DNA of 64,000 bases from an uncultured Weeksellaceae bacterium. GTDB taxonomy: Bacteria; Bacteroidota; Bacteroidia; Flavobacteriales_D; UBA2798. Within the stretch, counting starts at the first letter, position 1, and every line of letters starts with the position of its first letter. Shown one piece after another: positions 1 to 64,000 of the stretch. The DNA lies in assembly GCA_964460845.1 (NCBI GenBank), contig CAYWRZ010000004.1, forward strand, positions 2,920 through 66,919, in the 5' to 3' direction. The notes beneath the pieces were generated by a model, which was given only the letters and a program-made list of their open reading frames with translations, made no database searches and had not been told where the DNA came from. The translations under genes were made by a program, and so were the position numbers.

Positions 1-380
1 ATGCCGGCGATGCCGAAAAAATCAGGCTCCACACCTTTCATCATCGCGTGTACAAAACGGTCGCGGTGACGCACAATGCAGATTTCTTCTACAATTTCGG
101 AATACAGCGCTACGCCCGGTATGGCTGTAATTTCTTCGTGCGGAAAAGTAGCCGAATCAAAGCTTTTGCCCGTAGCGGGAGTGATACGGATGTCGGCATC
201 AAAACGGCTGCTCAGGGTGTTGACCAGCGCTTCGAGTCCGTTAATGGCCGAAAGGATAATGATCATAGCACTTACGCTCAGGGCAATTCCCGCCACCGAA
301 ATCCCCGAAATGAGGTTGATGACATGGTGCGATTTCTTCGAAAAGAGATAGCGGCGTGCGATGAAAACGGCGGTCTTCAA
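1..380 (-). CDS. LolC/LolE (FtsX-like) ABC transporter permease, N-terminal part, runs off the left edge
   Basis: Translated by hand from TTG at 380: MKTAVFIARRYLFSKKSHHVINLISGISVAGIALSVSAMIIILSAINGLE..., the typical LolC/E N-terminus. Absent from the ORF track because it is open at the edge. Confidence 0.85.
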   Translation of the reverse strand, partial: MKTAVFIARRYLFSKKSHHVINLISGISVAGIALSVSAMIIILSAINGLEALVNTLSSRFDADIRITPATGKSFDSATFPHEEITAIPGVALYSEIVEEICIVRHRDRFVHAMMKGVEPDFFGIAG

Positions 381-413
381 AAGGTAAAATGCTGGTGCCG
401 AAAGATAGGGATT

Positions 414-1232
414 TTACCGGCTTTCGCGTACGGCTTTTACAATAAGTCCGTTGCCGCTGCGGTGCGGACTGAGGCTGTCCATAGAATACAAAATAAGGAT
501 CGGTACGATCAGCAGCAGGAAATAAAAAGGCAGCAGAATAAGAAAAAGCCGGCTTATTCGCAGCAGTTGGGCAGGCCATTTGATCGCCATTTTCCATCCA
601 GCTTTGCCCGGAATACCGTGCGAATAGTGCATTTTGATTTTGGAAAACCCTGCGGTTTTGAGCTTTTCGCGCAGTTCCGGAATGCGGTATCCTTCGCGCA
701 GCGGTTCTCCGGCGAAGGTATTGTGGTGATTTTTCCAAAGCTTGTCGCTATCGCTGTATTCGGAAGGCACCGAAAGAATAAGCGTACCGCCCGGACGTAA
801 GGAAAAGAGGAAGTTATCAAGTGCTTTACGGTCGTCTGAAAGGTATTCCAGCACGTCCACCGCAAGTATCAGGTCGAAAGCTTTTTCCTCTCTGAAATCG
901 AGCAGGTTGGCTCTGCGGAAAAAGACCCTTGTTTTGCCGATAGTTCTGAAAAACTCGTTACAGTCGGCGATGTATTGTGTTTTGGTATCGATACCCAAAA
1001 TGTTCCATTTGCTGTGCAGCTTACTCAGGTAATAGGCATATTGCCCGAATCCTGAGCCCGCGTCGAGGATATGTGCGTTGTAAGGCGCGTGCCGTTTCCA
1101 CTTGCGTACTTCCCGTTTGATGTGCCAGGTGCGCAGCAACAAAATATCGAGAATACGGTAAAACAGCTTACGCGACCAAATCGAGTGGTTGAAGAGTCGG
1201 CCGAGCGAATCTTTTACCGCACTGTAGTACAT
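414..1232 (-). CDS. Class I SAM-dependent methyltransferase
   Basis: ILDAGSGFG motif I, GID, LAVDVLEY, LRPGG. ATG at 1232 chosen because the longer ORF overlaps rbfA. Confidence 0.85.
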   Translation of the reverse strand: MYYSAVKDSLGRLFNHSIWSRKLFYRILDILLLRTWHIKREVRKWKRHAPYNAHILDAGSGFGQYAYYLSKLHSKWNILGIDTKTQYIADCNEFFRTIGKTRVFFRRANLLDFREEKAFDLILAVDVLEYLSDDRKALDNFLFSLRPGGTLILSVPSEYSDSDKLWKNHHNTFAGEPLREGYRIPELREKLKTAGFSKIKMHYSHGIPGKAGWKMAIKWPAQLLRISRLFLILLPFYFLLLIVPILILYSMDSLSPHRSGNGLIVKAVRESR

Positions 1233-1239
1233 GGTTTTT

Positions 1240-1578
1240 TCAGGGTTTGAGCAACTGTCCGATTTGCTCGGCATAGTCGATCGAATCGTCGAAATAGAAG
1301 ATAAGCTCCGGTACCACACGCAGTTGTTTACCTACCTGTTGGCCGAGTTTGTAGCGTATTTCCCTCGATTGCGACTCGATAAAACGGAAAATTTCTTCCC
1401 GGTCTTTTGTGCCGTAGATGCTGAGGTAAGTTTTTGCCACGGCCAAATCGGGCGATACCCTGACTACGGTCACGGTGATCATCGCCCCGCCGAAATAGGT
1501 ACGGCTTTCGCGCTGGAAGAAATTGCCGAGCTCTTTTTGGAGCAGGGCGGCCACTTTTTGCTGGCGGATAGTACTCAT
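1240..1578 (-). CDS. rbfA: Ribosome-binding factor A
   Basis: RQQKVAALLQKEL, ITVTVVRVSPDLAVAKTYLS, LRVVPELIFYFDDS. Start at MSTIRQ, just after a TACCTTTG element. Confidence 0.97.
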   Translation of the reverse strand: MSTIRQQKVAALLQKELGNFFQRESRTYFGGAMITVTVVRVSPDLAVAKTYLSIYGTKDREEIFRFIESQSREIRYKLGQQVGKQLRVVPELIFYFDDSIDYAEQIGQLLKP

Positions 1579-1587
1579 AATAGGGTA

Positions 1588-1595
1588 CAAAGGTA
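1588..1595 (-). promoter_or_regulatory. Bacteroidota sigmaA -7 element (TAnnTTTG) for rbfA operon
   Basis: TACCTTTG on the minus strand, 10 bp before the rbfA ATG. Confidence 0.65.
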
Positions 1596-1632
1596 TGTTT
1601 TTTTAAGCTGATTTATCCATTACCTTTACCGC

Positions 1633-3480
1633 ATGAAAAGTTTTTTCATCGCCTTGCGGTATGCGGCAGAGTACCGTTTTTATGCTTCGCTCAATATCCT
1701 GTTCAATATCCTTTCGGCGCTTTTTAACCTGTTTACGCTGCTGCTTTTTATTCCTTTTCTACGCCTTATTTTTCGCGAAGGCGAAGTACAAATGACCGGC
1801 GCTCCGGTATGGGACACTTCCGAAGGCTGGCTCCACGGTGTAAAAACGTATGCTTCGGCTTATACCGATTATCAGATGCTGACCTGGATTTCCGAATCGG
1901 GTAAAGCCGGTGCCTTGCTGCACATCTGTTTGGTAATATTGGTACTGTTTTTTCTCAAAAACCTGACGCGTTACCTGGCCATGTACTACCTGGCGGTGAT
2001 CCGCAACGGGGTAGTGCGCAGCTTGCGCCGTAATATGTTTGTCAAATTGGTGGCGCTGCCACTGGGCTATTATACCGAAGAACGTAAAGGCGATCTGCTT
2101 TCGCGCATTACTAACGATGTGTATGAGGTAGAGCTGTCCATTATGAGCACGCTTGAACTTATTTTCAGAGAGCCGTTTACCATCTTTATTTTCCTGATTT
2201 CGATGATAGTGATCAGTCCGTCGCTGACCCTTATCTCTTTGTTATTGCTGCCATTGAGCGCGCTGGTGATAGGCCGGGTAGGGAAGAGCCTCAAGCGTAC
2301 CTCGGTGAAAGGACAGGCCCGTATGGGCGAGCTGGTATCGGCTATCGAAGAAGCGATTTCGGGCTTGCGTATCGTCAAAGCCTTTACCGCCGAAAAAGCC
2401 GTGCAGGAAAAATTCGATTCGCTCAACGAAGATTATAATCGCCTGTCGGTGCGCTTGTACCGCAAGCGTGATTTGGCCTCGCCCCTGAGCGAGTTTCTGG
2501 GTTCATGCGTCATGATAGCGCTGGTTTGGATAGGGGGTAAAATGATTCTTTCCGAAGAAGAGACGGGACTTAACGGCGAAGCCTTTATCGGGTTTATTAT
2601 TGTATTCAGCCAGTTGCTGCGTCCCATTCAGGGTATTGCTTCGGCGTATTCCAATATTCACCGCGGAATGGCTTCCGTAGCGCGTATCAATGAGGTGCTC
2701 GATGCTTCGGAGCGTATCGTAGAAAAACCTTCGGCGGTGGCAGTGAATGATTTTCAGGAAGCCATAGAGTTCAGGGAAGTGGATTTTTCTTACGTAGCTG
2801 CACCGGTGTTGCAACAGGTAAGCTTTCGACTCGAAAAAGGGAAAACCATTGCGTTAGTCGGCGCTTCGGGTTCGGGTAAATCGACCATCGCCGATTTGGT
2901 GCCGCGTTTTTACGATGTAAAAGCCGGCGCTATTTTGCTCGACGGAGTCGATATACGTGATTGTCGCATACGCGATTTGCGTTCGCAAATGGCTATGGTG
3001 TCGCAAGAGTCGATCCTTTTTAACGATACCGTGCTGCACAACATCGCATTGGGCGATCCCTCGCCCGACGAGGCCCGTGTGAAGGAAGCGGCCGTGATTG
3101 CCAACGCGCACGAGTTTATCGAAAAATTGCCCGAAGGCTATCACAGCAGCATCGGCGACCGGGGTAGCCGGCTTTCGGGCGGACAACGCCAGCGTCTGGC
3201 CATCGCGCGTGCCGTTTATAAAAATCCACCGCTGCTTATTCTCGACGAAGCGACTTCGGCACTCGATACCGAATCGGAACGCCTGGTGCAGGAAGCCCTC
3301 AACAATCTGATGAAAAACCGCACCACCTTAGTAATAGCCCACCGTCTTTCGACCATCCAGCATGCCGACGAGATACTCGTGTTGCAGGAAGGGCGTATAG
3401 TAGAACGGGGCACCCATCAGGATTTATATGCCCGTGCGGGGGTATATCGCAGGCTTTGCGATATGCAGTCGTTTGTGTAA
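1633..3480 (+). CDS. MsbA-like ABC exporter (fused permease + ATPase)
   Basis: N-terminal TM helices, Walker A GASGSGKS, LSGGQRQR signature, LILDEATSALD, IAHRLST. Confidence 0.92.
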   Translation: MKSFFIALRYAAEYRFYASLNILFNILSALFNLFTLLLFIPFLRLIFREGEVQMTGAPVWDTSEGWLHGVKTYASAYTDYQMLTWISESGKAGALLHICLVILVLFFLKNLTRYLAMYYLAVIRNGVVRSLRRNMFVKLVALPLGYYTEERKGDLLSRITNDVYEVELSIMSTLELIFREPFTIFIFLISMIVISPSLTLISLLLLPLSALVIGRVGKSLKRTSVKGQARMGELVSAIEEAISGLRIVKAFTAEKAVQEKFDSLNEDYNRLSVRLYRKRDLASPLSEFLGSCVMIALVWIGGKMILSEEETGLNGEAFIGFIIVFSQLLRPIQGIASAYSNIHRGMASVARINEVLDASERIVEKPSAVAVNDFQEAIEFREVDFSYVAAPVLQQVSFRLEKGKTIALVGASGSGKSTIADLVPRFYDVKAGAILLDGVDIRDCRIRDLRSQMAMVSQESILFNDTVLHNIALGDPSPDEARVKEAAVIANAHEFIEKLPEGYHSSIGDRGSRLSGGQRQRLAIARAVYKNPPLLILDEATSALDTESERLVQEALNNLMKNRTTLVIAHRLSTIQHADEILVLQEGRIVERGTHQDLYARAGVYRRLCDMQSFV

Positions 3481-4071
3481 TCAGTTGCCGCAGTTGCAGC
3501 TCGGGGAGAAATGGATTTTCGTATGCGGAAGCAGCGAGGAGATATATTTCTGCTCTTTTGGATTTAGCTGCACATCTCTCAGGTCGAACACTTTCAGCTT
3601 TTTCAGGTTTTTCAGCTCTTCGGGGAAGCTCCACAAATCGTTGCTCCACATATCGAGGTGGGTCAGCTCACTCAGTTGACCGAATTCTTTGGGGATGCTT
3701 TCGATGTGATTTTGGCTGAGAATCAGCGTGTGTAGTTTTGAAAGACGGCCGATACCGCTCGGTACCCGCAGCAATTTATTGCGCGATACATTCAGTACGC
3801 GCAGCTCTTTTAGCCCACTGATGCTTTCGGGCAGTTCGATCAGCCTGTTTTTGGAGAGATCGAGCTCGCGCAGGTTTGTAAATTGTAAAATGGCTTCCGG
3901 GAAGCTGTCGAGCTTTTGTTTGGAAAGTTTGAGCCGATAAACCTGATCGGGTTGGAGCAGGGCGGCTTCGAGCGAGGTGAACAGGCGGCTGGTATCGGCT
4001 TCTTGTGCCCGTAAAGGGGATGTGCCAAGGCCAATCAGGAAAAGAAAAAGAAGCAGCTTATTCATTTTCAA
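3481..4071 (-). CDS. Secreted leucine-rich repeat protein
   Basis: Signal peptide, then LxxLxLxxN repeats (LRELDLSKNRL, LRVLNVSRNKL, LHTLILSQNHI). Confidence 0.9.
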   Translation of the reverse strand: MKMNKLLLFLFLIGLGTSPLRAQEADTSRLFTSLEAALLQPDQVYRLKLSKQKLDSFPEAILQFTNLRELDLSKNRLIELPESISGLKELRVLNVSRNKLLRVPSGIGRLSKLHTLILSQNHIESIPKEFGQLSELTHLDMWSNDLWSFPEELKNLKKLKVFDLRDVQLNPKEQKYISSLLPHTKIHFSPSCNCGN

Positions 4072-5009
4072 GCTTGTTCGAGAATTTTCAGGGCCAAATG
4101 GCGGTCCGTTTCCAGTCGGGATTTCAGTTCGGCTATGCCCTCAAACTTTTTTTCGTCTCTTATTCGTCCGATAAATTCCAGGCGCAACTCCTGTTCGTAA
4201 ATATCTCCTTCAAAATCAAATAAATGCACTTCTACAGAAGAAGTAGGTGATTTTTCTGCGTTTACCGTAGGTCTTTTCCCGATGTTGAGCATACCGCCTA
4301 ATTGCCGGTCACCCAGTCGGGCGGTAACGGCATATACACCGTCGGCCGGAATCAGCTTATACGGATCATTTACGCGAAGGTTGGCGGTGGGAAATCCGAG
4401 TTGCCGACCTAATTGCTTGCCTTGTACTACAGTGCCCGTCAGTCGATAAGCGTAACCGAGGTAATTGCGGGCGGTTTCTACGTCGCCGGTATGGAGCGCG
4501 TGTCGTATTTTGGTGGAGCTTACTTTCACATCGTCCACTTCTTGCGGCGGAATTTCCTCTACGCCAAACCCGTAAAGAGGAGCCAGTTCTCTCAGTTCGG
4601 CGATAGAGCCTTCGCGGTTGCGGCCGAAATGGTGGTCGTAGCCGATCACAAGCCTGTCGGTATGTAGCTGATTCACAATCACGTCGCGCACAAACTCTAT
4701 GGCTGTAAGCCTTGAAAACTCTCGGTTAAAGGGAAAAACCACCAGGTGGTCAATACCGCTTTCGGAAAGCAATTCGACTTTTTCGGCCTGAGTGGTAAGC
4801 AGCTTCAGGTTGGTATCGTCGGGAAACAGCACCGTCCGCGGATGCGGATGGAAGGTAAAAAGCACGGTTTCGCCTCCGGTTTGCGTGGCTATTTCGCGCA
4901 GGCGGCTAATGATTTTACGGTGGCCGATATGCACCCCGTCGAACGTGCCTGTGGTGAGTACCGGCTGCTTTACCTGCCGGAATGTATCAAGGTGGTTATG
5001 AACCTTCAC
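4068..5009 (-). CDS. ribF: Bifunctional riboflavin kinase / FAD synthetase
   Basis: GTFDGVHIGH, FHPHP, GYDHHFG, VSSTKIR, GRQLGFPTAN, NIGKRPT, EVHLFDF. GTG start at 5009 inferred. Confidence 0.97.
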   Translation of the reverse strand: MKVHNHLDTFRQVKQPVLTTGTFDGVHIGHRKIISRLREIATQTGGETVLFTFHPHPRTVLFPDDTNLKLLTTQAEKVELLSESGIDHLVVFPFNREFSRLTAIEFVRDVIVNQLHTDRLVIGYDHHFGRNREGSIAELRELAPLYGFGVEEIPPQEVDDVKVSSTKIRHALHTGDVETARNYLGYAYRLTGTVVQGKQLGRQLGFPTANLRVNDPYKLIPADGVYAVTARLGDRQLGGMLNIGKRPTVNAEKSPTSSVEVHLFDFEGDIYEQELRLEFIGRIRDEKKFEGIAELKSRLETDRHLALKILEQA

Positions 5010-5111
5010 TGCTTTCTTCCCTTTGGATTTGGCAGGTTCCGCATGGAGGGAGGCTGCCGCCTTCAAAATTAGGAAAATAAATTACGAACAGGAAAGGGTG
5101 TTATTAGGTAA

Positions 5112-6683
<1,572 letters not shown>

Positions 6684-6700
6684 TTTTTAATGTGAAACGG

Positions 6701-6934
6701 ATGCACGTTGAAATTCTCACCCCCGATAAAAACCTGTTTTCAGGCGAAGCCCGCTCCCTGCAATTGCCGGGAAGTGATGGCAAGTTAGGCGTACTCGAAA
6801 ATCACGCTCCGCTTATTACCACACTTCGCAAAGGGGTAATTAAGCTCGATGGCCCCGAAGGCGTACGGCTTTTTGAGGTGAACGGCGGCGTGGTGGAAGT
6901 GCTCCGGAACAAGGTGGTTATTCTGGCAGAATGA
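6701..6934 (+). CDS. atpC: F1F0 ATP synthase epsilon subunit (short form)
   Basis: VEILTPDK, LPGSDGKLGVLENHAPLIT, VNGGVVEV; directly follows atpD. Alternative GTG start at 6692. Confidence 0.95.
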   Translation: MHVEILTPDKNLFSGEARSLQLPGSDGKLGVLENHAPLITTLRKGVIKLDGPEGVRLFEVNGGVVEVLRNKVVILAE

Positions 6935-6958
6935 TTCAGTAAACACATTTAATTCTCC

Positions 6959-6990
6959 AAAACCCCGAACAATTGTCCGGGGTTTTTTAT
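6959..6990 (+). terminator. Intrinsic terminator after atpC
   Basis: Stem AAAACCCCG / CGGGGTTTT followed by a T-run. Confidence 0.8.
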
Positions 6991-7018
6991 TTTAGCTGAA
7001 AATCTAAATGTTATCCCG

Positions 7019-7831
7019 ATGAAAAAGTATATACTCCCGGGGCTGCTTTCTGCATTCTGGCTCTCTTGCGGCGATGCCGGTACCGTTCAGAAAGAGATAG
7101 TAGTGGAAAAGGATACGGTGCTGGTTACCGAAACTGCACCGAAAGATTCCTTCTTAGTGTTCGGGCATCTTGAGTTTCCTTCGGAAGACGGCTTGCTGAT
7201 GACCGCTAACAGCTACGAGATAATCCCTTCCGACCAATACATAGTGCTTTGCCACCAGGCCAATTCGAGCCGTGGCGAATACAAAGAAATAGCACGCATA
7301 CTCAATCAGGCGGGTTATAACTGTATGGCTATCGATCAGCGTTCGGGTGGCGAGTCGAATCACATGGTGAACGAAACGGCTTTGCAGGCGCGTCAGAAAA
7401 ATCTGCCCGTAGCTTACACCGATGCCGAGCAGGATATTTTGGCTGCGATCGATTACCTGTATTCCAAAACAAACCGTAAAGTGATTTTGTTAGGCAGCTC
7501 TTATTCGGCTTCGCTGGCGCTGAAAGTGGGTAAAAGCAACGAAAAGGTGGAAGCCGTGGTCGCTTTTAGTCCTTCGGAATGCCTTAACGGCTTTAAGCTC
7601 CGTGAGCATATTACCGGTTTCGATAAGCCTGTATTTGTGAGCTCTTCCAGGAAAGAAGCGAAAGAAGTGGTTGATTTGGTAAGCGGAATCAAACCCGAAG
7701 CGCGCGAAATTTTTGTACCGGTATCGGAAGGTGCGCACGGAGCCAGCGCACTTTGGTCTTCTACATCCGGACACCAGGAATATTGGACGGCGCTCAAAGA
7801 CTTTTTGGCCCGCTTGCGGAAACCGGCTTAA
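7019..7831 (+). CDS. Alpha/beta hydrolase lipoprotein
   Basis: Lipobox-like WLSC, AIDQRSGG, nucleophile elbow LLGSSYS, C-terminal GAHGA. Confidence 0.75.
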   Translation: MKKYILPGLLSAFWLSCGDAGTVQKEIVVEKDTVLVTETAPKDSFLVFGHLEFPSEDGLLMTANSYEIIPSDQYIVLCHQANSSRGEYKEIARILNQAGYNCMAIDQRSGGESNHMVNETALQARQKNLPVAYTDAEQDILAAIDYLYSKTNRKVILLGSSYSASLALKVGKSNEKVEAVVAFSPSECLNGFKLREHITGFDKPVFVSSSRKEAKEVVDLVSGIKPEAREIFVPVSEGAHGASALWSSTSGHQEYWTALKDFLARLRKPA

Positions 7832-8532
7832 CCGACGTTTTCGCTACGCGGCTTTCCGGCTATAAATTCTTTCAGGTACAAAGGTTCGAAATAGGCGAGG
7901 TTTTCCACTTCTCCGGCATTCAGCTTCTTTTCGGCCTGTGCGGCCATGGCTTCGGCAGCGGGATGTATATTCGCTATAAAACGCGCATTGGCTGAACGGC
8001 TCAAAAGGCTTTGGGCTTTTTCCATACCATCTCCGAAAAACCATACCTCCTGTGCAGACAGGTATTCGCTAAAGCTGTTTTCGGCTAAAATATGCGGAGC
8101 GACCGACTCTATTTCCCGCAGAGAAGGATCGAACAAAGCGGTATAGACTTCCATGCGTCGGGCGTCCATCAGCGGACAGAGCAGAAAATTACCGACCGGA
8201 GACGTTATTTCCGACAGGGCGCGAGCGGCCATGATCCACAAGGTGTCGATAGCAATCAGCGGAATACCGAGCGCGTAACACAATCCTTTGGCACTGCTTA
8301 CCCCTATCCGAAGGCCCGTATAAGAGCCGGGACCACGGCTTACTGCTACCGCATCCAGTTGTGAGAAAGCAGCGTTTGCCTCTTTCATCACTGTTTCTAT
8401 AAGCGGGTTGAGGTTTTCGGCGTGGGTATAGTGTGCATCGAGCCTGAACCGCGTGGCTTTCACCTTTCCCGCTTCGCAAAGTGCGACCGAGCAGGCCCGG
8501 GTAGAAGTTTCTATACAGAGGATAAGCGCCAT
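7828..8532 (-). CDS. tsaB: tRNA threonylcarbamoyladenosine biosynthesis protein TsaB
   Basis: LCIETST, HAENL, GPGSYTGLRIG, DARRMEVY, FEPLYLK. Confidence 0.96.
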   Translation of the reverse strand: MALILCIETSTRACSVALCEAGKVKATRFRLDAHYTHAENLNPLIETVMKEANAAFSQLDAVAVSRGPGSYTGLRIGVSSAKGLCYALGIPLIAIDTLWIMAARALSEITSPVGNFLLCPLMDARRMEVYTALFDPSLREIESVAPHILAENSFSEYLSAQEVWFFGDGMEKAQSLLSRSANARFIANIHPAAEAMAAQAEKKLNAGEVENLAYFEPLYLKEFIAGKPRSENVG

Positions 8533-8652
8533 TTTTCCGTAAAACTTACTGCAAATATGCGTTTAAAATCTTATTGGAAGAATGAACGACATGTACTATA
8601 TTTATAGGCAACCTTAGGGAGTTGTGACAGTCTTTACCTCAAAGTCTTTTTT

Positions 8653-9174
8653 TTGGATACAATAAGTTACATTGAAGAGTTATTTCTCGAAGCCGATCGG
8701 GCGCTTGATGAGGGCAATTTAGCCGAAGGCAAACGCCTGTTGAACGAAATTCTCCATGAGGAGCCTTCTTTTGGCAAGGCGCATAATCACATGGGTTGGA
8801 TATACAAAACCAAGTACCAGGATTATGAGGTAGCGGAGAAACATTTCAAGCTCTCGCTCAAATTCGATCCTTCTTATCCGCCGGCTTATCTTAATTACGC
8901 GTATATGCTCCGCGATTTGGGGCGGCTCGATGAGCTGGAAGCGCTACTGGAGCGAGCTATAAAAGTAAAATCGACTAACAAATGCGCCTTGCACGACGAA
9001 TTCGGTTCGCTGTACGAGCTGCGGGGCGAATACCGTAAAGCTATCCGCTCTTACAAAAAGTCGATCAGCCTTTGCCTCAACGACAAGGTTATCGAAGAGC
9101 TACGTGGCCATATTAGCCGTTGCCGCCGTAAGGGCGGAGTGTTAAGCCGTATAAGCGGTTTCTTCGGCGCTTGA
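8653..9174 (+). CDS. TPR repeat protein
   Basis: TPR pattern GKAHNHMGWIY...AEKHFKLSL, AYLNYA, EFGSLYELRGEYRKAIRSY. TTG start. Confidence 0.75.
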   Translation: MDTISYIEELFLEADRALDEGNLAEGKRLLNEILHEEPSFGKAHNHMGWIYKTKYQDYEVAEKHFKLSLKFDPSYPPAYLNYAYMLRDLGRLDELEALLERAIKVKSTNKCALHDEFGSLYELRGEYRKAIRSYKKSISLCLNDKVIEELRGHISRCRRKGGVLSRISGFFGA

Positions 9175-9516
9175 TCAAACGCCTTCTACCAATTCCAGCG
9201 CACCACCCAGCGTACCCCTTAGAATGAGAGTGCCTTCGGGGAGTGAAGATACATCGGGGAAACCGGCGTATTCGTGTGCGGGTATGCGATCAAAATCATC
9301 TCCTTTCAACAGCTCCGGCTCGGCATCTTTAGGCACCAAAAAAAGGTACAAACAGGGCCAGTCGGGACTATCTTCGGCAGGCGGCGGCGTGTTTAAGGCT
9401 TCGCGATAAGAGCCGGAAAATTGCCGCGAGGAACCTTCAAAAAATATCAGTTTGTAGGCCGAAAGATCGGCCAGGTTCGGCAAATCGATCTGCAATAGGG
9501 ATTCGGCTGATTTCAT
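9175..9516 (-). CDS. Hypothetical protein
   Basis: 113-aa ATG ORF filling the gap, convergent with the TPR gene. No motif recognised. Confidence 0.55.
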   Translation of the reverse strand: MKSAESLLQIDLPNLADLSAYKLIFFEGSSRQFSGSYREALNTPPPAEDSPDWPCLYLFLVPKDAEPELLKGDDFDRIPAHEYAGFPDVSSLPEGTLILRGTLGGALELVEGV

Positions 9517-9670
9517 TTTTTGACAGGATTAAAATGAAACCTTTCGACACGGGGGAAAACGGGGAAAAGTAAAAGCTGAAACAGCTTGTCCGCGAGGTGT
9601 TGCGGAACCACATCAACATTCATACACAATTCGGTTACAGAAGTAAATTAAAAAGAGCAAATAGGCATTG

Positions 9671-10075
9671 TCAGGCGCTATGCTCGGGCGGAGGGATAAT
9701 TACTTCTGTAGCGGGAGTGGAATAAAACCGGTCGGTAAAAGCGGCCAATGAAAGTGCCCGCCAGGCAGGTGGCCAGCACCATGCGCACGATGTAGAGGTG
9801 TATTCGATCAAACGGCATTCGGGCAGGTGATCTTCTTCGGCAAATGGAGCGGGCGACTCCGGATAGGTATCGGCTGCATTTTCGTCTTCAAGGCCGAGTA
9901 AGAGTCCCGCTACGGTTTGTACCTGACGCTCTTTGCCATTGAAACTGAAAGCGGAAGCAGGATAAACGCTGATGCTGCAATTGACGACAAGCAGCAGGAA
10001 AAACACCGCCCAAAAGCGGTCAGTAGCAATATTTGTAGCGAACCTCAGCAAAAGCAGATGTAAAAATACGCTCAA
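9671..10075 (-). CDS. Hypothetical membrane-anchored protein with CxxC and C-terminal PPP
   Basis: Hydrophobic N-terminal segment, CAWC, ends EVIIPPPEHSA. Start codon uncertain. Confidence 0.55.
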   Translation of the reverse strand: MSVFLHLLLLRFATNIATDRFWAVFFLLLVVNCSISVYPASAFSFNGKERQVQTVAGLLLGLEDENAADTYPESPAPFAEEDHLPECRLIEYTSTSCAWCWPPAWRALSLAAFTDRFYSTPATEVIIPPPEHSA

Positions 10076-10144
10076 AGTTAATAAGCGATTTTAATCTGTG
10101 ATGTTAAAAAATGTAAAATTTTTTACGGCGATGTCCTTTTTTTA

Positions 10145-11545
10145 TCACACATGCCCCTGACTGAGCATAGCTTCGGCCACTTTTACAAACCCACCTATGT
10201 TGGCGCCTTTTACGTAGTTGATGAATCCTTCCTTGTCTTTTCCGTATTCGGCGCAGGTTGTATGGATGTTTACCATAATTTCGTGCAGGCGGCGATCCAC
10301 TTCTTCTTTGCTCCAGGTAAGGCGTAATGCGTTTTGGCTCATTTCCAAACCGGATACCGCTACACCGCCTGCGTTGGAGGCTTTTCCGGGGGCAAACAGA
10401 ACCTTTTCGCGCAAAAACAATTCGATGGCTTCGGGAGTGGAGGGCATATTTGCACCTTCGGCTACGGCTTTCACGCCGTGGTCGATAAGCATACGGGCAT
10501 CTTCTCCGTTCAATTCGTTTTGTGTGGCACAGGGTAGCGCTACCTCACATTTTTCGGCCCAGGGCGTTTTTCCCGGCACGTAGCGTGCGTTAAATTTTTC
10601 GGCGTAGTCGCGAATACGTCCCCGTTGCTCGTTTTTCAGCTCCATGATCCAGGCCAGCTTTTTTCGGGTGATACCGGCCTCGTCGTAGATATAACCGTCG
10701 GAGTCGCTCATGGTAAGCACTTTGGCACCAAGCTGAATGCATTTTTCAGCCGCATATTGCGCTACATTTCCGGAGCCCGAGATGACTACGCTTTTGTCTT
10801 TCAGCGTTTCTCCGCGCGTTTTTAGCATTTCGGCAGTGAAATAGACACAGCCGTACCCGGTGGCTTCGGGACGGATAAGAGAACCTCCCGAGGGCAGGCT
10901 TTTGCCGGTAAGCACGCCGGTAAACTCGTTGCGCAACCTTTTGTATTGACCGAACAGAAAACCGACTTCGCGGCCGCCCACTCCGATATCGCCTGCGGGT
11001 ACGTCGGTATCGGAGCCGATATGCCGGCATAGCTCGGTCATAAAGCTTTGGCAGAAATACATGATTTCGTTATCTGTTTTGCCTTTGGGGTTAAAATCGG
11101 AACCGCCTTTGCCACCACCCATGGGTAGCGTGGTGAGGCTGTTTTTAAATACCTGCTCAAAAGCGAGGAATTTTAATACCGAAAGAGTAACCGTAGGGTG
11201 AAAACGCAAGCCGCCTTTGTAAGGACCTATGGCGCTGTTCATTTGTACACGAAAGCCACGGTTTATCTGTAATTCGCCTTTGTCGTCCACCCAGGGCACG
11301 CGAAAAATGATAACCCGTTCGGGCTCTACCATTCTTTCGAGAATGCGTGCTTTTTTGTAACGCGGGTGCGCTTCTATAAAAGGAATAACGGCTTCGGCCA
11401 CTTCCTGTACCGCCTGTAGAAATTCAGGCTCGTGGGGGTTTTTACGAGTCACCTCCTGCATAAAAGTGTATATTCGGGAGTGCAGAGAAGAACCGTTGGC
11501 TGTCTTTTTTTCTTCCGATTTTTTATACGCTGTTTTTAGAGACAT
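10145..11545 (-). CDS. gdhA: NADP-specific glutamate dehydrogenase
   Basis: GPYKGGLRFHP, GGGKGGSDF, DVPAGDIGVG, RPEATGYG, SGSGNVA, GKASNAGGVAVS. ATG at 11545. Confidence 0.97.
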   Translation of the reverse strand: MSLKTAYKKSEEKKTANGSSLHSRIYTFMQEVTRKNPHEPEFLQAVQEVAEAVIPFIEAHPRYKKARILERMVEPERVIIFRVPWVDDKGELQINRGFRVQMNSAIGPYKGGLRFHPTVTLSVLKFLAFEQVFKNSLTTLPMGGGKGGSDFNPKGKTDNEIMYFCQSFMTELCRHIGSDTDVPAGDIGVGGREVGFLFGQYKRLRNEFTGVLTGKSLPSGGSLIRPEATGYGCVYFTAEMLKTRGETLKDKSVVISGSGNVAQYAAEKCIQLGAKVLTMSDSDGYIYDEAGITRKKLAWIMELKNEQRGRIRDYAEKFNARYVPGKTPWAEKCEVALPCATQNELNGEDARMLIDHGVKAVAEGANMPSTPEAIELFLREKVLFAPGKASNAGGVAVSGLEMSQNALRLTWSKEEVDRRLHEIMVNIHTTCAEYGKDKEGFINYVKGANIGGFVKVAEAMLSQGHV

Positions 11546-11680
11546 AAGCGAAGAAATTAAGGGATACGAGCTGCTTATAAAGTTATGATTTTTTTGACGC
11601 AAAGACCTGTTTCCGCTCATTTTTTGCCCTACGCCGTAACTTTTCCAGTGCAAGCGCATTATAGGAGAAATACCAAACTG

Positions 11681-12598
11681 ATGCGAATACTCTTTTTTCT
11701 TTTTCTTTCGTTCGGCTTGCTGAGTGCGGGGATGTATCATGCAGCTCCGAAAAACAAGGCCGAATACGACGCGAACTGGCTGCGTAAAAACTTAGTGCTT
11801 ATTCCGCAAGGCACGCTTATATTGCCCGCTGCGGATGAGGAAAGAACAGCAGATACGATGTCACTCTCTTCTTTCTTCTTGTTTAATCAGGAAGTATCAA
11901 ATGGATTTTATGTGTTTTACCTCGATGTCTTGCTTCAATCGGGAGATACTATCGCTTATCGCGAGGCCCTGCCCGACACGTTGGTATGGCAGGCTATCAG
12001 ACCTCATTATGCCGAATTATACCTGCGTCATCCGGCATACGCCGATTACCCGGCGGTAGGAATTAGCTATGCGCAAAGCGGAAAGTTTTGCGAATGGCTT
12101 ACGCAGCATTACGGGGCTCAATTGTCCAAAAAAGGGAAAAAGGCTGTATTCAGTCTTCCTACCCGAGCCCAGTGGATGTATGCCGCAGGGGGCAAAGAGC
12201 GCCATACCGTGTATCCCTGGGGTAAGTATTTGAACAAGGGTAAATTTTTAGCGAATTACACAGTGGTTCCGGGAGAAGAATCGGAGCCGTCGGACTCGCT
12301 TCAAATAGGATTTTTCGGACACCGTAAAAGACCGATCAAAGACACCGAACAATATGAGGAAGAAATATATAACCTTACCGCGCCGGTAAAATCATACTGG
12401 GCCAATAGCTTCGGACTTTATCAAATGGCGGGTAACGTGAGTGAGTTTGTACGGGAAGCCGGAATTACCAAAGGGGGGAGCTGGAGAGGCAAGGCGCATT
12501 ATCTGCGTATCGGGGTGGACGATTCTTACTCGAAGCACGCTTCGGCTTCGGCCGATCGGGGCTTTCGCTTTGTGATGGAAATTACCGAATCTGAATAG
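11681..12598 (+). CDS. Secreted SUMF1/FGE-sulfatase-domain protein (GldK/GldJ-like fold)
   Basis: Signal peptide, QEVSN, YPAVGIS, LPTRAQWMYAA, YPWG, NSFGLYQMAGNVSE, KGGSW, RGFR. ATG at 11681. Confidence 0.8.
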   Translation: MRILFFLFLSFGLLSAGMYHAAPKNKAEYDANWLRKNLVLIPQGTLILPAADEERTADTMSLSSFFLFNQEVSNGFYVFYLDVLLQSGDTIAYREALPDTLVWQAIRPHYAELYLRHPAYADYPAVGISYAQSGKFCEWLTQHYGAQLSKKGKKAVFSLPTRAQWMYAAGGKERHTVYPWGKYLNKGKFLANYTVVPGEESEPSDSLQIGFFGHRKRPIKDTEQYEEEIYNLTAPVKSYWANSFGLYQMAGNVSEFVREAGITKGGSWRGKAHYLRIGVDDSYSKHASASADRGFRFVMEITESE

Positions 12599-12599
12599 C

Positions 12600-14681
12600 T
12601 CAACGCACTTCCGACCCGCTGGCGAAAGACGTGTCTTCGGGTGCTACAAAGCACAATTTTCCTTCGGCGTTTTCGGCCATGAGAATCATTCCCTGCGATT
12701 CGATACCGCGTATGGTACGTGGGGCGAGATTCAGCAATAAGGTCACTTTTTTCCCGACAATTGCTTCGGGTGTGTAATGTTCCGCAATGCCCGAAACCAC
12801 AGTACGTTGATCGATGCCGGTATCGACGGTGAGGCGAAGCAGCTTTTGCGCTTTCTCCACTTTTTCGGCGGCCAAAATAGTGCCTACACGGATATCCAGC
12901 TTTGAAAAATCGTCGAAGCTGATGTGTGCTTTCTCCACTTTTTCGGTGGTAGCCACGGCTTGTACTTTACTGTCTTCCAGTTTTTTTACCTGTTGTGCCA
13001 CAGCCTCGTCTTCTATTTTTTCAAAGAGCAATACCGGTTCTTGCAGCGTATGACCCGAAGGAATCAGGTAGAGGTTTCCGATCCTTTCCCAAGCTATCGC
13101 TTCTATGTTCAGCATTTTTTCGATGCGCTCGGAGGTATAAGGGAGAAAAGGCTTGATGGCTGTAGCCAGGGAAGCGGTAAGTTGCAGCGCTCTTACAAGG
13201 ATGGTCTTGGTGCCTTCCGGATCGGTTTTTATAAGTTTCCAGGGTTCGGTATCGGCCAGGTACTTATTGCCTTCGCGGGCAATTTCCATCGCATGGAAAA
13301 GTGCATCCCTGAAACGGAATTTCTCAATATCCGAGGCAATATGCTGTGCCAGTGCGGGCAAGCGATTTTCAAAAAGTTCTTTTTCAGCGGCGCTGAGGGC
13401 TTGTTCGTCGGAAATAGCCGGAACCACGCCTTCGTAATACTTGTGCATCAGTACCATAACCCGGTTTACAAAATTGCCGAGTATGGCCACCAGCTCGTTA
13501 TTGACACGAGCCTGAAAATCTTTCCAGGTAAATTCGCTGTCTTTCGTTTCGGGAGCGATCGAGCACAGCACATAACGAAGCTCGTCCTGCTTTCCGGGAA
13601 AATCGCGGAGGTATTCGTGCAGCCATACGGCCCAGTTGCGCGAGGTCGAAATTTTTTCGCCTTCGAGGTTCAGAAACTCGTTGGCCGGAACGTTTTGCGG
13701 GAGAATGTATTCGCCGTGCGCGCGCAGCAGAATGGGGAAAATGATGCAGTGAAAAACGATGTTGTCTTTGCCGATAAAATGCACCAGGCGTGTGTCTTCC
13801 GATTTCCAGTAGTCTTCCCAGTTTTTACCGGTATCGGCAGCCCATTGGCGGGTAGCAGAGATATAGCCGATAGGGGCATCGAGCCATACGTAGAGTACTT
13901 TTCCTTCGGCATCAGCTACGGGTACTTTTACACCCCAGTCGAGGTCGCGGGTCATGGCGCGGGGTTGGAGTCCGCCGTCGATCCAGGACTTGCACTGTCC
14001 CATCACGTTCGATTTCCACTCTTTGGGATCGTGTTGCGGCCGTTCGTCGAGGGTTCCTTTTTCTATCCATTCGCGCAGCCATTCTTCGTGCCGGTTCATG
14101 GGCAGGTACCAGTGCTCGGTTTTTTTCAGCACGGGTGTTTTCCCGCTGAGAATTGATTTAGGGTCGATCAGGTCGGTGGGATTCAGCGAGGCCCCACATT
14201 TTTCGCACTGATCGCCGTAGGCATTAGGGTTGCCGCAACGCGGACAGGTGCCCGTCACGTAACGGTCGGCTAAAAACTGCTGGTGGACCTCGTCGTAAAA
14301 TTGTTCGCTGCTTTCGTTGGTGAAAGCGCCTTCGGTCTCAAGGCGGAGGAAAAACTCTTGTGCCGTATCGTGGTGCAGCTTGCTGGAGGTACGGTGATAA
14401 ATATCGAAATGAATACCGAATTCGGTAAACGTATCGCGGATAAGTGCGTGGTACTTATCGATGATTTGTTGCGGGCTGATGCCTTCTTTTTTGGCCCTCA
14501 GCGTGATGGCGGCACCGTGCTCGTCCGATCCGCAGATAAAAGCCACGTCGGCTTTGCGCATACGCAGGTAACGCACATAAATATCGGCGGGCAGGTAAGC
14601 CCCGGCAATATGCCCGATGTGGAGGGGGCCGTTGGCGTAAGGAAGCGCGGCAGTAACGGTATGTCGGCGGGGAGTGCTCAA
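12600..14681 (-). CDS. metG: Methionyl-tRNA synthetase with C-terminal tRNA-binding domain
   Basis: [28 protein letters not shown] zinc knuckle, KISTS, C-terminal OB fold (DIRVG...GIESQGM). Confidence 0.99.
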
Positions 14682-14703
14682 GGGAAAACGGATTGATGAA
14701 GGG

Positions 14704-14762
14704 CAAAATTAGTTAATTATTCAAGCCTGTTGAAGCGAACGCTTATTTTCTGCTTATATTTG
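14704..14762. promoter_or_regulatory. Divergent sigmaA -7 elements for metG and queA
   Basis: TAATTTTG on the minus strand (14704-14711) and TATATTTG on the plus strand (14755-14762). Confidence 0.6.
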
Positions 14763-14796
14763 CGACCCTTTTTACGATTTAAATCCCGTAAGATTT

Positions 14797-15846
14797 ATGA
14801 AACTTTCTCAATTCAAATTTAAGCTTCCTCCCGAGCTTATCGCTACACATCCCGCTTCTAACCGCGACGAAAGCCGCCTGATGGTGCTGCACCGCGACAC
14901 CGGAAAGATCGAGCACAAGATGTTTAAAGACGTGCTTCGTTATTTCGGCGACGGCGATGTGATGATTCTCAACAACACCAAAGTATTTCCGGCCCGTATG
15001 TACGGCAACAAGGAAAAAACCGGTGCCAAGATTGAGGTGTTCCTGCTTCGTGAGCTCAACCGCGAGAGCCTCTTGTGGGATGTGCTCGTGGATCCCGCCC
15101 GTAAAATCCGTATCGGTAACAAGCTGTATTTCGGTGACGACGATTCGCTCGTAGCCGAAGTAATCGACAATACCACTTCACGTGGCCGTACCCTTCGTTT
15201 TCTGTTCGACGGGTCTTACGAAGAATTTAAAAACACCATTACCGCATTGGGCGAAACACCGCTGCCCAAGTATATCAAACGCGAGGTCGAGAAAGACGAT
15301 GAAGAGCGTTACCAAACGGTATTTGCCAAGCACGAGGGTGCTGTGGCGGCACCTACTGCCGGCTTGCATTTTAGCCGCGAGCTTATCAAACGGCTGGAGC
15401 TTAAAGGCGTGAACTTTGCCGAGCTTACGCTTCACGTGGGCCTGGGTACTTTCAGAGCCGTAGAGGTCGAAGACCTGACCAAGCATAAAATGGATTCGGA
15501 GCAGGTGATCATTCCGGCCGAATGTGCCGATATGGTCAATTTTGCCAAAGCCGATCGCCGCAGGGTATGCGCCATCGGAACTACGGTTATGCGTGGCGTG
15601 GAGTCGTCCGTTTCTACCGACGGTTTTCTGAAGCCCTACAACGGTTGGACCAACAAGTTTGTTTTCCCGCCCTACGATTTTAGCATTGCCAATAGCATGG
15701 TAACCAACTTCCATACTCCGATGTCAACCCTCCTGATGATGGTATGTGCTTTCGGAGGATATGAGTTTGTGATGGAAGCCTACAACGAAGCCATTAAAGA
15801 GCAGTACAAGTTCTTCTCTTATGGCGACGCGATGCTGATCCTCTAA
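14797..15846 (+). CDS. queA: S-adenosylmethionine:tRNA ribosyltransferase-isomerase
   Basis: [60 protein letters not shown]. Confidence 0.98.
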
Positions 15847-15888
15847 CCTGCTTTTACCGCATTGCGGGATTGCGTACCTTGTGTGCGT

Positions 15889-16569
15889 ATGAGCGATTAC
15901 GTCATCATAGTAGCCGGAGGTTCGGGCAGTCGTATGCAGGCCAGCCAGCCCAAGCAGTTTTTACCGCTGAACGGGAAATCCATTCTACAGCATACAATGG
16001 AAGCGTTTTACCGCTACAATCCTACCTTGAAAATGGTGGTGGCGCTTCCTCCCGATTACCTTGATTTTTGGGCTCGTCATTGCGAGATCAAGCAGATTGC
16101 CATTCCGCATGAGCTGACACCCGGCGGTTCCGAACGTTTCTATACCGTACAGCAGGCGCTCAAACGCGTAAGCGGCGAAGGAGTGGTGGCGGTGCACGAC
16201 GGGGTAAGGCCCCTGGTCTCGAAGGCCACGCTTAAAGCCTGTTTTGAAACGGCTCGAAACTATGGCGCTGCTATTCCCGTGCTGCCGGTGAATGATTCTA
16301 TGCGCCAGCTTACCGGCGAAACCGCTTCGGTGCCTATAGAAAGGCAACACCTGCGGGTTGTACAAACCCCTCAATGTTTCTCCATACCCCTGCTTCAGCA
16401 GGCTTACGATTGTCACTTTGATCCTGCTTTTACCGACGATGCGACCGTAGTGGAACGCGTAGGTATCCCCATTCACCTTGTAGCGGGAAACCCCGAAAAC
16501 ATCAAGATTACCCGTCCTTTCGATTTGCGTGTGGCCGAATGGTTGCTGCGCGCAACGGATACCCGTTAA
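15889..16569 (+). CDS. ispD: 2-C-methyl-D-erythritol 4-phosphate cytidylyltransferase
   Basis: VAGGSGSRM, PKQFL, GGSERFYTV, VHDGVRP, QTPQ, TDDA, NIKIT. ATG at 15889. Confidence 0.95.
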   Translation: MSDYVIIVAGGSGSRMQASQPKQFLPLNGKSILQHTMEAFYRYNPTLKMVVALPPDYLDFWARHCEIKQIAIPHELTPGGSERFYTVQQALKRVSGEGVVAVHDGVRPLVSKATLKACFETARNYGAAIPVLPVNDSMRQLTGETASVPIERQHLRVVQTPQCFSIPLLQQAYDCHFDPAFTDDATVVERVGIPIHLVAGNPENIKITRPFDLRVAEWLLRATDTR

Positions 16570-16620
16570 ATCATGTTAAATGCCTTCGGTTTTAGCGCGG
16601 TAGCTGAGCTTTTTATTTGT

Positions 16621-16628
16621 TATATTTG
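16621..16628 (+). promoter_or_regulatory. sigmaA -7 element for dxs
   Basis: TATATTTG about 55 bp upstream of the ATG. Confidence 0.6.
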
Positions 16629-16681
16629 TTGCTCAGATAAGGTATCACACGGGAAATACCCGTTCTAAATGACCCCGCCCG

Positions 16682-18625
16682 ATGCAGGAGTTTAAAGCCG
16701 GCCCCCTGCTGCAACAGATCGACATTCCTGCCGATTTGCGCAGTAAAATCAAAGAAGAAGAGCTGCCTCAGGTGTGCCAGGAATTGCGCGATTACATTAT
16801 CGATGTGGTTTCTCATATCGGCAATTCGCATTTTGGTGCCAGCTTAGGTGTGGTCGAGCTTACCGTAGCCCTGCATTATGCCTTTGATACCCCCCGCGAT
16901 CAGCTCGTATGGGATGTAGGCCATCAGGCTTACGGGCATAAAATTCTTACCGGGCGCAGAGAAGCATTTCCCACCAATCGCACTTACAAAGGGCTGAGCG
17001 GTTTTCCTAAACGCAGTGAAAGCGAATACGATACTTTCGGTGTAGGCCATTCTTCCACCTCCATTTCGGCGGCGGTAGGCATGGCCGTAGCCAATAAGCA
17101 GCTCGGTAAGCACGACGTGCAGCATATCGCTGTGATCGGCGACGGAGCGATGACCGCAGGGCTTGCTTTCGAAGGACTCAACCACGGAGGTGTGACCAAT
17201 ACCAATTTGCTGGTGGTGCTTAACGACAACTGCATGTCGATCGATCCGAATGTAGGTGCCCTTAAAGAATACCTGACCGACATTACCACCTCGCATACCT
17301 ACAACCGGATTAAGGATGAGGTATGGAACCTGCTTGGTAAAATCAGCAAATTCGGCCCCAACGCACAGGCTATTGCCCATAAGATCAGTGACGGGATCAA
17401 GACGGCCCTGCTGCGCCAAAGCAACCTTTTCGAATCGCTCAATTTTAGGTATTTCGGTCCGGTCGATGGACACGATGTAATTAACCTGGCTCGTATTTTC
17501 AACGATCTTAAAGATATTCCCGGCCCTAAAATTTTACACTGTGTGACCGTAAAAGGCAAGGGGTATAAATATTCGGAAGAGGGCAACCAGACCTTGTGGC
17601 ATTCTCCCGGTGTGTTCAACAAGGCTACCGGCGAGATCATCAAAGTGATTCCCCAGTCGCCACAACCGCCCAAATACCAGGATGTGTTCGGTCATACCAT
17701 TGTAGAATTGGCCGAAAAGAATCCCAAAGTGATGGGAGTGACTCCCGCCATGCCTTCGGGCTGCTCGCTTAATATTATGATGAAAGCCATGCCCGATCGC
17801 GCTATTGATGTGGGTATTGCGGAGCAGCATGCCGTTACTTTTTCGGCAGGACTGGCTACTCAGGGGATGGTGCCTTTCTGTAATATCTATTCTTCTTTCA
17901 TGCAAAGAGCCTATGATCAGGTGGTACACGATGTGGCTTTGCAGAAGCTGCATGTGGTATTTTGCCTCGATCGCGGCGGACTCGTAGGAGCCGATGGCGC
18001 TACACACCACGGTGCTTTCGATTTGGCTTATATGCGCTCCATCCCGAATATGGTAGTGGCTTCTCCGATGAACGAAGAAGAGCTGCGTAACCTGATGTAC
18101 ACCGCTCAGCTTGAGGAGAATGCGGGACCTTTTTCTATCCGTTATCCCCGTGGCGAAGGTGTAATGACCAACTGGAAAACCCCTTTGCGTAAAATCAGGG
18201 TAGGTACCGGGCGTAAAGTGCGTAACGGCGAACACATGGCTATACTGGCCATAGGGCCTGTTGGGAATCTTGCCATGGAGGCTTGTCGCCTTTTAGAGGA
18301 AGAGGGGATCGATGTGGCGTTTTATGATTTGCGTTTTGCCAAGCCCATAGACGAAACTCTTCTGCATGAGGTGTTTACAAGGTTTAAGCAAGTGATTACC
18401 GTCGAAGACGGATGCCTTCAGGGCGGCGTGGGCAGCGCGGTACTCGAATTTATGGTCGATAACGGCTATTCGGCGCGGGTGCGCAGGCTGGGTATTCCGG
18501 ATCGTTTTGTGGATCACGGCACACAGGCACAGCTTTACGCCGAGTGTGGTTACGACGTGCCGGCCATTGTGGCGGCTGCGCGTGAGCTTTGGGGCAACCG
18601 CAAGTCTATTACCGCCGCCGGATAA
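16682..18625 (+). CDS. dxs: 1-deoxy-D-xylulose-5-phosphate synthase
   Basis: HFGASLG, WDVGHQAY, GHSSTSIS, GDGAMTAG, GIAEQHA, YSSFMQRAYDQ, DRGGLVGADGATH. Confidence 0.99.
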   Translation: MQEFKAGPLLQQIDIPADLRSKIKEEELPQVCQELRDYIIDVVSHIGNSHFGASLGVVELTVALHYAFDTPRDQLVWDVGHQAYGHKILTGRREAFPTNRTYKGLSGFPKRSESEYDTFGVGHSSTSISAAVGMAVANKQLGKHDVQHIAVIGDGAMTAGLAFEGLNHGGVTNTNLLVVLNDNCMSIDPNVGALKEYLTDITTSHTYNRIKDEVWNLLGKISKFGPNAQAIAHKISDGIKTALLRQSNLFESLNFRYFGPVDGHDVINLARIFNDLKDIPGPKILHCVTVKGKGYKYSEEGNQTLWHSPGVFNKATGEIIKVIPQSPQPPKYQDVFGHTIVELAEKNPKVMGVTPAMPSGCSLNIMMKAMPDRAIDVGIAEQHAVTFSAGLATQGMVPFCNIYSSFMQRAYDQVVHDVALQKLHVVFCLDRGGLVGADGATHHGAFDLAYMRSIPNMVVASPMNEEELRNLMYTAQLEENAGPFSIRYPRGEGVMTNWKTPLRKIRVGTGRKVRNGEHMAILAIGPVGNLAMEACRLLEEEGIDVAFYDLRFAKPIDETLLHEVFTRFKQVITVEDGCLQGGVGSAVLEFMVDNGYSARVRRLGIPDRFVDHGTQAQLYAECGYDVPAIVAAARELWGNRKSITAAG

Positions 18626-18682
18626 TTTCCGTGTTTCGCTTTTATTTCCAACTTTTGCGTTTCTCCTTCAAACAAAGTGAGT

Positions 18683-19282
18683 ATGAAACGCCTGATTTTC
18701 CTTTTCTTCTTTTTCGTAGTGCTGATTCCTTGTGTGCAGGCTCAGGAGCCTGTAGTCACTTTTGAGCATAAGCGTAGCGGGAAACGTGTAGCGCTTTTTA
18801 TGCCCGAAAGTAAAATGTGGATCAAAACCACCGACAAGCGCAGGTTATCCGGTTATGTGTTCGACTACCGCGATTCGGTATTTCATCTTCTTAGCTATGC
18901 AGAACATTCGGGGGCGATGGCAGAAAGTAAGAAGCTGGAATGGAAAACGATACAGGCTTCTGACAGCTTAACTTCCGTACAAAAGCAGACCGCTTACCTG
19001 ACGATTTATTATACCGATACCCTTAGGGTTCACTTGTCGGCTATTCGCAAAATCGGGGTGGAGAACAGGTTTATGAAAAAGCACCGTAAGCTGGTCAATG
19101 CGACCGGGATTACAGGGCTGGCGGTGCTGGGTGCTACCGGTATCACCTCGTATATCGATCCCGATGCCGAGACCTTGCTTATTGCTTCCGGCACTACGGG
19201 GGCGGCTCTTTGCGTGGCCTATGCCGTGATGGCCCGGCAGAAAAAAATCAATCTTCGTCGTCCGATTTGGAGCGTGTATTAA
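18683..19282 (+). CDS. Hypothetical exported/membrane protein
   Basis: Signal peptide and two C-terminal hydrophobic helices. Confidence 0.7.
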   Translation: MKRLIFLFFFFVVLIPCVQAQEPVVTFEHKRSGKRVALFMPESKMWIKTTDKRRLSGYVFDYRDSVFHLLSYAEHSGAMAESKKLEWKTIQASDSLTSVQKQTAYLTIYYTDTLRVHLSAIRKIGVENRFMKKHRKLVNATGITGLAVLGATGITSYIDPDAETLLIASGTTGAALCVAYAVMARQKKINLRRPIWSVY

Positions 19283-19603
19283 CAGGGCTTTTATAAAAAT
19301 AATTGAATTGATATAGGGTGTTTATACCCTATTGGCTGCCTATTTTTTTCTCACGATTACGGATATATCATTTTTCCTTTCTTTTCATATTCCTGAACAA
19401 AAATCCTAAGAACCTCGTGTAAGTAGTATTATAGCGAGCAAACATCAGTGCGGATTTTTTTCATTCTTACCAAAGTGGTCGTATTCTGAATCTTTGGATT
19501 TTCAGGATAAATTTTTTTCAAGTTTTGTTGCCGTTCGCTTTTGCAGGCCTTGAATTTATTGGGCTTGTGCCTGTATAATCGTTTCCTGTTAACAGTGAGT
19601 GGT

Positions 19604-21151
19604 ATGAAACCCAGTGATGATTTGTTTTGCCTTATAAAATCCCTTTCGCGTTCCGAAAAAGGGTATTTCCGGAAATATGCTTCTGTGCATGTCAAAGGAG
19701 AACAGAATACCTACCAGAAATTATTTGATGTGATCAGCAACCAGGAGCATTTTGACGAAGAGGAGATGAAACGGCAGTTAGGGCAAACGCCCCTGCTGAA
19801 TTACCTGCCTACTGCCAAACATCAGCTCTATAATCTCGTGCTGAAAACCCTGCGTGCGTATTACGAGGAAAATTCGATAGACTGTCAGGTGCGTGATTTT
19901 TTGCAGGATATCGAATTTCTTTATTCCAAAGCGCTTTTTCGACAGTGCCGTAAGCTTATTCAGAAAGTAAAAGCTATCTGCACCGAAAACGAGCGGCTGT
20001 TTGCCCTGCTGGAAGTGTGTCGTTGGGAAATAAGGGTTTGGATAGGTGAGCTGGAAAATTCCGAAGCCTCTTTTTCCAAGCTGGAAGACGTGGTGGCTCA
20101 CCAAAAAGAGATCCTGGCCAAGATCAGCTATCTCGTGGAGCTTGAAAACATTTTCAACAAAGCCTATTTGGTGCTGGGTGCTTCCGGTAAGCCGCGCAGC
20201 GTGTCTGAGCAGGCGCAGTTTTTGGAAATCCTCCAACACCCCCTGTTACAGGACGAGTCGCCGCTGCATTCGCTCGAAACACGTTTTAACTGGTACAACA
20301 TCAAAGGTGTCGAAGCGTATGTCAATTCTGACTGGAAAGCGGCGTTTACCTACATGACCAAAATTGTCCGGCTCTTTGAAGAAAATCCCAAAAGCATAAG
20401 CCGTTTTCCGGCCAAGTATTTTTCGGCGCTGGTAAATCGTTGTCAGATGGGCGTTTTTCTCGGGCGTAAAAAAGACGTCATGCAGGCATTGCATAAAATA
20501 AGACAGGCGCCCGTGCAGCATACCTGCTTCCGTTCGGAAAATTACCAGGTAAAAGTATTTCTCGCCCTGTACGGAATGGAGCTGCACTTCTATCAGCGCA
20601 CCGGCGAATTTGGGCGCATCATGTCGCTGGTCGATGAGGTGGAAATTATACTGCCCCGTTATGTGCACAAAGCGGGAGTGAGGCAATTGCTTAATTTTTA
20701 CCTGCGCTTATCTATCGTATGCTTTTGCGCCGGGCAATATAAAAAAGCGCTTCACTGGCTCAACAAAGTGCATAACGGGCGTTGTGAAGTATATCAGCAC
20801 CGCGAGTTTGTGGCGTTTGTAAACGTGTATAACCTGCTTGTACACTATGAGCTTCAAAACTTCGACCTGCTTATCTATACGCTGCGTGCTACCGAGAGGC
20901 GGCTTAAATCCAGAAAGCTCTTTTTCCGTTTTGAACAGGCGCTTATCGAATATTTTAAAACCACGCTCCGGAAAAACGGTTCCGATTTACGCAGCTCGGC
21001 CTTGAAACAGCTTGCGCATACGCTTAAAGAAATTAAAACGGATCCTTATGAGTCGAGACCGCTCGAATACTTCGATATCGCACTTTGGGCCGAAAGTAAA
21101 TACCGGGGCATACCGCTTCAAAAAATCATCTCGCAGGGTACTAAAACCTGA
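19604..21151 (+). CDS. Uncharacterised alpha-helical/TPR-like protein, paralog A
   Basis: MKPSDDLFCLIKSLSRSEKGYF... through FDIALWAESK; aligns end to end by eye with 26654-28216. ATG at 19604. Confidence 0.85.
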   Translation: MKPSDDLFCLIKSLSRSEKGYFRKYASVHVKGEQNTYQKLFDVISNQEHFDEEEMKRQLGQTPLLNYLPTAKHQLYNLVLKTLRAYYEENSIDCQVRDFLQDIEFLYSKALFRQCRKLIQKVKAICTENERLFALLEVCRWEIRVWIGELENSEASFSKLEDVVAHQKEILAKISYLVELENIFNKAYLVLGASGKPRSVSEQAQFLEILQHPLLQDESPLHSLETRFNWYNIKGVEAYVNSDWKAAFTYMTKIVRLFEENPKSISRFPAKYFSALVNRCQMGVFLGRKKDVMQALHKIRQAPVQHTCFRSENYQVKVFLALYGMELHFYQRTGEFGRIMSLVDEVEIILPRYVHKAGVRQLLNFYLRLSIVCFCAGQYKKALHWLNKVHNGRCEVYQHREFVAFVNVYNLLVHYELQNFDLLIYTLRATERRLKSRKLFFRFEQALIEYFKTTLRKNGSDLRSSALKQLAHTLKEIKTDPYESRPLEYFDIALWAESKYRGIPLQKIISQGTKT

Positions 21152-21393
21152 GTGCCGCGCGTGCTTTTCAGTCGCCTTTGTCAATAAAAATCCATCGCCG
21201 GCATCTTCCGCTACAGTAGAGAAGCATCGCAGAAAAACTGTAAAATTGCCACATGAGATAAGGGTTTAGACTATACTTTACCCGACTTTGCAGCGCAAAG
21301 TTTCCCGGTTTAGTATGCGGCACAGAATGCGAAAGGAAAGGCGTTTTATCTTAAAAAAATGGTAAATTAGCTCGTTACCAAACTCTCTGCTCC

Positions 21394-22173
21394 ATGTCGA
21401 AGCTCTCTGCAATTATTGTGGACGATGAAGAACTTGCACGCGAAAATTTGAGCATGCTCCTGCAAGAATATTGCCCCGAGATAGAGGTGATCGCACTTGC
21501 CGACGGAGTGGCTCAGGGCAGAAAAGTGATCCATACGCTCAAGCCCCGCATTGTATTTCTCGATATTCGTATGCCCTCCGGAGCCGAAGGCTTTGATTTG
21601 CTTGACTCGCTCCGCGAAGAGAAATTTTTGGTGGTGTTTGTAACCGCATTTAAAGACTATGCCGTACAGGCTTTTAACGCCAATGCCGTTCACTACCTGC
21701 TTAAACCGATTGATATAGAGGATCTAAAAGCAGCGGTACGTAAGCTCGTCGAAGCCGATCGCGTCTTTGAAGCACATCCCGAAAATTTTTCCAATTATGT
21801 AAGCACGCTCAAGCAATTGTCTGACAGCCTGCTTAATAACCGCTACTCAGGAAGGCTGAGCATCAGCTATTCCAAAGGCATCAAGATTATTCAGGACGAC
21901 AGTATCGCTTATGTAGAGGCCGATGGTAACTGCAGTCTGCTTCATTTCCGCGACGGTACACGCTACCTCGATACGCGTACGTTGGGCCTTTACGAAGAGA
22001 TTCTTAACCCCGCCAAATTTTTCCGGATCCATAAATCCTATCTTATCAATCTCAACGAGCTGGTAGAGTATGTGAGCGAAGACGGATATTTCGCCCTGCT
22101 GCGCGACGGCAAGCGCCTGCCTGTGGCACGTAACCGGGTAAGCGATTTCACCCAACGTATCAAAGCACTTTAA
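21394..22173 (+). CDS. LytTR-family response regulator 1
   Basis: IIVDDE, FLDIRMP, FVTAF, HYLLKP receiver; C-terminal YVEADGNC...FFRIHKSYLINL...LPVAR LytTR domain. Confidence 0.93.
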   Translation: MSKLSAIIVDDEELARENLSMLLQEYCPEIEVIALADGVAQGRKVIHTLKPRIVFLDIRMPSGAEGFDLLDSLREEKFLVVFVTAFKDYAVQAFNANAVHYLLKPIDIEDLKAAVRKLVEADRVFEAHPENFSNYVSTLKQLSDSLLNNRYSGRLSISYSKGIKIIQDDSIAYVEADGNCSLLHFRDGTRYLDTRTLGLYEEILNPAKFFRIHKSYLINLNELVEYVSEDGYFALLRDGKRLPVARNRVSDFTQRIKAL

Positions 22174-22278
22174 ACGGAAGTCTTTACCGTTTACTCAAAC
22201 ACATCTACACCTCACTCATTCGCATTCCGAAAACCACAGACTTCTTCTTAAATTAAGGTAAACTTAATACCTGTGGCT

Positions 22279-23004
22279 ATGAAGATTCGCTCTATTGTGG
22301 TTGATGACGAGTACTATTGCCGGAACAACCTGAAGATGATTATCGACGATTTTTGCCCCGATGTCGAAGTGGTGGGTATGGCTGATTCGGCCGAATCGGC
22401 CCGTGTACTGATTAGGCAATATCAGCCTGATTTGGTTTTTCTGGACATCAAAATGCCCCGTGAAGACGGATTCTCTCTGCTTGATTCTATTCCCCAGCGC
22501 GATTTTTCGGTAGTATTTACCACCGCGCACAGCGAATATGCGCTTAAAGCGTTTAAAGCCGACGCGGTCGATTACATCGAAAAGCCGATCAATATCGACG
22601 ATCTCCGCAATGCCATTAAAAAGGTAACCAAGTTTTACCAGCCGACCGAAAAACCCCTTCCGGCGACCAAAGAAAACGATCGCATTTCGCTGACCACGCG
22701 CGACGGTTTTCTGATGGTGAAAAACGAAGAGATCATTCACCTCGAAGCCAGCGATAATTACACCATGATTTACATGACCGATAACCGCAAGTTCCTCAGT
22801 TGTAAAAACATAAAGGTGTATGAAGAGTCGCTCAACAAATCCTCTTTTTTCCGGATTCACAAGTCGCATATCGTAAATATTGTAAATCACCTCAAAGGAT
22901 TTACCCGCACTGAAGGAAATATTGCTATTTTGAGTAACGGAAAGCAGGTGCCTGTGGCCCGGAGAAAGCTGACCGAATTTTTACAACGCATTAATACCAT
23001 TTGA
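22279..23004 (+). CDS. LytTR-family response regulator 2
   Basis: IVVDDE, FLDIKMP, FTTAH, DYIEKP; LEASDNYT...FFRIHKSHIVN...VPVAR. Confidence 0.93.
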   Translation: MKIRSIVVDDEYYCRNNLKMIIDDFCPDVEVVGMADSAESARVLIRQYQPDLVFLDIKMPREDGFSLLDSIPQRDFSVVFTTAHSEYALKAFKADAVDYIEKPINIDDLRNAIKKVTKFYQPTEKPLPATKENDRISLTTRDGFLMVKNEEIIHLEASDNYTMIYMTDNRKFLSCKNIKVYEESLNKSSFFRIHKSHIVNIVNHLKGFTRTEGNIAILSNGKQVPVARRKLTEFLQRINTI

Positions 23005-26000
23005 TGAACCTGATGTTACGCGTAAATAAAAGCCTGATTCTTTCAGGCTTTTTTTTCATACAGTCTTTTCTGCTGCAAGCTCAGCAATATACGTTCATCA
23101 ATTATTCGACCGAGCAGGGATTGGCACAATCGCAGGTTTCGGCCATGTGTCAGGATAAAAAAGGCTACCTCTGGTTTGCTACTTTCGGCGGAGTAAGCCG
23201 TTTCGACGGAATCAGCTTTACCAGCTACAGCAAAAGCGACGGACTGGTCGAGAATCAGGTCTATACCATCTTTGAAGATTCACAGCACCGGCTTTGGTTT
23301 GGCGCCATTGGCGGATATAGCCGTTTTGACGGGGAAACCTTCTATTCCGAAAAATTTCCAGCGCCCTACCTCAACCTGAATATTACCTCCATTTGTGAAG
23401 ATCGCGCCGGAAGAATATGGCTGGCTTTCGATGGAGCCGGACTGATTTGCCTTTTGCCCGACGGAACCCAACTTTTTTACGGGCTTGCGCAGGGACTCGA
23501 CCCTTACGTACGCAGCGTATTCAGCGATTCGAAAGGCAGGCTTTGGGCCGGCACACGCGGTGGACTTTTTCTCTTCGACAACGGCAGGTTTGCGCTTTTC
23601 CCCTTGAACGGCGACCCCGATCGCAACGTGAGCTTCATCACCGAAGATCAACGGCAACGTTTGTGGATAGCGACCTACGACGAAGGGGTTTTTATGGAGC
23701 TCGAAAAAGAAGGATTCCGGAATTATTATTCCGATCATGGCCTTATCAGCGATTGGGTTCGCACCATTTTTGTAGATGCCGATAACGCGATTTGGTTTGG
23801 CACCAAAACGGGAGTGAGTAAGCTCGATCACGGAGAGTTTCAGAATTTCGGTTATGCGCAGGGTCTTATCAATACCAATATTAAAGTAATCGGGCAGGAC
23901 TCTGAAGGAAATATGTGGCTGGGTACCGATGGAAAAGGAGTGCTCAAATTTGCCGGAGAGGCATTTACCACTTATACTTCGGTCGATGGTTTAAGCAGCG
24001 ATTTTGTGATGTCGGTTGCCGAAGACCTGTACGGAAATCTTTGGTTTGCAACCTATGGCGAGGGAATTTGCCGTTTTGACGGCAAACGCTTTACCGTGTT
24101 CAAAGACGATGCCGGATTGGCCAATAATACGGCCTGGACTTGTATAGCCGATAAGCAGAACCGTATATGGGTAGGTACTTCCAACGGCTTGTCGATGTAC
24201 GACGGCCGGCAGTTTTTTTCCTATTTCGAAGAAGACGGATTGCTGTCCAATAAAATTACTTCCCTTTTTTCCGATACCGATGGATCGTTGTGGATTGGGA
24301 ATAAAGACGGACTATCGCACCTGAAAAACAACAAGTTTATCAATTATACCGCTACCGACGGACTCACCGGTGGCAATGTGCGAAGCATTCATAAAGATCG
24401 GAAGGGCGTGCTTTGGCTCGGCACCTCCGACGGATTATACAGCTTCGACGGCAGCCGTTTTGTCAACTACAAGCACGAGTCGCATGCCAACGATAATACG
24501 GTGTATTCTATCGCCGAAGACCGTTACGGCAATCTTTGGATAGGTTCCAAAAGCGGACTTTTTTGTTTTCGTAACCAGCTTTTTTATAAGCTTTCTTTAG
24601 GACAGGGCATCACGGCCAACACAGTGAATTTTCTCATTTTTGAAAACGATCGCTTGTGGGTAGGCACCAACAACAGTCTTTATGAGGTAAATGTGATGCA
24701 CTACCTCGAAAAAGGGGAGGTCGAATACCGTAACTATTCCAAGCTCGAAGGGGTACCCGGACTGGAGAGCAACATGAACGCGGCCTTTCGGGATACAAAG
24801 GGCAACTTGTGGTTTGGTACCGACGGCGGACTTGTACGTTTTAATCCGCAGAAGCGCCGCCATGCTTTTAATCCCGTAGAGCCTTACGTACACATTACCG
24901 ATATACGCCTGTTTTTTGAACCGGTGAAATGGGATCAGTACGCCAAAGAGAAGGATCCTGCCACAGGTCTTGCGCGCGATTTGGTGGTGCCGTATAAAAA
25001 AAATCACTTCACTTTTTATTATACCGGCATCTGTCATACCAATCCCAACAAAGTAAAATACCGTTTCAAGCTCGAAGGCTTTGACCAGGACTGGTCGCCC
25101 GAAACCGATGCACGTTTTGCCACCTATTCCAACCTGCCCAGCGGTCATTATACCTTTAAAGTGATGGCCTGTAACAACTCCGGAATATGGACTTCCGTAC
25201 CGGCCGAATTCAGCTTTTCCATTACGCCGCCTTTTTGGTTTACCTGGTGGTTTTACATCTTGTGCGCCGCCTTTGCATTTACCCTCGGCTACCTGATCTC
25301 GCGTTGGAGAATGGCGGTTATCAGGCGTAAAAACGAGCGTACGCAGCTTATTTATCAGTCTAAACTACTCAGCCTGGAGCAGCAAACGCTGAACGCGAGC
25401 ATGAACCGGCATTTTATTTTTAATGCGCTCAATTCTATTCAATACTATATCAACAAGCAGGATAAGCTGGAGGCCAACCGCTACCTGACCAGTTTTGCGA
25501 AGCTGATCCGTAAAAACCTCGACAGTTCGGTGTCGGGTAATTTGGTGAATCTTTCGGAAGAAATGGAAAGGCTGGAACTCTATCTCTCGCTCGAAAATAT
25601 GCGGTTTAAGAGCAAATTTTCTTATGCCATAGAGGTGGACGAGGAAATTGATACCGAATCGGTGAAGATTCCTCCTATGCTTTTGCAGCCCTATGTCGAA
25701 AACAGTATTTGGCATGGAATATTACCCATGGAACGTCCGGGGCATATCCGGATAAAGGTCGAGCCTTTTGAGCAGGATGCAGTTAGGATTACCATTACCG
25801 ACGACGGTATAGGAATAGATACGAGCCTGAAAAACAAGTCAAAAAATGGGGTTCAGCACGTTTCAAGGGGTATTGAGATTACAAGTGGAAGACTGGCGAT
25901 TCTCAAAAAAATGACCAATGAAAACCTCATTATCACAGGGCCTTACGAGATGCGCAGCGAAAACGGCGAAGTGAAAGGCACCGAAGTAGTGCTGGTGATT

Positions 26001-26054
26001 CCGCAGACCGAGTTTTTCAGAAAGGCAAATTTTTCCGAAAAAAACTATGAATAA
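23004..26054 (+). CDS. LytS-type sensor histidine kinase with periplasmic beta-propeller (Reg_prop) repeats and Y_Y_Y domain
   Basis: Signal peptide, many D..G.LW.GT..G repeats, YRFKLEGFD...YSNLPSGHYTFKV, TM helix, MNRHFIFNALN H-box, IPPMLLQPYVENSIWHG, DDGIG, RGIEIT. Confidence 0.93.
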   Translation: MNLMLRVNKSLILSGFFFIQSFLLQAQQYTFINYSTEQGLAQSQVSAMCQDKKGYLWFATFGGVSRFDGISFTSYSKSDGLVENQVYTIFEDSQHRLWFGAIGGYSRFDGETFYSEKFPAPYLNLNITSICEDRAGRIWLAFDGAGLICLLPDGTQLFYGLAQGLDPYVRSVFSDSKGRLWAGTRGGLFLFDNGRFALFPLNGDPDRNVSFITEDQRQRLWIATYDEGVFMELEKEGFRNYYSDHGLISDWVRTIFVDADNAIWFGTKTGVSKLDHGEFQNFGYAQGLINTNIKVIGQDSEGNMWLGTDGKGVLKFAGEAFTTYTSVDGLSSDFVMSVAEDLYGNLWFATYGEGICRFDGKRFTVFKDDAGLANNTAWTCIADKQNRIWVGTSNGLSMYDGRQFFSYFEEDGLLSNKITSLFSDTDGSLWIGNKDGLSHLKNNKFINYTATDGLTGGNVRSIHKDRKGVLWLGTSDGLYSFDGSRFVNYKHESHANDNTVYSIAEDRYGNLWIGSKSGLFCFRNQLFYKLSLGQGITANTVNFLIFENDRLWVGTNNSLYEVNVMHYLEKGEVEYRNYSKLEGVPGLESNMNAAFRDTKGNLWFGTDGGLVRFNPQKRRHAFNPVEPYVHITDIRLFFEPVKWDQYAKEKDPATGLARDLVVPYKKNHFTFYYTGICHTNPNKVKYRFKLEGFDQDWSPETDARFATYSNLPSGHYTFKVMACNNSGIWTSVPAEFSFSITPPFWFTWWFYILCAAFAFTLGYLISRWRMAVIRRKNERTQLIYQSKLLSLEQQTLNASMNRHFIFNALNSIQYYINKQDKLEANRYLTSFAKLIRKNLDSSVSGNLVNLSEEMERLELYLSLENMRFKSKFSYAIEVDEEIDTESVKIPPMLLQPYVENSIWHGILPMERPGHIRIKVEPFEQDAVRITITDDGIGIDTSLKNKSKNGVQHVSRGIEITSGRLAILKKMTNENLIITGPYEMRSENGEVKGTEVVLVIPQTEFFRKANFSEKNYE

Positions 26055-26067
26055 AGAAACTTTTTCC

Positions 26068-26075
26068 TAAATTTG
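26068..26075 (+). promoter_or_regulatory. sigmaA -7 element for the small lipoprotein gene
   Basis: TAAATTTG between the kinase stop codon and the ATG at 26133. Confidence 0.6.
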
Positions 26076-26132
26076 AAGTACTATTGGGTGTGGAATGGCG
26101 TTTTGAAAGCTGAACCAAGAGAGGAAGAAGTT

Positions 26133-26387
26133 ATGAAAAAGAGTTTGTATAGTCTTGTGCTTGTTTCGTCGCTCGTTTTTTTGGGTGCGTGCAGTAAAGA
26201 ATATATGGGTCCTTTGGATGAGACAGGGTCGCCTGTTCACACCAAAGCTGCATCTACAGACGGTCCTACTATAACGACCGGTGGTGACAGTGGTGGCATC
26301 ACAGACGGCGGTCACGACTCCGATTACGATACTACCAATAAGAATAAGAGAAAGCAACAGTCTCCCGGAACCCCTCCTGGAAACTGA
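26133..26387 (+). CDS. Small (84 aa) low-complexity lipoprotein
   Basis: MKKSLYSLVLVSSLVFLGA-C lipoprotein signal; mature part rich in G/T/D with a KNKRK tail; own promoter element and terminator. Confidence 0.85.
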   Translation: MKKSLYSLVLVSSLVFLGACSKEYMGPLDETGSPVHTKAASTDGPTITTGGDSGGITDGGHDSDYDTTNKNKRKQQSPGTPPGN

Positions 26388-26414
26388 ACAATAACCCCGC
26401 TTTACGGGGATAGG

Positions 26415-26448
26415 TCCCTCCGGTAAACCCGGAGGGATTTTTATTTTA
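26415..26448 (+). terminator. Intrinsic terminator after the small lipoprotein
   Basis: Stem TCCCTCCGG-taaac-CCGGAGGGA followed by TTTTTATTTT. Confidence 0.85.
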
Positions 26449-26653
26449 TACCAGTCTAAGCCCGCTTTTTACTTCCTCCCAAACCGGCGTTGCACTTGAT
26501 CCTTATCGCCCCGTTTTGTAAATTTAAAAGAGAAGGAAAAGCCTTTTTTTCGCCCGTATTCGCGCTTCGTCCCCTTATGTGCACGCTGCGAGATATAGGA
26601 ATCGGTCGCGGAAAAACGATTTTTTAACCGGTCAAAAAATTAAATAATTATAC

Positions 26654-28216
26654 ATGTCTAACGTGGCTTCCGATCAGTTGTTCCGTTTAATTCGATCGCT
26701 TAGCAAGCCTGAAAAACGCTATTTCAAGCTGTACAGCTCCAGGCATATTCTCGGAGAAGTCAATAACTACCAGTTGCTTTTCGATGCCATCGATAAGATG
26801 AAAGAATATGACGAGTCTCGCCTGCATAAGAAGTTTGCCGGACAGGCTTTTCTCCGTCAGCTTTCTATCGCCAAACGCCGGCTTTATGATCATATTCTGT
26901 ATAGCCTCGATGCGTACCATGCGCACGGCTCGATCGATTCGGAGCTGCGAAGACTGGTAAATTGTGCCCTTATTCTGTACAAAAGATCCTTGTACAGCCA
27001 GGCCGCCAAGCTGCTCAAAAGTGCGCGTAAGCTGGCCGAACGCTACGACAAGCATACCATTTTGCTCGACATTTCACTGCTCGAAAAAAAGCTGATCGAA
27101 ACCGGCAATTATACCCGTATCGACGAAGAAGATTTGCTCCAAATTCAGGAACGCGATCGGCTTACGCTCGAAAAAATTTCTAACCTCAACGAGTTTTGGC
27201 ACATCAAAAGCCGCATGTTTTATATCCTCAATCGCCGTGGAAAAGCGCGTAATCAGGAAGAGCTCAGCAATTTCAAAGCGATTATCGACAATGTGCTGCT
27301 GCGCAGCGAAGACAAAGCGCTTTATCCCAAAACTAAATACCTCTACCATCACATTTACAGCGCGTATTATTTTGGTACCGGCGATTACAGCGCCAGCTTT
27401 CAGCACCTCAAAAAAAACGTAGCGCTGGTCGAAAGTGAAGTGGCGGCTTTTAAGGAAGAACCCAACGTATATTTTTCGTTGCTGACCAACATTATCTACA
27501 TCGCCAGCCGCTTACGCCGTTATCCGGAAGTGTTTTTTTACCTTGAGAAATTACGTGCCCTGCCCGAAAAGCTGAGCCTGCAACGCAATGAAGATCTCGA
27601 TATCAAACTTTTCTCCAGCACTTATAGTCTCGAACTTACCCTTTACGCGTTTACCGGCGATTTTGAAAAAGGCATTGCACTGGTGCCTTTTATCCGCGAA
27701 GGACTTGCGCTTTACGGCGAAAAAATAAATACCCTGCGCCGGGCGTATCTTTATTTTAGCATAGCAATTCTCTACCTCGGCGAAAAACACTATTCGGAAG
27801 CCCTGAATTGGATCAACCTGCTGCTTGCTACGCAAGGACTCGATAAAACGGAAGATATCTATTGTTTTGCCCAGCTCGTAAACCTGATTATTCACCTCGA
27901 ATTGGGCAGCCAGCGCCTTTTGCCTTACACGCTCAAATCTACACAGCGTTATCTTTCTTCCCGCAATCGTGTATATAAGTTCGAGTCGGCGATGCTCAAC
28001 TTTGTCAATAAAATTATCCGCACCCGCGACCGCCGCGAAGAGCAGAAAGTATATGCGCTGTTGTTGGAAGAGTTACGTCCGCTCGAACAAGAAACGTTCG
28101 AGAAATCAGCGTTCGAGCATTTCGATTTTGTGGCCTGGGCCGAGAGTAAAGTTACCGGAAAGCCGTTTCGCGACATTATCCGTGAGCGGGCTTCGGCAGC
28201 AGAAGGCCGAGCTTAA
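26654..28216 (+). CDS. Uncharacterised alpha-helical/TPR-like protein, paralog B
   Basis: ASDQLFRLIRSLSKPEKRYF... through FDFVAWAESK; paralog of 19604-21151. Confidence 0.88.
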   Translation: MSNVASDQLFRLIRSLSKPEKRYFKLYSSRHILGEVNNYQLLFDAIDKMKEYDESRLHKKFAGQAFLRQLSIAKRRLYDHILYSLDAYHAHGSIDSELRRLVNCALILYKRSLYSQAAKLLKSARKLAERYDKHTILLDISLLEKKLIETGNYTRIDEEDLLQIQERDRLTLEKISNLNEFWHIKSRMFYILNRRGKARNQEELSNFKAIIDNVLLRSEDKALYPKTKYLYHHIYSAYYFGTGDYSASFQHLKKNVALVESEVAAFKEEPNVYFSLLTNIIYIASRLRRYPEVFFYLEKLRALPEKLSLQRNEDLDIKLFSSTYSLELTLYAFTGDFEKGIALVPFIREGLALYGEKINTLRRAYLYFSIAILYLGEKHYSEALNWINLLLATQGLDKTEDIYCFAQLVNLIIHLELGSQRLLPYTLKSTQRYLSSRNRVYKFESAMLNFVNKIIRTRDRREEQKVYALLLEELRPLEQETFEKSAFEHFDFVAWAESKVTGKPFRDIIRERASAAEGRA

Positions 28217-29253
28217 AAATGCTTCCAGCCTTGTGCAGTCAGTGCGATAGATTGCCCCGTAGGAGTAACTAATTGTGGGCTGGCCCCTGCTTCGGTAATA
28301 TGGCCGATTACCGTAAAATGCGGGTTATTTCGGATTTTTTCATAATCCTGCGCCTTTATAGTAAACAGCAGCTCGTAATCTTCGCCTCCGTTAAGCGCGC
28401 AGGTAACCGGTTCGAGGTTAAATTCTTCGGCCGTTGAAATTACAGAAGGGTCTATCGGAATTTTTTCGATGTACAGGTTACAGCCCCGTCCCGACGCTTT
28501 GCAAAGATGAAGCACTTCGCTGGCCAGCCCGTCAGAAATATCGATCAGGGAAGTAGGTCGTACATCGAGACTTTCTAGTAGTTCGAGCACGTCTTTCCGG
28601 GCTTCGGGTTTAAGCTGCCGCTCCAGGATGTAATCGTGTCCGCCCAGGTCGGGTTGAATGGCGGGATTGGTTTTAAATACTTCTTTTTCCCGTTCCAACA
28701 CCTGTAGTCCGAGGTAGGCACCGCCCAAATCGCCCGATACCACCAGCAGATCTTTTTCGCCCGCGCCGCTGCGATAGACCACCTTGTCTTTATCGGCATG
28801 ACCGATGGCGGTGATGGAGAGGATGAGTCCGCCCGCAGAGCTGCTCGTGTCTCCGCCCACCAAATCCACCCCGTATTTGGAGCAGGCCAGCAGCATACCG
28901 GCATAAAGCTCCTCTACGGCTTCGAGCGAAAAACGGTTCGACAATCCCAGCGCTACGGTAACTTGCGAAGCGATACCGTTCATGGCATAAATATCAGACA
29001 GGTTCACCACAATAGCTTTATAGCCGAGGTGGCGAAGCGGACAATACGATAAATCGAAATGAATACCTTCGATGAGCATATCGGTGCTCACCAGTGTTAC
29101 TTTTCCATTGCCGTTGTCGATTACGGCGGCATCATCTCCTATTCCCTTTAGGGTCGAAGGTTGCGAAGGAGTGATAGAAGCGGATAAATGCCCGATCAGC
29201 CCGAATTCACCGAGCTGATCGAGTTCCGTGCGGTGTTGCTTGTTTTCAAACAT
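28213..29253 (-). CDS. thiL: Thiamine-monophosphate kinase
   Basis: LGEFGLI, GIGDDAA, STDMLIEGIHF, NLSDIYAM, GGDTS, DISDGLASE, GGEDYELLFT. Confidence 0.97.
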   Translation of the reverse strand: MFENKQHRTELDQLGEFGLIGHLSASITPSQPSTLKGIGDDAAVIDNGNGKVTLVSTDMLIEGIHFDLSYCPLRHLGYKAIVVNLSDIYAMNGIASQVTVALGLSNRFSLEAVEELYAGMLLACSKYGVDLVGGDTSSSAGGLILSITAIGHADKDKVVYRSGAGEKDLLVVSGDLGGAYLGLQVLEREKEVFKTNPAIQPDLGGHDYILERQLKPEARKDVLELLESLDVRPTSLIDISDGLASEVLHLCKASGRGCNLYIEKIPIDPSVISTAEEFNLEPVTCALNGGEDYELLFTIKAQDYEKIRNNPHFTVIGHITEAGASPQLVTPTGQSIALTAQGWKHF

Positions 29254-29257
29254 ACCG

Positions 29258-29265
29258 CAAAAGTA
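29258..29265 (-). promoter_or_regulatory. sigmaA -7 element for thiL
   Basis: TACTTTTG ends 4 bp before the ATG, implying a near-leaderless mRNA. Confidence 0.55.
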
Positions 29266-29288
29266 CCGATAAAAGCGCTTGCTCTACC

Positions 29289-29702
29289 TTACTTGCTCAG
29301 GTTATCGAATACACCTGTGGCATAAGGTGCTTCGCAGGCCAGGTAAATACCGTATCCTTTGCTCGAATAAATGGCCACATACTGATCATTGATGCTGAAA
29401 CGGAAAGAATAGACATTACCGGCTTCGCTGATCACTTCGTAATCTACATATTCTTCCTGCTCCTCGCGCTTCAGAATTTTGTAAAGGCTGGTGATGGTAG
29501 CAGTACAGTGGATAAATTCATTGTTATTGATAAACAGGTAGTACGAGTTGTAATTTTGTACCTCATATTCCTGTGAAATATTGCCTTCGGCATCGAATTC
29601 GAATTCCTGACGGGTGCTGGTAGGCCAAATCTGACCTTTTTGCGCAGAAGAAACGACCCAGGTGAGGGCAAAGATGAGGCTTAGAAATAGGTTCCTTTTC
29701 AT
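29289..29702 (-). CDS. Hypothetical secreted protein
   Basis: MKRNLFLSLIFALTWVVSSA signal peptide, then about 117 aa of beta-rich-looking sequence. ATG at 29702. Confidence 0.75.
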   Translation of the reverse strand: MKRNLFLSLIFALTWVVSSAQKGQIWPTSTRQEFEFDAEGNISQEYEVQNYNSYYLFINNNEFIHCTATITSLYKILKREEQEEYVDYEVISEAGNVYSFRFSINDQYVAIYSSKGYGIYLACEAPYATGVFDNLSK

Positions 29703-29833
29703 GGTTTTAGGGTTTTGAATTTTCTGCAAGTACATCAATAAATAGGCCGAACCCAATACGGTGATTACCTTATTTTTGAACAATCTTCAGCCACTTAGTA
29801 ATCCACCGACTTGTAACAATACCGGATTTTAGG

Positions 29834-29865
29834 TATTTTTGCATTAATTTAGATTAAATCTAAAT
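29834..29865 (+). promoter_or_regulatory. suf operon promoter (-7 element TATTTTTG) and adjacent 9-1-9 palindrome, Fur-box-like
   Basis: TATTTTTG at 29834-29841; ATTTAGATT-A-AATCTAAAT perfect inverted repeat at 29847-29865. Confidence 0.7.
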
Positions 29866-29939
29866 AAGAAGACAGGTCAAAATATTTTACATAGCGTTGT
29901 AAAACAACAAGATAAAGAAACGAGAAAGGAGTGAATGTG

Positions 29940-30263
29940 ATGATTAAAGTGACAGAATCGGCCAAAGCACAGGCATATCACCTGATGGAAGAGCAAAAAC
30001 TTGAAAATGCCTTTGTCAGGGTAGGGGTCAGGGGTGGAGGATGCTCCGGACTGATGTACGATCTCAAGTTTGATACCGAGCTCTCTCCCGATGACAAAGT
30101 GTTTGAAGACAATGGTGTGCGTATAGTGGTGGACAAAAAAAGTTTTCTCTACCTGGTAGGCACCGAGCTTGATTTTTCGGGCGGACTCAACGGAAAAGGG
30201 TTTGTATTTAACAATCCCAACGCCGGTCGCACCTGTGGCTGCGGCGAGTCGTTCTCAGTCTGA
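29940..30263 (+). CDS. IscA/SufA (HesB) A-type Fe-S carrier
   Basis: [34 protein letters not shown]. Confidence 0.96.
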
Positions 30264-30326
30264 TAGAATTGCGGAGCCTTTGGCCTGTAATGTTTTTTGT
30301 GAACAGTCAACAATGTAATAGAAGAA

Positions 30327-31775
30327 ATGGCATACGAAGGAGATGAGCTGCTGGAGGAAATCACGAATCAGGATTATAAATATGGTTTCGTCACTCCCGT
30401 AGAATCGGATAAAGCGCCAAAAGGGCTGAATGAAGATATCATTCGTTTTATTTCAGCGAAAAAAGAAGAGCCCGAATGGCTGCTTGAGTGGAGACTTAGT
30501 GCGTTCCGCCAGTGGCAGAAAATGAAAGAGCCCGAATGGGGACACCTCGACTATAAACCGGTCGATTATCAGGAACTGCATTATTACGCGGCGCCCAAGC
30601 CCAAAAAAACGCTCAACAGCCTCGACGAAGTGGATCCCGAACTGCTCAAAACCTTTGAGAAGCTGGGCATATCGCTCAATGAGCAAAAGCGTCTTACCGG
30701 TGTGGCGGTCGATGTGGTGATGGACAGCGTGTCGGTGAAAACTACCTTTAAAGAAGAGTTGGCCAAGCAGGGTATTATCTTCTGCTCCATGTCGGAAGCC
30801 GTGCGCGAGCATCCCGATTTGGTGCGTCAATACCTCGGTACGGTAGTACCCGTAACCGACAACTTTTTTGCAGCGCTCAACTCGGCCGTGTTTACCGACG
30901 GGTCGTTCTGCTACATCCCCAAAGGGGTGCGTTGCCCAATGGAGCTTTCTACTTATTTCCGTATCAACGAAGCCAATACCGGGCAGTTCGAACGTACGCT
31001 GGTCATTGCCGACGAAGGAAGTTATGTGAGCTACCTCGAAGGCTGCACTGCGCCCATCCGCGACGAGAACCAATTGCATGCCGCGGTGGTAGAGCTGGTG
31101 GCGCTGAAAGAAGCCGAGATAAAATACTCGACCGTGCAAAACTGGTACCCCGGCGACAAAGACGGAAAAGGTGGAATCTACAATTTCGTGACCAAGCGCG
31201 GAATCTGTCTCGGCGATCGTTCCAAAATTTCCTGGACACAGGTCGAAACAGGTTCGGCCATTACCTGGAAATACCCTTCCTGCATTCTTAAAGGTGATTA
31301 TTCGATCGGAGAATTTTACTCGGTAGCCGTCACCAACCACCGGCAGCAGGCCGATACCGGCACCAAAATGCTGCACATAGGTCGCCACACCAAAAGCACC
31401 ATCGTGTCGAAAGGAATTTCGGCAGGGTTTAGCAACAACTCTTACCGCGGACTGGTACGTGTCAACAAAGGCGCTACCGGCGCGCGTAACTTCTCTCAGT
31501 GCGATTCGCTGCTGATGAGCGACACCTCGGGTGCGCATACGTTTCCTTACATCGAAATCAACGATCCCACCGCCAAAGTGGAGCATGAAGCCACTACTTC
31601 CAAAATTGGAGAGGATCAGATATTTTACTGCAACCAGCGAGGAATCGACACCGAAAAAGCGGTAAGTCTTATCGTAAACGGTTATTGCAAAGAAGTGCTC
31701 AATCAGCTTCCGATGGAATTTGCCGTCGAAGCGCAAAAGCTGCTGGCCGTTTCGCTCGAAGGATCGGTGGGTTAA
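30327..31775 (+). CDS. sufB: Fe-S cluster assembly scaffold SufB
   Basis: [60 protein letters not shown]. Confidence 0.99.
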
Positions 31776-31843
31776 TACGCCTCCTCCGTTTGGCGAAGCC
31801 GCCGCAAGAAAAAAACGAAAGTGAATAATTCATATAAACCGAA

Positions 31844-32605
31844 ATGTTAACAATAAAAGATCTGAAAGCCACGATCGACGGAAAAGAGATTCTGCGTGGT
31901 ATCAACCTCGAAGTGAAAGCCGGAGAAGTGCATGCCATTATGGGGCCTAACGGCTCGGGTAAAAGTACGCTTGCTTCGGTGCTGGCCGGACGTGAAGAAT
32001 ACGAGGTAACCGGCGGAGAAGTGCGGTTCGAAGGAAAAGACCTGCTCGATTTGTCGCCCGAAGACCGTGCCCGCGAAGGACTCTTCCTCGCCTTTCAATA
32101 TCCGGTAGAAATTCCCGGTGTGAGCAACATCAATTTTCTGCGTACGGCGCTCAACGAAATACGTACTTATAAAGGACTGGAGCCGGTAAGTGCCAAAGAT
32201 TTTTTGGCGCTGGTCAAAGAAAAATCGAAGCTTGTAGAACTCGATAGTAAGCTGGCCGGCCGTTCGGTCAACGAAGGCTTTTCGGGCGGAGAAAAAAAAC
32301 GCAACGAAATTTTTCAGCTTGCCATGCTCGAACCGAAGCTGGCTGTGCTCGACGAAACCGATTCGGGCCTCGATATCGATGCGCTACGCATTGTAGCCAA
32401 TGGGGTAAACAAGCTGCGTTCGCCGCAGAACGCGACTATTGTGGTGACGCACTACCAGCGTTTGCTCGACTACATCGTACCCGATTTTGTGCACGTACTT
32501 TATCGCGGACGCATTGTGAAAACCGGCACCCGCGAGCTGGCGCTTGAGCTGGAAGAAAAAGGATACGACTGGATAAAAGCCGAACTCGGAGAAACCGTCT
32601 CGTAA
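31844..32605 (+). CDS. sufC: Fe-S cluster assembly ATPase SufC
   Basis: GPNGSGKSTL, FQYPVEIPGV, GFSGGEKKRNE, LDETDSGLDIDAL, THYQRLL. Confidence 0.99.
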   Translation: MLTIKDLKATIDGKEILRGINLEVKAGEVHAIMGPNGSGKSTLASVLAGREEYEVTGGEVRFEGKDLLDLSPEDRAREGLFLAFQYPVEIPGVSNINFLRTALNEIRTYKGLEPVSAKDFLALVKEKSKLVELDSKLAGRSVNEGFSGGEKKRNEIFQLAMLEPKLAVLDETDSGLDIDALRIVANGVNKLRSPQNATIVVTHYQRLLDYIVPDFVHVLYRGRIVKTGTRELALELEEKGYDWIKAELGETVS

Positions 32606-32633
32606 ACGACGTTTGTGCAAATGAAATACTGAC

Positions 32634-33884
32634 ATGAATCTTACCTCTGCCATAACCGAATCGGATCAATTGAAAGACCTGCCCGCGCTGTTTGAATTTA
32701 CCGGGTTGGAAGAATTGCGTCGCGCAGGCCGCGAAAATCTGCTTCAGACCGATTTCCCCAAGTCGAAAGACGAAGCATGGAAATATACCCGCGTGCAGGG
32801 AATAGCCCGCCGCAAATGGGCCTTGCAGCCCGATGCGTCGAGTGCTGCTGCGCATGAATTTAAGCTGCCCCAACAGCATCATCTGCTCGTTTTTGTAAAC
32901 GGGTTTTTTGATGCGGCCAATTCGCAGATTCTTTCCGACGAAGCCCTTCATATTGCTCCGCTTACCGAGGCGCCTGCAGCGCTTCCCGGCTCCCTGACCG
33001 GCACCTCTTCCTCTTTTTTCCATGCCTTGAATGCAGCCTGCTTTACCGGTGGCGCTTTTCTCCATTTTAAAGGAAAATCGGCTTATCCCGTCTATCTGCT
33101 GCACCTTGCCTCGGCCGACAAAGCCCTGGCGCAACCCCGGCATTTTATTTTGGCCGAACCCGGCAGCGAAGGTAGCGTGGTACAGCTTTTTCAGAGTGAA
33201 GGCACCGGCGAATCGTTTACCAACTGCTTTACCGAAGTTCAGGTCAATGCGAATGCCCGTTTGCACCTCGATGTGCTGCAACGGGAAAACGACAAGGCAT
33301 ATCTGCTTCACCATACCGAAGTGCAGCAACAACGCGACAGCTTTTTCGCCGTCGCCACACTTACGCTCGACGGAGCCTGGGTGCGCAACAACCTGAACAT
33401 TGCTTCTGTCGGCACCAATACCGAAACGCATCTTTCGGGACTTTACGCGCTTACCGGTACCCAACATGCCGATAACCATACGCTGATGGATCACCGCAGC
33501 CCAAATTGCTTTTCGAGCGAAATCTACAAAGGAATTGCCGATGGCAGCGCTACCGGGGTATTTAACGGAAAAGTGTTTGTGCGCCGCGACTCGCAAAAAA
33601 TTAATGCTTATCAGTCTAACGCCAACCTGATACTTAGCGAAACGGCTTCTATCAATACCAAGCCCGAGCTGGAAATTTATGCCGACGATGTAAAATGCAG
33701 CCATGGCTCCACTACCGGGCAGCTCGACGAGGAAGCGCTCTTTTACCTGCGTGCGCGTGGTATCGGCGAAGCCAACGCCCGTAAGCTGCTGGTGCGTGCT
33801 TTTGTGGGCGATGTGCTCGAAAAGATACACAACGAAGCGTTGCGCGAACAAGCCGGAAAATGGCTCGACCAACGATTTAATTAA
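32634..33884 (+). CDS. sufD: Fe-S cluster assembly protein SufD
   Basis: EAWKYT, FHALNAA, VRNNL, HADNHT, YKGIAD...VFNGK, KPELEIYADDVKCSHG, FYLRARGI. Confidence 0.97.
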   Translation: MNLTSAITESDQLKDLPALFEFTGLEELRRAGRENLLQTDFPKSKDEAWKYTRVQGIARRKWALQPDASSAAAHEFKLPQQHHLLVFVNGFFDAANSQILSDEALHIAPLTEAPAALPGSLTGTSSSFFHALNAACFTGGAFLHFKGKSAYPVYLLHLASADKALAQPRHFILAEPGSEGSVVQLFQSEGTGESFTNCFTEVQVNANARLHLDVLQRENDKAYLLHHTEVQQQRDSFFAVATLTLDGAWVRNNLNIASVGTNTETHLSGLYALTGTQHADNHTLMDHRSPNCFSSEIYKGIADGSATGVFNGKVFVRRDSQKINAYQSNANLILSETASINTKPELEIYADDVKCSHGSTTGQLDEEALFYLRARGIGEANARKLLVRAFVGDVLEKIHNEALREQAGKWLDQRFN

Positions 33885-33890
33885 ACGACG

Positions 33891-34121
33891 ATGAACCCTT
33901 TTTTGCTTCCGGTATTTGTGATGACGTTGGCAGTCTCTTGCCGAACGGCGCCCCCTGCCGGTTGCATCGATGAAAGCCGCATCAATCCCAATGCAATCTG
34001 CACGATGGAGTATAACCCGGTATGCGGATGCAATGGCGTAACCTACGGAAATGTCTGCGCGGCCGAAAATCAGGGAGTAACTTCCTACAAGCGGGGAGCA
34101 TGTAAAAACGAAGAAGAGTGA
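33891..34121 (+). CDS. Kazal-type domain lipoprotein
   Basis: Lipobox AVSC, then CTMEYNPVCGCNGVTYGNVCAAENQGV...GAC. Overlaps the sufS start (GTGA). Confidence 0.85.
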   Translation: MNPFLLPVFVMTLAVSCRTAPPAGCIDESRINPNAICTMEYNPVCGCNGVTYGNVCAAENQGVTSYKRGACKNEEE

Positions 34122-35350
34122 ATACGTCTATACAGACCATATCGGATACCTTGCGTGATGAATTTCCTTTGCTGGAAATAAAAGTGAACGGAAAGCCGCT
34201 GGTCTATTTCGATAACGGTGCTACCGTGCAAAAGCCCCGAAGCGTGATAGAAGCGCTGAACCGCTATTATACTGCACAGAACGCCAATATTCACCGTGGC
34301 GTGCACAGCCTCAGTCAGGAAGCGACCACGCTGTATGAACAGTCGCGCGAAGCGGTTCAGAAATTTATCAATGCGCCACATAGCCACGAAGTAATTTTCA
34401 CTTCGGGCACCACGGCAGCGGTTAACCTGGTGGCTTCTTCTTTCGGTCGTGCGTTTTTGAAGCCGGGCGATGAGGTGCTTATCTCGGCCATGGAACACCA
34501 TAGCAATATAGTGCCCTGGCAACTGGCCTGCGAGCTTTCGGGCGCTGTATTACGTGTGATTCCCGTCAATCAAAATGGAGAATTGCTGCTCGAAGAATAT
34601 GAAAAACTGCTTACCGATCGCACCCGTATCGTAAGTGTGGTACACGTGTCGAATGCCCTGGGTACCATCAATCCTGTAAAAGAAATGATAGCCCTTGCGC
34701 ATAGCCGCAATATACCCGTAATGATAGACGGGGCGCAGGCCGTGCCGCATCTTCGTGTCGATGTGCAGGATCTGGATTGTGATTTTTATGCCTTTTCTTC
34801 GCATAAAATGTACGGCCCTACGGGAGTAGGAATACTCTACGGCAAATCGCACTGGCTCGAAGCCATGCCGCCGTATCAGGGTGGGGGCGACATGATCAAA
34901 ACCGTTTCTTTTGCCAACACCGAGTACAACGAGCTGCCGCATAAATTTGAAGCAGGTACACCCAATATTGCCGACGGCATTGCCCTCGCGGCCGCGATAG
35001 CATTTATCGAAGAAACAGGCTACGATCGCATTGCTGCGCACGAAGACGATTTGCTGCACTATGCCACTGCGCGCCTCAAAGAAATAGAAGGACTTCGTAT
35101 TTACGGAGAAGCGGCGCACAAGGCCGGAGTCATTTCTTTTTTGGTCGAAGGCGTGCATCCTTACGACTTGGGAACCTTGCTCGATCAGCAGGGTATTGCG
35201 GTACGCACGGGGCATCACTGTGCCCAGCCCCTGATGGGTTTTTACGGCATACCGGGTACCGTAAGGGCTTCGTTTGCCGTGTATAATACCCGCGCCGAAG
35301 TGGATAAAATGATAGAAGCCTTGCACAAATCGCTGCGTATGTTGCGTTAA
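34118..35350 (+). CDS. sufS: SufS cysteine desulfurase
   Basis: VYFDNGAT, ANIHRG, MEHHSN, DGAQ, SSHKMYGPTG, FEAGTP, VRTGHHCAQPL. Confidence 0.97.
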   Translation: MNTSIQTISDTLRDEFPLLEIKVNGKPLVYFDNGATVQKPRSVIEALNRYYTAQNANIHRGVHSLSQEATTLYEQSREAVQKFINAPHSHEVIFTSGTTAAVNLVASSFGRAFLKPGDEVLISAMEHHSNIVPWQLACELSGAVLRVIPVNQNGELLLEEYEKLLTDRTRIVSVVHVSNALGTINPVKEMIALAHSRNIPVMIDGAQAVPHLRVDVQDLDCDFYAFSSHKMYGPTGVGILYGKSHWLEAMPPYQGGGDMIKTVSFANTEYNELPHKFEAGTPNIADGIALAAAIAFIEETGYDRIAAHEDDLLHYATARLKEIEGLRIYGEAAHKAGVISFLVEGVHPYDLGTLLDQQGIAVRTGHHCAQPLMGFYGIPGTVRASFAVYNTRAEVDKMIEALHKSLRMLR

Positions 35351-35356
35351 TTCCGA

Positions 35357-35785
35357 ATGAACATGAGCCTTCAGGATAAAGAGCAGGAAATAATTGAAGA
35401 GTTTGAAATGTTCGACGACTGGGATTCGCGTTACGAATACCTGATCGAGCTGGGAAAGGATTTACCGCGTATTGCCGAACAGTACAAAACGGAAGATTAC
35501 CGCATCAAAGGCTGCCAGTCGCAGGTATGGCTGCACGCCGCATTGCGCGACGGGAAAGTGTATTTTACTGCCGATAGCGACGCCATCATTACAAGGGGTA
35601 TTGTAGCTTTGCTTGTACGGGTGCTGTCGGACGAAACGCCCGAAACCATTGCCGCGACCGATTTGGCTTTTATCCGTGCGATAGGGCTTGACCAGCATCT
35701 TTCGCCGACTCGCAGCAACGGATTGCTTAGCATGATCAAACAGATAAAGTTGTACGCCCTGGCATTTACCGCCACCCGAAACTGA
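35357..35785 (+). CDS. sufE: SufE sulfur-transfer protein
   Basis: RYEYLIELGK, IKGCQSQVWL, ADSDAII, LSPTRSNGL. Confidence 0.96.
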   Translation: MNMSLQDKEQEIIEEFEMFDDWDSRYEYLIELGKDLPRIAEQYKTEDYRIKGCQSQVWLHAALRDGKVYFTADSDAIITRGIVALLVRVLSDETPETIAATDLAFIRAIGLDQHLSPTRSNGLLSMIKQIKLYALAFTATRN

Positions 35786-35803
35786 ATAGAAAGGCATTTA
35801 GAG

Positions 35804-36112
35804 ATGAACCGGGAACTTGAAGAAAAAATCATTACCGTGCTCAAGTCGATTTACGACCCCGAAATACCGGTCGATATTTTTGAGCTGGGACTAATTTATG
35901 ACATTAAAGGCGACGAAGAAAACCACGTCGTGATCCAGATGACCCTTACCTCTCCTTCTTGTCCGGTAGCCGAAACGCTGCCCGGCGAAGTGGAGCAGAA
36001 GGTGGCGGCCATAGAAGAGGTGAAGTCTGCGAAAGTGAACATTACCTTTGATCCGCCCTGGACCAAAGAAATGATGAGCGAAGAAGCCCAGCTCGAATTA
36101 GGCTTTCTCTGA
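35804..36112 (+). CDS. SufT / DUF59 (FeS_assembly_P) protein
   Basis: YDPEIPVDIFELGLIY, MTLTSPSCP, FDPPWT. Confidence 0.92.
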   Translation: MNRELEEKIITVLKSIYDPEIPVDIFELGLIYDIKGDEENHVVIQMTLTSPSCPVAETLPGEVEQKVAAIEEVKSAKVNITFDPPWTKEMMSEEAQLELGFL

Positions 36113-36130
36113 ATAAAAGCACCTTAAGCT

Positions 36131-36634
36131 ATGGAAGAAATAGTAAACAAGGTGGCGCAGAGCGGAATCGTCACCCTCGATTTATCCACCTACTACCCGC
36201 AGGGCGAGCGTGTGCGGATAGATATCAGTCCGCAGCTTTGGCAGGGACTGGTACTGCGCGAAAAAGACTTTCGTGAATATGTCCGTACGCACGATTGGAG
36301 TCAGTACCAGGATAAGTTCGTAGCGCTAACCTGCAATGCCGAAGCTATTGTGCCGGTGTGGGCTTATCTGTTGCTTGCCTCGGCGCTGCAACCTTATGCT
36401 GCGCGGGTCGTATTTGGCGAGCTGCCCGTGCTCGAAACCGTATTGTTCCGTGATGCCCTTTCGGCGATCGACCCGGAAGCGTTTCGCGATGTGCGTGTGG
36501 TGGTGAAGGGTTGCGCAGAGGTGCCGGTACCCGAGTCGGCTTACGTAGAGCTGGCTTCGATTTTGTTGCCCGTAGTCAAAAGCCTGATGTTTGGCGAAGC
36601 CTGTTCGACCGTGCCGGTTTATAAGCGGAAATAA
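36131..36634 (+). CDS. DUF2480-family protein
   Basis: MEEIVNKVAQSG, GLVLREKDFR, DAIVP-like EAIVPVWAY, VVVKGC, KSLMFGEACSTVP; usual last gene of Bacteroidota suf operons. Confidence 0.85.
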   Translation: MEEIVNKVAQSGIVTLDLSTYYPQGERVRIDISPQLWQGLVLREKDFREYVRTHDWSQYQDKFVALTCNAEAIVPVWAYLLLASALQPYAARVVFGELPVLETVLFRDALSAIDPEAFRDVRVVVKGCAEVPVPESAYVELASILLPVVKSLMFGEACSTVPVYKRK

Positions 36635-36727
36635 TCCCGTATCCTATTTTTGCCCATTATGAAGATTCGGTGAACTTGTAAACCCTAAATTCGTTTATCT
36701 TTAAACAGGATGCGATAAATCGTAAGT

Positions 36728-37342
36728 ATGAAAACACCCTTTACCTGTATTTTGTGTTTGCTGGCCTTCCTTTTGGTATTGCCTTCCTGTTCCATCGAAA
36801 AACGGCATTATCGCGCAGGCTATCATGTAGAATGGCGCAGTGGTAAAGCCCGCTTTCAGGCGCCTGTGGCCGAAAAAACGGTGACTCCACCTGAAGCATT
36901 ATCCGTCGCAAAATTTGCTGAACCTACGCAGAAGCCTTTAGTGCCGGAAGAAGAAAAGTCGTTTGCTGAAACAGCCGCTGTAGTGGCCACGGAAACCGCT
37001 ATCGCCCCACTTTCAGCGCCCCTGCTAACGGAAATAATACCAGAATCAGCGCAGGCAACAATCCTTCAGATCGATAAAAGCAGCCTGAAAATAACCCCGG
37101 CCGATCGTAAAAGCGTGCTGCAAGAACCGCTCACAGGCGGCACCAATCAACGCACCGCGTTTTTTCTTTGTCTTTTCCTCGGGTTTTTAGGTTTACACCG
37201 TTTTTACCTCGGCTATACCTGGATTGGGGTATTTGAACTGCTCACCTTTGGCTTTTTTGGCATCCTTTGGCTCATCGATCTGATTCGTATTACCATGGGA
37301 GTGCTTCATCCCAAATATGGCCCTTACGAAAAGCGCCTCTGA
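36728..37342 (+). CDS. Lipoprotein with C-terminal TM2 domain
   Basis: LPSC lipobox, CSIEKRHYRAGYHVEW, C-terminal FLGFLGLHRFYLG...FGILWLIDL. Confidence 0.85.
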   Translation: MKTPFTCILCLLAFLLVLPSCSIEKRHYRAGYHVEWRSGKARFQAPVAEKTVTPPEALSVAKFAEPTQKPLVPEEEKSFAETAAVVATETAIAPLSAPLLTEIIPESAQATILQIDKSSLKITPADRKSVLQEPLTGGTNQRTAFFLCLFLGFLGLHRFYLGYTWIGVFELLTFGFFGILWLIDLIRITMGVLHPKYGPYEKRL

Positions 37343-37775
37343 TCGTCAGCCGCAGGATTTGCTGAAAAAAATAAAGATTACGATCCAGACCAGTCCTTTA
37401 CCGAGGAAGAATAAAAAACCGATAAGCCCCATTGCTTTCAGGCGTTTTTTCCATTTTCCGGTTTTCGTGGAGGGCTGATTTTCCATGGCTTTTTTCATAC
37501 GCAGAATGGGGCAAAAGTAAAGAAAGCAACGCGGCTTGCCAAGTCTCTTCCTTCCCGATTTTTTGAGAAAGAAAAGAAGTCGTTTTTCGGGGAGCGATTA
37601 CCGATTTTATTTCCCCGTTTTGAGGATTTTTTCTACAAAACAGAAGCATCGTTATCCATAGCGTTTTTCAGATAATTTGATTTACAGCGATTTGATAAAT
37701 GGGGCTGTCTTGTGGCATACGGTTGGTGGTTAAACAATTAGTAAACGAACTATTATTTTATCCAATCTTATAGCT

Positions 37776-38081
37776 ATGAAAAAGATAATGCTCTCCCTTC
37801 TCGCCTTCTGTATTGCAGGCGTTTCCTTCGCAGGTGTGACTATGGTAACGGATAAGGCAAGCGAAGTGCTTGTGATCAGCGATCATGAAAAAGTGAAAAT
37901 CAATCCGGAAGATCTGCCCGCTCCTGTGCGTACCGCGCTTGCCAACGATACGTATGCCGGCTGGGAAATAGCGGCTGCTTATATCGTGAAAAAAGACAAT
38001 ATCGAGCACTACGAAGTGGAGCTCACTAAAGGCGGAGAAACCACTACTGTGAAGTTTGATAAAGACGGTAATAAGAAATAA
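37776..38081 (+). CDS. Small secreted protein (PepSY-like)
   Basis: Signal peptide, PEDLPAPVRTAL...YEVELTKG...VKFDKDG. Confidence 0.75.
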   Translation: MKKIMLSLLAFCIAGVSFAGVTMVTDKASEVLVISDHEKVKINPEDLPAPVRTALANDTYAGWEIAAAYIVKKDNIEHYEVELTKGGETTTVKFDKDGNKK

Positions 38082-38109
38082 GATCTCCTCTCTGGTCTTA
38101 TTCTTCATG

Positions 38110-38141
38110 GAAAAGCTGCGGGAATTCCCGCAGCTTTTCTT
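38110..38141 (+). terminator. Intrinsic (probably bidirectional) terminator
   Basis: AAAAGCTGCGGGA / TCCCGCAGCTTTT perfect stem. Confidence 0.8.
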
Positions 38142-38194
38142 ATTTTCACCTTTCCGAAGGCGGGTAAATTTTCCGCCTGTTTACCCCTATCCGG

Positions 38195-39532
38195 ATGGCT
38201 AAAGTAGTACTCGTAGAAGATGATCTGATGTTTTCCCAGCTTCTCGAAGGATTCCTGAAAAAGCAGGGTCACGAGGTGGTGGTCACGCATCGTGCCAAAG
38301 AAGGCATTCGTATTCTAGAGGCCCAGTCTCCAGATCTTGCGCTCATTGATTACCGCCTGCCCGATGGCGATGGCATGGAAGTGCTACAGGCGGCTCGTTC
38401 GCTTACACCGGCGGTTCCGGCGGTGATCATGACCAGCTTTCACGATATCCGTACGGCGGTAAAGGCAATGCGTTCGGGAGCCTTCGATTATATCACCAAG
38501 CCCGTTAATCCCGACGAGCTGTTGCTTGTGATCCGCGATGCGCTTTCGCGTCGTAATGCACTACCTTCGGAAGAAAAGCAGGAACAAGAAACCGGCGAAT
38601 TTATCGAAGGAGAAAGTGAGATTTCACGTAAGCTGCACGAACATATCAGATTGGTTGCGCCTACCGAGCTTTCCGTGATCATTCAGGGCGAAAGCGGAAC
38701 CGGGAAAGAATATGTAGCCCGTAGCATCCACCGGCTGAGCCGTCGTGCCGGCGCGCCTTTTGTGGCGCTCGATTGCGGTGCGCTTTCCGATAACCTTGCG
38801 GGCAGTGAGCTTTTCGGTCATGCGAAAGGCGCTTTTACCGGCGCTTTGCAGGATAAGAAAGGGCAATTTGAGCTGGCATCGGGCGGTACTCTTTTTCTTG
38901 ATGAAATAGGAAATCTCAGCTACGATGTGCAGGTCAAGCTGCTGCGTGCCATACAAGAACGCGTGGTGCAGCCGCTGGGCAGTAATCGCAGCATTCAGGT
39001 CGATGTAAGGCTTATCGCCGCTACGAACGAGGATCTGCTGCAAAGTGTGAAAAGCGGGGCATTCAGAGAAGATCTTTATCACCGCTTAAATGAGTTTCGT
39101 ATAGCAGTTCCGCCGCTTCGGCGCAGAGAAGGCGACCGTAAGCTTTTTACCCGTCATTTCATCGGCCTTGCCAATAAAGAGTTGGGTAAGCAGGTGAAAG
39201 ACGTATCGCCCGAAGTGGAAGCCTTATTTGCGCGTTACGAATGGCCGGGCAATTTGCGCGAGCTGCGTAATACAGTGCGGCGTGCCGTACTACTCGCACA
39301 GGGTGAGGTGGCCGGTAAAGAAACGCTGCCCGAAGAAATGTTTCTTTCGCTGCATACCTCCGTGCAGCCCGTTACCCCCGATTTGAAAGCCATGCAGGAA
39401 ATCAACGAAAGAGAATTGATTGTAAAAACCTTGCAGGAAGTAAAATTCAATAAAACCAAAGCGGCGCGTTTGCTCAACATTGATCGTAAAACACTGTATC
39501 ACAAAATGGCGCGTTACGGGATAGAGGGTTAG
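38195..39532 (+). CDS. Sigma-54-dependent (NtrC-family) response regulator
   Basis: Receiver, QGESGTGKE, ELFGHAKGAFTGA, LFLDEIG, WPGNLREL, Fis-type HTH AARLLNIDRKTLYHK. Confidence 0.95.
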   Translation: MAKVVLVEDDLMFSQLLEGFLKKQGHEVVVTHRAKEGIRILEAQSPDLALIDYRLPDGDGMEVLQAARSLTPAVPAVIMTSFHDIRTAVKAMRSGAFDYITKPVNPDELLLVIRDALSRRNALPSEEKQEQETGEFIEGESEISRKLHEHIRLVAPTELSVIIQGESGTGKEYVARSIHRLSRRAGAPFVALDCGALSDNLAGSELFGHAKGAFTGALQDKKGQFELASGGTLFLDEIGNLSYDVQVKLLRAIQERVVQPLGSNRSIQVDVRLIAATNEDLLQSVKSGAFREDLYHRLNEFRIAVPPLRRREGDRKLFTRHFIGLANKELGKQVKDVSPEVEALFARYEWPGNLRELRNTVRRAVLLAQGEVAGKETLPEEMFLSLHTSVQPVTPDLKAMQEINERELIVKTLQEVKFNKTKAARLLNIDRKTLYHKMARYGIEG

Positions 39533-48959: not shown

Positions 48960-51900
48960 ATGAAAAAACGCTACTTGCTACTTTTTACATTGATCTTTCT
49001 GCTGCAAGTTACGGGCGTTTTTGCCCAGCGGGAAATATGGGGAACTTCGTATTCTTCGATCTACACTCACCGACACGGCCATATCTACAAGACCGATGCC
49101 AACGGCGATAATCTTACGCTCGTACACAGCTTTGATTCCATTCACGGAAGGATACCCGGCTCGGTGATAATGGGTTCTAACGGGAAGCTGTACGGCCTTA
49201 CCCAGCAGGGCGGCCCGACCAACGGCGGCTTGTTGTATGAATATGATTTGGAAATAGACAGCCTTCGGGTGCTGACTCATTTTGAACCGGGTGGCGTAGC
49301 GCTTTATACAAGCCCCGATCGCGAAGTAGGATTGGTAGAAGTGTCGCCGGGTGTATTTTGGGGGCAGGTGCGTACACAAAGCGCTGTTCCTGCGCCGCGC
49401 GGTAATATTTTTTCGTACAATTTACAGACCAATACCCTTTCGTCGGTGGTGCACGTGCCTCATTTTATAGGCGGTGCCTGGAACGAACAGCAGAATAATT
49501 ATTTATACGGCCCCATGCTGAAGGCTGCCGATGGCTATCTATATACGACCATAGCCCGAAACTCGACCTGTCCGGGTGGTTCTCCCGACATGGGTGGAAT
49601 CGCACGCATCAATCCGGCGAATAATACATTTTCTACGCTCTACCTGAATCCTTGTAACAGCTCGAACGGCGTTAAATATCAGGCTGGGTTTATACCGCAT
49701 AACGGCAAATTATACTCAGTGGCCGGAGGTGGGCAGGGTGTAACTTTTCCCGGTAATATGGACGGGTACGGTATTATTTATTCTTACGATCCGGTTGCGA
49801 ATGTATATACAAAAGAATATGAGTTTCAGGGTGGCCCGATGGGCGAGGATCCTCATTACCTGATTCCCGCTTCCAATGGTAAGTGGTATGGAACGACTGC
49901 CAAAGGCGGTGCGTCCTATACCGTGCATGGGAATACTTATCCGAATGGATCGGGCATTTTGTTTGAGTACGATCCCGCTACAAAAGAGCTTACCAAGAAA
50001 TATGAGTTCCGATACGGAACCACGATAAGATTACAGGGAAGACTTTGGCTGGAAGGCACTAATGGCAAGCTATACGGCACTACAGAAAACGGGGTGTTTG
50101 AATACGATCCGGCTACCGATCAGGTGCGCGCCGCCGGGCGGGATTATATATCGGTTCCTTCGCCGCTGCTTGAGATTTGCCGCAAGCCTGCCTATAAATA
50201 TTACGCCGTTACTTCACACACACTTTGCGAAGGAACGCCATTTTCACACGATTTGCGGACTTTAAATTCGGAGACTATTGTGTGGAAGAAAGACAATTCA
50301 GTGAGGACCGATCAGACGGGCAGTGTGCTTTCTTTTGATGCGATTACCTTAGCCGACGGTGGCGTGTGGCAGGCTGAGCTGACTAATGAGTGCGGTACGA
50401 CCTATCCTCCTGCGATTCATATTACGGTAAATTCTGCGGGTGGTGCGGTTACTTCGGTAATTACGCCGGGTGGTGCGCAGGATATTTGTCCGGGCACATC
50501 GCTTACGCTGAGCGGTAACAATGGCGGGGTATGGAATACGGGCGAAACTACGCCCACTATCAGCGTATCGCAACCGGGAATTTATCAGGTTACGAACACT
50601 AATTCTTGCGGAACGACCTATTCGAACATTGTGACGGTCGATACGATTCATATTCCGCGTCCGGTAATCAGCATCCCAAACCGTTCGCTTTGTGCGGGCG
50701 ACAGCGTGTGGGTTAGCTCTAACGTAACGGGCGTGTGGAACACGGGTGTAACAGCCGACTCCATTCGTGTACCTGCGATAGCGGACATTCCTTACAGCCT
50801 TACCTCCACCAACCAGTGTCGCACCGATGTGTCGAATACACTGATTATTCCTTCTTATTACATATACCCGGCGGAGCCTTTACCGGTGATGACCCCTGTA
50901 GGTGATGTACGCCTGTGTAGCGGGCAGACTGTGGAGCTAAGCTCTAACTTTCCGCAGAACCCTTCTTCCAATTATACCTGGACCTGGCTACGGATTATCG
51001 GTCAAAATGTGAATTCGTTAGCGAGCAGCACACCCTCTTACACGGTGACGCAAAGCGGGGTGTATGTGCTTCGTCAGCGTACGCCTTGCGGGAAGAATTT
51101 TTATTCGGATACGTTGCGGGTTACGATCGATGCGGCTCCCCCTGCGGTGCCTGTGATTACGGCTTCGGGACCTTTGTCTTTTTGTCCGAGCGAGAGTGTG
51201 ACTTTGCAGAGCAATAATCCTAATGTAGTGTGGAGCACTGGCGCAACGACCTCCTCCATTACGGTCAATACAAGCGGTACTTATACGGCTACGGCCAGCA
51301 ATGGCTGTGGTCAGACCACCTCTGCGTCTGTGGTAGTAAATTCTTCGACTTCGGTACCGCTTACGAATGTGAGCTGGAGCGGGACTTATGCTCCGGTGTG
51401 CTTGTCTTCTGCTTCTCCTATTGCGCTTGGCGGTGGTTCTCCTGCGGGCGGCTTGTATTCGGGCAACGGGGTAAGCGGCACTACCTTTGATCCGACTGTG
51501 GCGGGTGTGGGTAACCATACGTTGACCTATACTTACACCAACGGTTACGGCTGTTCGGGTACGGCTACAAAAGTTATCCGTGTGGAGACAGACCCTGTGG
51601 CACCATCGCTGCGTTATGGGATAAATAGCCAGGGATTTATAGGCGACAATGCAGAGGTGTGTGAAGGCACTCAGGTGCTCATTCACACTTTTCCTCCTAG
51701 TCCGACTGGTGGCGTATGGAGCACGGGCTCTACGGATCCCTTCATTATTGTGGATCAAACGGGCATTTATACTTACACAGAGAACAATGCTTGTGGTACG
51801 GCTCCGGCAGTGAGTTTTGATCTGACGGTGAACCCTAACCCTGTAATCAGCTATACGCAAACACCGAATGAGGTGTGTACGAATATGGGTGTAATTACAT

Positions 51901-52961
51901 TGAATTCTGCCACACCGGCGGGAGGTACTTACGCGGGTAGTGGGGTTACGGTCAACAGCTTTGATCCTGTTGCTGCCGGAACGGGCGTACATACGATTAC
52001 CTACAGCTATACCGATAGCAAGGGATGTTCGAGTAGCGCCACGCAGTCGATTACAGTGTTGTCGGATACGGTGTATGTGATTCCCTTGTCGGCTACAGCG
52101 TTCTGTGAGGGAGGCAGTGTGCTGTTGGCCAGCACGCAGAACAGCAATATTCAATGGAGCAACGGTCTTACACATACGCCTATCGAGGTAACCGAGTCGG
52201 GTACTTATACGGTGTCTTATACGGGGCCTTGCGGCGTGTTGGTGTCGGAGCCTATCGAGGTAACGGTGTGGCCTGCTCCCGAGGTGGAGTATGTACAATC
52301 GCCCGATGAGGTCTGCGCTTCGGGTTCGTTGATTCCTTTGAGTGTGGCAAGTCCTTCGGGGGGTACTTATACAGGCACGGGAGTGACAGGCAGCAACTTT
52401 AATCCTGCAGTAGCGGGTCAGGGCCTGCATACGGTTACATACAGCTATACCGATGGCAACGGTTGTACGGGCAGCGCTACGCAGCAGATACAGGTTACTC
52501 AGCCTACGGCACCCGTGATTACGTTCGTGAATGATACGCTGTTCAGCACCCCAGCGCATTCGTATCAGTGGTATTTTAACGGGGAGATTATTCCGGGTGC
52601 TACAGGTAGCTTTTATGTGCCAACCGAAGATGGAGTTTATACGGTAGAGACGACAGATTTGGGTGGATGCAACGCTACCTCGGCGGCCTATAATCACCAG
52701 AGCATAGGAATTACGGAGCAGCACACAGGTATAAAAGTGGAACTTTTTCCTAATCCTACCAGTGGAGTGTTTACCCTTGTGTCTTTGTCATCGCCGATTA
52801 AAGAAGTTCGGATTTACAATGCGACAGGTCAGTTGGTGTATAGCCTTCGCGACAAGCCGGAAACTACTTTGATGCTCCGTTTGCAGGACAACGGGATGTA
52901 CCTTGTGCATATTACAACCGAGCAGGGTACAGCCATCAAACGCCTGGTGGTATCGTATTAA
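48960..52961 (+). CDS. T9SS-secreted protein: GloVer-type repeat propeller, tandem Ig-like modules, type A C-terminal sorting domain
   Basis: Signal peptide; GKLYG.T..GG...G.LYEYD repeats; repeated C...W.TG...I.V..G.Y modules; C-terminal LFPNPT...IYNATGQLV...GMYLV...KRLVV. Confidence 0.9.
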   Translation: MKKRYLLLFTLIFLLQVTGVFAQREIWGTSYSSIYTHRHGHIYKTDANGDNLTLVHSFDSIHGRIPGSVIMGSNGKLYGLTQQGGPTNGGLLYEYDLEIDSLRVLTHFEPGGVALYTSPDREVGLVEVSPGVFWGQVRTQSAVPAPRGNIFSYNLQTNTLSSVVHVPHFIGGAWNEQQNNYLYGPMLKAADGYLYTTIARNSTCPGGSPDMGGIARINPANNTFSTLYLNPCNSSNGVKYQAGFIPHNGKLYSVAGGGQGVTFPGNMDGYGIIYSYDPVANVYTKEYEFQGGPMGEDPHYLIPASNGKWYGTTAKGGASYTVHGNTYPNGSGILFEYDPATKELTKKYEFRYGTTIRLQGRLWLEGTNGKLYGTTENGVFEYDPATDQVRAAGRDYISVPSPLLEICRKPAYKYYAVTSHTLCEGTPFSHDLRTLNSETIVWKKDNSVRTDQTGSVLSFDAITLADGGVWQAELTNECGTTYPPAIHITVNSAGGAVTSVITPGGAQDICPGTSLTLSGNNGGVWNTGETTPTISVSQPGIYQVTNTNSCGTTYSNIVTVDTIHIPRPVISIPNRSLCAGDSVWVSSNVTGVWNTGVTADSIRVPAIADIPYSLTSTNQCRTDVSNTLIIPSYYIYPAEPLPVMTPVGDVRLCSGQTVELSSNFPQNPSSNYTWTWLRIIGQNVNSLASSTPSYTVTQSGVYVLRQRTPCGKNFYSDTLRVTIDAAPPAVPVITASGPLSFCPSESVTLQSNNPNVVWSTGATTSSITVNTSGTYTATASNGCGQTTSASVVVNSSTSVPLTNVSWSGTYAPVCLSSASPIALGGGSPAGGLYSGNGVSGTTFDPTVAGVGNHTLTYTYTNGYGCSGTATKVIRVETDPVAPSLRYGINSQGFIGDNAEVCEGTQVLIHTFPPSPTGGVWSTGSTDPFIIVDQTGIYTYTENNACGTAPAVSFDLTVNPNPVISYTQTPNEVCTNMGVITLNSATPAGGTYAGSGVTVNSFDPVAAGTGVHTITYSYTDSKGCSSSATQSITVLSDTVYVIPLSATAFCEGGSVLLASTQNSNIQWSNGLTHTPIEVTESGTYTVSYTGPCGVLVSEPIEVTVWPAPEVEYVQSPDEVCASGSLIPLSVASPSGGTYTGTGVTGSNFNPAVAGQGLHTVTYSYTDGNGCTGSATQQIQVTQPTAPVITFVNDTLFSTPAHSYQWYFNGEIIPGATGSFYVPTEDGVYTVETTDLGGCNATSAAYNHQSIGITEQHTGIKVELFPNPTSGVFTLVSLSSPIKEVRIYNATGQLVYSLRDKPETTLMLRLQDNGMYLVHITTEQGTAIKRLVVSY
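51350..52505 (+). repeat. Three dispersed copies of a ~75-aa module (VC..L...P.GG.Y.G.GV...FDP..AG.G.H..TY.YT...GC...AT..I.V)
   Basis: Copies at about 51350-51590, 51835-52070 and 52270-52505 within the T9SS cargo, alternating with the second Ig-like module type. Confidence 0.85.
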
Positions 52962-52990
52962 GCATAAACAGTATTTTATTTGAATATCAC

Positions 52991-53020
52991 ACAAAGGGCT
53001 CGCATAAGCGGGCCTTTTGT
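52991..53020 (+). terminator. Intrinsic terminator after the T9SS cargo gene
   Basis: ACAAAGGGCTCGC-ataa-GCGGGCCTTTTGT near-perfect stem. Confidence 0.7.
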
Positions 53021-53380
53021 AGCTTATCACATTCCTCTTTTTACAGAGGAAAGCATAAGAGTGGAGTGTCAGAAAAACGGAATTGCACTTTTCCCTTTTT
53101 GCAGTATTCTTACACTTCGGTTTTTTCAAGCAAAAGAGCAGGTATTTTTGTTTTCGACTTGTGCGTGAAACGGAGAGGCTTTTGAAAGTTTTGTGCAGAT
53201 GAAAAGGGTATAAATCGCATAACCTGTAAATCATGTAAAAAATAAAAAGTGTCGAATGTGTATCTTTGAAAGACACAGGCTATAAACAGTCCGGAGGATC
53301 TTCAGCGAGGGTTTTCATCCTTATTTCGGGTGTATTGCTCCGGTCGCTTGGTATTATTCACTTCTTAATAGTTTGATTTT

Positions 53381-53794
53381 ATGAAACGTCATGCCACCGC
53401 AGTTTGGAAAGGTTCGGGAAAAGAAGGAAAAGGAACGCTTTCTACGCAAAGTACAGTGTTGGATAAAACACAGTATTCGTATAAAACCCGTTTTGAAGAA
53501 GGAGTAGGGACGAATCCCGAAGAGCTTATCGCCGCTGCACATGCGGGTTGTTTTACCATGAAATTAGCGTTTAACCTTCAGGAGGCGGGCTTCACACCCG
53601 ATCACCTCGAAACAACCTGTCAGGTGAAGTTCGAAAACGGAGCGGTAGTGAGTTCGCACCTGTCGGTAAAAGCAGCAATTCCTAAAATAGCCGATGAGAA
53701 ATTTCAAGAACTGGTATCGGATGCGGAGCAGAATTGTCCTATTTCAAAATTGCTCCACACCGAAATAAGCAGCGATGCTACTTTAGCGCTTTAA
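53381..53794 (+). CDS. osmC: OsmC peroxiredoxin
   Basis: AVWKGSGKEGKG, YSYKTRFE, GTNPEELIAAAHAGCFTM, NCPISK. TATCTTTG promoter element at 53261-53268. Confidence 0.93.
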   Translation: MKRHATAVWKGSGKEGKGTLSTQSTVLDKTQYSYKTRFEEGVGTNPEELIAAAHAGCFTMKLAFNLQEAGFTPDHLETTCQVKFENGAVVSSHLSVKAAIPKIADEKFQELVSDAEQNCPISKLLHTEISSDATLAL

Positions 53795-54088
53795 CTTCGG
53801 GTACATATTTTGCTGATATGTTCGCGCAGTAATTCAGTTATGGTTATAGATTTGCGTTTTGATTTCTGATTTTCCCCGATGATGGATCGCTCTTGCGAGC
53901 CTGACTACAGAAGCATACGAAGGCGTGCTTCCGGAAGCACGTAAGAAAGAATGTGGCTAACCTTTGGGTTAGCACCCGCATTCTCACGGCGCTTTTTCGT
54001 TAATTTTATCCCTTTGCCCTGGCTTATACGATTAGTGTATTTGCCAGCCGGCAGCTTCTTACTTACAAGAATAGAAAGGGAAAAAGTG

Positions 54089-55096
54089 ATGAAAAACCTC
54101 AAACTCGGAATACTGGATCAGTCAATCGTGAGCTACGGAGGCACTGCGGCAGAGGCTTTGGCAGAGACGATAGCAACTGCACGGCTGGCCGAAGATCTCG
54201 GTTACCATCGTTTTTGGGTATCGGAGCATCATAATTCCACGTTTATCGCCGGTTCGTCGCCTGAATTGCTCATGGTAAAGCTGGCTACCGAAACGGAGCG
54301 TATTCGTATCGGCTCGGGAGGCATCATGCTTCCGAATCACAGCGCGTTAAAAGTAGCCGAAAACTTCCGTATGCTGGAAGCGCTTTTTCCGGGTCGTATC
54401 GACTTGGGCATGGGGCGTGCGCCGGGTGGAGATCGCATTACCGCTTCTCTGCTTAATCCGTCTAACACGTTTCGCGAATCGGATTACCTGCGGCAACTGG
54501 AACATCTTCAGCATTTTTTTCACGATACGGCAGGAACGGCTCATGGCTCTATTCTTGCCGTACCGCAGGCCACTACTGTGCCTCAGCAATGGATACTCAG
54601 CTCGAGCGGAGGCAGCAGCCTTATTGCCGCCCGTTTTGGTATGGGATTGGCGGTAGCCCGTTTTATTAATAGCGATGCTTCACCCGATATTGCGGCAACC
54701 TACCGCGACCATTTTCAACCTTCGGCACAATTCCCCGAACCCCGCGTCATTCTTTCGATTGGCGTACTTTGTGCCGAAACCGAAGAAAAAGCGGCGGCTA
54801 TGCGGAAATTTATCGACTATGTGTACCTGCAGTTCGAGAAGGGAAAGTTCCACGATTTCGGTGATCCGGAATATATACGCGACTATCAATTTTCGGAGGC
54901 CGAATTACTCCGCCTTTCCGTGCATGCAGGCAGAGTGGTTTCGGGTACGCCCGAACAGGTAAAAAAAGAGCTTGTAGATTTGAGCGAACAATTTGGTGCC
55001 GACGAGCTTATGATCACTACCATGTCTGATAACGCAACTTTGCGTCGCCGATCGTTTGAGCTGCTTGCCGAAATTTTGGGGTTGCGATCTTCCTGA
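54089..55096 (+). CDS. LLM-class (luciferase-like) flavin-dependent oxidoreductase
   Basis: LGILDQS, RFWVSEHH, RIGSGGIMLPNH, PGRIDLGMGRAPG, GADELM. ATG at 54089. Confidence 0.92.
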   Translation: MKNLKLGILDQSIVSYGGTAAEALAETIATARLAEDLGYHRFWVSEHHNSTFIAGSSPELLMVKLATETERIRIGSGGIMLPNHSALKVAENFRMLEALFPGRIDLGMGRAPGGDRITASLLNPSNTFRESDYLRQLEHLQHFFHDTAGTAHGSILAVPQATTVPQQWILSSSGGSSLIAARFGMGLAVARFINSDASPDIAATYRDHFQPSAQFPEPRVILSIGVLCAETEEKAAAMRKFIDYVYLQFEKGKFHDFGDPEYIRDYQFSEAELLRLSVHAGRVVSGTPEQVKKELVDLSEQFGADELMITTMSDNATLRRRSFELLAEILGLRSS

Positions 55097-55142
55097 AAGT
55101 GCAACGACGGCGGCAGCAGAAAAACGCGGCCCCTCCTAAAAA

Positions 55143-56924
55143 TTAACCGTAGCTTTCTTTCAGCTCCAGTTTTTTGATCCGGGAGCGGATAGCACCCCGA
55201 CTTCGGCTCAACTCTCTTACCATTTCTGCGATAGGTGTTCCTTCACAATAAAGTACGGTAAGCCTGTCGTCCATTTCGGTAGTCCAGGGTGCATACGCCG
55301 ATGGGTGTTGCGTGCGCCTTTCATCGAATGTGAGCGTGGTGTTTTTTAAGGAAGCTGTGATTTGTGCTACCGCTTTTTCTACAGGTACTAAAGTTACTTC
55401 CACGTTTGACTCTTTGTACATTACCTGTATGGATGGAGTGGGCGAAAATTCTTCGGGAAGAAGTGCAGCGGGAATATAAAGGCGGTTGCGTGTGCGGGTA
55501 ACGGCCACGTAAAGCAGATTAATTTCTTCGTGGATCCTGGTTTTTTCTTCCGGACTTAATTGTTCTTTTTCCAGCCGGGCGAGTTTTTCTTCCGTAATAA
55601 AATCTTCAGCCAGTTGCACTACATCGTATTCCATGCCTTTACAACGGTGTACGGTAGAGAAGATCATTCCGGCTTTTTCGCGTTCGTCTTCACCCAGGTG
55701 CCTGCGCCGTATTTCACGGATAAGGGCGGGCAGCTCATTCCCATATTTTTTAACCACTTCGACCATCATGCCCAGTTGCAGATCGCCCGTTTTTTCGACA
55801 TAACCTTCCAGCTCGCGTAGATCGCGCATGTGTTTGATTAGCTCATCTTTTATTTTTTGATGCCTGCGGTTATACAGGTATAACACATCGTACAGCGAGG
55901 CGCCTTCTTCTACATAGGTGTAGGACTTAAAATCGCCCTCGAAATAAAGCCCTGCCGCTGCATTTTTCTCCTGAGAAATGTATTCGATAGCGTGAAGCAA
56001 AAGCCCGAGATTGCTTCGGGCAATGATAGCTTTTACCTGTACGGAATCGGAGGTGCCGATGCCTGTAATTTTTACGGGAGGCAAAGGGTCGATGTACTTT
56101 TTCCAACGGAGGATTTGCGTAGCCAACGCCGCAATATCGGATCGGAAACGAAAGCTGGTCGAGAGATTGAAAGCTGGGAAATCGGCCTGCTCAAGCGAGT
56201 TTACCGCGAACCTCCAGGCATAAATTTGCTGATACGTATCGCCTACAATTACTTTGGTGCAGGTCTGTCGCATAAAGATATCCAGCATGGCAGCCGAGGC
56301 GTCCTGCCCTTCGTCGAACAGGATGTAGTCGAAGTCTAAGGCGGGTTTTTCGAGCTGAAATTTTTTCAGGTAAAAATCGTGCGTGATTTCCAACTCACCT
56401 TGATCCATTTTTGCTAAAAAAAGACGGGCGCCTGTTTCAATTTGTGTATAAAAACGAGCTGCAAATTGACGCGTGTTAGGATCCGAAAGGGAATCGGTGT
56501 AGCGAAGTTCCTTTATTTTTTCTTTGTTACTGTGGCAGAAATAGGATACAAAACGGTTAATGTGATTCGCTAAGATATATTCCTGCAGTTTTTCGCCGTT
56601 GTTTTTCAATCCTAAGATGGAGGCTGTTTCGTGTGTTTTATAGGAGGTAGGACGCAGGCGATAGCCATGTGTGGGTACAATATGACGATAAGCCAGCGAA
56701 TGGGCGGTTTCTACCCTAACCTGTGAAAGCCCCATTTGTGCAAATTTTTTTCGGGCTTCTTCTTTTACCGAACGGTTAAAAGCAAGGTAAAGGATGCGCG
56801 ATCCCGCAGGACGTGTGCGTGCGTATTCGATCAGCGTGCTGGTTTTTCCCGAACCGGCTATCGCATTGATTCGGATGTCGCCGACGGATTCGATAATATG
56901 AACTTGTGCTGCGGTGAGTTCCAT
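55143..56924 (-). CDS. UvrD/REP-family (FBH1-like) superfamily 1 helicase
   Basis: AIAGSGKT, LYLAFN, TAHSLA, DEGQD, VGDTYQQIY, STSFRF, STVHRCKGMEY, LLYVAVTR. Confidence 0.92.
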   Translation of the reverse strand: MELTAAQVHIIESVGDIRINAIAGSGKTSTLIEYARTRPAGSRILYLAFNRSVKEEARKKFAQMGLSQVRVETAHSLAYRHIVPTHGYRLRPTSYKTHETASILGLKNNGEKLQEYILANHINRFVSYFCHSNKEKIKELRYTDSLSDPNTRQFAARFYTQIETGARLFLAKMDQGELEITHDFYLKKFQLEKPALDFDYILFDEGQDASAAMLDIFMRQTCTKVIVGDTYQQIYAWRFAVNSLEQADFPAFNLSTSFRFRSDIAALATQILRWKKYIDPLPPVKITGIGTSDSVQVKAIIARSNLGLLLHAIEYISQEKNAAAGLYFEGDFKSYTYVEEGASLYDVLYLYNRRHQKIKDELIKHMRDLRELEGYVEKTGDLQLGMMVEVVKKYGNELPALIREIRRRHLGEDEREKAGMIFSTVHRCKGMEYDVVQLAEDFITEEKLARLEKEQLSPEEKTRIHEEINLLYVAVTRTRNRLYIPAALLPEEFSPTPSIQVMYKESNVEVTLVPVEKAVAQITASLKNTTLTFDERRTQHPSAYAPWTTEMDDRLTVLYCEGTPIAEMVRELSRSRGAIRSRIKKLELKESYG

Positions 56925-57108
56925 AGTTGCGATGAGCGTCTGATGCGTCAGGGGTCAAAGAAACTAAAAAGAACCGCTTCAGGGAGCGAAGTTTCAGAAT
57001 GCGGTAAAATAAACAAAGGCTTATTCTCCGAACCGACCGCTTTTACCTTTATTTTTGTAAAACGCGTACCGAAGATGAATGCGGTGCGCCTGACTTAACC
57101 TCTTTCCG

Positions 57109-57498
57109 ATGGAAAAGCGTGATATTTTAACACTTGACGACGTGCGTCTGCTGGTGGATACTTTTTACGGAAAAGTGCGGGAAGATGAGCTTTTGTCGGG
57201 GATTTTTAATGGTGTAATACAGGATCGCTGGCCGGAGCATCTCGATAAAATGTACCGTTTTTGGCAAACGGTGCTGCTCGAAGAACATACTTACAACGGT
57301 CGTCCCTTTCCCCCTCATGCGAACCTTCCGGTCGAAAAGGAGCATTTCGATCGCTGGCTTGCGCTTTTTTTTGAAACGATCGACGAATGTTTTACCGGTG
57401 AAAAAGCCCATGAAGCCAAGTGGAGAGCCTCGCGTATGGCGGAAATGTTTCTTTCCAAAATTCACTTTTTCCGACAGAACAGCGGCTATATCGGCTGA
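57109..57498 (+). CDS. Group III truncated hemoglobin
   Basis: LVDTFYGKVRED, WPEHLDKMYRFW, YNGRPFPPH, HFDRWLALF. Confidence 0.9.
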   Translation: MEKRDILTLDDVRLLVDTFYGKVREDELLSGIFNGVIQDRWPEHLDKMYRFWQTVLLEEHTYNGRPFPPHANLPVEKEHFDRWLALFFETIDECFTGEKAHEAKWRASRMAEMFLSKIHFFRQNSGYIG

Positions 57499-57700
57499 TT
57501 GCTTCCGGATTCGACTGTAAGTTTCTTCCTGAAACAAGTGCGAAAAAAGCCGATTCCGTTTGGCGTGTTCGGAGATAACGTTATATTTTAATAATAAAAC
57601 TACAGTAAAGTGAATGCGGGGTTGACATTGCCCCCCTAAGCTAGTATTTTCGTTTTTCAGCTTATCAGTTCTGAAGGTAATTAATAGCACGGATTAGCGT

Positions 57701-58897
57701 ATGCCGAAAAAATATAGTCAGCTTTCCGTATATGATGCGGCGGTGCAGCGGCTTGAGTATGTCTATAGCCATTTTAAAAAAGTATATCTGTCATTCAGCG
57801 GAGGCAAAGATAGCGGGGTAATGCTCAATATGGCCATTGAAGCGGCTCGCCGTCAGAACCGTTTGCCGGTGCACGTGCTGGTCATTGATCTTGAAGCGCA
57901 ATACGATCACACGATCGAATTTATCCGGCGAATGACATCCCGCCCCGAGGTTAAAGCCTATTGGGTATGCCTGCCGATTCGCCTGCGTAATGCCGTAAGC
58001 CAGTTCCAGTCGCACTGGATGTGCTGGGATCCCTTCCGTCGTTCGGCCTGGGTGCGCGATTATCCCGAAAGCGATGCGGTGATCAAGGAAAAAGATTATT
58101 TCCCCTTTTTCCGGAACGGAATGGAGTTTGAAGAGTTTGTACTCGAATTCGGGAAGTGGTTTTCGGCCGGAGAAGAAACAGCCTGTCTGGTAGGTATCCG
58201 TAGTAACGAAAGTTTTAACCGCTACCGTACTATCGCTAATTTCAGGAAAGCGCGTTACCGCAAGCAGCAATGGAGTACCCGTATTGTGCCCGGCCTGTAT
58301 AATTTTTATCCCTTGTATGACTGGGCCACGCAGGATATATGGATCGCCAACGGGAAATACGCTTACGACTATAATCGTATTTATGATTTGATGCACCTTG
58401 CAGGGGTATCTTTACATCAGATGCGGCTCTGTCAGCCCTATGGAGACGATCAGCGGAAGGGACTGTACCTGTTCAAGATTCTTGAACCCGAAACATGGAC
58501 GCGTCTGGTGAACCGTGTCGAAGGTGCTAATTTCGGCAACCGTTACTCGTCGAATAACCGTACCGTTTTCGGTAATTTTCGGATGAACCTGCCCGAAGGA
58601 CATACCTATAAAAGCTATGCGTCTTTTCTGCTCGATACCATGCCGCCTTATCTTCGTGATCATTACAGTGAAAAGATCCGAAAATTCTTAAAGTATTGGG
58701 GAAAAAACGGTTATGCGCAGGATATTCCCGATGCGGCCGATCCGAAGCTGGAGGCACAGCGCAAAGCGCCTTCCTGGAGGAGAATCTGTAAGGTATTGCT
58801 CAAAAATGACTATTGGTGCAAAGGGCTTTCTTTTGCGCAAACCCGGGGCGAAATGCAGCGTCAGCTAACCTTGTTTTTAAAATATCATCACCAATGA
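57701..58897 (+). CDS. IbrA/YbdN-like PAPS-reductase-family protein (DUF3440)
   Basis: PP-loop SFSGGKDS, IDLEAQY, WVCLP, VGIRSNESFNR, PLYDW..DIW, MRLCQPYGDDQR, PSWRRICKVLLKNDYWCKGLSF. Confidence 0.88.
   Translation: MPKKYSQLSVYDAAVQRLEYVYSHFKKVYLSFSGGKDSGVMLNMAIEAARRQNRLPVHVLVIDLEAQYDHTIEFIRRMTSRPEVKAYWVCLPIRLRNAVSQFQSHWMCWDPFRRSAWVRDYPESDAVIKEKDYFPFFRNGMEFEEFVLEFGKWFSAGEETACLVGIRSNESFNRYRTIANFRKARYRKQQWSTRIVPGLYNFYPLYDWATQDIWIANGKYAYDYNRIYDLMHLAGVSLHQMRLCQPYGDDQRKGLYLFKILEPETWTRLVNRVEGANFGNRYSSNNRTVFGNFRMNLPEGHTYKSYASFLLDTMPPYLRDHYSEKIRKFLKYWGKNGYAQDIPDAADPKLEAQRKAPSWRRICKVLLKNDYWCKGLSFAQTRGEMQRQLTLFLKYHHQ

Positions 58898-64000: not shown

Follow-up and report, generated by a model that had tools for sequence, protein, structure and literature searches.

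A mini-lipoprotein gene that tracks a propeller-type sensor kinase in Bacteroidota and may assist envelope sensing

A conserved kinase–lipoprotein core

A mini-lipoprotein gene lies directly 3′ of the sensor kinase gene in 45 of 46 genomes checked that carry one particular lineage of propeller-type kinase. The conserved core of the locus consists of one or two LytTR response regulators, a kinase with a double-propeller/Y_Y_Y sensor, and an acidic lipoprotein of 63–130 amino acids, and is thus smaller than the six-gene unit of the original prediction. The best reading of this core, to which we assign a probability of about 0.5, is a lipoprotein-assisted "three-component" envelope-sensing two-component system, and the locus looks more like such a sensor than the Gram-positive-style pheromone circuit that had been suggested. 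The earlier statement that the arrangement was without known characterization agrees with our literature search, which found no published work on it.

The locus occupies positions 19604–28216 of the window (the whole 64,000-nucleotide stretch of DNA analyzed, from an uncultured Weeksellaceae bacterium). All six co-oriented open reading frames (A, RR1, RR2, kinase, lipoprotein, and B) were recovered as originally described, flanked by dxs (TIGR00204, 743 bits) and thiL (TIGR01379, 301 bits). A seventh gene, missed earlier, is a conserved micro-ORF that ends in W-I-F-x-D-K-G and adjoins A. Features are listed by position, strand, and identity.

18677–19282, 201-aa membrane protein gene between dxs and A
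19604–21151, + strand, paralogue A, 515 aa, cytoplasmic all-helical protein placed in the RusR/BT2802 family by NF058569
21168–21254, − strand, micro-ORF of 28 codons (MWQ...RRWIFIDKGD), divergent from RR1, identified by motif conservation
21363–21370, + strand, TAAATTAG, near-consensus −7 box upstream of RR1, from a four-genome alignment
21394–22173, + strand, RR1, REC + LytTR response regulator (Pfam; receiver residues)
22273–23004, + strand, RR2, REC + LytTR response regulator, paralogue of RR1 (Pfam; receiver residues)
23001–26054, + strand, sensor histidine kinase with LytS-type PF06580 core (Pfam; PDB 4A2L match)
26068–26075, + strand, TAAATTTG, Bacteroidota-type −7 promoter box of the lipoprotein gene (TAnnTTTG search)
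26133–26387, + strand, mini-lipoprotein, 84 aa (position 3′ of the kinase in 45/46 genomes; dN/dS)
26412–26450, + strand, intrinsic terminator closing the lipoprotein transcription unit (stem, then T-run)
26654–28216, + strand, paralogue B, 520 aa, TPR-like protein placed in the RusR/BT2802 family by NF058569

The kinase and its regulators

Pfam annotation of the kinase returned 11 Reg_prop repeats, Y_Y_Y, His_kinase (PF06580), and HATPase_c. The periplasmic double propeller and Y_Y_Y domain span about residues 28–747, followed by a single transmembrane helix (residues 748–766) and the H-box histidine, His804. The sensor matches BT4663 (PDB 4A2L) at E 1e-68, and the shared Reg_prop double propeller plus Y_Y_Y architecture extends to other Bacteroides hybrid sensors (PDB 4A2M, 3V9F, 3OTT/3VA6), with E values running from 1e-68 to 2e-34. 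On this homology, the periplasmic sensor is assigned to the glycan-sensing BT4663 type, and the comparison with AgrC and ComD is lost: the sensor is a periplasmic propeller, not a polytopic receptor. No polysaccharide utilization locus adjoins the kinase. Whereas the Bacteroides hybrids carry a fused receiver and AraC output, the present kinase has a PF06580 LytS-type core and separate LytTR regulators.

Both regulators contain REC and LytTR domains (Pfam E 1e-15 to 1e-23), retain the DD/D/T/K receiver residues, and share 37% identity; RR2 orthologues are 45–83% identical across the order and beyond. Their best NCBIfam match is BtsR (E about 1e-37, below cut-off), and the PF06580 + HATPase_c core with REC + LytTR regulators recalls the LytS/LytTR systems BtsS/BtsR (YehU/YehT), YpdA/YpdB, and LytSR. 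Unlike those systems, the locus has a 720-aa periplasmic domain in place of the 5TM-Lyt sensor, two regulators, and a dedicated lipoprotein. The genome holds about five copies of the propeller-kinase/LytTR pair.

The lipoprotein tracks the kinase

The 45 carriers comprise the genome studied here, sets of 13, 8, and 15 further genomes, and eight of the nine found by a class-wide search; they span some 20 families and at least two orders. A downstream frame was counted as the lipoprotein if it encoded a signal peptide, a lipobox, and an acidic body. The sole exception, L146, has the kinase lineage and no such frame downstream. Among the carriers is a cultured strain, Lishizhenia tianjinensis CGMCC 1.7005. 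Adjacency of kinase and lipoprotein holds with or without a helical gene nearby: among the genera, g4 keeps the pair with no adjacent B, g5 keeps it having lost B except for a 60-aa remnant, and the pair occurs without B in at least 11 genomes. Conversely, 66 of the 80 B loci lack the lipoprotein, and none was found at B loci without this kinase lineage. Gene-order conservation, which the original prediction had proposed as its check, therefore holds for RR(-RR)-kinase-lipoprotein (45/46) and does not make A and B obligatory. Because the lipoprotein tracks the kinase rather than the helical proteins, a role as general ligand for a receptor of the RRNPP type is ruled out.

In the lipoprotein, the lipobox LGAC (Cys20) is followed by Lys at +3 and a disordered acidic body, and then by the motif GITDGGHDSDYD and a basic tail. 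Pfam, NCBIfam, and word-based searches returned no relatives of it. Lys at +3 is kept in its counterparts beside the kinase, as is a C-terminal [IV]-[TSN]-D-acidic motif, present in one to four copies in most of them, and the aromatic position of D-[YFW]-D is fixed in family f1. Its identity was 42–44% in a comparison in which the neighboring genes were 61–87% identical. Between close pairs, substitutions fall in the middle of the protein, leaving the post-Cys segment and the C-terminal motif invariant. The dN/dS values of 0.17–0.36 indicate purifying selection on what is a genuine gene whose short motifs are conserved.

As originally predicted, the lipoprotein has its own promoter element and terminator. 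TAAATTTG is the only + strand TAnnTTTG between 16,629 and 29,550, within the 78 bp that separate the kinase stop from the lipoprotein start; this spacing is similarly short in the relatives examined, and 11 of 14 genomes have a TAnnTTTG 21–89 nt before the start of the lipoprotein gene. The strong terminator has a stem at 26412–26440 (12 pairs, 7 G-C) followed by a T-run. Upstream of RR1, TAAATTAG sits within a block, AAAAAAATGGTAAATT, conserved in the four-genome alignment, from which we infer a putative promoter function.

These transcription signals fit a regulated product as well as a helper. The lipoprotein could be the main output of the system, an abundant disordered acidic surface protein that alters charge, cation binding, or adhesion and has no sensing role. 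Besides the promoter and terminator, the residues after the cysteine (Lys at +3, often Asp or Glu at +4 and +5) point this way, as they resemble the Bacteroidota surface-export signal, QKDDE or K-(D/E)2 (PMC5080379). Net charge also reaches −34 among relatives, with repeated acidic motifs; the protein encoded here, however, has a net charge of only −3. A charge brush would need neither the invariant D-[YFW]-D position of family f1 nor an invariant post-Cys segment, and a gene tied strictly, one to one, to a single kinase lineage looks more like a partner than like a member of the regulon. We regard this explanation as somewhat unlikely. The export-like N-terminus bears on the sensing model as well, since an outward-facing lipoprotein could reach a periplasmic sensor only after cleavage or by threading through the membrane.

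The helical proteins A and B

The two all-helical proteins of about 520 residues noted originally are full-length paralogues (29% identity, E 4e-70), and no transmembrane helix was found in either. They had been left unnamed, yet both match NCBIfam NF058569 over its full length (A, E 4e-48; B, E 4e-67), a model of 502 positions. Their scores of 164 and 227 bits fall far below the 550-bit cut-off; by sequence, A and B are distant members of the named BT2802/RusR family. RusR (BT2802), from the ribose locus of Bacteroides thetaiotaomicron, shares their length and all-helical, cytoplasmic character and is genetically required for induction of adjacent genes; a rusR deletion strain fails to grow on ribose and retains about 10% of rus induction (bioRxiv 10.1101/574913; PMC8121099). 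The neighbors differ, being a two-component system and thiL for A and B, with no ribokinase, SusC/D, or permease gene near the locus.

The closest relative of A among 5.8 billion proteins is 32% identical; genes in the same position in two genomes (G002 and G011) are 27–35% identical, compared with 61–87% for their neighbors; and A is restricted to its own genus and one sister genus. Judged by these sequences, A is lineage-specific, extremely divergent, and very fast-evolving. B has orthologues of 44–70% identity in many Flavobacteriales MAGs and is an old, well-conserved, ancestral neighbor of thiL.

Is B part of the system? An explanation that we consider unlikely holds that A and B are functionally unconnected with the kinase and share only inherited synteny in a stable dxs ... 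thiL-suf region, the RusR-like proteins regulating unrelated genes. B stays next to thiL whether the kinase system is present or not, the genes upstream of a lone B appear from their N-terminal sequences to be unrelated and housekeeping-like, and g4, g5, and others retain the kinase–lipoprotein module in the absence of B. Conservation of the housekeeping gene thiL in the same block also means that synteny there does not by itself imply function. Against this, a propeller-kinase/LytTR pair adjoins 26 of 80 B loci, when a few percent would be expected within 10 kb from the copy number in the genome studied here. B is also found beside another kinase lineage, paralogous to the first, in two further arrangements (12/80 loci), giving two lineages and three arrangements in all. 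The order RR-kinase-lipoprotein-B-thiL recurs across several families and survives in one family outside the order, where B identity is 34–37%. The gene after the lipoprotein belongs to the RusR family in 16 of 28 module-carrying relatives and in 5 of the 9 genomes from the class-wide search. B is linked to kinase systems but facultative, often but not always adjacent; as it stands alone in 54/80 loci, the link may be synteny only.

Weighing peptide signaling

The original prediction saw in this locus the parts lists of both Agr/ComCDE and RRNPP systems (Rap-Phr, NprR-NprX, PlcR-PapR). The likeness (a TPR-like solenoid, LytTR regulators, a small secreted product) stays at that level: the defining features of these systems, all from Firmicutes, fail here. 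A C-terminal fragment of the lipoprotein, or the WIFxDKG micro-peptide, might still be a cell–cell signal sensed by the propeller kinase or by A/B, on the models of Phr/Rap, SHP/Rgg, or AgrD/AgrC. LytTR regulators are the usual output of Firmicutes peptide systems, and Rap and NprR are among the best structural matches of the AlphaFold2 model of B (pLDDT 84, all helical). Those matches are weak (Foldseek E about 1e-3, TM 0.34–0.46), LGN and APC subunits score the same, and a search for an HTH in the N-terminal domain found no match (best E 3.2); the model is consistent with a generic TPR solenoid.

Both the lipoprotein and A diverge much faster than the genes around them, as ligand–receptor pairs often do, but fast evolution is common to disordered proteins, ligand or not. 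The micro-ORF, with its conserved aromatic C-terminus beside A and divergent from RR1, resembles shp/comS genes. Its C-terminal motif, W[ILV]F.D[KR](G)(N/D), occupies the same place in nine genomes of four families with codons varying at wobble positions, and occurs twice in the whole-genome six-frame translation, one occurrence being the micro-ORF itself; in another clade, the micro-ORF lies upstream of B and has a signal-peptide-like N-terminus. Most type-i loci lack it, however, as do about 75 of the 80 B loci. The large propeller sensor, the co-occurrence of the lipoprotein with the kinase and not with A or B, and the absence of a peptide-processing or export gene from the cluster also count against a peptide signal. 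In a published survey that covered selected two-component quorum-sensing pathways, Agr and Com fall outside Bacteroidetes (PMC8895600). We consider peptide signaling improbable, though conceivable.

A proposed lipoprotein-assisted envelope sensor

The favored envelope-sensing model has a partial precedent in QseE/QseG/QseF of Enterobacteriaceae. QseG, an outer-membrane lipoprotein encoded inside qseEGF, binds QseE at its periplasmic part and activates it (PMC6075780, PMC12691602). Both loci pair a small lipoprotein gene with a two-component system, and the linkage seen here is equally strict. NlpE-CpxA and RcsF-Rcs offer a looser likeness of the same kind. Pfam, NCBIfam, and word-based searches found no similarity of the lipoprotein to QseG, NlpE, or RcsF. 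The present system further differs from QseEGF in its disordered, acidic lipoprotein with a surface-export-like N-terminus, its propeller sensor and LytS-type core, and its LytTR regulators in place of sigma-54 activators, and the interaction here is only proposed.

The observations comprise which genes are present, how their domains are arranged, how far they are conserved and co-occur, and that the lipoprotein is under selection; from these we infer all physical interactions, the location of the lipoprotein, the signal, and the regulon. The input would be an extracytoplasmic cue read by the double-propeller/Y_Y_Y domain of the kinase, a homologue of the oligosaccharide-binding domains of Bacteroides hybrid sensors. 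The mini-lipoprotein would work with the kinase outside the cytoplasm as a helper or co-sensor, or as a tethered ligand, making contact through its post-anchor region and, at the C-terminus, through the [IV]-[TSN]-D-acidic motif and basic tail. The signal would be carried by the two paralogous LytTR regulators, whose likely targets include the lipoprotein promoter and the divergent RR1/micro-ORF promoter region. A and B, cytoplasmic and TPR-like, are not obligatory in this unit: A is a paralogue of recent origin that diverges rapidly, and B, an ancient neighbor of thiL found repeatedly beside kinases of the same class, is for that reason probably a co-regulator or a target.

Gene content of the locus

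The original prediction placed six co-oriented genes between the dxs region and thiL, and the open reading frames (ORFs) bear this out, with dxs and a convergent thiL identified as the flanks via NCBIfam equivalog models. The features considered here are the following.

16682-18625: dxs
18677-19282: 201-aa protein between dxs and A, with a signal peptide and a C-terminal transmembrane (TM) helix
19604-21151: A, all-helical protein of 515 aa
21168-21254, minus strand: micro-ORF of 28 codons between A and RR1, C-terminus RRWIFIDKGD
21394-22173: RR1, LytTR response regulator
22273-23004: RR2, LytTR response regulator
23001-26054: kinase of 1017 aa; an N-terminal signal or anchor, 11 Reg_prop repeats, Y_Y_Y, a TM helix (748-766), PF06580, and HATPase_c
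26133-26387: mini-lipoprotein of 84 aa
26654-28216: B, all-helical protein of 520 aa
28213-29253: thiL, convergent

Both RR1 and RR2 are full REC+LytTR regulators, 37% identical to each other and with intact receiver residues; the two LytTR assignments hold, as Pfam detects PF04397 in both proteins (E 1.6e-15 and 6.7e-18). The kinase carries an NRHFIFNALN H-box with His804, and its topology comprises an N-terminal signal or anchor, one internal TM helix, and a 720-aa periplasmic propeller/Y_Y_Y domain. The periplasmic half matches sensor domains whose structures have been solved for hybrid two-component systems of Bacteroides (BT4663, 4A2L, E 1e-68; also 3V9F and 3OTT), in keeping with the predicted large periplasmic-sensing kinase.

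Several further observations concern the two-component genes and their surroundings. A conserved block, AAAAAAATGGTAAATT[AC]G, occupies positions 21350-21370, 25-35 nt 5' of the RR1 start. It is kept in four genomes and probably serves as the regulator operon's promoter, its -7 box deviating at one position. The 201-aa protein matches no family and has a counterpart of 32% identity in one relative (G001). Within the genome to which the window belongs (GCA_964460845.1), paired matches were retrieved with near-identical scores on contigs C10 and C3, both for the kinase (C10:14541-17135 and C3:190299-192893) and for RR2 (C10:98612-99085 and C3:274370-274843), which suggests a duplicated segment or assembly redundancy.

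A mini-lipoprotein tracks one kinase lineage

When relatives were searched starting from B, the order RR1-RR2-kinase-gap-B-thiL was found in 13 of 18, and all 13 gaps contain an ORF of 76-130 aa whose product combines a signal peptide and lipobox with an acidic body of low complexity. A set of 80 B loci from named genomes includes 14 that are co-oriented; each of these carries the lipoprotein, and eight of them represent additional genomes. As a view of lipoprotein linkage unbiased by B, we also took RR2 as the starting point. The lipoprotein ORF lies directly 3' of the kinase in all 15 relatives with a kinase beside RR2; no RusR-family gene (the family of A and B, see below) follows it in 11 of them, and in one the contig stops before this can be judged. 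In a class-wide sample of 251 genomes, RR2 orthologues appeared in four more families, with the lipoprotein present at eight of the nine loci fetched. One of these families (f57) retains the whole RR-kinase-lipoprotein-B-thiL block, with B at 34-37% identity. Overall, 45 of 46 genomes have the lipoprotein behind the kinase, and a single locus (L146) lacks it; lipoproteins were called by a custom pattern filter plus inspection by eye, and the sampled genomes are related to one another, such that the counts do not equal independent events.

The association does not extend to B. At least 11 genomes have the lipoprotein without B, while 66 of the 80 B loci lack it, and a search of B loci without this kinase lineage yielded none. 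One genus (g4) has no B orthologue. In another (g5), the kinase-lipoprotein module is intact despite the reduction of B to a C-terminal remnant of ~60 aa that contains stop codons and sits in an unrelated context (L150 4098-4283 in G004; L151 688-831 in G008). Gene order is thus conserved for RR(-RR)-kinase-lipoprotein and not for A and B as obligatory members, and the core of the locus is the kinase system together with the lipoprotein.

Conserved motifs and a proposed role for the lipoprotein

The 84-aa ORF has an LGA-C20 lipobox, and the promoter element and terminator attributed to it by the original prediction are both present. The promoter box, TAAATTTG, lies 65 nt 5' of the start and is the sole plus-strand TAnnTTTG within 16,629-29,550; the terminator, 3' of the gene, has a 12-bp stem. 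A TAnnTTTG box occurs 21-89 nt 5' of the lipoprotein start in 11 of 14 genomes. Just 5' of the -7 box, a direct repeat of GAAA[AC]WTTT with 30-bp spacing was seen in the three closest genomes (window ~26010-26066, L025, and L028); it was considered as a candidate pair of LytTR boxes, but its upstream copy lies within the final codons of the kinase, where coding constraint may account for its conservation.

For four close pairs, lipoprotein dN/dS was 0.17-0.36, with substitutions limited to the middle of the protein. Conserved parts are a Lys at +3 after the Cys, the following dozen residues, which are family-specific, and a C-terminal motif, [IV]-[TSN]-D-x3-[DG]-x-[DE], usually trailed by a basic tail. 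The motif reads GITDGGHDSDYD in the window, ITDPNNDPD in Crocinitomicaceae, and ISDDGDD in f57, and it is repeated two to four times in Parvicellaceae and Lishizhenia lipoproteins; the motif peptide of the window protein is GGITDGGHDSDYD. The lipoprotein is a real gene carrying short conserved motifs. By eye, the motif recalls calcium-binding DxDxDG/TSP3 repeats. This reading was dropped, given that no TSP_3 or other Pfam match was obtained, multi-repeat orthologues included, and that the DxDxDG spacing is not conserved. The lipoprotein had no match in Pfam, NCBIfam, or PADLOC, and the only hit of a word-based search across 5.8 billion proteins was the protein itself. The family is therefore invisible to homology search and was recovered by gene position alone.

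The N-terminus resembles the export signal of surface-exposed Bacteroidota lipoproteins, defined in Capnocytophaga as QKDDE or K-(D/E)2 (PMC5080379), in that a Lys at +3 precedes acidic residues at +4/+5. Lys +3 is present in about 95% of orthologues and the full K-(D/E)2 in roughly 40%, whereas the window protein, C-S-K-E-Y, has only K-E-Y.

The lipoprotein most likely acts as an extracytoplasmic partner of the kinase, by analogy with QseG, which plays this part for the kinase QseE (PMC6075780, PMC12691602). We favor this reading on three grounds: the linkage is strictly one-to-one, short motifs are conserved while the rest of the sequence drifts freely, and the sensor is periplasmic; as in QseEGF-type systems, the lipoprotein gene is strictly linked to the kinase gene (45 of 46 genomes). 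Alternatively, the lipoprotein could be the main product of the two-component system, a role that its own promoter, terminator, and export-like N-terminus would suit.

A and B are distant relatives of RusR

As predicted, A and B are paralogous all-helical proteins of ~520 aa; they are collinear, 29% identical (E 4e-70), and devoid of TM helices. Both match NCBIfam NF058569 ("BT2802 family ribose utilization protein") over nearly its full length of 502 positions: A with residues 1-508 against model positions 1-501 (E 4e-48) and B with residues 6-508 against 4-501 (E 4e-67). Their scores, 164.5 and 227.4 bits, respectively, lie far under the curated cut-off of 550 bits. Four family members were found in the window's own genome, none above this cut-off, and up to about 16 in relatives. 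The members in this genome are distant relatives of RusR and not its orthologues.

BT2802 is RusR. B. thetaiotaomicron deleted for this gene no longer grows on ribose and retains about 10% of rus induction (bioRxiv 10.1101/574913), in agreement with a transposon screen (PMC8121099) and a transcriptome-module study (PMC12596196). RusR sits upstream of a ribose utilization locus (ribokinases, SusC/D, and permease), whereas the neighbors of A and B are dxs, a membrane protein, a two-component system, and thiL. A RusR-family paralogue on contig 23 is likewise flanked by unrelated genes, none recognizable as belonging to ribose utilization.

AlphaFold2 folds B into a solenoid made up entirely of helices (pLDDT 84). 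Its best PDB matches by Foldseek, namely Rap, NprR, LGN, APC/C, and CNOT subunits (CNOT10), score alike (E about 1e-3, TM 0.34-0.46), so the likeness appears to be generic TPR similarity. A profile search of PDB sequences with the helical protein gave nothing significant. BT2802 is said to have DNA-binding motifs (bioRxiv 10.1101/574913). We could not confirm this remark for the family, because the conserved N-terminal domain (residues 1-95), modeled separately (pLDDT 82), gave no significant helix-turn-helix (HTH) match, the best PDB match being at E 3.2.

Orthologues of B come almost solely from uncultured Flavobacteriales or "Bacteroidia" metagenome-assembled genomes (UBA2798-like, Parvicellaceae, Crocinitomicaceae, and Cryomorphaceae); the single cultured species with the locus is Lishizhenia tianjinensis CGMCC 1.7005, which has the order RR-kinase-lipoprotein-B-thiL (locus L121). 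B is an old neighbor of thiL. With or without the kinase system, the two adjoin, usually convergently, in most Flavobacteriales loci examined (L043-L122), as they do in one family from beyond this order. Five loci have thiL behind B in the same orientation. Where the kinase system is missing, the remaining neighbors vary by locus and look unrelated (5 of 54 loci inspected). The 80 B loci include 14 with the co-oriented arrangement, 6 with a kinase-regulator pair wedged between B and thiL, and 6 with the pair divergent from B; B is thus enriched beside this class of kinase system. In a maximum-likelihood tree, kinases of the wedged and divergent arrangements form a clade apart from the co-oriented one (support 100/98 against 100/99) and group with two paralogues from the window's own genome (98/96), and therefore two kinase lineages came to adjoin B, although the long paralogue branches call for caution. 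The separate clade, with the same caution, speaks against these arrangements being the same operon inverted.

A micro-ORF and the divergence of A

The micro-ORF between A and RR1 recurs. Nine genomes from four families have a W[ILV]F.D[KR](G)(N/D) C-terminus in this position, pointing away from the first regulator gene; the motif has two occurrences in the whole-genome six-frame translation. Wobble positions vary, with changes that are synonymous or conservative (ATT/TTA/TTG/ATA/GTA, GAC/GAT, and GGC/GGG/GGA/GGT), a pattern of the coding type. In three loci that lack the kinase system (L052, L053, and L055), B is preceded at a distance of 1-3 kb by a variant whose N-terminus resembles a signal peptide. 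The micro-ORF was not found in most other loci, and a general link to B was rejected given its presence near only about 5 of the 80 B loci.

Paralogue A occurs only in the window and in a sister genus (g3), and the best match to it anywhere shares 32% identity. Between close relatives, identity at the A position is 27-35% (window 19604-21151; L025 2349-3923; L027 2888-4462), compared with 61-87% for flanking genes. Even two g3 species share only 35% identity here, against 70-87% for dxs, the regulators, the kinase, B, and thiL. This divergence could stem from relaxed or diversifying selection, or from a different paralogue having taken over the position. A defense system, considered in view of the fast evolution of A, was rejected, since neither A and B nor the lipoprotein and the 201-aa protein had a PADLOC hit.

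Comparison with known signaling systems

The original prediction read the locus as a candidate undescribed peptide-signaling circuit with the parts list of both Agr/ComCDE and RRNPP systems, a claim that fails the defining tests of each. A LytTR response regulator is shared with Agr and ComCDE. Their receptor kinases are polytopic (6-7 TM), whereas the kinase here has one internal TM helix and its 720-aa periplasmic domain, and the ORFs from dxs to thiL include no peptide-processing or export gene (AgrB or a ComAB-type C39 ABC transporter). The RRNPP members PlcR, NprR, and PrgX have an N-terminal HTH, in contrast to the N-domain of B, which gave no significant HTH match; moreover, an RRNPP cognate peptide gene goes with its receptor gene, whereas the lipoprotein goes with the kinase and not with B. 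A published survey also places Agr and Com outside Bacteroidetes (PMC8895600). Peptide signaling is a less likely reading of the locus than the partner role. A circuit peculiar to Bacteroidota, in which the conserved C-terminal acidic motif of the lipoprotein, released or presented, would signal to the propeller kinase and a W-I-F-x-D-K-G product to the cytoplasmic RusR-family TPR proteins, strikes us as quite improbable. If such a circuit were true, the RusR family would be a Bacteroidota counterpart of RRNPP receptors.

With the LytS/LytTR class, the locus shares a PF06580 and HATPase_c core paired with a LytTR regulator. The 5TM-Lyt sensor of that class has no Pfam match in this kinase, and a periplasmic propeller domain takes its place. 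A literature search on LytTR/propeller kinases in Flavobacteria yielded nothing relevant, and no description was found of an accessory lipoprotein for Bacteroidota two-component systems outside the gut polysaccharide sensors.

To our knowledge, Bacteroidota two-component systems other than those gut sensors are almost unstudied. A mini-lipoprotein that tracks one kinase lineage over dozens of genomes makes a concrete candidate for an accessory partner that lends itself to testing, and the cultured carrier, Lishizhenia tianjinensis, opens experimental access. The RusR family has so far been the subject of a single genetic study, yet it reaches up to about 16 copies per genome in these bacteria; the repeated placement of B-type copies beside LytTR systems provides a second context for working out the function of the family.

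Follow-up and report, generated by a model that had tools for sequence, protein, structure and literature searches.

Between a sensor kinase gene and the gene for a 520-aa protein, the 64,000-nucleotide stretch of DNA from an uncultured Weeksellaceae bacterium that we analyzed (hereafter the window) contains an ORF encoding only 84 aa. The locus raises the question of whether this ORF is a gene and, if so, whether its product is a signal released from the cell or a component of the adjacent kinase system. The original prediction, made from the sequence, described a disordered lipoprotein resembling a precursor peptide, which could be a surface-anchored or proteolytically released signal or a feedback inhibitor of the kinase.

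The ORF starts with an ATG at position 26133, ends with a TGA at positions 26385–26387 and encodes a product of 84 aa; its features and those of the surrounding genes are listed in Table 1. Residues 1–20 (MKKSLYSLVLVSSLVFLGAC) contain the lipobox LGA followed by Cys20, the codon of which lies at positions 26190–26192, and display the charged n-region, h-region and lipobox of an SPII signal (MKK-SLYSLVLVSSLVF-LGA-C20). On the basis of this predicted signal, the 84-aa protein is a lipoprotein. Cys20 is followed by S-K-E-Y (C-X-K-E), the core GGDSGGITDGGHDSDYD occupies residues 50–66, the C-terminal tail QQSPGTPPGN follows KNKRK, and the mature part contains no Cys, Trp or Phe; these features were located as originally described. 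The expectation that the mature part is unlikely to fold was likewise borne out by AlphaFold2 (AF2; 34-sequence alignment), which modeled a helix at residues 3–18 only and the remainder as coil (pTM 0.24). SPII cleavage and lipidation of Cys20 would leave a mature chain of approximately 64 residues, which would be acidic and intrinsically disordered.

Table 1. Features of the lipoprotein gene and of its neighborhood in the window
Feature	Position	Strand	Basis
RusR-like paralog, 29% identical to the product of 26654–28216; upstream of the regulators	19604–21151		NF058569, below curated cutoff
Two tandem LytTR response regulators	21394–22173, 22273–23004	+	Pfam Response_reg and LytTR in both
Sensor kinase, 1017 aa	23001–26054	+	Pfam and AF2 model
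Bipartite element GAAACTTTTT-cc-TAAATTTG-a-AGTACT (AAC-N16-GTA)	26056–26082	+	Enriched upstream of orthologs
Promoter element TAAATTTG (TAnnTTTG)	26068–26075	+	Exact match, 65 nt 5' of the ATG
Lipoprotein CDS (P0001), 84 aa, stop included	26133–26387	+	ORF, homologs, dN/dS, public gene calls
Predicted type II (lipoprotein) signal peptide, lipobox L-G-A-C	26133–26192	+	Sequence; family conservation
Variable low-complexity tether, residues 21–55, G/S/T/D/P-rich	26193–26297	+	Length kept, sequence free, predicted coil
Short linear motif I56-T-D-G-G-H-D-S-D-Y-D66	26298–26330	+	I56, T57 and D58 (near-)invariant; family profile
Basic cluster K70-N-K-R-K74	26340–26354	+	C-terminal end in most orthologs
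Intrinsic terminator, two consecutive hairpins and T-run	26395–26450	+	Folding
RusR (BT2802)-family helical protein, 520 aa	26654–28216	+	NCBIfam NF058569, below curated cutoff

A short ORF of low complexity could be spurious, or a non-coding spacer that separates the kinase gene from the one that follows, and a word-indexed protein search matched only the window's own protein. The latter result is explained by the query, which is short and of low complexity. A six-frame search identified homologs in each of the 11 further genomes of the family, as well as in other families of the order. When a family profile built from 34 members was compared with clusters (50%-identity representatives), 729 clusters matched at E ≤ 1e-3 and 129 at E ≤ 1e-10, nearly all of them 68–120 aa in length and aligned over the full length. 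Hundreds of clusters share the conserved signal peptide, lipobox and motif, dN/dS values between close pairs ranged from 0.10 to 0.36, well below 1, and orthologs were called independently in public assemblies, where they are annotated as 'hypothetical proteins' of 72–119 aa. Approximately 190 relatives have the lipobox, ITD motif and basic tail as well; because the features of the window copy are conserved among relatives, they exceed chance. Family conservation and dN/dS refute the view that the ORF is spurious, to which we assign practically no probability, and these comparisons indicate that the ORF is a genuine gene under purifying selection.

The gene is single-copy in the window genome. 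One marine variant was recorded in 204 blocks of the sequence collection, and the relatives that carried names were Flavobacteriales MAGs (related-locus search, three loci returned). The lipoprotein family had no annotation in Pfam, NCBIfam or the ESM Atlas. In a phylum-wide profile search at 1e-5, nothing beyond the signal peptide was matched outside Flavobacteriales, and the diverged members in other orders could be reached only via homologs of the kinase. A second match in one genome (G009, locus L018) was rejected; its signal peptide alone aligned, and the motif was absent. As judged from these searches, the family is undescribed and widespread in Flavobacteriales, with diverged members in other orders of Bacteroidia.

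We counted the anatomical features of the family in 149 library representatives and 45 locus-derived relatives, and determined the spacing of motif and tether in 184 relatives. A lipobox was found in 145 of the 149 representatives, with a Lys two residues past the lipobox Cys (X-K) in 144 of these 145, usually followed by Glu or Asp; a Pro approximately seven residues after the Cys is also a family feature. The tether is rich in G, S, T, D, N and E family-wide and varies freely in sequence but not in length; from the Cys to the first motif, the median is 42 aa (IQR 38–47, 184 relatives). The motif was present in every library representative (149/149) and every locus-derived relative (45/45). 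Its consensus is G-I-T-D-P/G-x-x-D-x-D-x-D, or in a finer form G-I-T-D-P-[ND]-x-D-[EP]-D-x-D, in which I, T and D are near-invariant, the next position is P in 77% and G or T in the window's clade, and Asp occupies motif positions +2, +6, +8 and +10. The original prediction had proposed as a check that the ITD...D.D core be conserved while its flanks vary, and the family passes this check.

A single motif copy is present in 144 of the 184 relatives, two copies in 36 and three in four, and four copies are found in a member from another Bacteroidia order (L105). The latter is encoded by a gene for a 180-aa lipoprotein behind an orthologous kinase (L105:4521–5063) and contains four near-identical tandem S/P-ITDKDGDDGDGDGDSG repeats, so the motif unit can be amplified. 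A second tether motif, (V/A)P.W(K/R)S, is present approximately 20 residues before the ITDP motif in clade f10 (L039, L045, L067 and L078; P0005, P0007 and P0012). In roughly 70% of members, a Lys/Arg C-terminus lies approximately 18 residues after the motif; among the 12 residues at the C-terminal end, 32/45 locus-derived and 103/149 library relatives have at least three Lys/Arg. Most orthologs stop at the basic cluster, and the QQSPGTPPGN extension is peculiar to the window copy. The median pI of the mature part is 4.3.

The beginning of the mature chain can be compared with the LES of Bacteroidota surface lipoproteins, the optimum of which is C-X-K-(D/E)2-X (Lauber et al. 2016, PMC5080379). 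A single acidic residue after the LES Lys was insufficient for export, and loss of the second abolished it (PMC5080379). The family resembles this signal in having a Lys at the same position after the lipidated Cys, usually with an acidic residue next to it. However, the window copy reads K-E-Y, with one acidic residue, and falls short of the LES; most relatives likewise lack the second acidic residue, and a full K-(D/E)2 LES was found in 36 of 145 relatives.

The kinase encoded upstream comprises a signal/TM segment, a periplasmic double beta-propeller with Y_Y_Y, a TM segment, a LytS-type His_kinase and HATPase_c (Pfam E-values: Reg_prop 2e-64, Y_Y_Y 4e-20 and His_kinase 7e-18). Its AF2 model matched the periplasmic sensor of BT4663 (4A2L/4A2M) with an E-value of 1e-50 and a TM of 0.82. 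No extracytoplasmic domain other than this sensor is encoded in the conserved neighborhood. Orthologs of the LytTR regulators (RR1 and/or RR2) were located 5' of the kinase in most family loci. The kinase ORF of the window begins with TTG-ATG (23001–23006), with the TTG at 23001 or the ATG at 23004 as its start, and overlaps the stop of the second regulator (22273–23004); this overlap suggests translational coupling.

We compared the genomic context of 49 distinct family loci, which were picked by their match to the lipoprotein. A propeller kinase was located immediately upstream of the lipoprotein gene in 41 of the 49 loci, spanning nine families, with gaps of approximately 40–110 nt. The remaining loci were five f7 loci without an adjacent kinase, two stand-alone second copies and one at a contig end. 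In the five f7 loci, the lipoprotein gene stays beside a RusR-like gene and the kinase ortholog is located elsewhere in those genomes. Given this split and the two stand-alone copies, adjacency of kinase and lipoprotein is not obligatory.

The pair of lipoprotein and RusR-like genes in f7 (L016 and L099–L101) lies between gcvH and sufA/sufB, with dxs nearby. This chromosomal setting (dxs...sufAB) matches that of the window, except that the f7 locus appears to have lost its kinase and regulator genes or to have had them moved elsewhere; the f7 kinase ortholog (L060) has no adjacent LytTR gene. At another locus (L097:9583–13638), the module is located beside a bacteriophytochrome (PAS_2-GAF-PHY-HisKA), a heme oxygenase and single-domain response regulators, a setting that probably has nothing to do with the lipoprotein.

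A tree of 51 kinases was computed, comprising 36 lipoprotein-linked kinases, the f7 kinase and 14 kinases without the lipoprotein gene. The 36 linked kinases and the f7 kinase formed a single clade (SH-like support 98), and the 14 unlinked kinases fell outside it. The linkage label changed twice on this tree, compared with a mean of 13.2 changes for shuffled labels; since relatives share linkage labels, these values demonstrate clustering and not independent events. Two of the 14 unlinked paralogs belong to the window genome, and inspection of these two (on contigs C5 and C9) revealed nothing comparable downstream. The closest kinase homologs in other Bacteroidia orders (37–49% identity) each had a small acidic lipoprotein gene directly downstream, the products of which bear ITD, VTD or ISD motifs, one of them with four ITDKDGDDGDGDGD repeats; one of these genes precedes a homolog of the 520-aa protein. 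More distant kinases displayed the kinase–regulator gene order and no such lipoprotein gene. These comparisons of sequence and gene order indicate that the lipoprotein is genetically tied to one kinase orthogroup, and the originally proposed link to the kinase is strongly supported by both the synteny and the kinase tree.

The gene was also predicted to have its own TAAATTTG element and a strong terminator, and both were found to be conserved. The octamer TAnnTTTG, which we take to be the '-7' type promoter element of Bacteroidota sigma-A, was located 20–110 nt 5' of the start, in most cases at –24 to –45, in 35 of 45 unique orthologous loci; within the window, the TAAATTTG octamer itself occurs four times compared with five expected, in other words not more rarely than by chance. 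Downstream, hairpins at 26395–26409 and 26412–26440 (the latter with a 12-bp stem and a T-run next to it) have a combined folding energy of –28.3 kcal/mol, and a terminator-like hairpin with a T-run directly follows the gene in 43 of the 45 orthologous loci. With its conserved promoter box and terminator, the lipoprotein gene is therefore a conserved monocistronic unit behind the kinase.

The bipartite element at this promoter is possibly a site for a regulator of the LytTR type. Upstream of the lipoprotein gene, AAC-N16-18-GTA was found in 24 of the 45 loci, compared with a mean of 4.7 and a maximum of 11 in shuffles, and a looser regex yielded 79 matches in 1.08 Mb, 13–15 of which were within 140 nt 5' of the lipoprotein gene. 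In the window's family, the element lies across the -7 box, and in another family it is located approximately 55 nt upstream of that box. In one family, the half-sites are imperfect direct repeats (GTAAC/GTAAT) that are approximately 22 bp apart and abut the –33 region, an arrangement that resembles LytTR sites. AAC-N16-GTA was not found at the window's regulator or RusR-like promoters, nor 5' of RR1 in 24 other loci. Since the element was not found at the other promoters of the locus, we regard LytTR control of the lipoprotein promoter only as a lead. A perfect inverted repeat (ACTTTGC-agc-GCAAAGT, 21285–21305) lies approximately 90–110 nt 5' of the first LytTR regulator gene and has an AACTTT core in common with the lipoprotein-promoter element; this repeat was not conserved 5' of RR1 in the 24 other loci.

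The original prediction placed the ORF between a sensor kinase and a TPR-like protein. The kinase was confirmed, at 23001–26054, but 'TPR-like' is too narrow a description of the other neighbor (26654–28216), which matches the BT2802/RusR family over its full length, below the cutoff. The NF058569 'BT2802 family' profile matched the two RusR-like proteins of the window at 4e-67 and 5e-48, over the whole profile length and below the curated cutoff in both cases, while Pfam yielded one weak TPR for the pair and nothing for the 520-aa protein. The two paralogs bracket the regulator–regulator–kinase–lipoprotein block, and a RusR-like gene is located directly downstream of the lipoprotein gene in 24 of the 49 loci. 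BT2802 itself, named RusR, is a candidate activator of the ribose PUL that would act in the cytoplasm (bioRxiv 10.1101/574913), and by its similarity the 520-aa protein is a candidate cytoplasmic transcription activator. The RusR-like proteins have no signal peptide and therefore cannot meet the lipoprotein directly. RusR-like proteins paired with a two-component system outside ribose PULs appear to be undescribed.

Given the kinase synteny (41/49 loci) and the kinase tree, a role as ligand, modulator or feedback factor stays the best reading of the lipoprotein. With moderate confidence, we propose that it is a dedicated envelope-tethered accessory or feedback partner of the LytTR two-component system, in which the motif serves as the interaction element; it is probably not the precursor of a secreted peptide but an undescribed partner or target of the kinase system. 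The combination of a disordered tether, conserved in length, and a single conserved linear motif points to the architecture of a tethered interaction element, and the most economical partner for the motif would be the kinase sensor, directly or via a bound cation. The tether would let the motif reach the periplasmic sensor of the kinase, or a cation or ligand read by that sensor, and contact of the motif would modulate the kinase output, such that the lipoprotein would act as a co-sensor, a pseudo-ligand or a feedback modulator. The lipoprotein promoter would probably be under the LytTR regulators of the system, closing a feedback loop. Within this scheme, we infer that the protein resides in the envelope and touches the kinase, in which direction it acts, and that the regulators control its promoter. 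In an AF2 model of a kinase–lipoprotein fusion, the lipoprotein part had pLDDT values of 27–36 and did not dock; this model is crude, with no alignment depth for that part.

Several observations weigh against an accessory partner. The C-X-K-(D/E) start is LES-like, and a surface-exposed lipoprotein could not touch the periplasmic sensor directly. Moreover, the adjacency to the kinase is lost in f7 and two copies stand alone, and a search of the other promoters at the locus did not recover the candidate regulator site. A more specific form of the accessory reading, which we consider quite unlikely, is that the kinase reads its own tethered lipoprotein and not a free glycan. The ITD motif would serve as a built-in pseudo-ligand in the sensor and would give up this place upon displacement by anionic polymers, Ca2+ loading or cleavage by foreign proteases, and the LytTR regulators would drive the lipoprotein promoter. 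If true, this would represent a self-contained autoregulatory circuit with a tethered ligand, kept across Bacteroidia and without a described counterpart among two-component systems.

The adjacency fits equally well with a lipoprotein that is a mere output of the system. For example, the protein could be a cation-binding or charge-bearing polyanion of the envelope, the Asp motif of which, reminiscent in some members of DxDxDG, EF-hand or thrombospondin-type-3 calcium loops, binds Ca2+ or other divalent cations at the membrane surface and the Lys/Arg tail anionic lipids, and which is only an output or neighbor of the kinase system. The low median pI (4.3) and the four Asp residues of the motif (+2, +6, +8 and +10) agree with such a function, as do canonical-looking loops in some relatives (DVDGDGITD, DTNGDGVIDEQD and NNDEDGN, and the four ITDKDGDDGDGDGD repeats in L105) and the tandem repetition of the motif in 40 of 184 relatives, a pattern often seen where repeats bind ions; display at the surface would fit with the LES-like C-X-K-(D/E) start. 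However, a comparison of 34 members with the Pfam EF-hand and TSP_3 models yielded no match except for one EF-hand_5 at an E-value of 0.24. The window copy (D62-S-D64-Y-D66-T) lacks the Gly of DxDxDG, the family as a whole shows no D-x-D-x-D periodicity upstream of ITD, and a generic surface polyanion is not expected to track a single kinase orthogroup so tightly. We therefore regard a role as such a polyanion as fairly unlikely.

LytTR regulators are classically coupled to peptide pheromones, and the lipoprotein could accordingly be the precursor of a released signal, a cleaved ITD fragment acting as an autoinducer sensed by the kinase in a Gram-negative counterpart of LytTR quorum sensing. 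The presence of two tandem LytTR regulators, as in plnABCD-type loci, the conservation of the motif amid variable flanks and the strong promoter and terminator of the gene would suit this possibility, and the repeats could yield several copies of the peptide. The export route does not: the protein has a lipobox instead of a double-glycine or AgrD-type leader, and no ABC/C39 exporter, AgrB-like enzyme or other protease was found in approximately 50 neighborhoods. RiPP-type modifying enzymes (radical SAM, LanM, YcaO and others) were also not found in the conserved neighborhoods, where the conserved neighbors are the LytTR regulators, the kinase and the RusR-like protein and, beyond these, housekeeping genes (thiL-like, sufA/B and dxs). 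With an SPII signal that is not a leader and with no exporter, peptidase or modifying enzyme in these neighborhoods, the label of 'precursor peptide' in the original prediction is not upheld. The same applies to its proposal of the basic cluster as a cleavage site: the cluster is the protein end in most orthologs, not an internal site, and the Pro/Gly tail occurs only in the window copy, which argues against processing. In addition, the kinase has a propeller of the sugar-sensor type and is not an HPK10 polytopic receptor. A released peptide signal is therefore, in our estimation, very unlikely.

The accessory or feedback partner thus remains the reading that we favor. To our knowledge, Bacteroidota have a very large number of LytTR-coupled kinases with periplasmic propeller sensors, and the signal is known for almost none of them. 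The present results show that one ancient kinase orthogroup travels with a conserved, unannotated micro-lipoprotein, the only constrained features of which are the anchor, the tether length, the 12-residue acidic motif and the basic tail. This protein provides a concrete handle on the control of propeller sensors, and its family adds several hundred clusters to the poorly charted small proteins of bacteria.

Among known systems, the AgrD/AgrC/AgrA, ComC/ComD/ComE and PlnA/PlnB/PlnC/PlnD modules of Firmicutes are similar in that a small gene with a short conserved core is located beside a kinase and a LytTR regulator. In contrast to these pheromone modules, the present locus has a lipoprotein signal and lacks an exporter or protease of its own, and its kinase senses through a large propeller in the periplasm instead of being a polytopic receptor. 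The partner kinase has the same double-propeller and Y_Y_Y fold as the BT4663-type sensors (4A2L/4A2M, 3V9F). The disaccharides bound by BT4663 are heparin-derived and anionic, a property that they share with the polyanionic lipoprotein motif; however, BT4663 is a hybrid, whereas the kinase described here has a LytS-type His_kinase and separate LytTR regulators. Our literature search found no described partner lipoprotein for BT4663-type or propeller kinases, and if the motif engages the sensor, the lipoprotein would be the first accessory partner described for this sensor fold.

Closer functional parallels are provided by proteins of the envelope that work with a sensor. QseG (qseEGF operon), NlpE (CpxA) and RcsF (Rcs phosphorelay) are folded envelope lipoproteins that work with two-component sensors. 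As in these cases, a small envelope lipoprotein is coupled to a sensor, and the qseG gene is located inside an operon beside its kinase gene, as here. However, there is no kinship in sequence or fold: the present protein is predicted to be a disordered tether with a linear motif, and the kinase encoded next to it combines a BT4663-type propeller sensor with LytTR outputs. With respect to the functional class of accessory lipoproteins, genetic coupling to one sensor kinase was found (41/49 loci, with paralogs lacking the gene). MgrB (PhoQ), SafA and MzrA are very small envelope proteins that act on the periplasmic domain of a kinase and are expressed under the same system. The separate promoter with its candidate regulator site recalls this arrangement, in which MgrB exerts negative feedback, but MgrB, SafA and MzrA are transmembrane peptides, not lipoproteins, and their genes are not adjacent to the kinase genes. 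By analogy, the gene would work most like those for QseG, NlpE, RcsF and MgrB, while being homologous to none of them.
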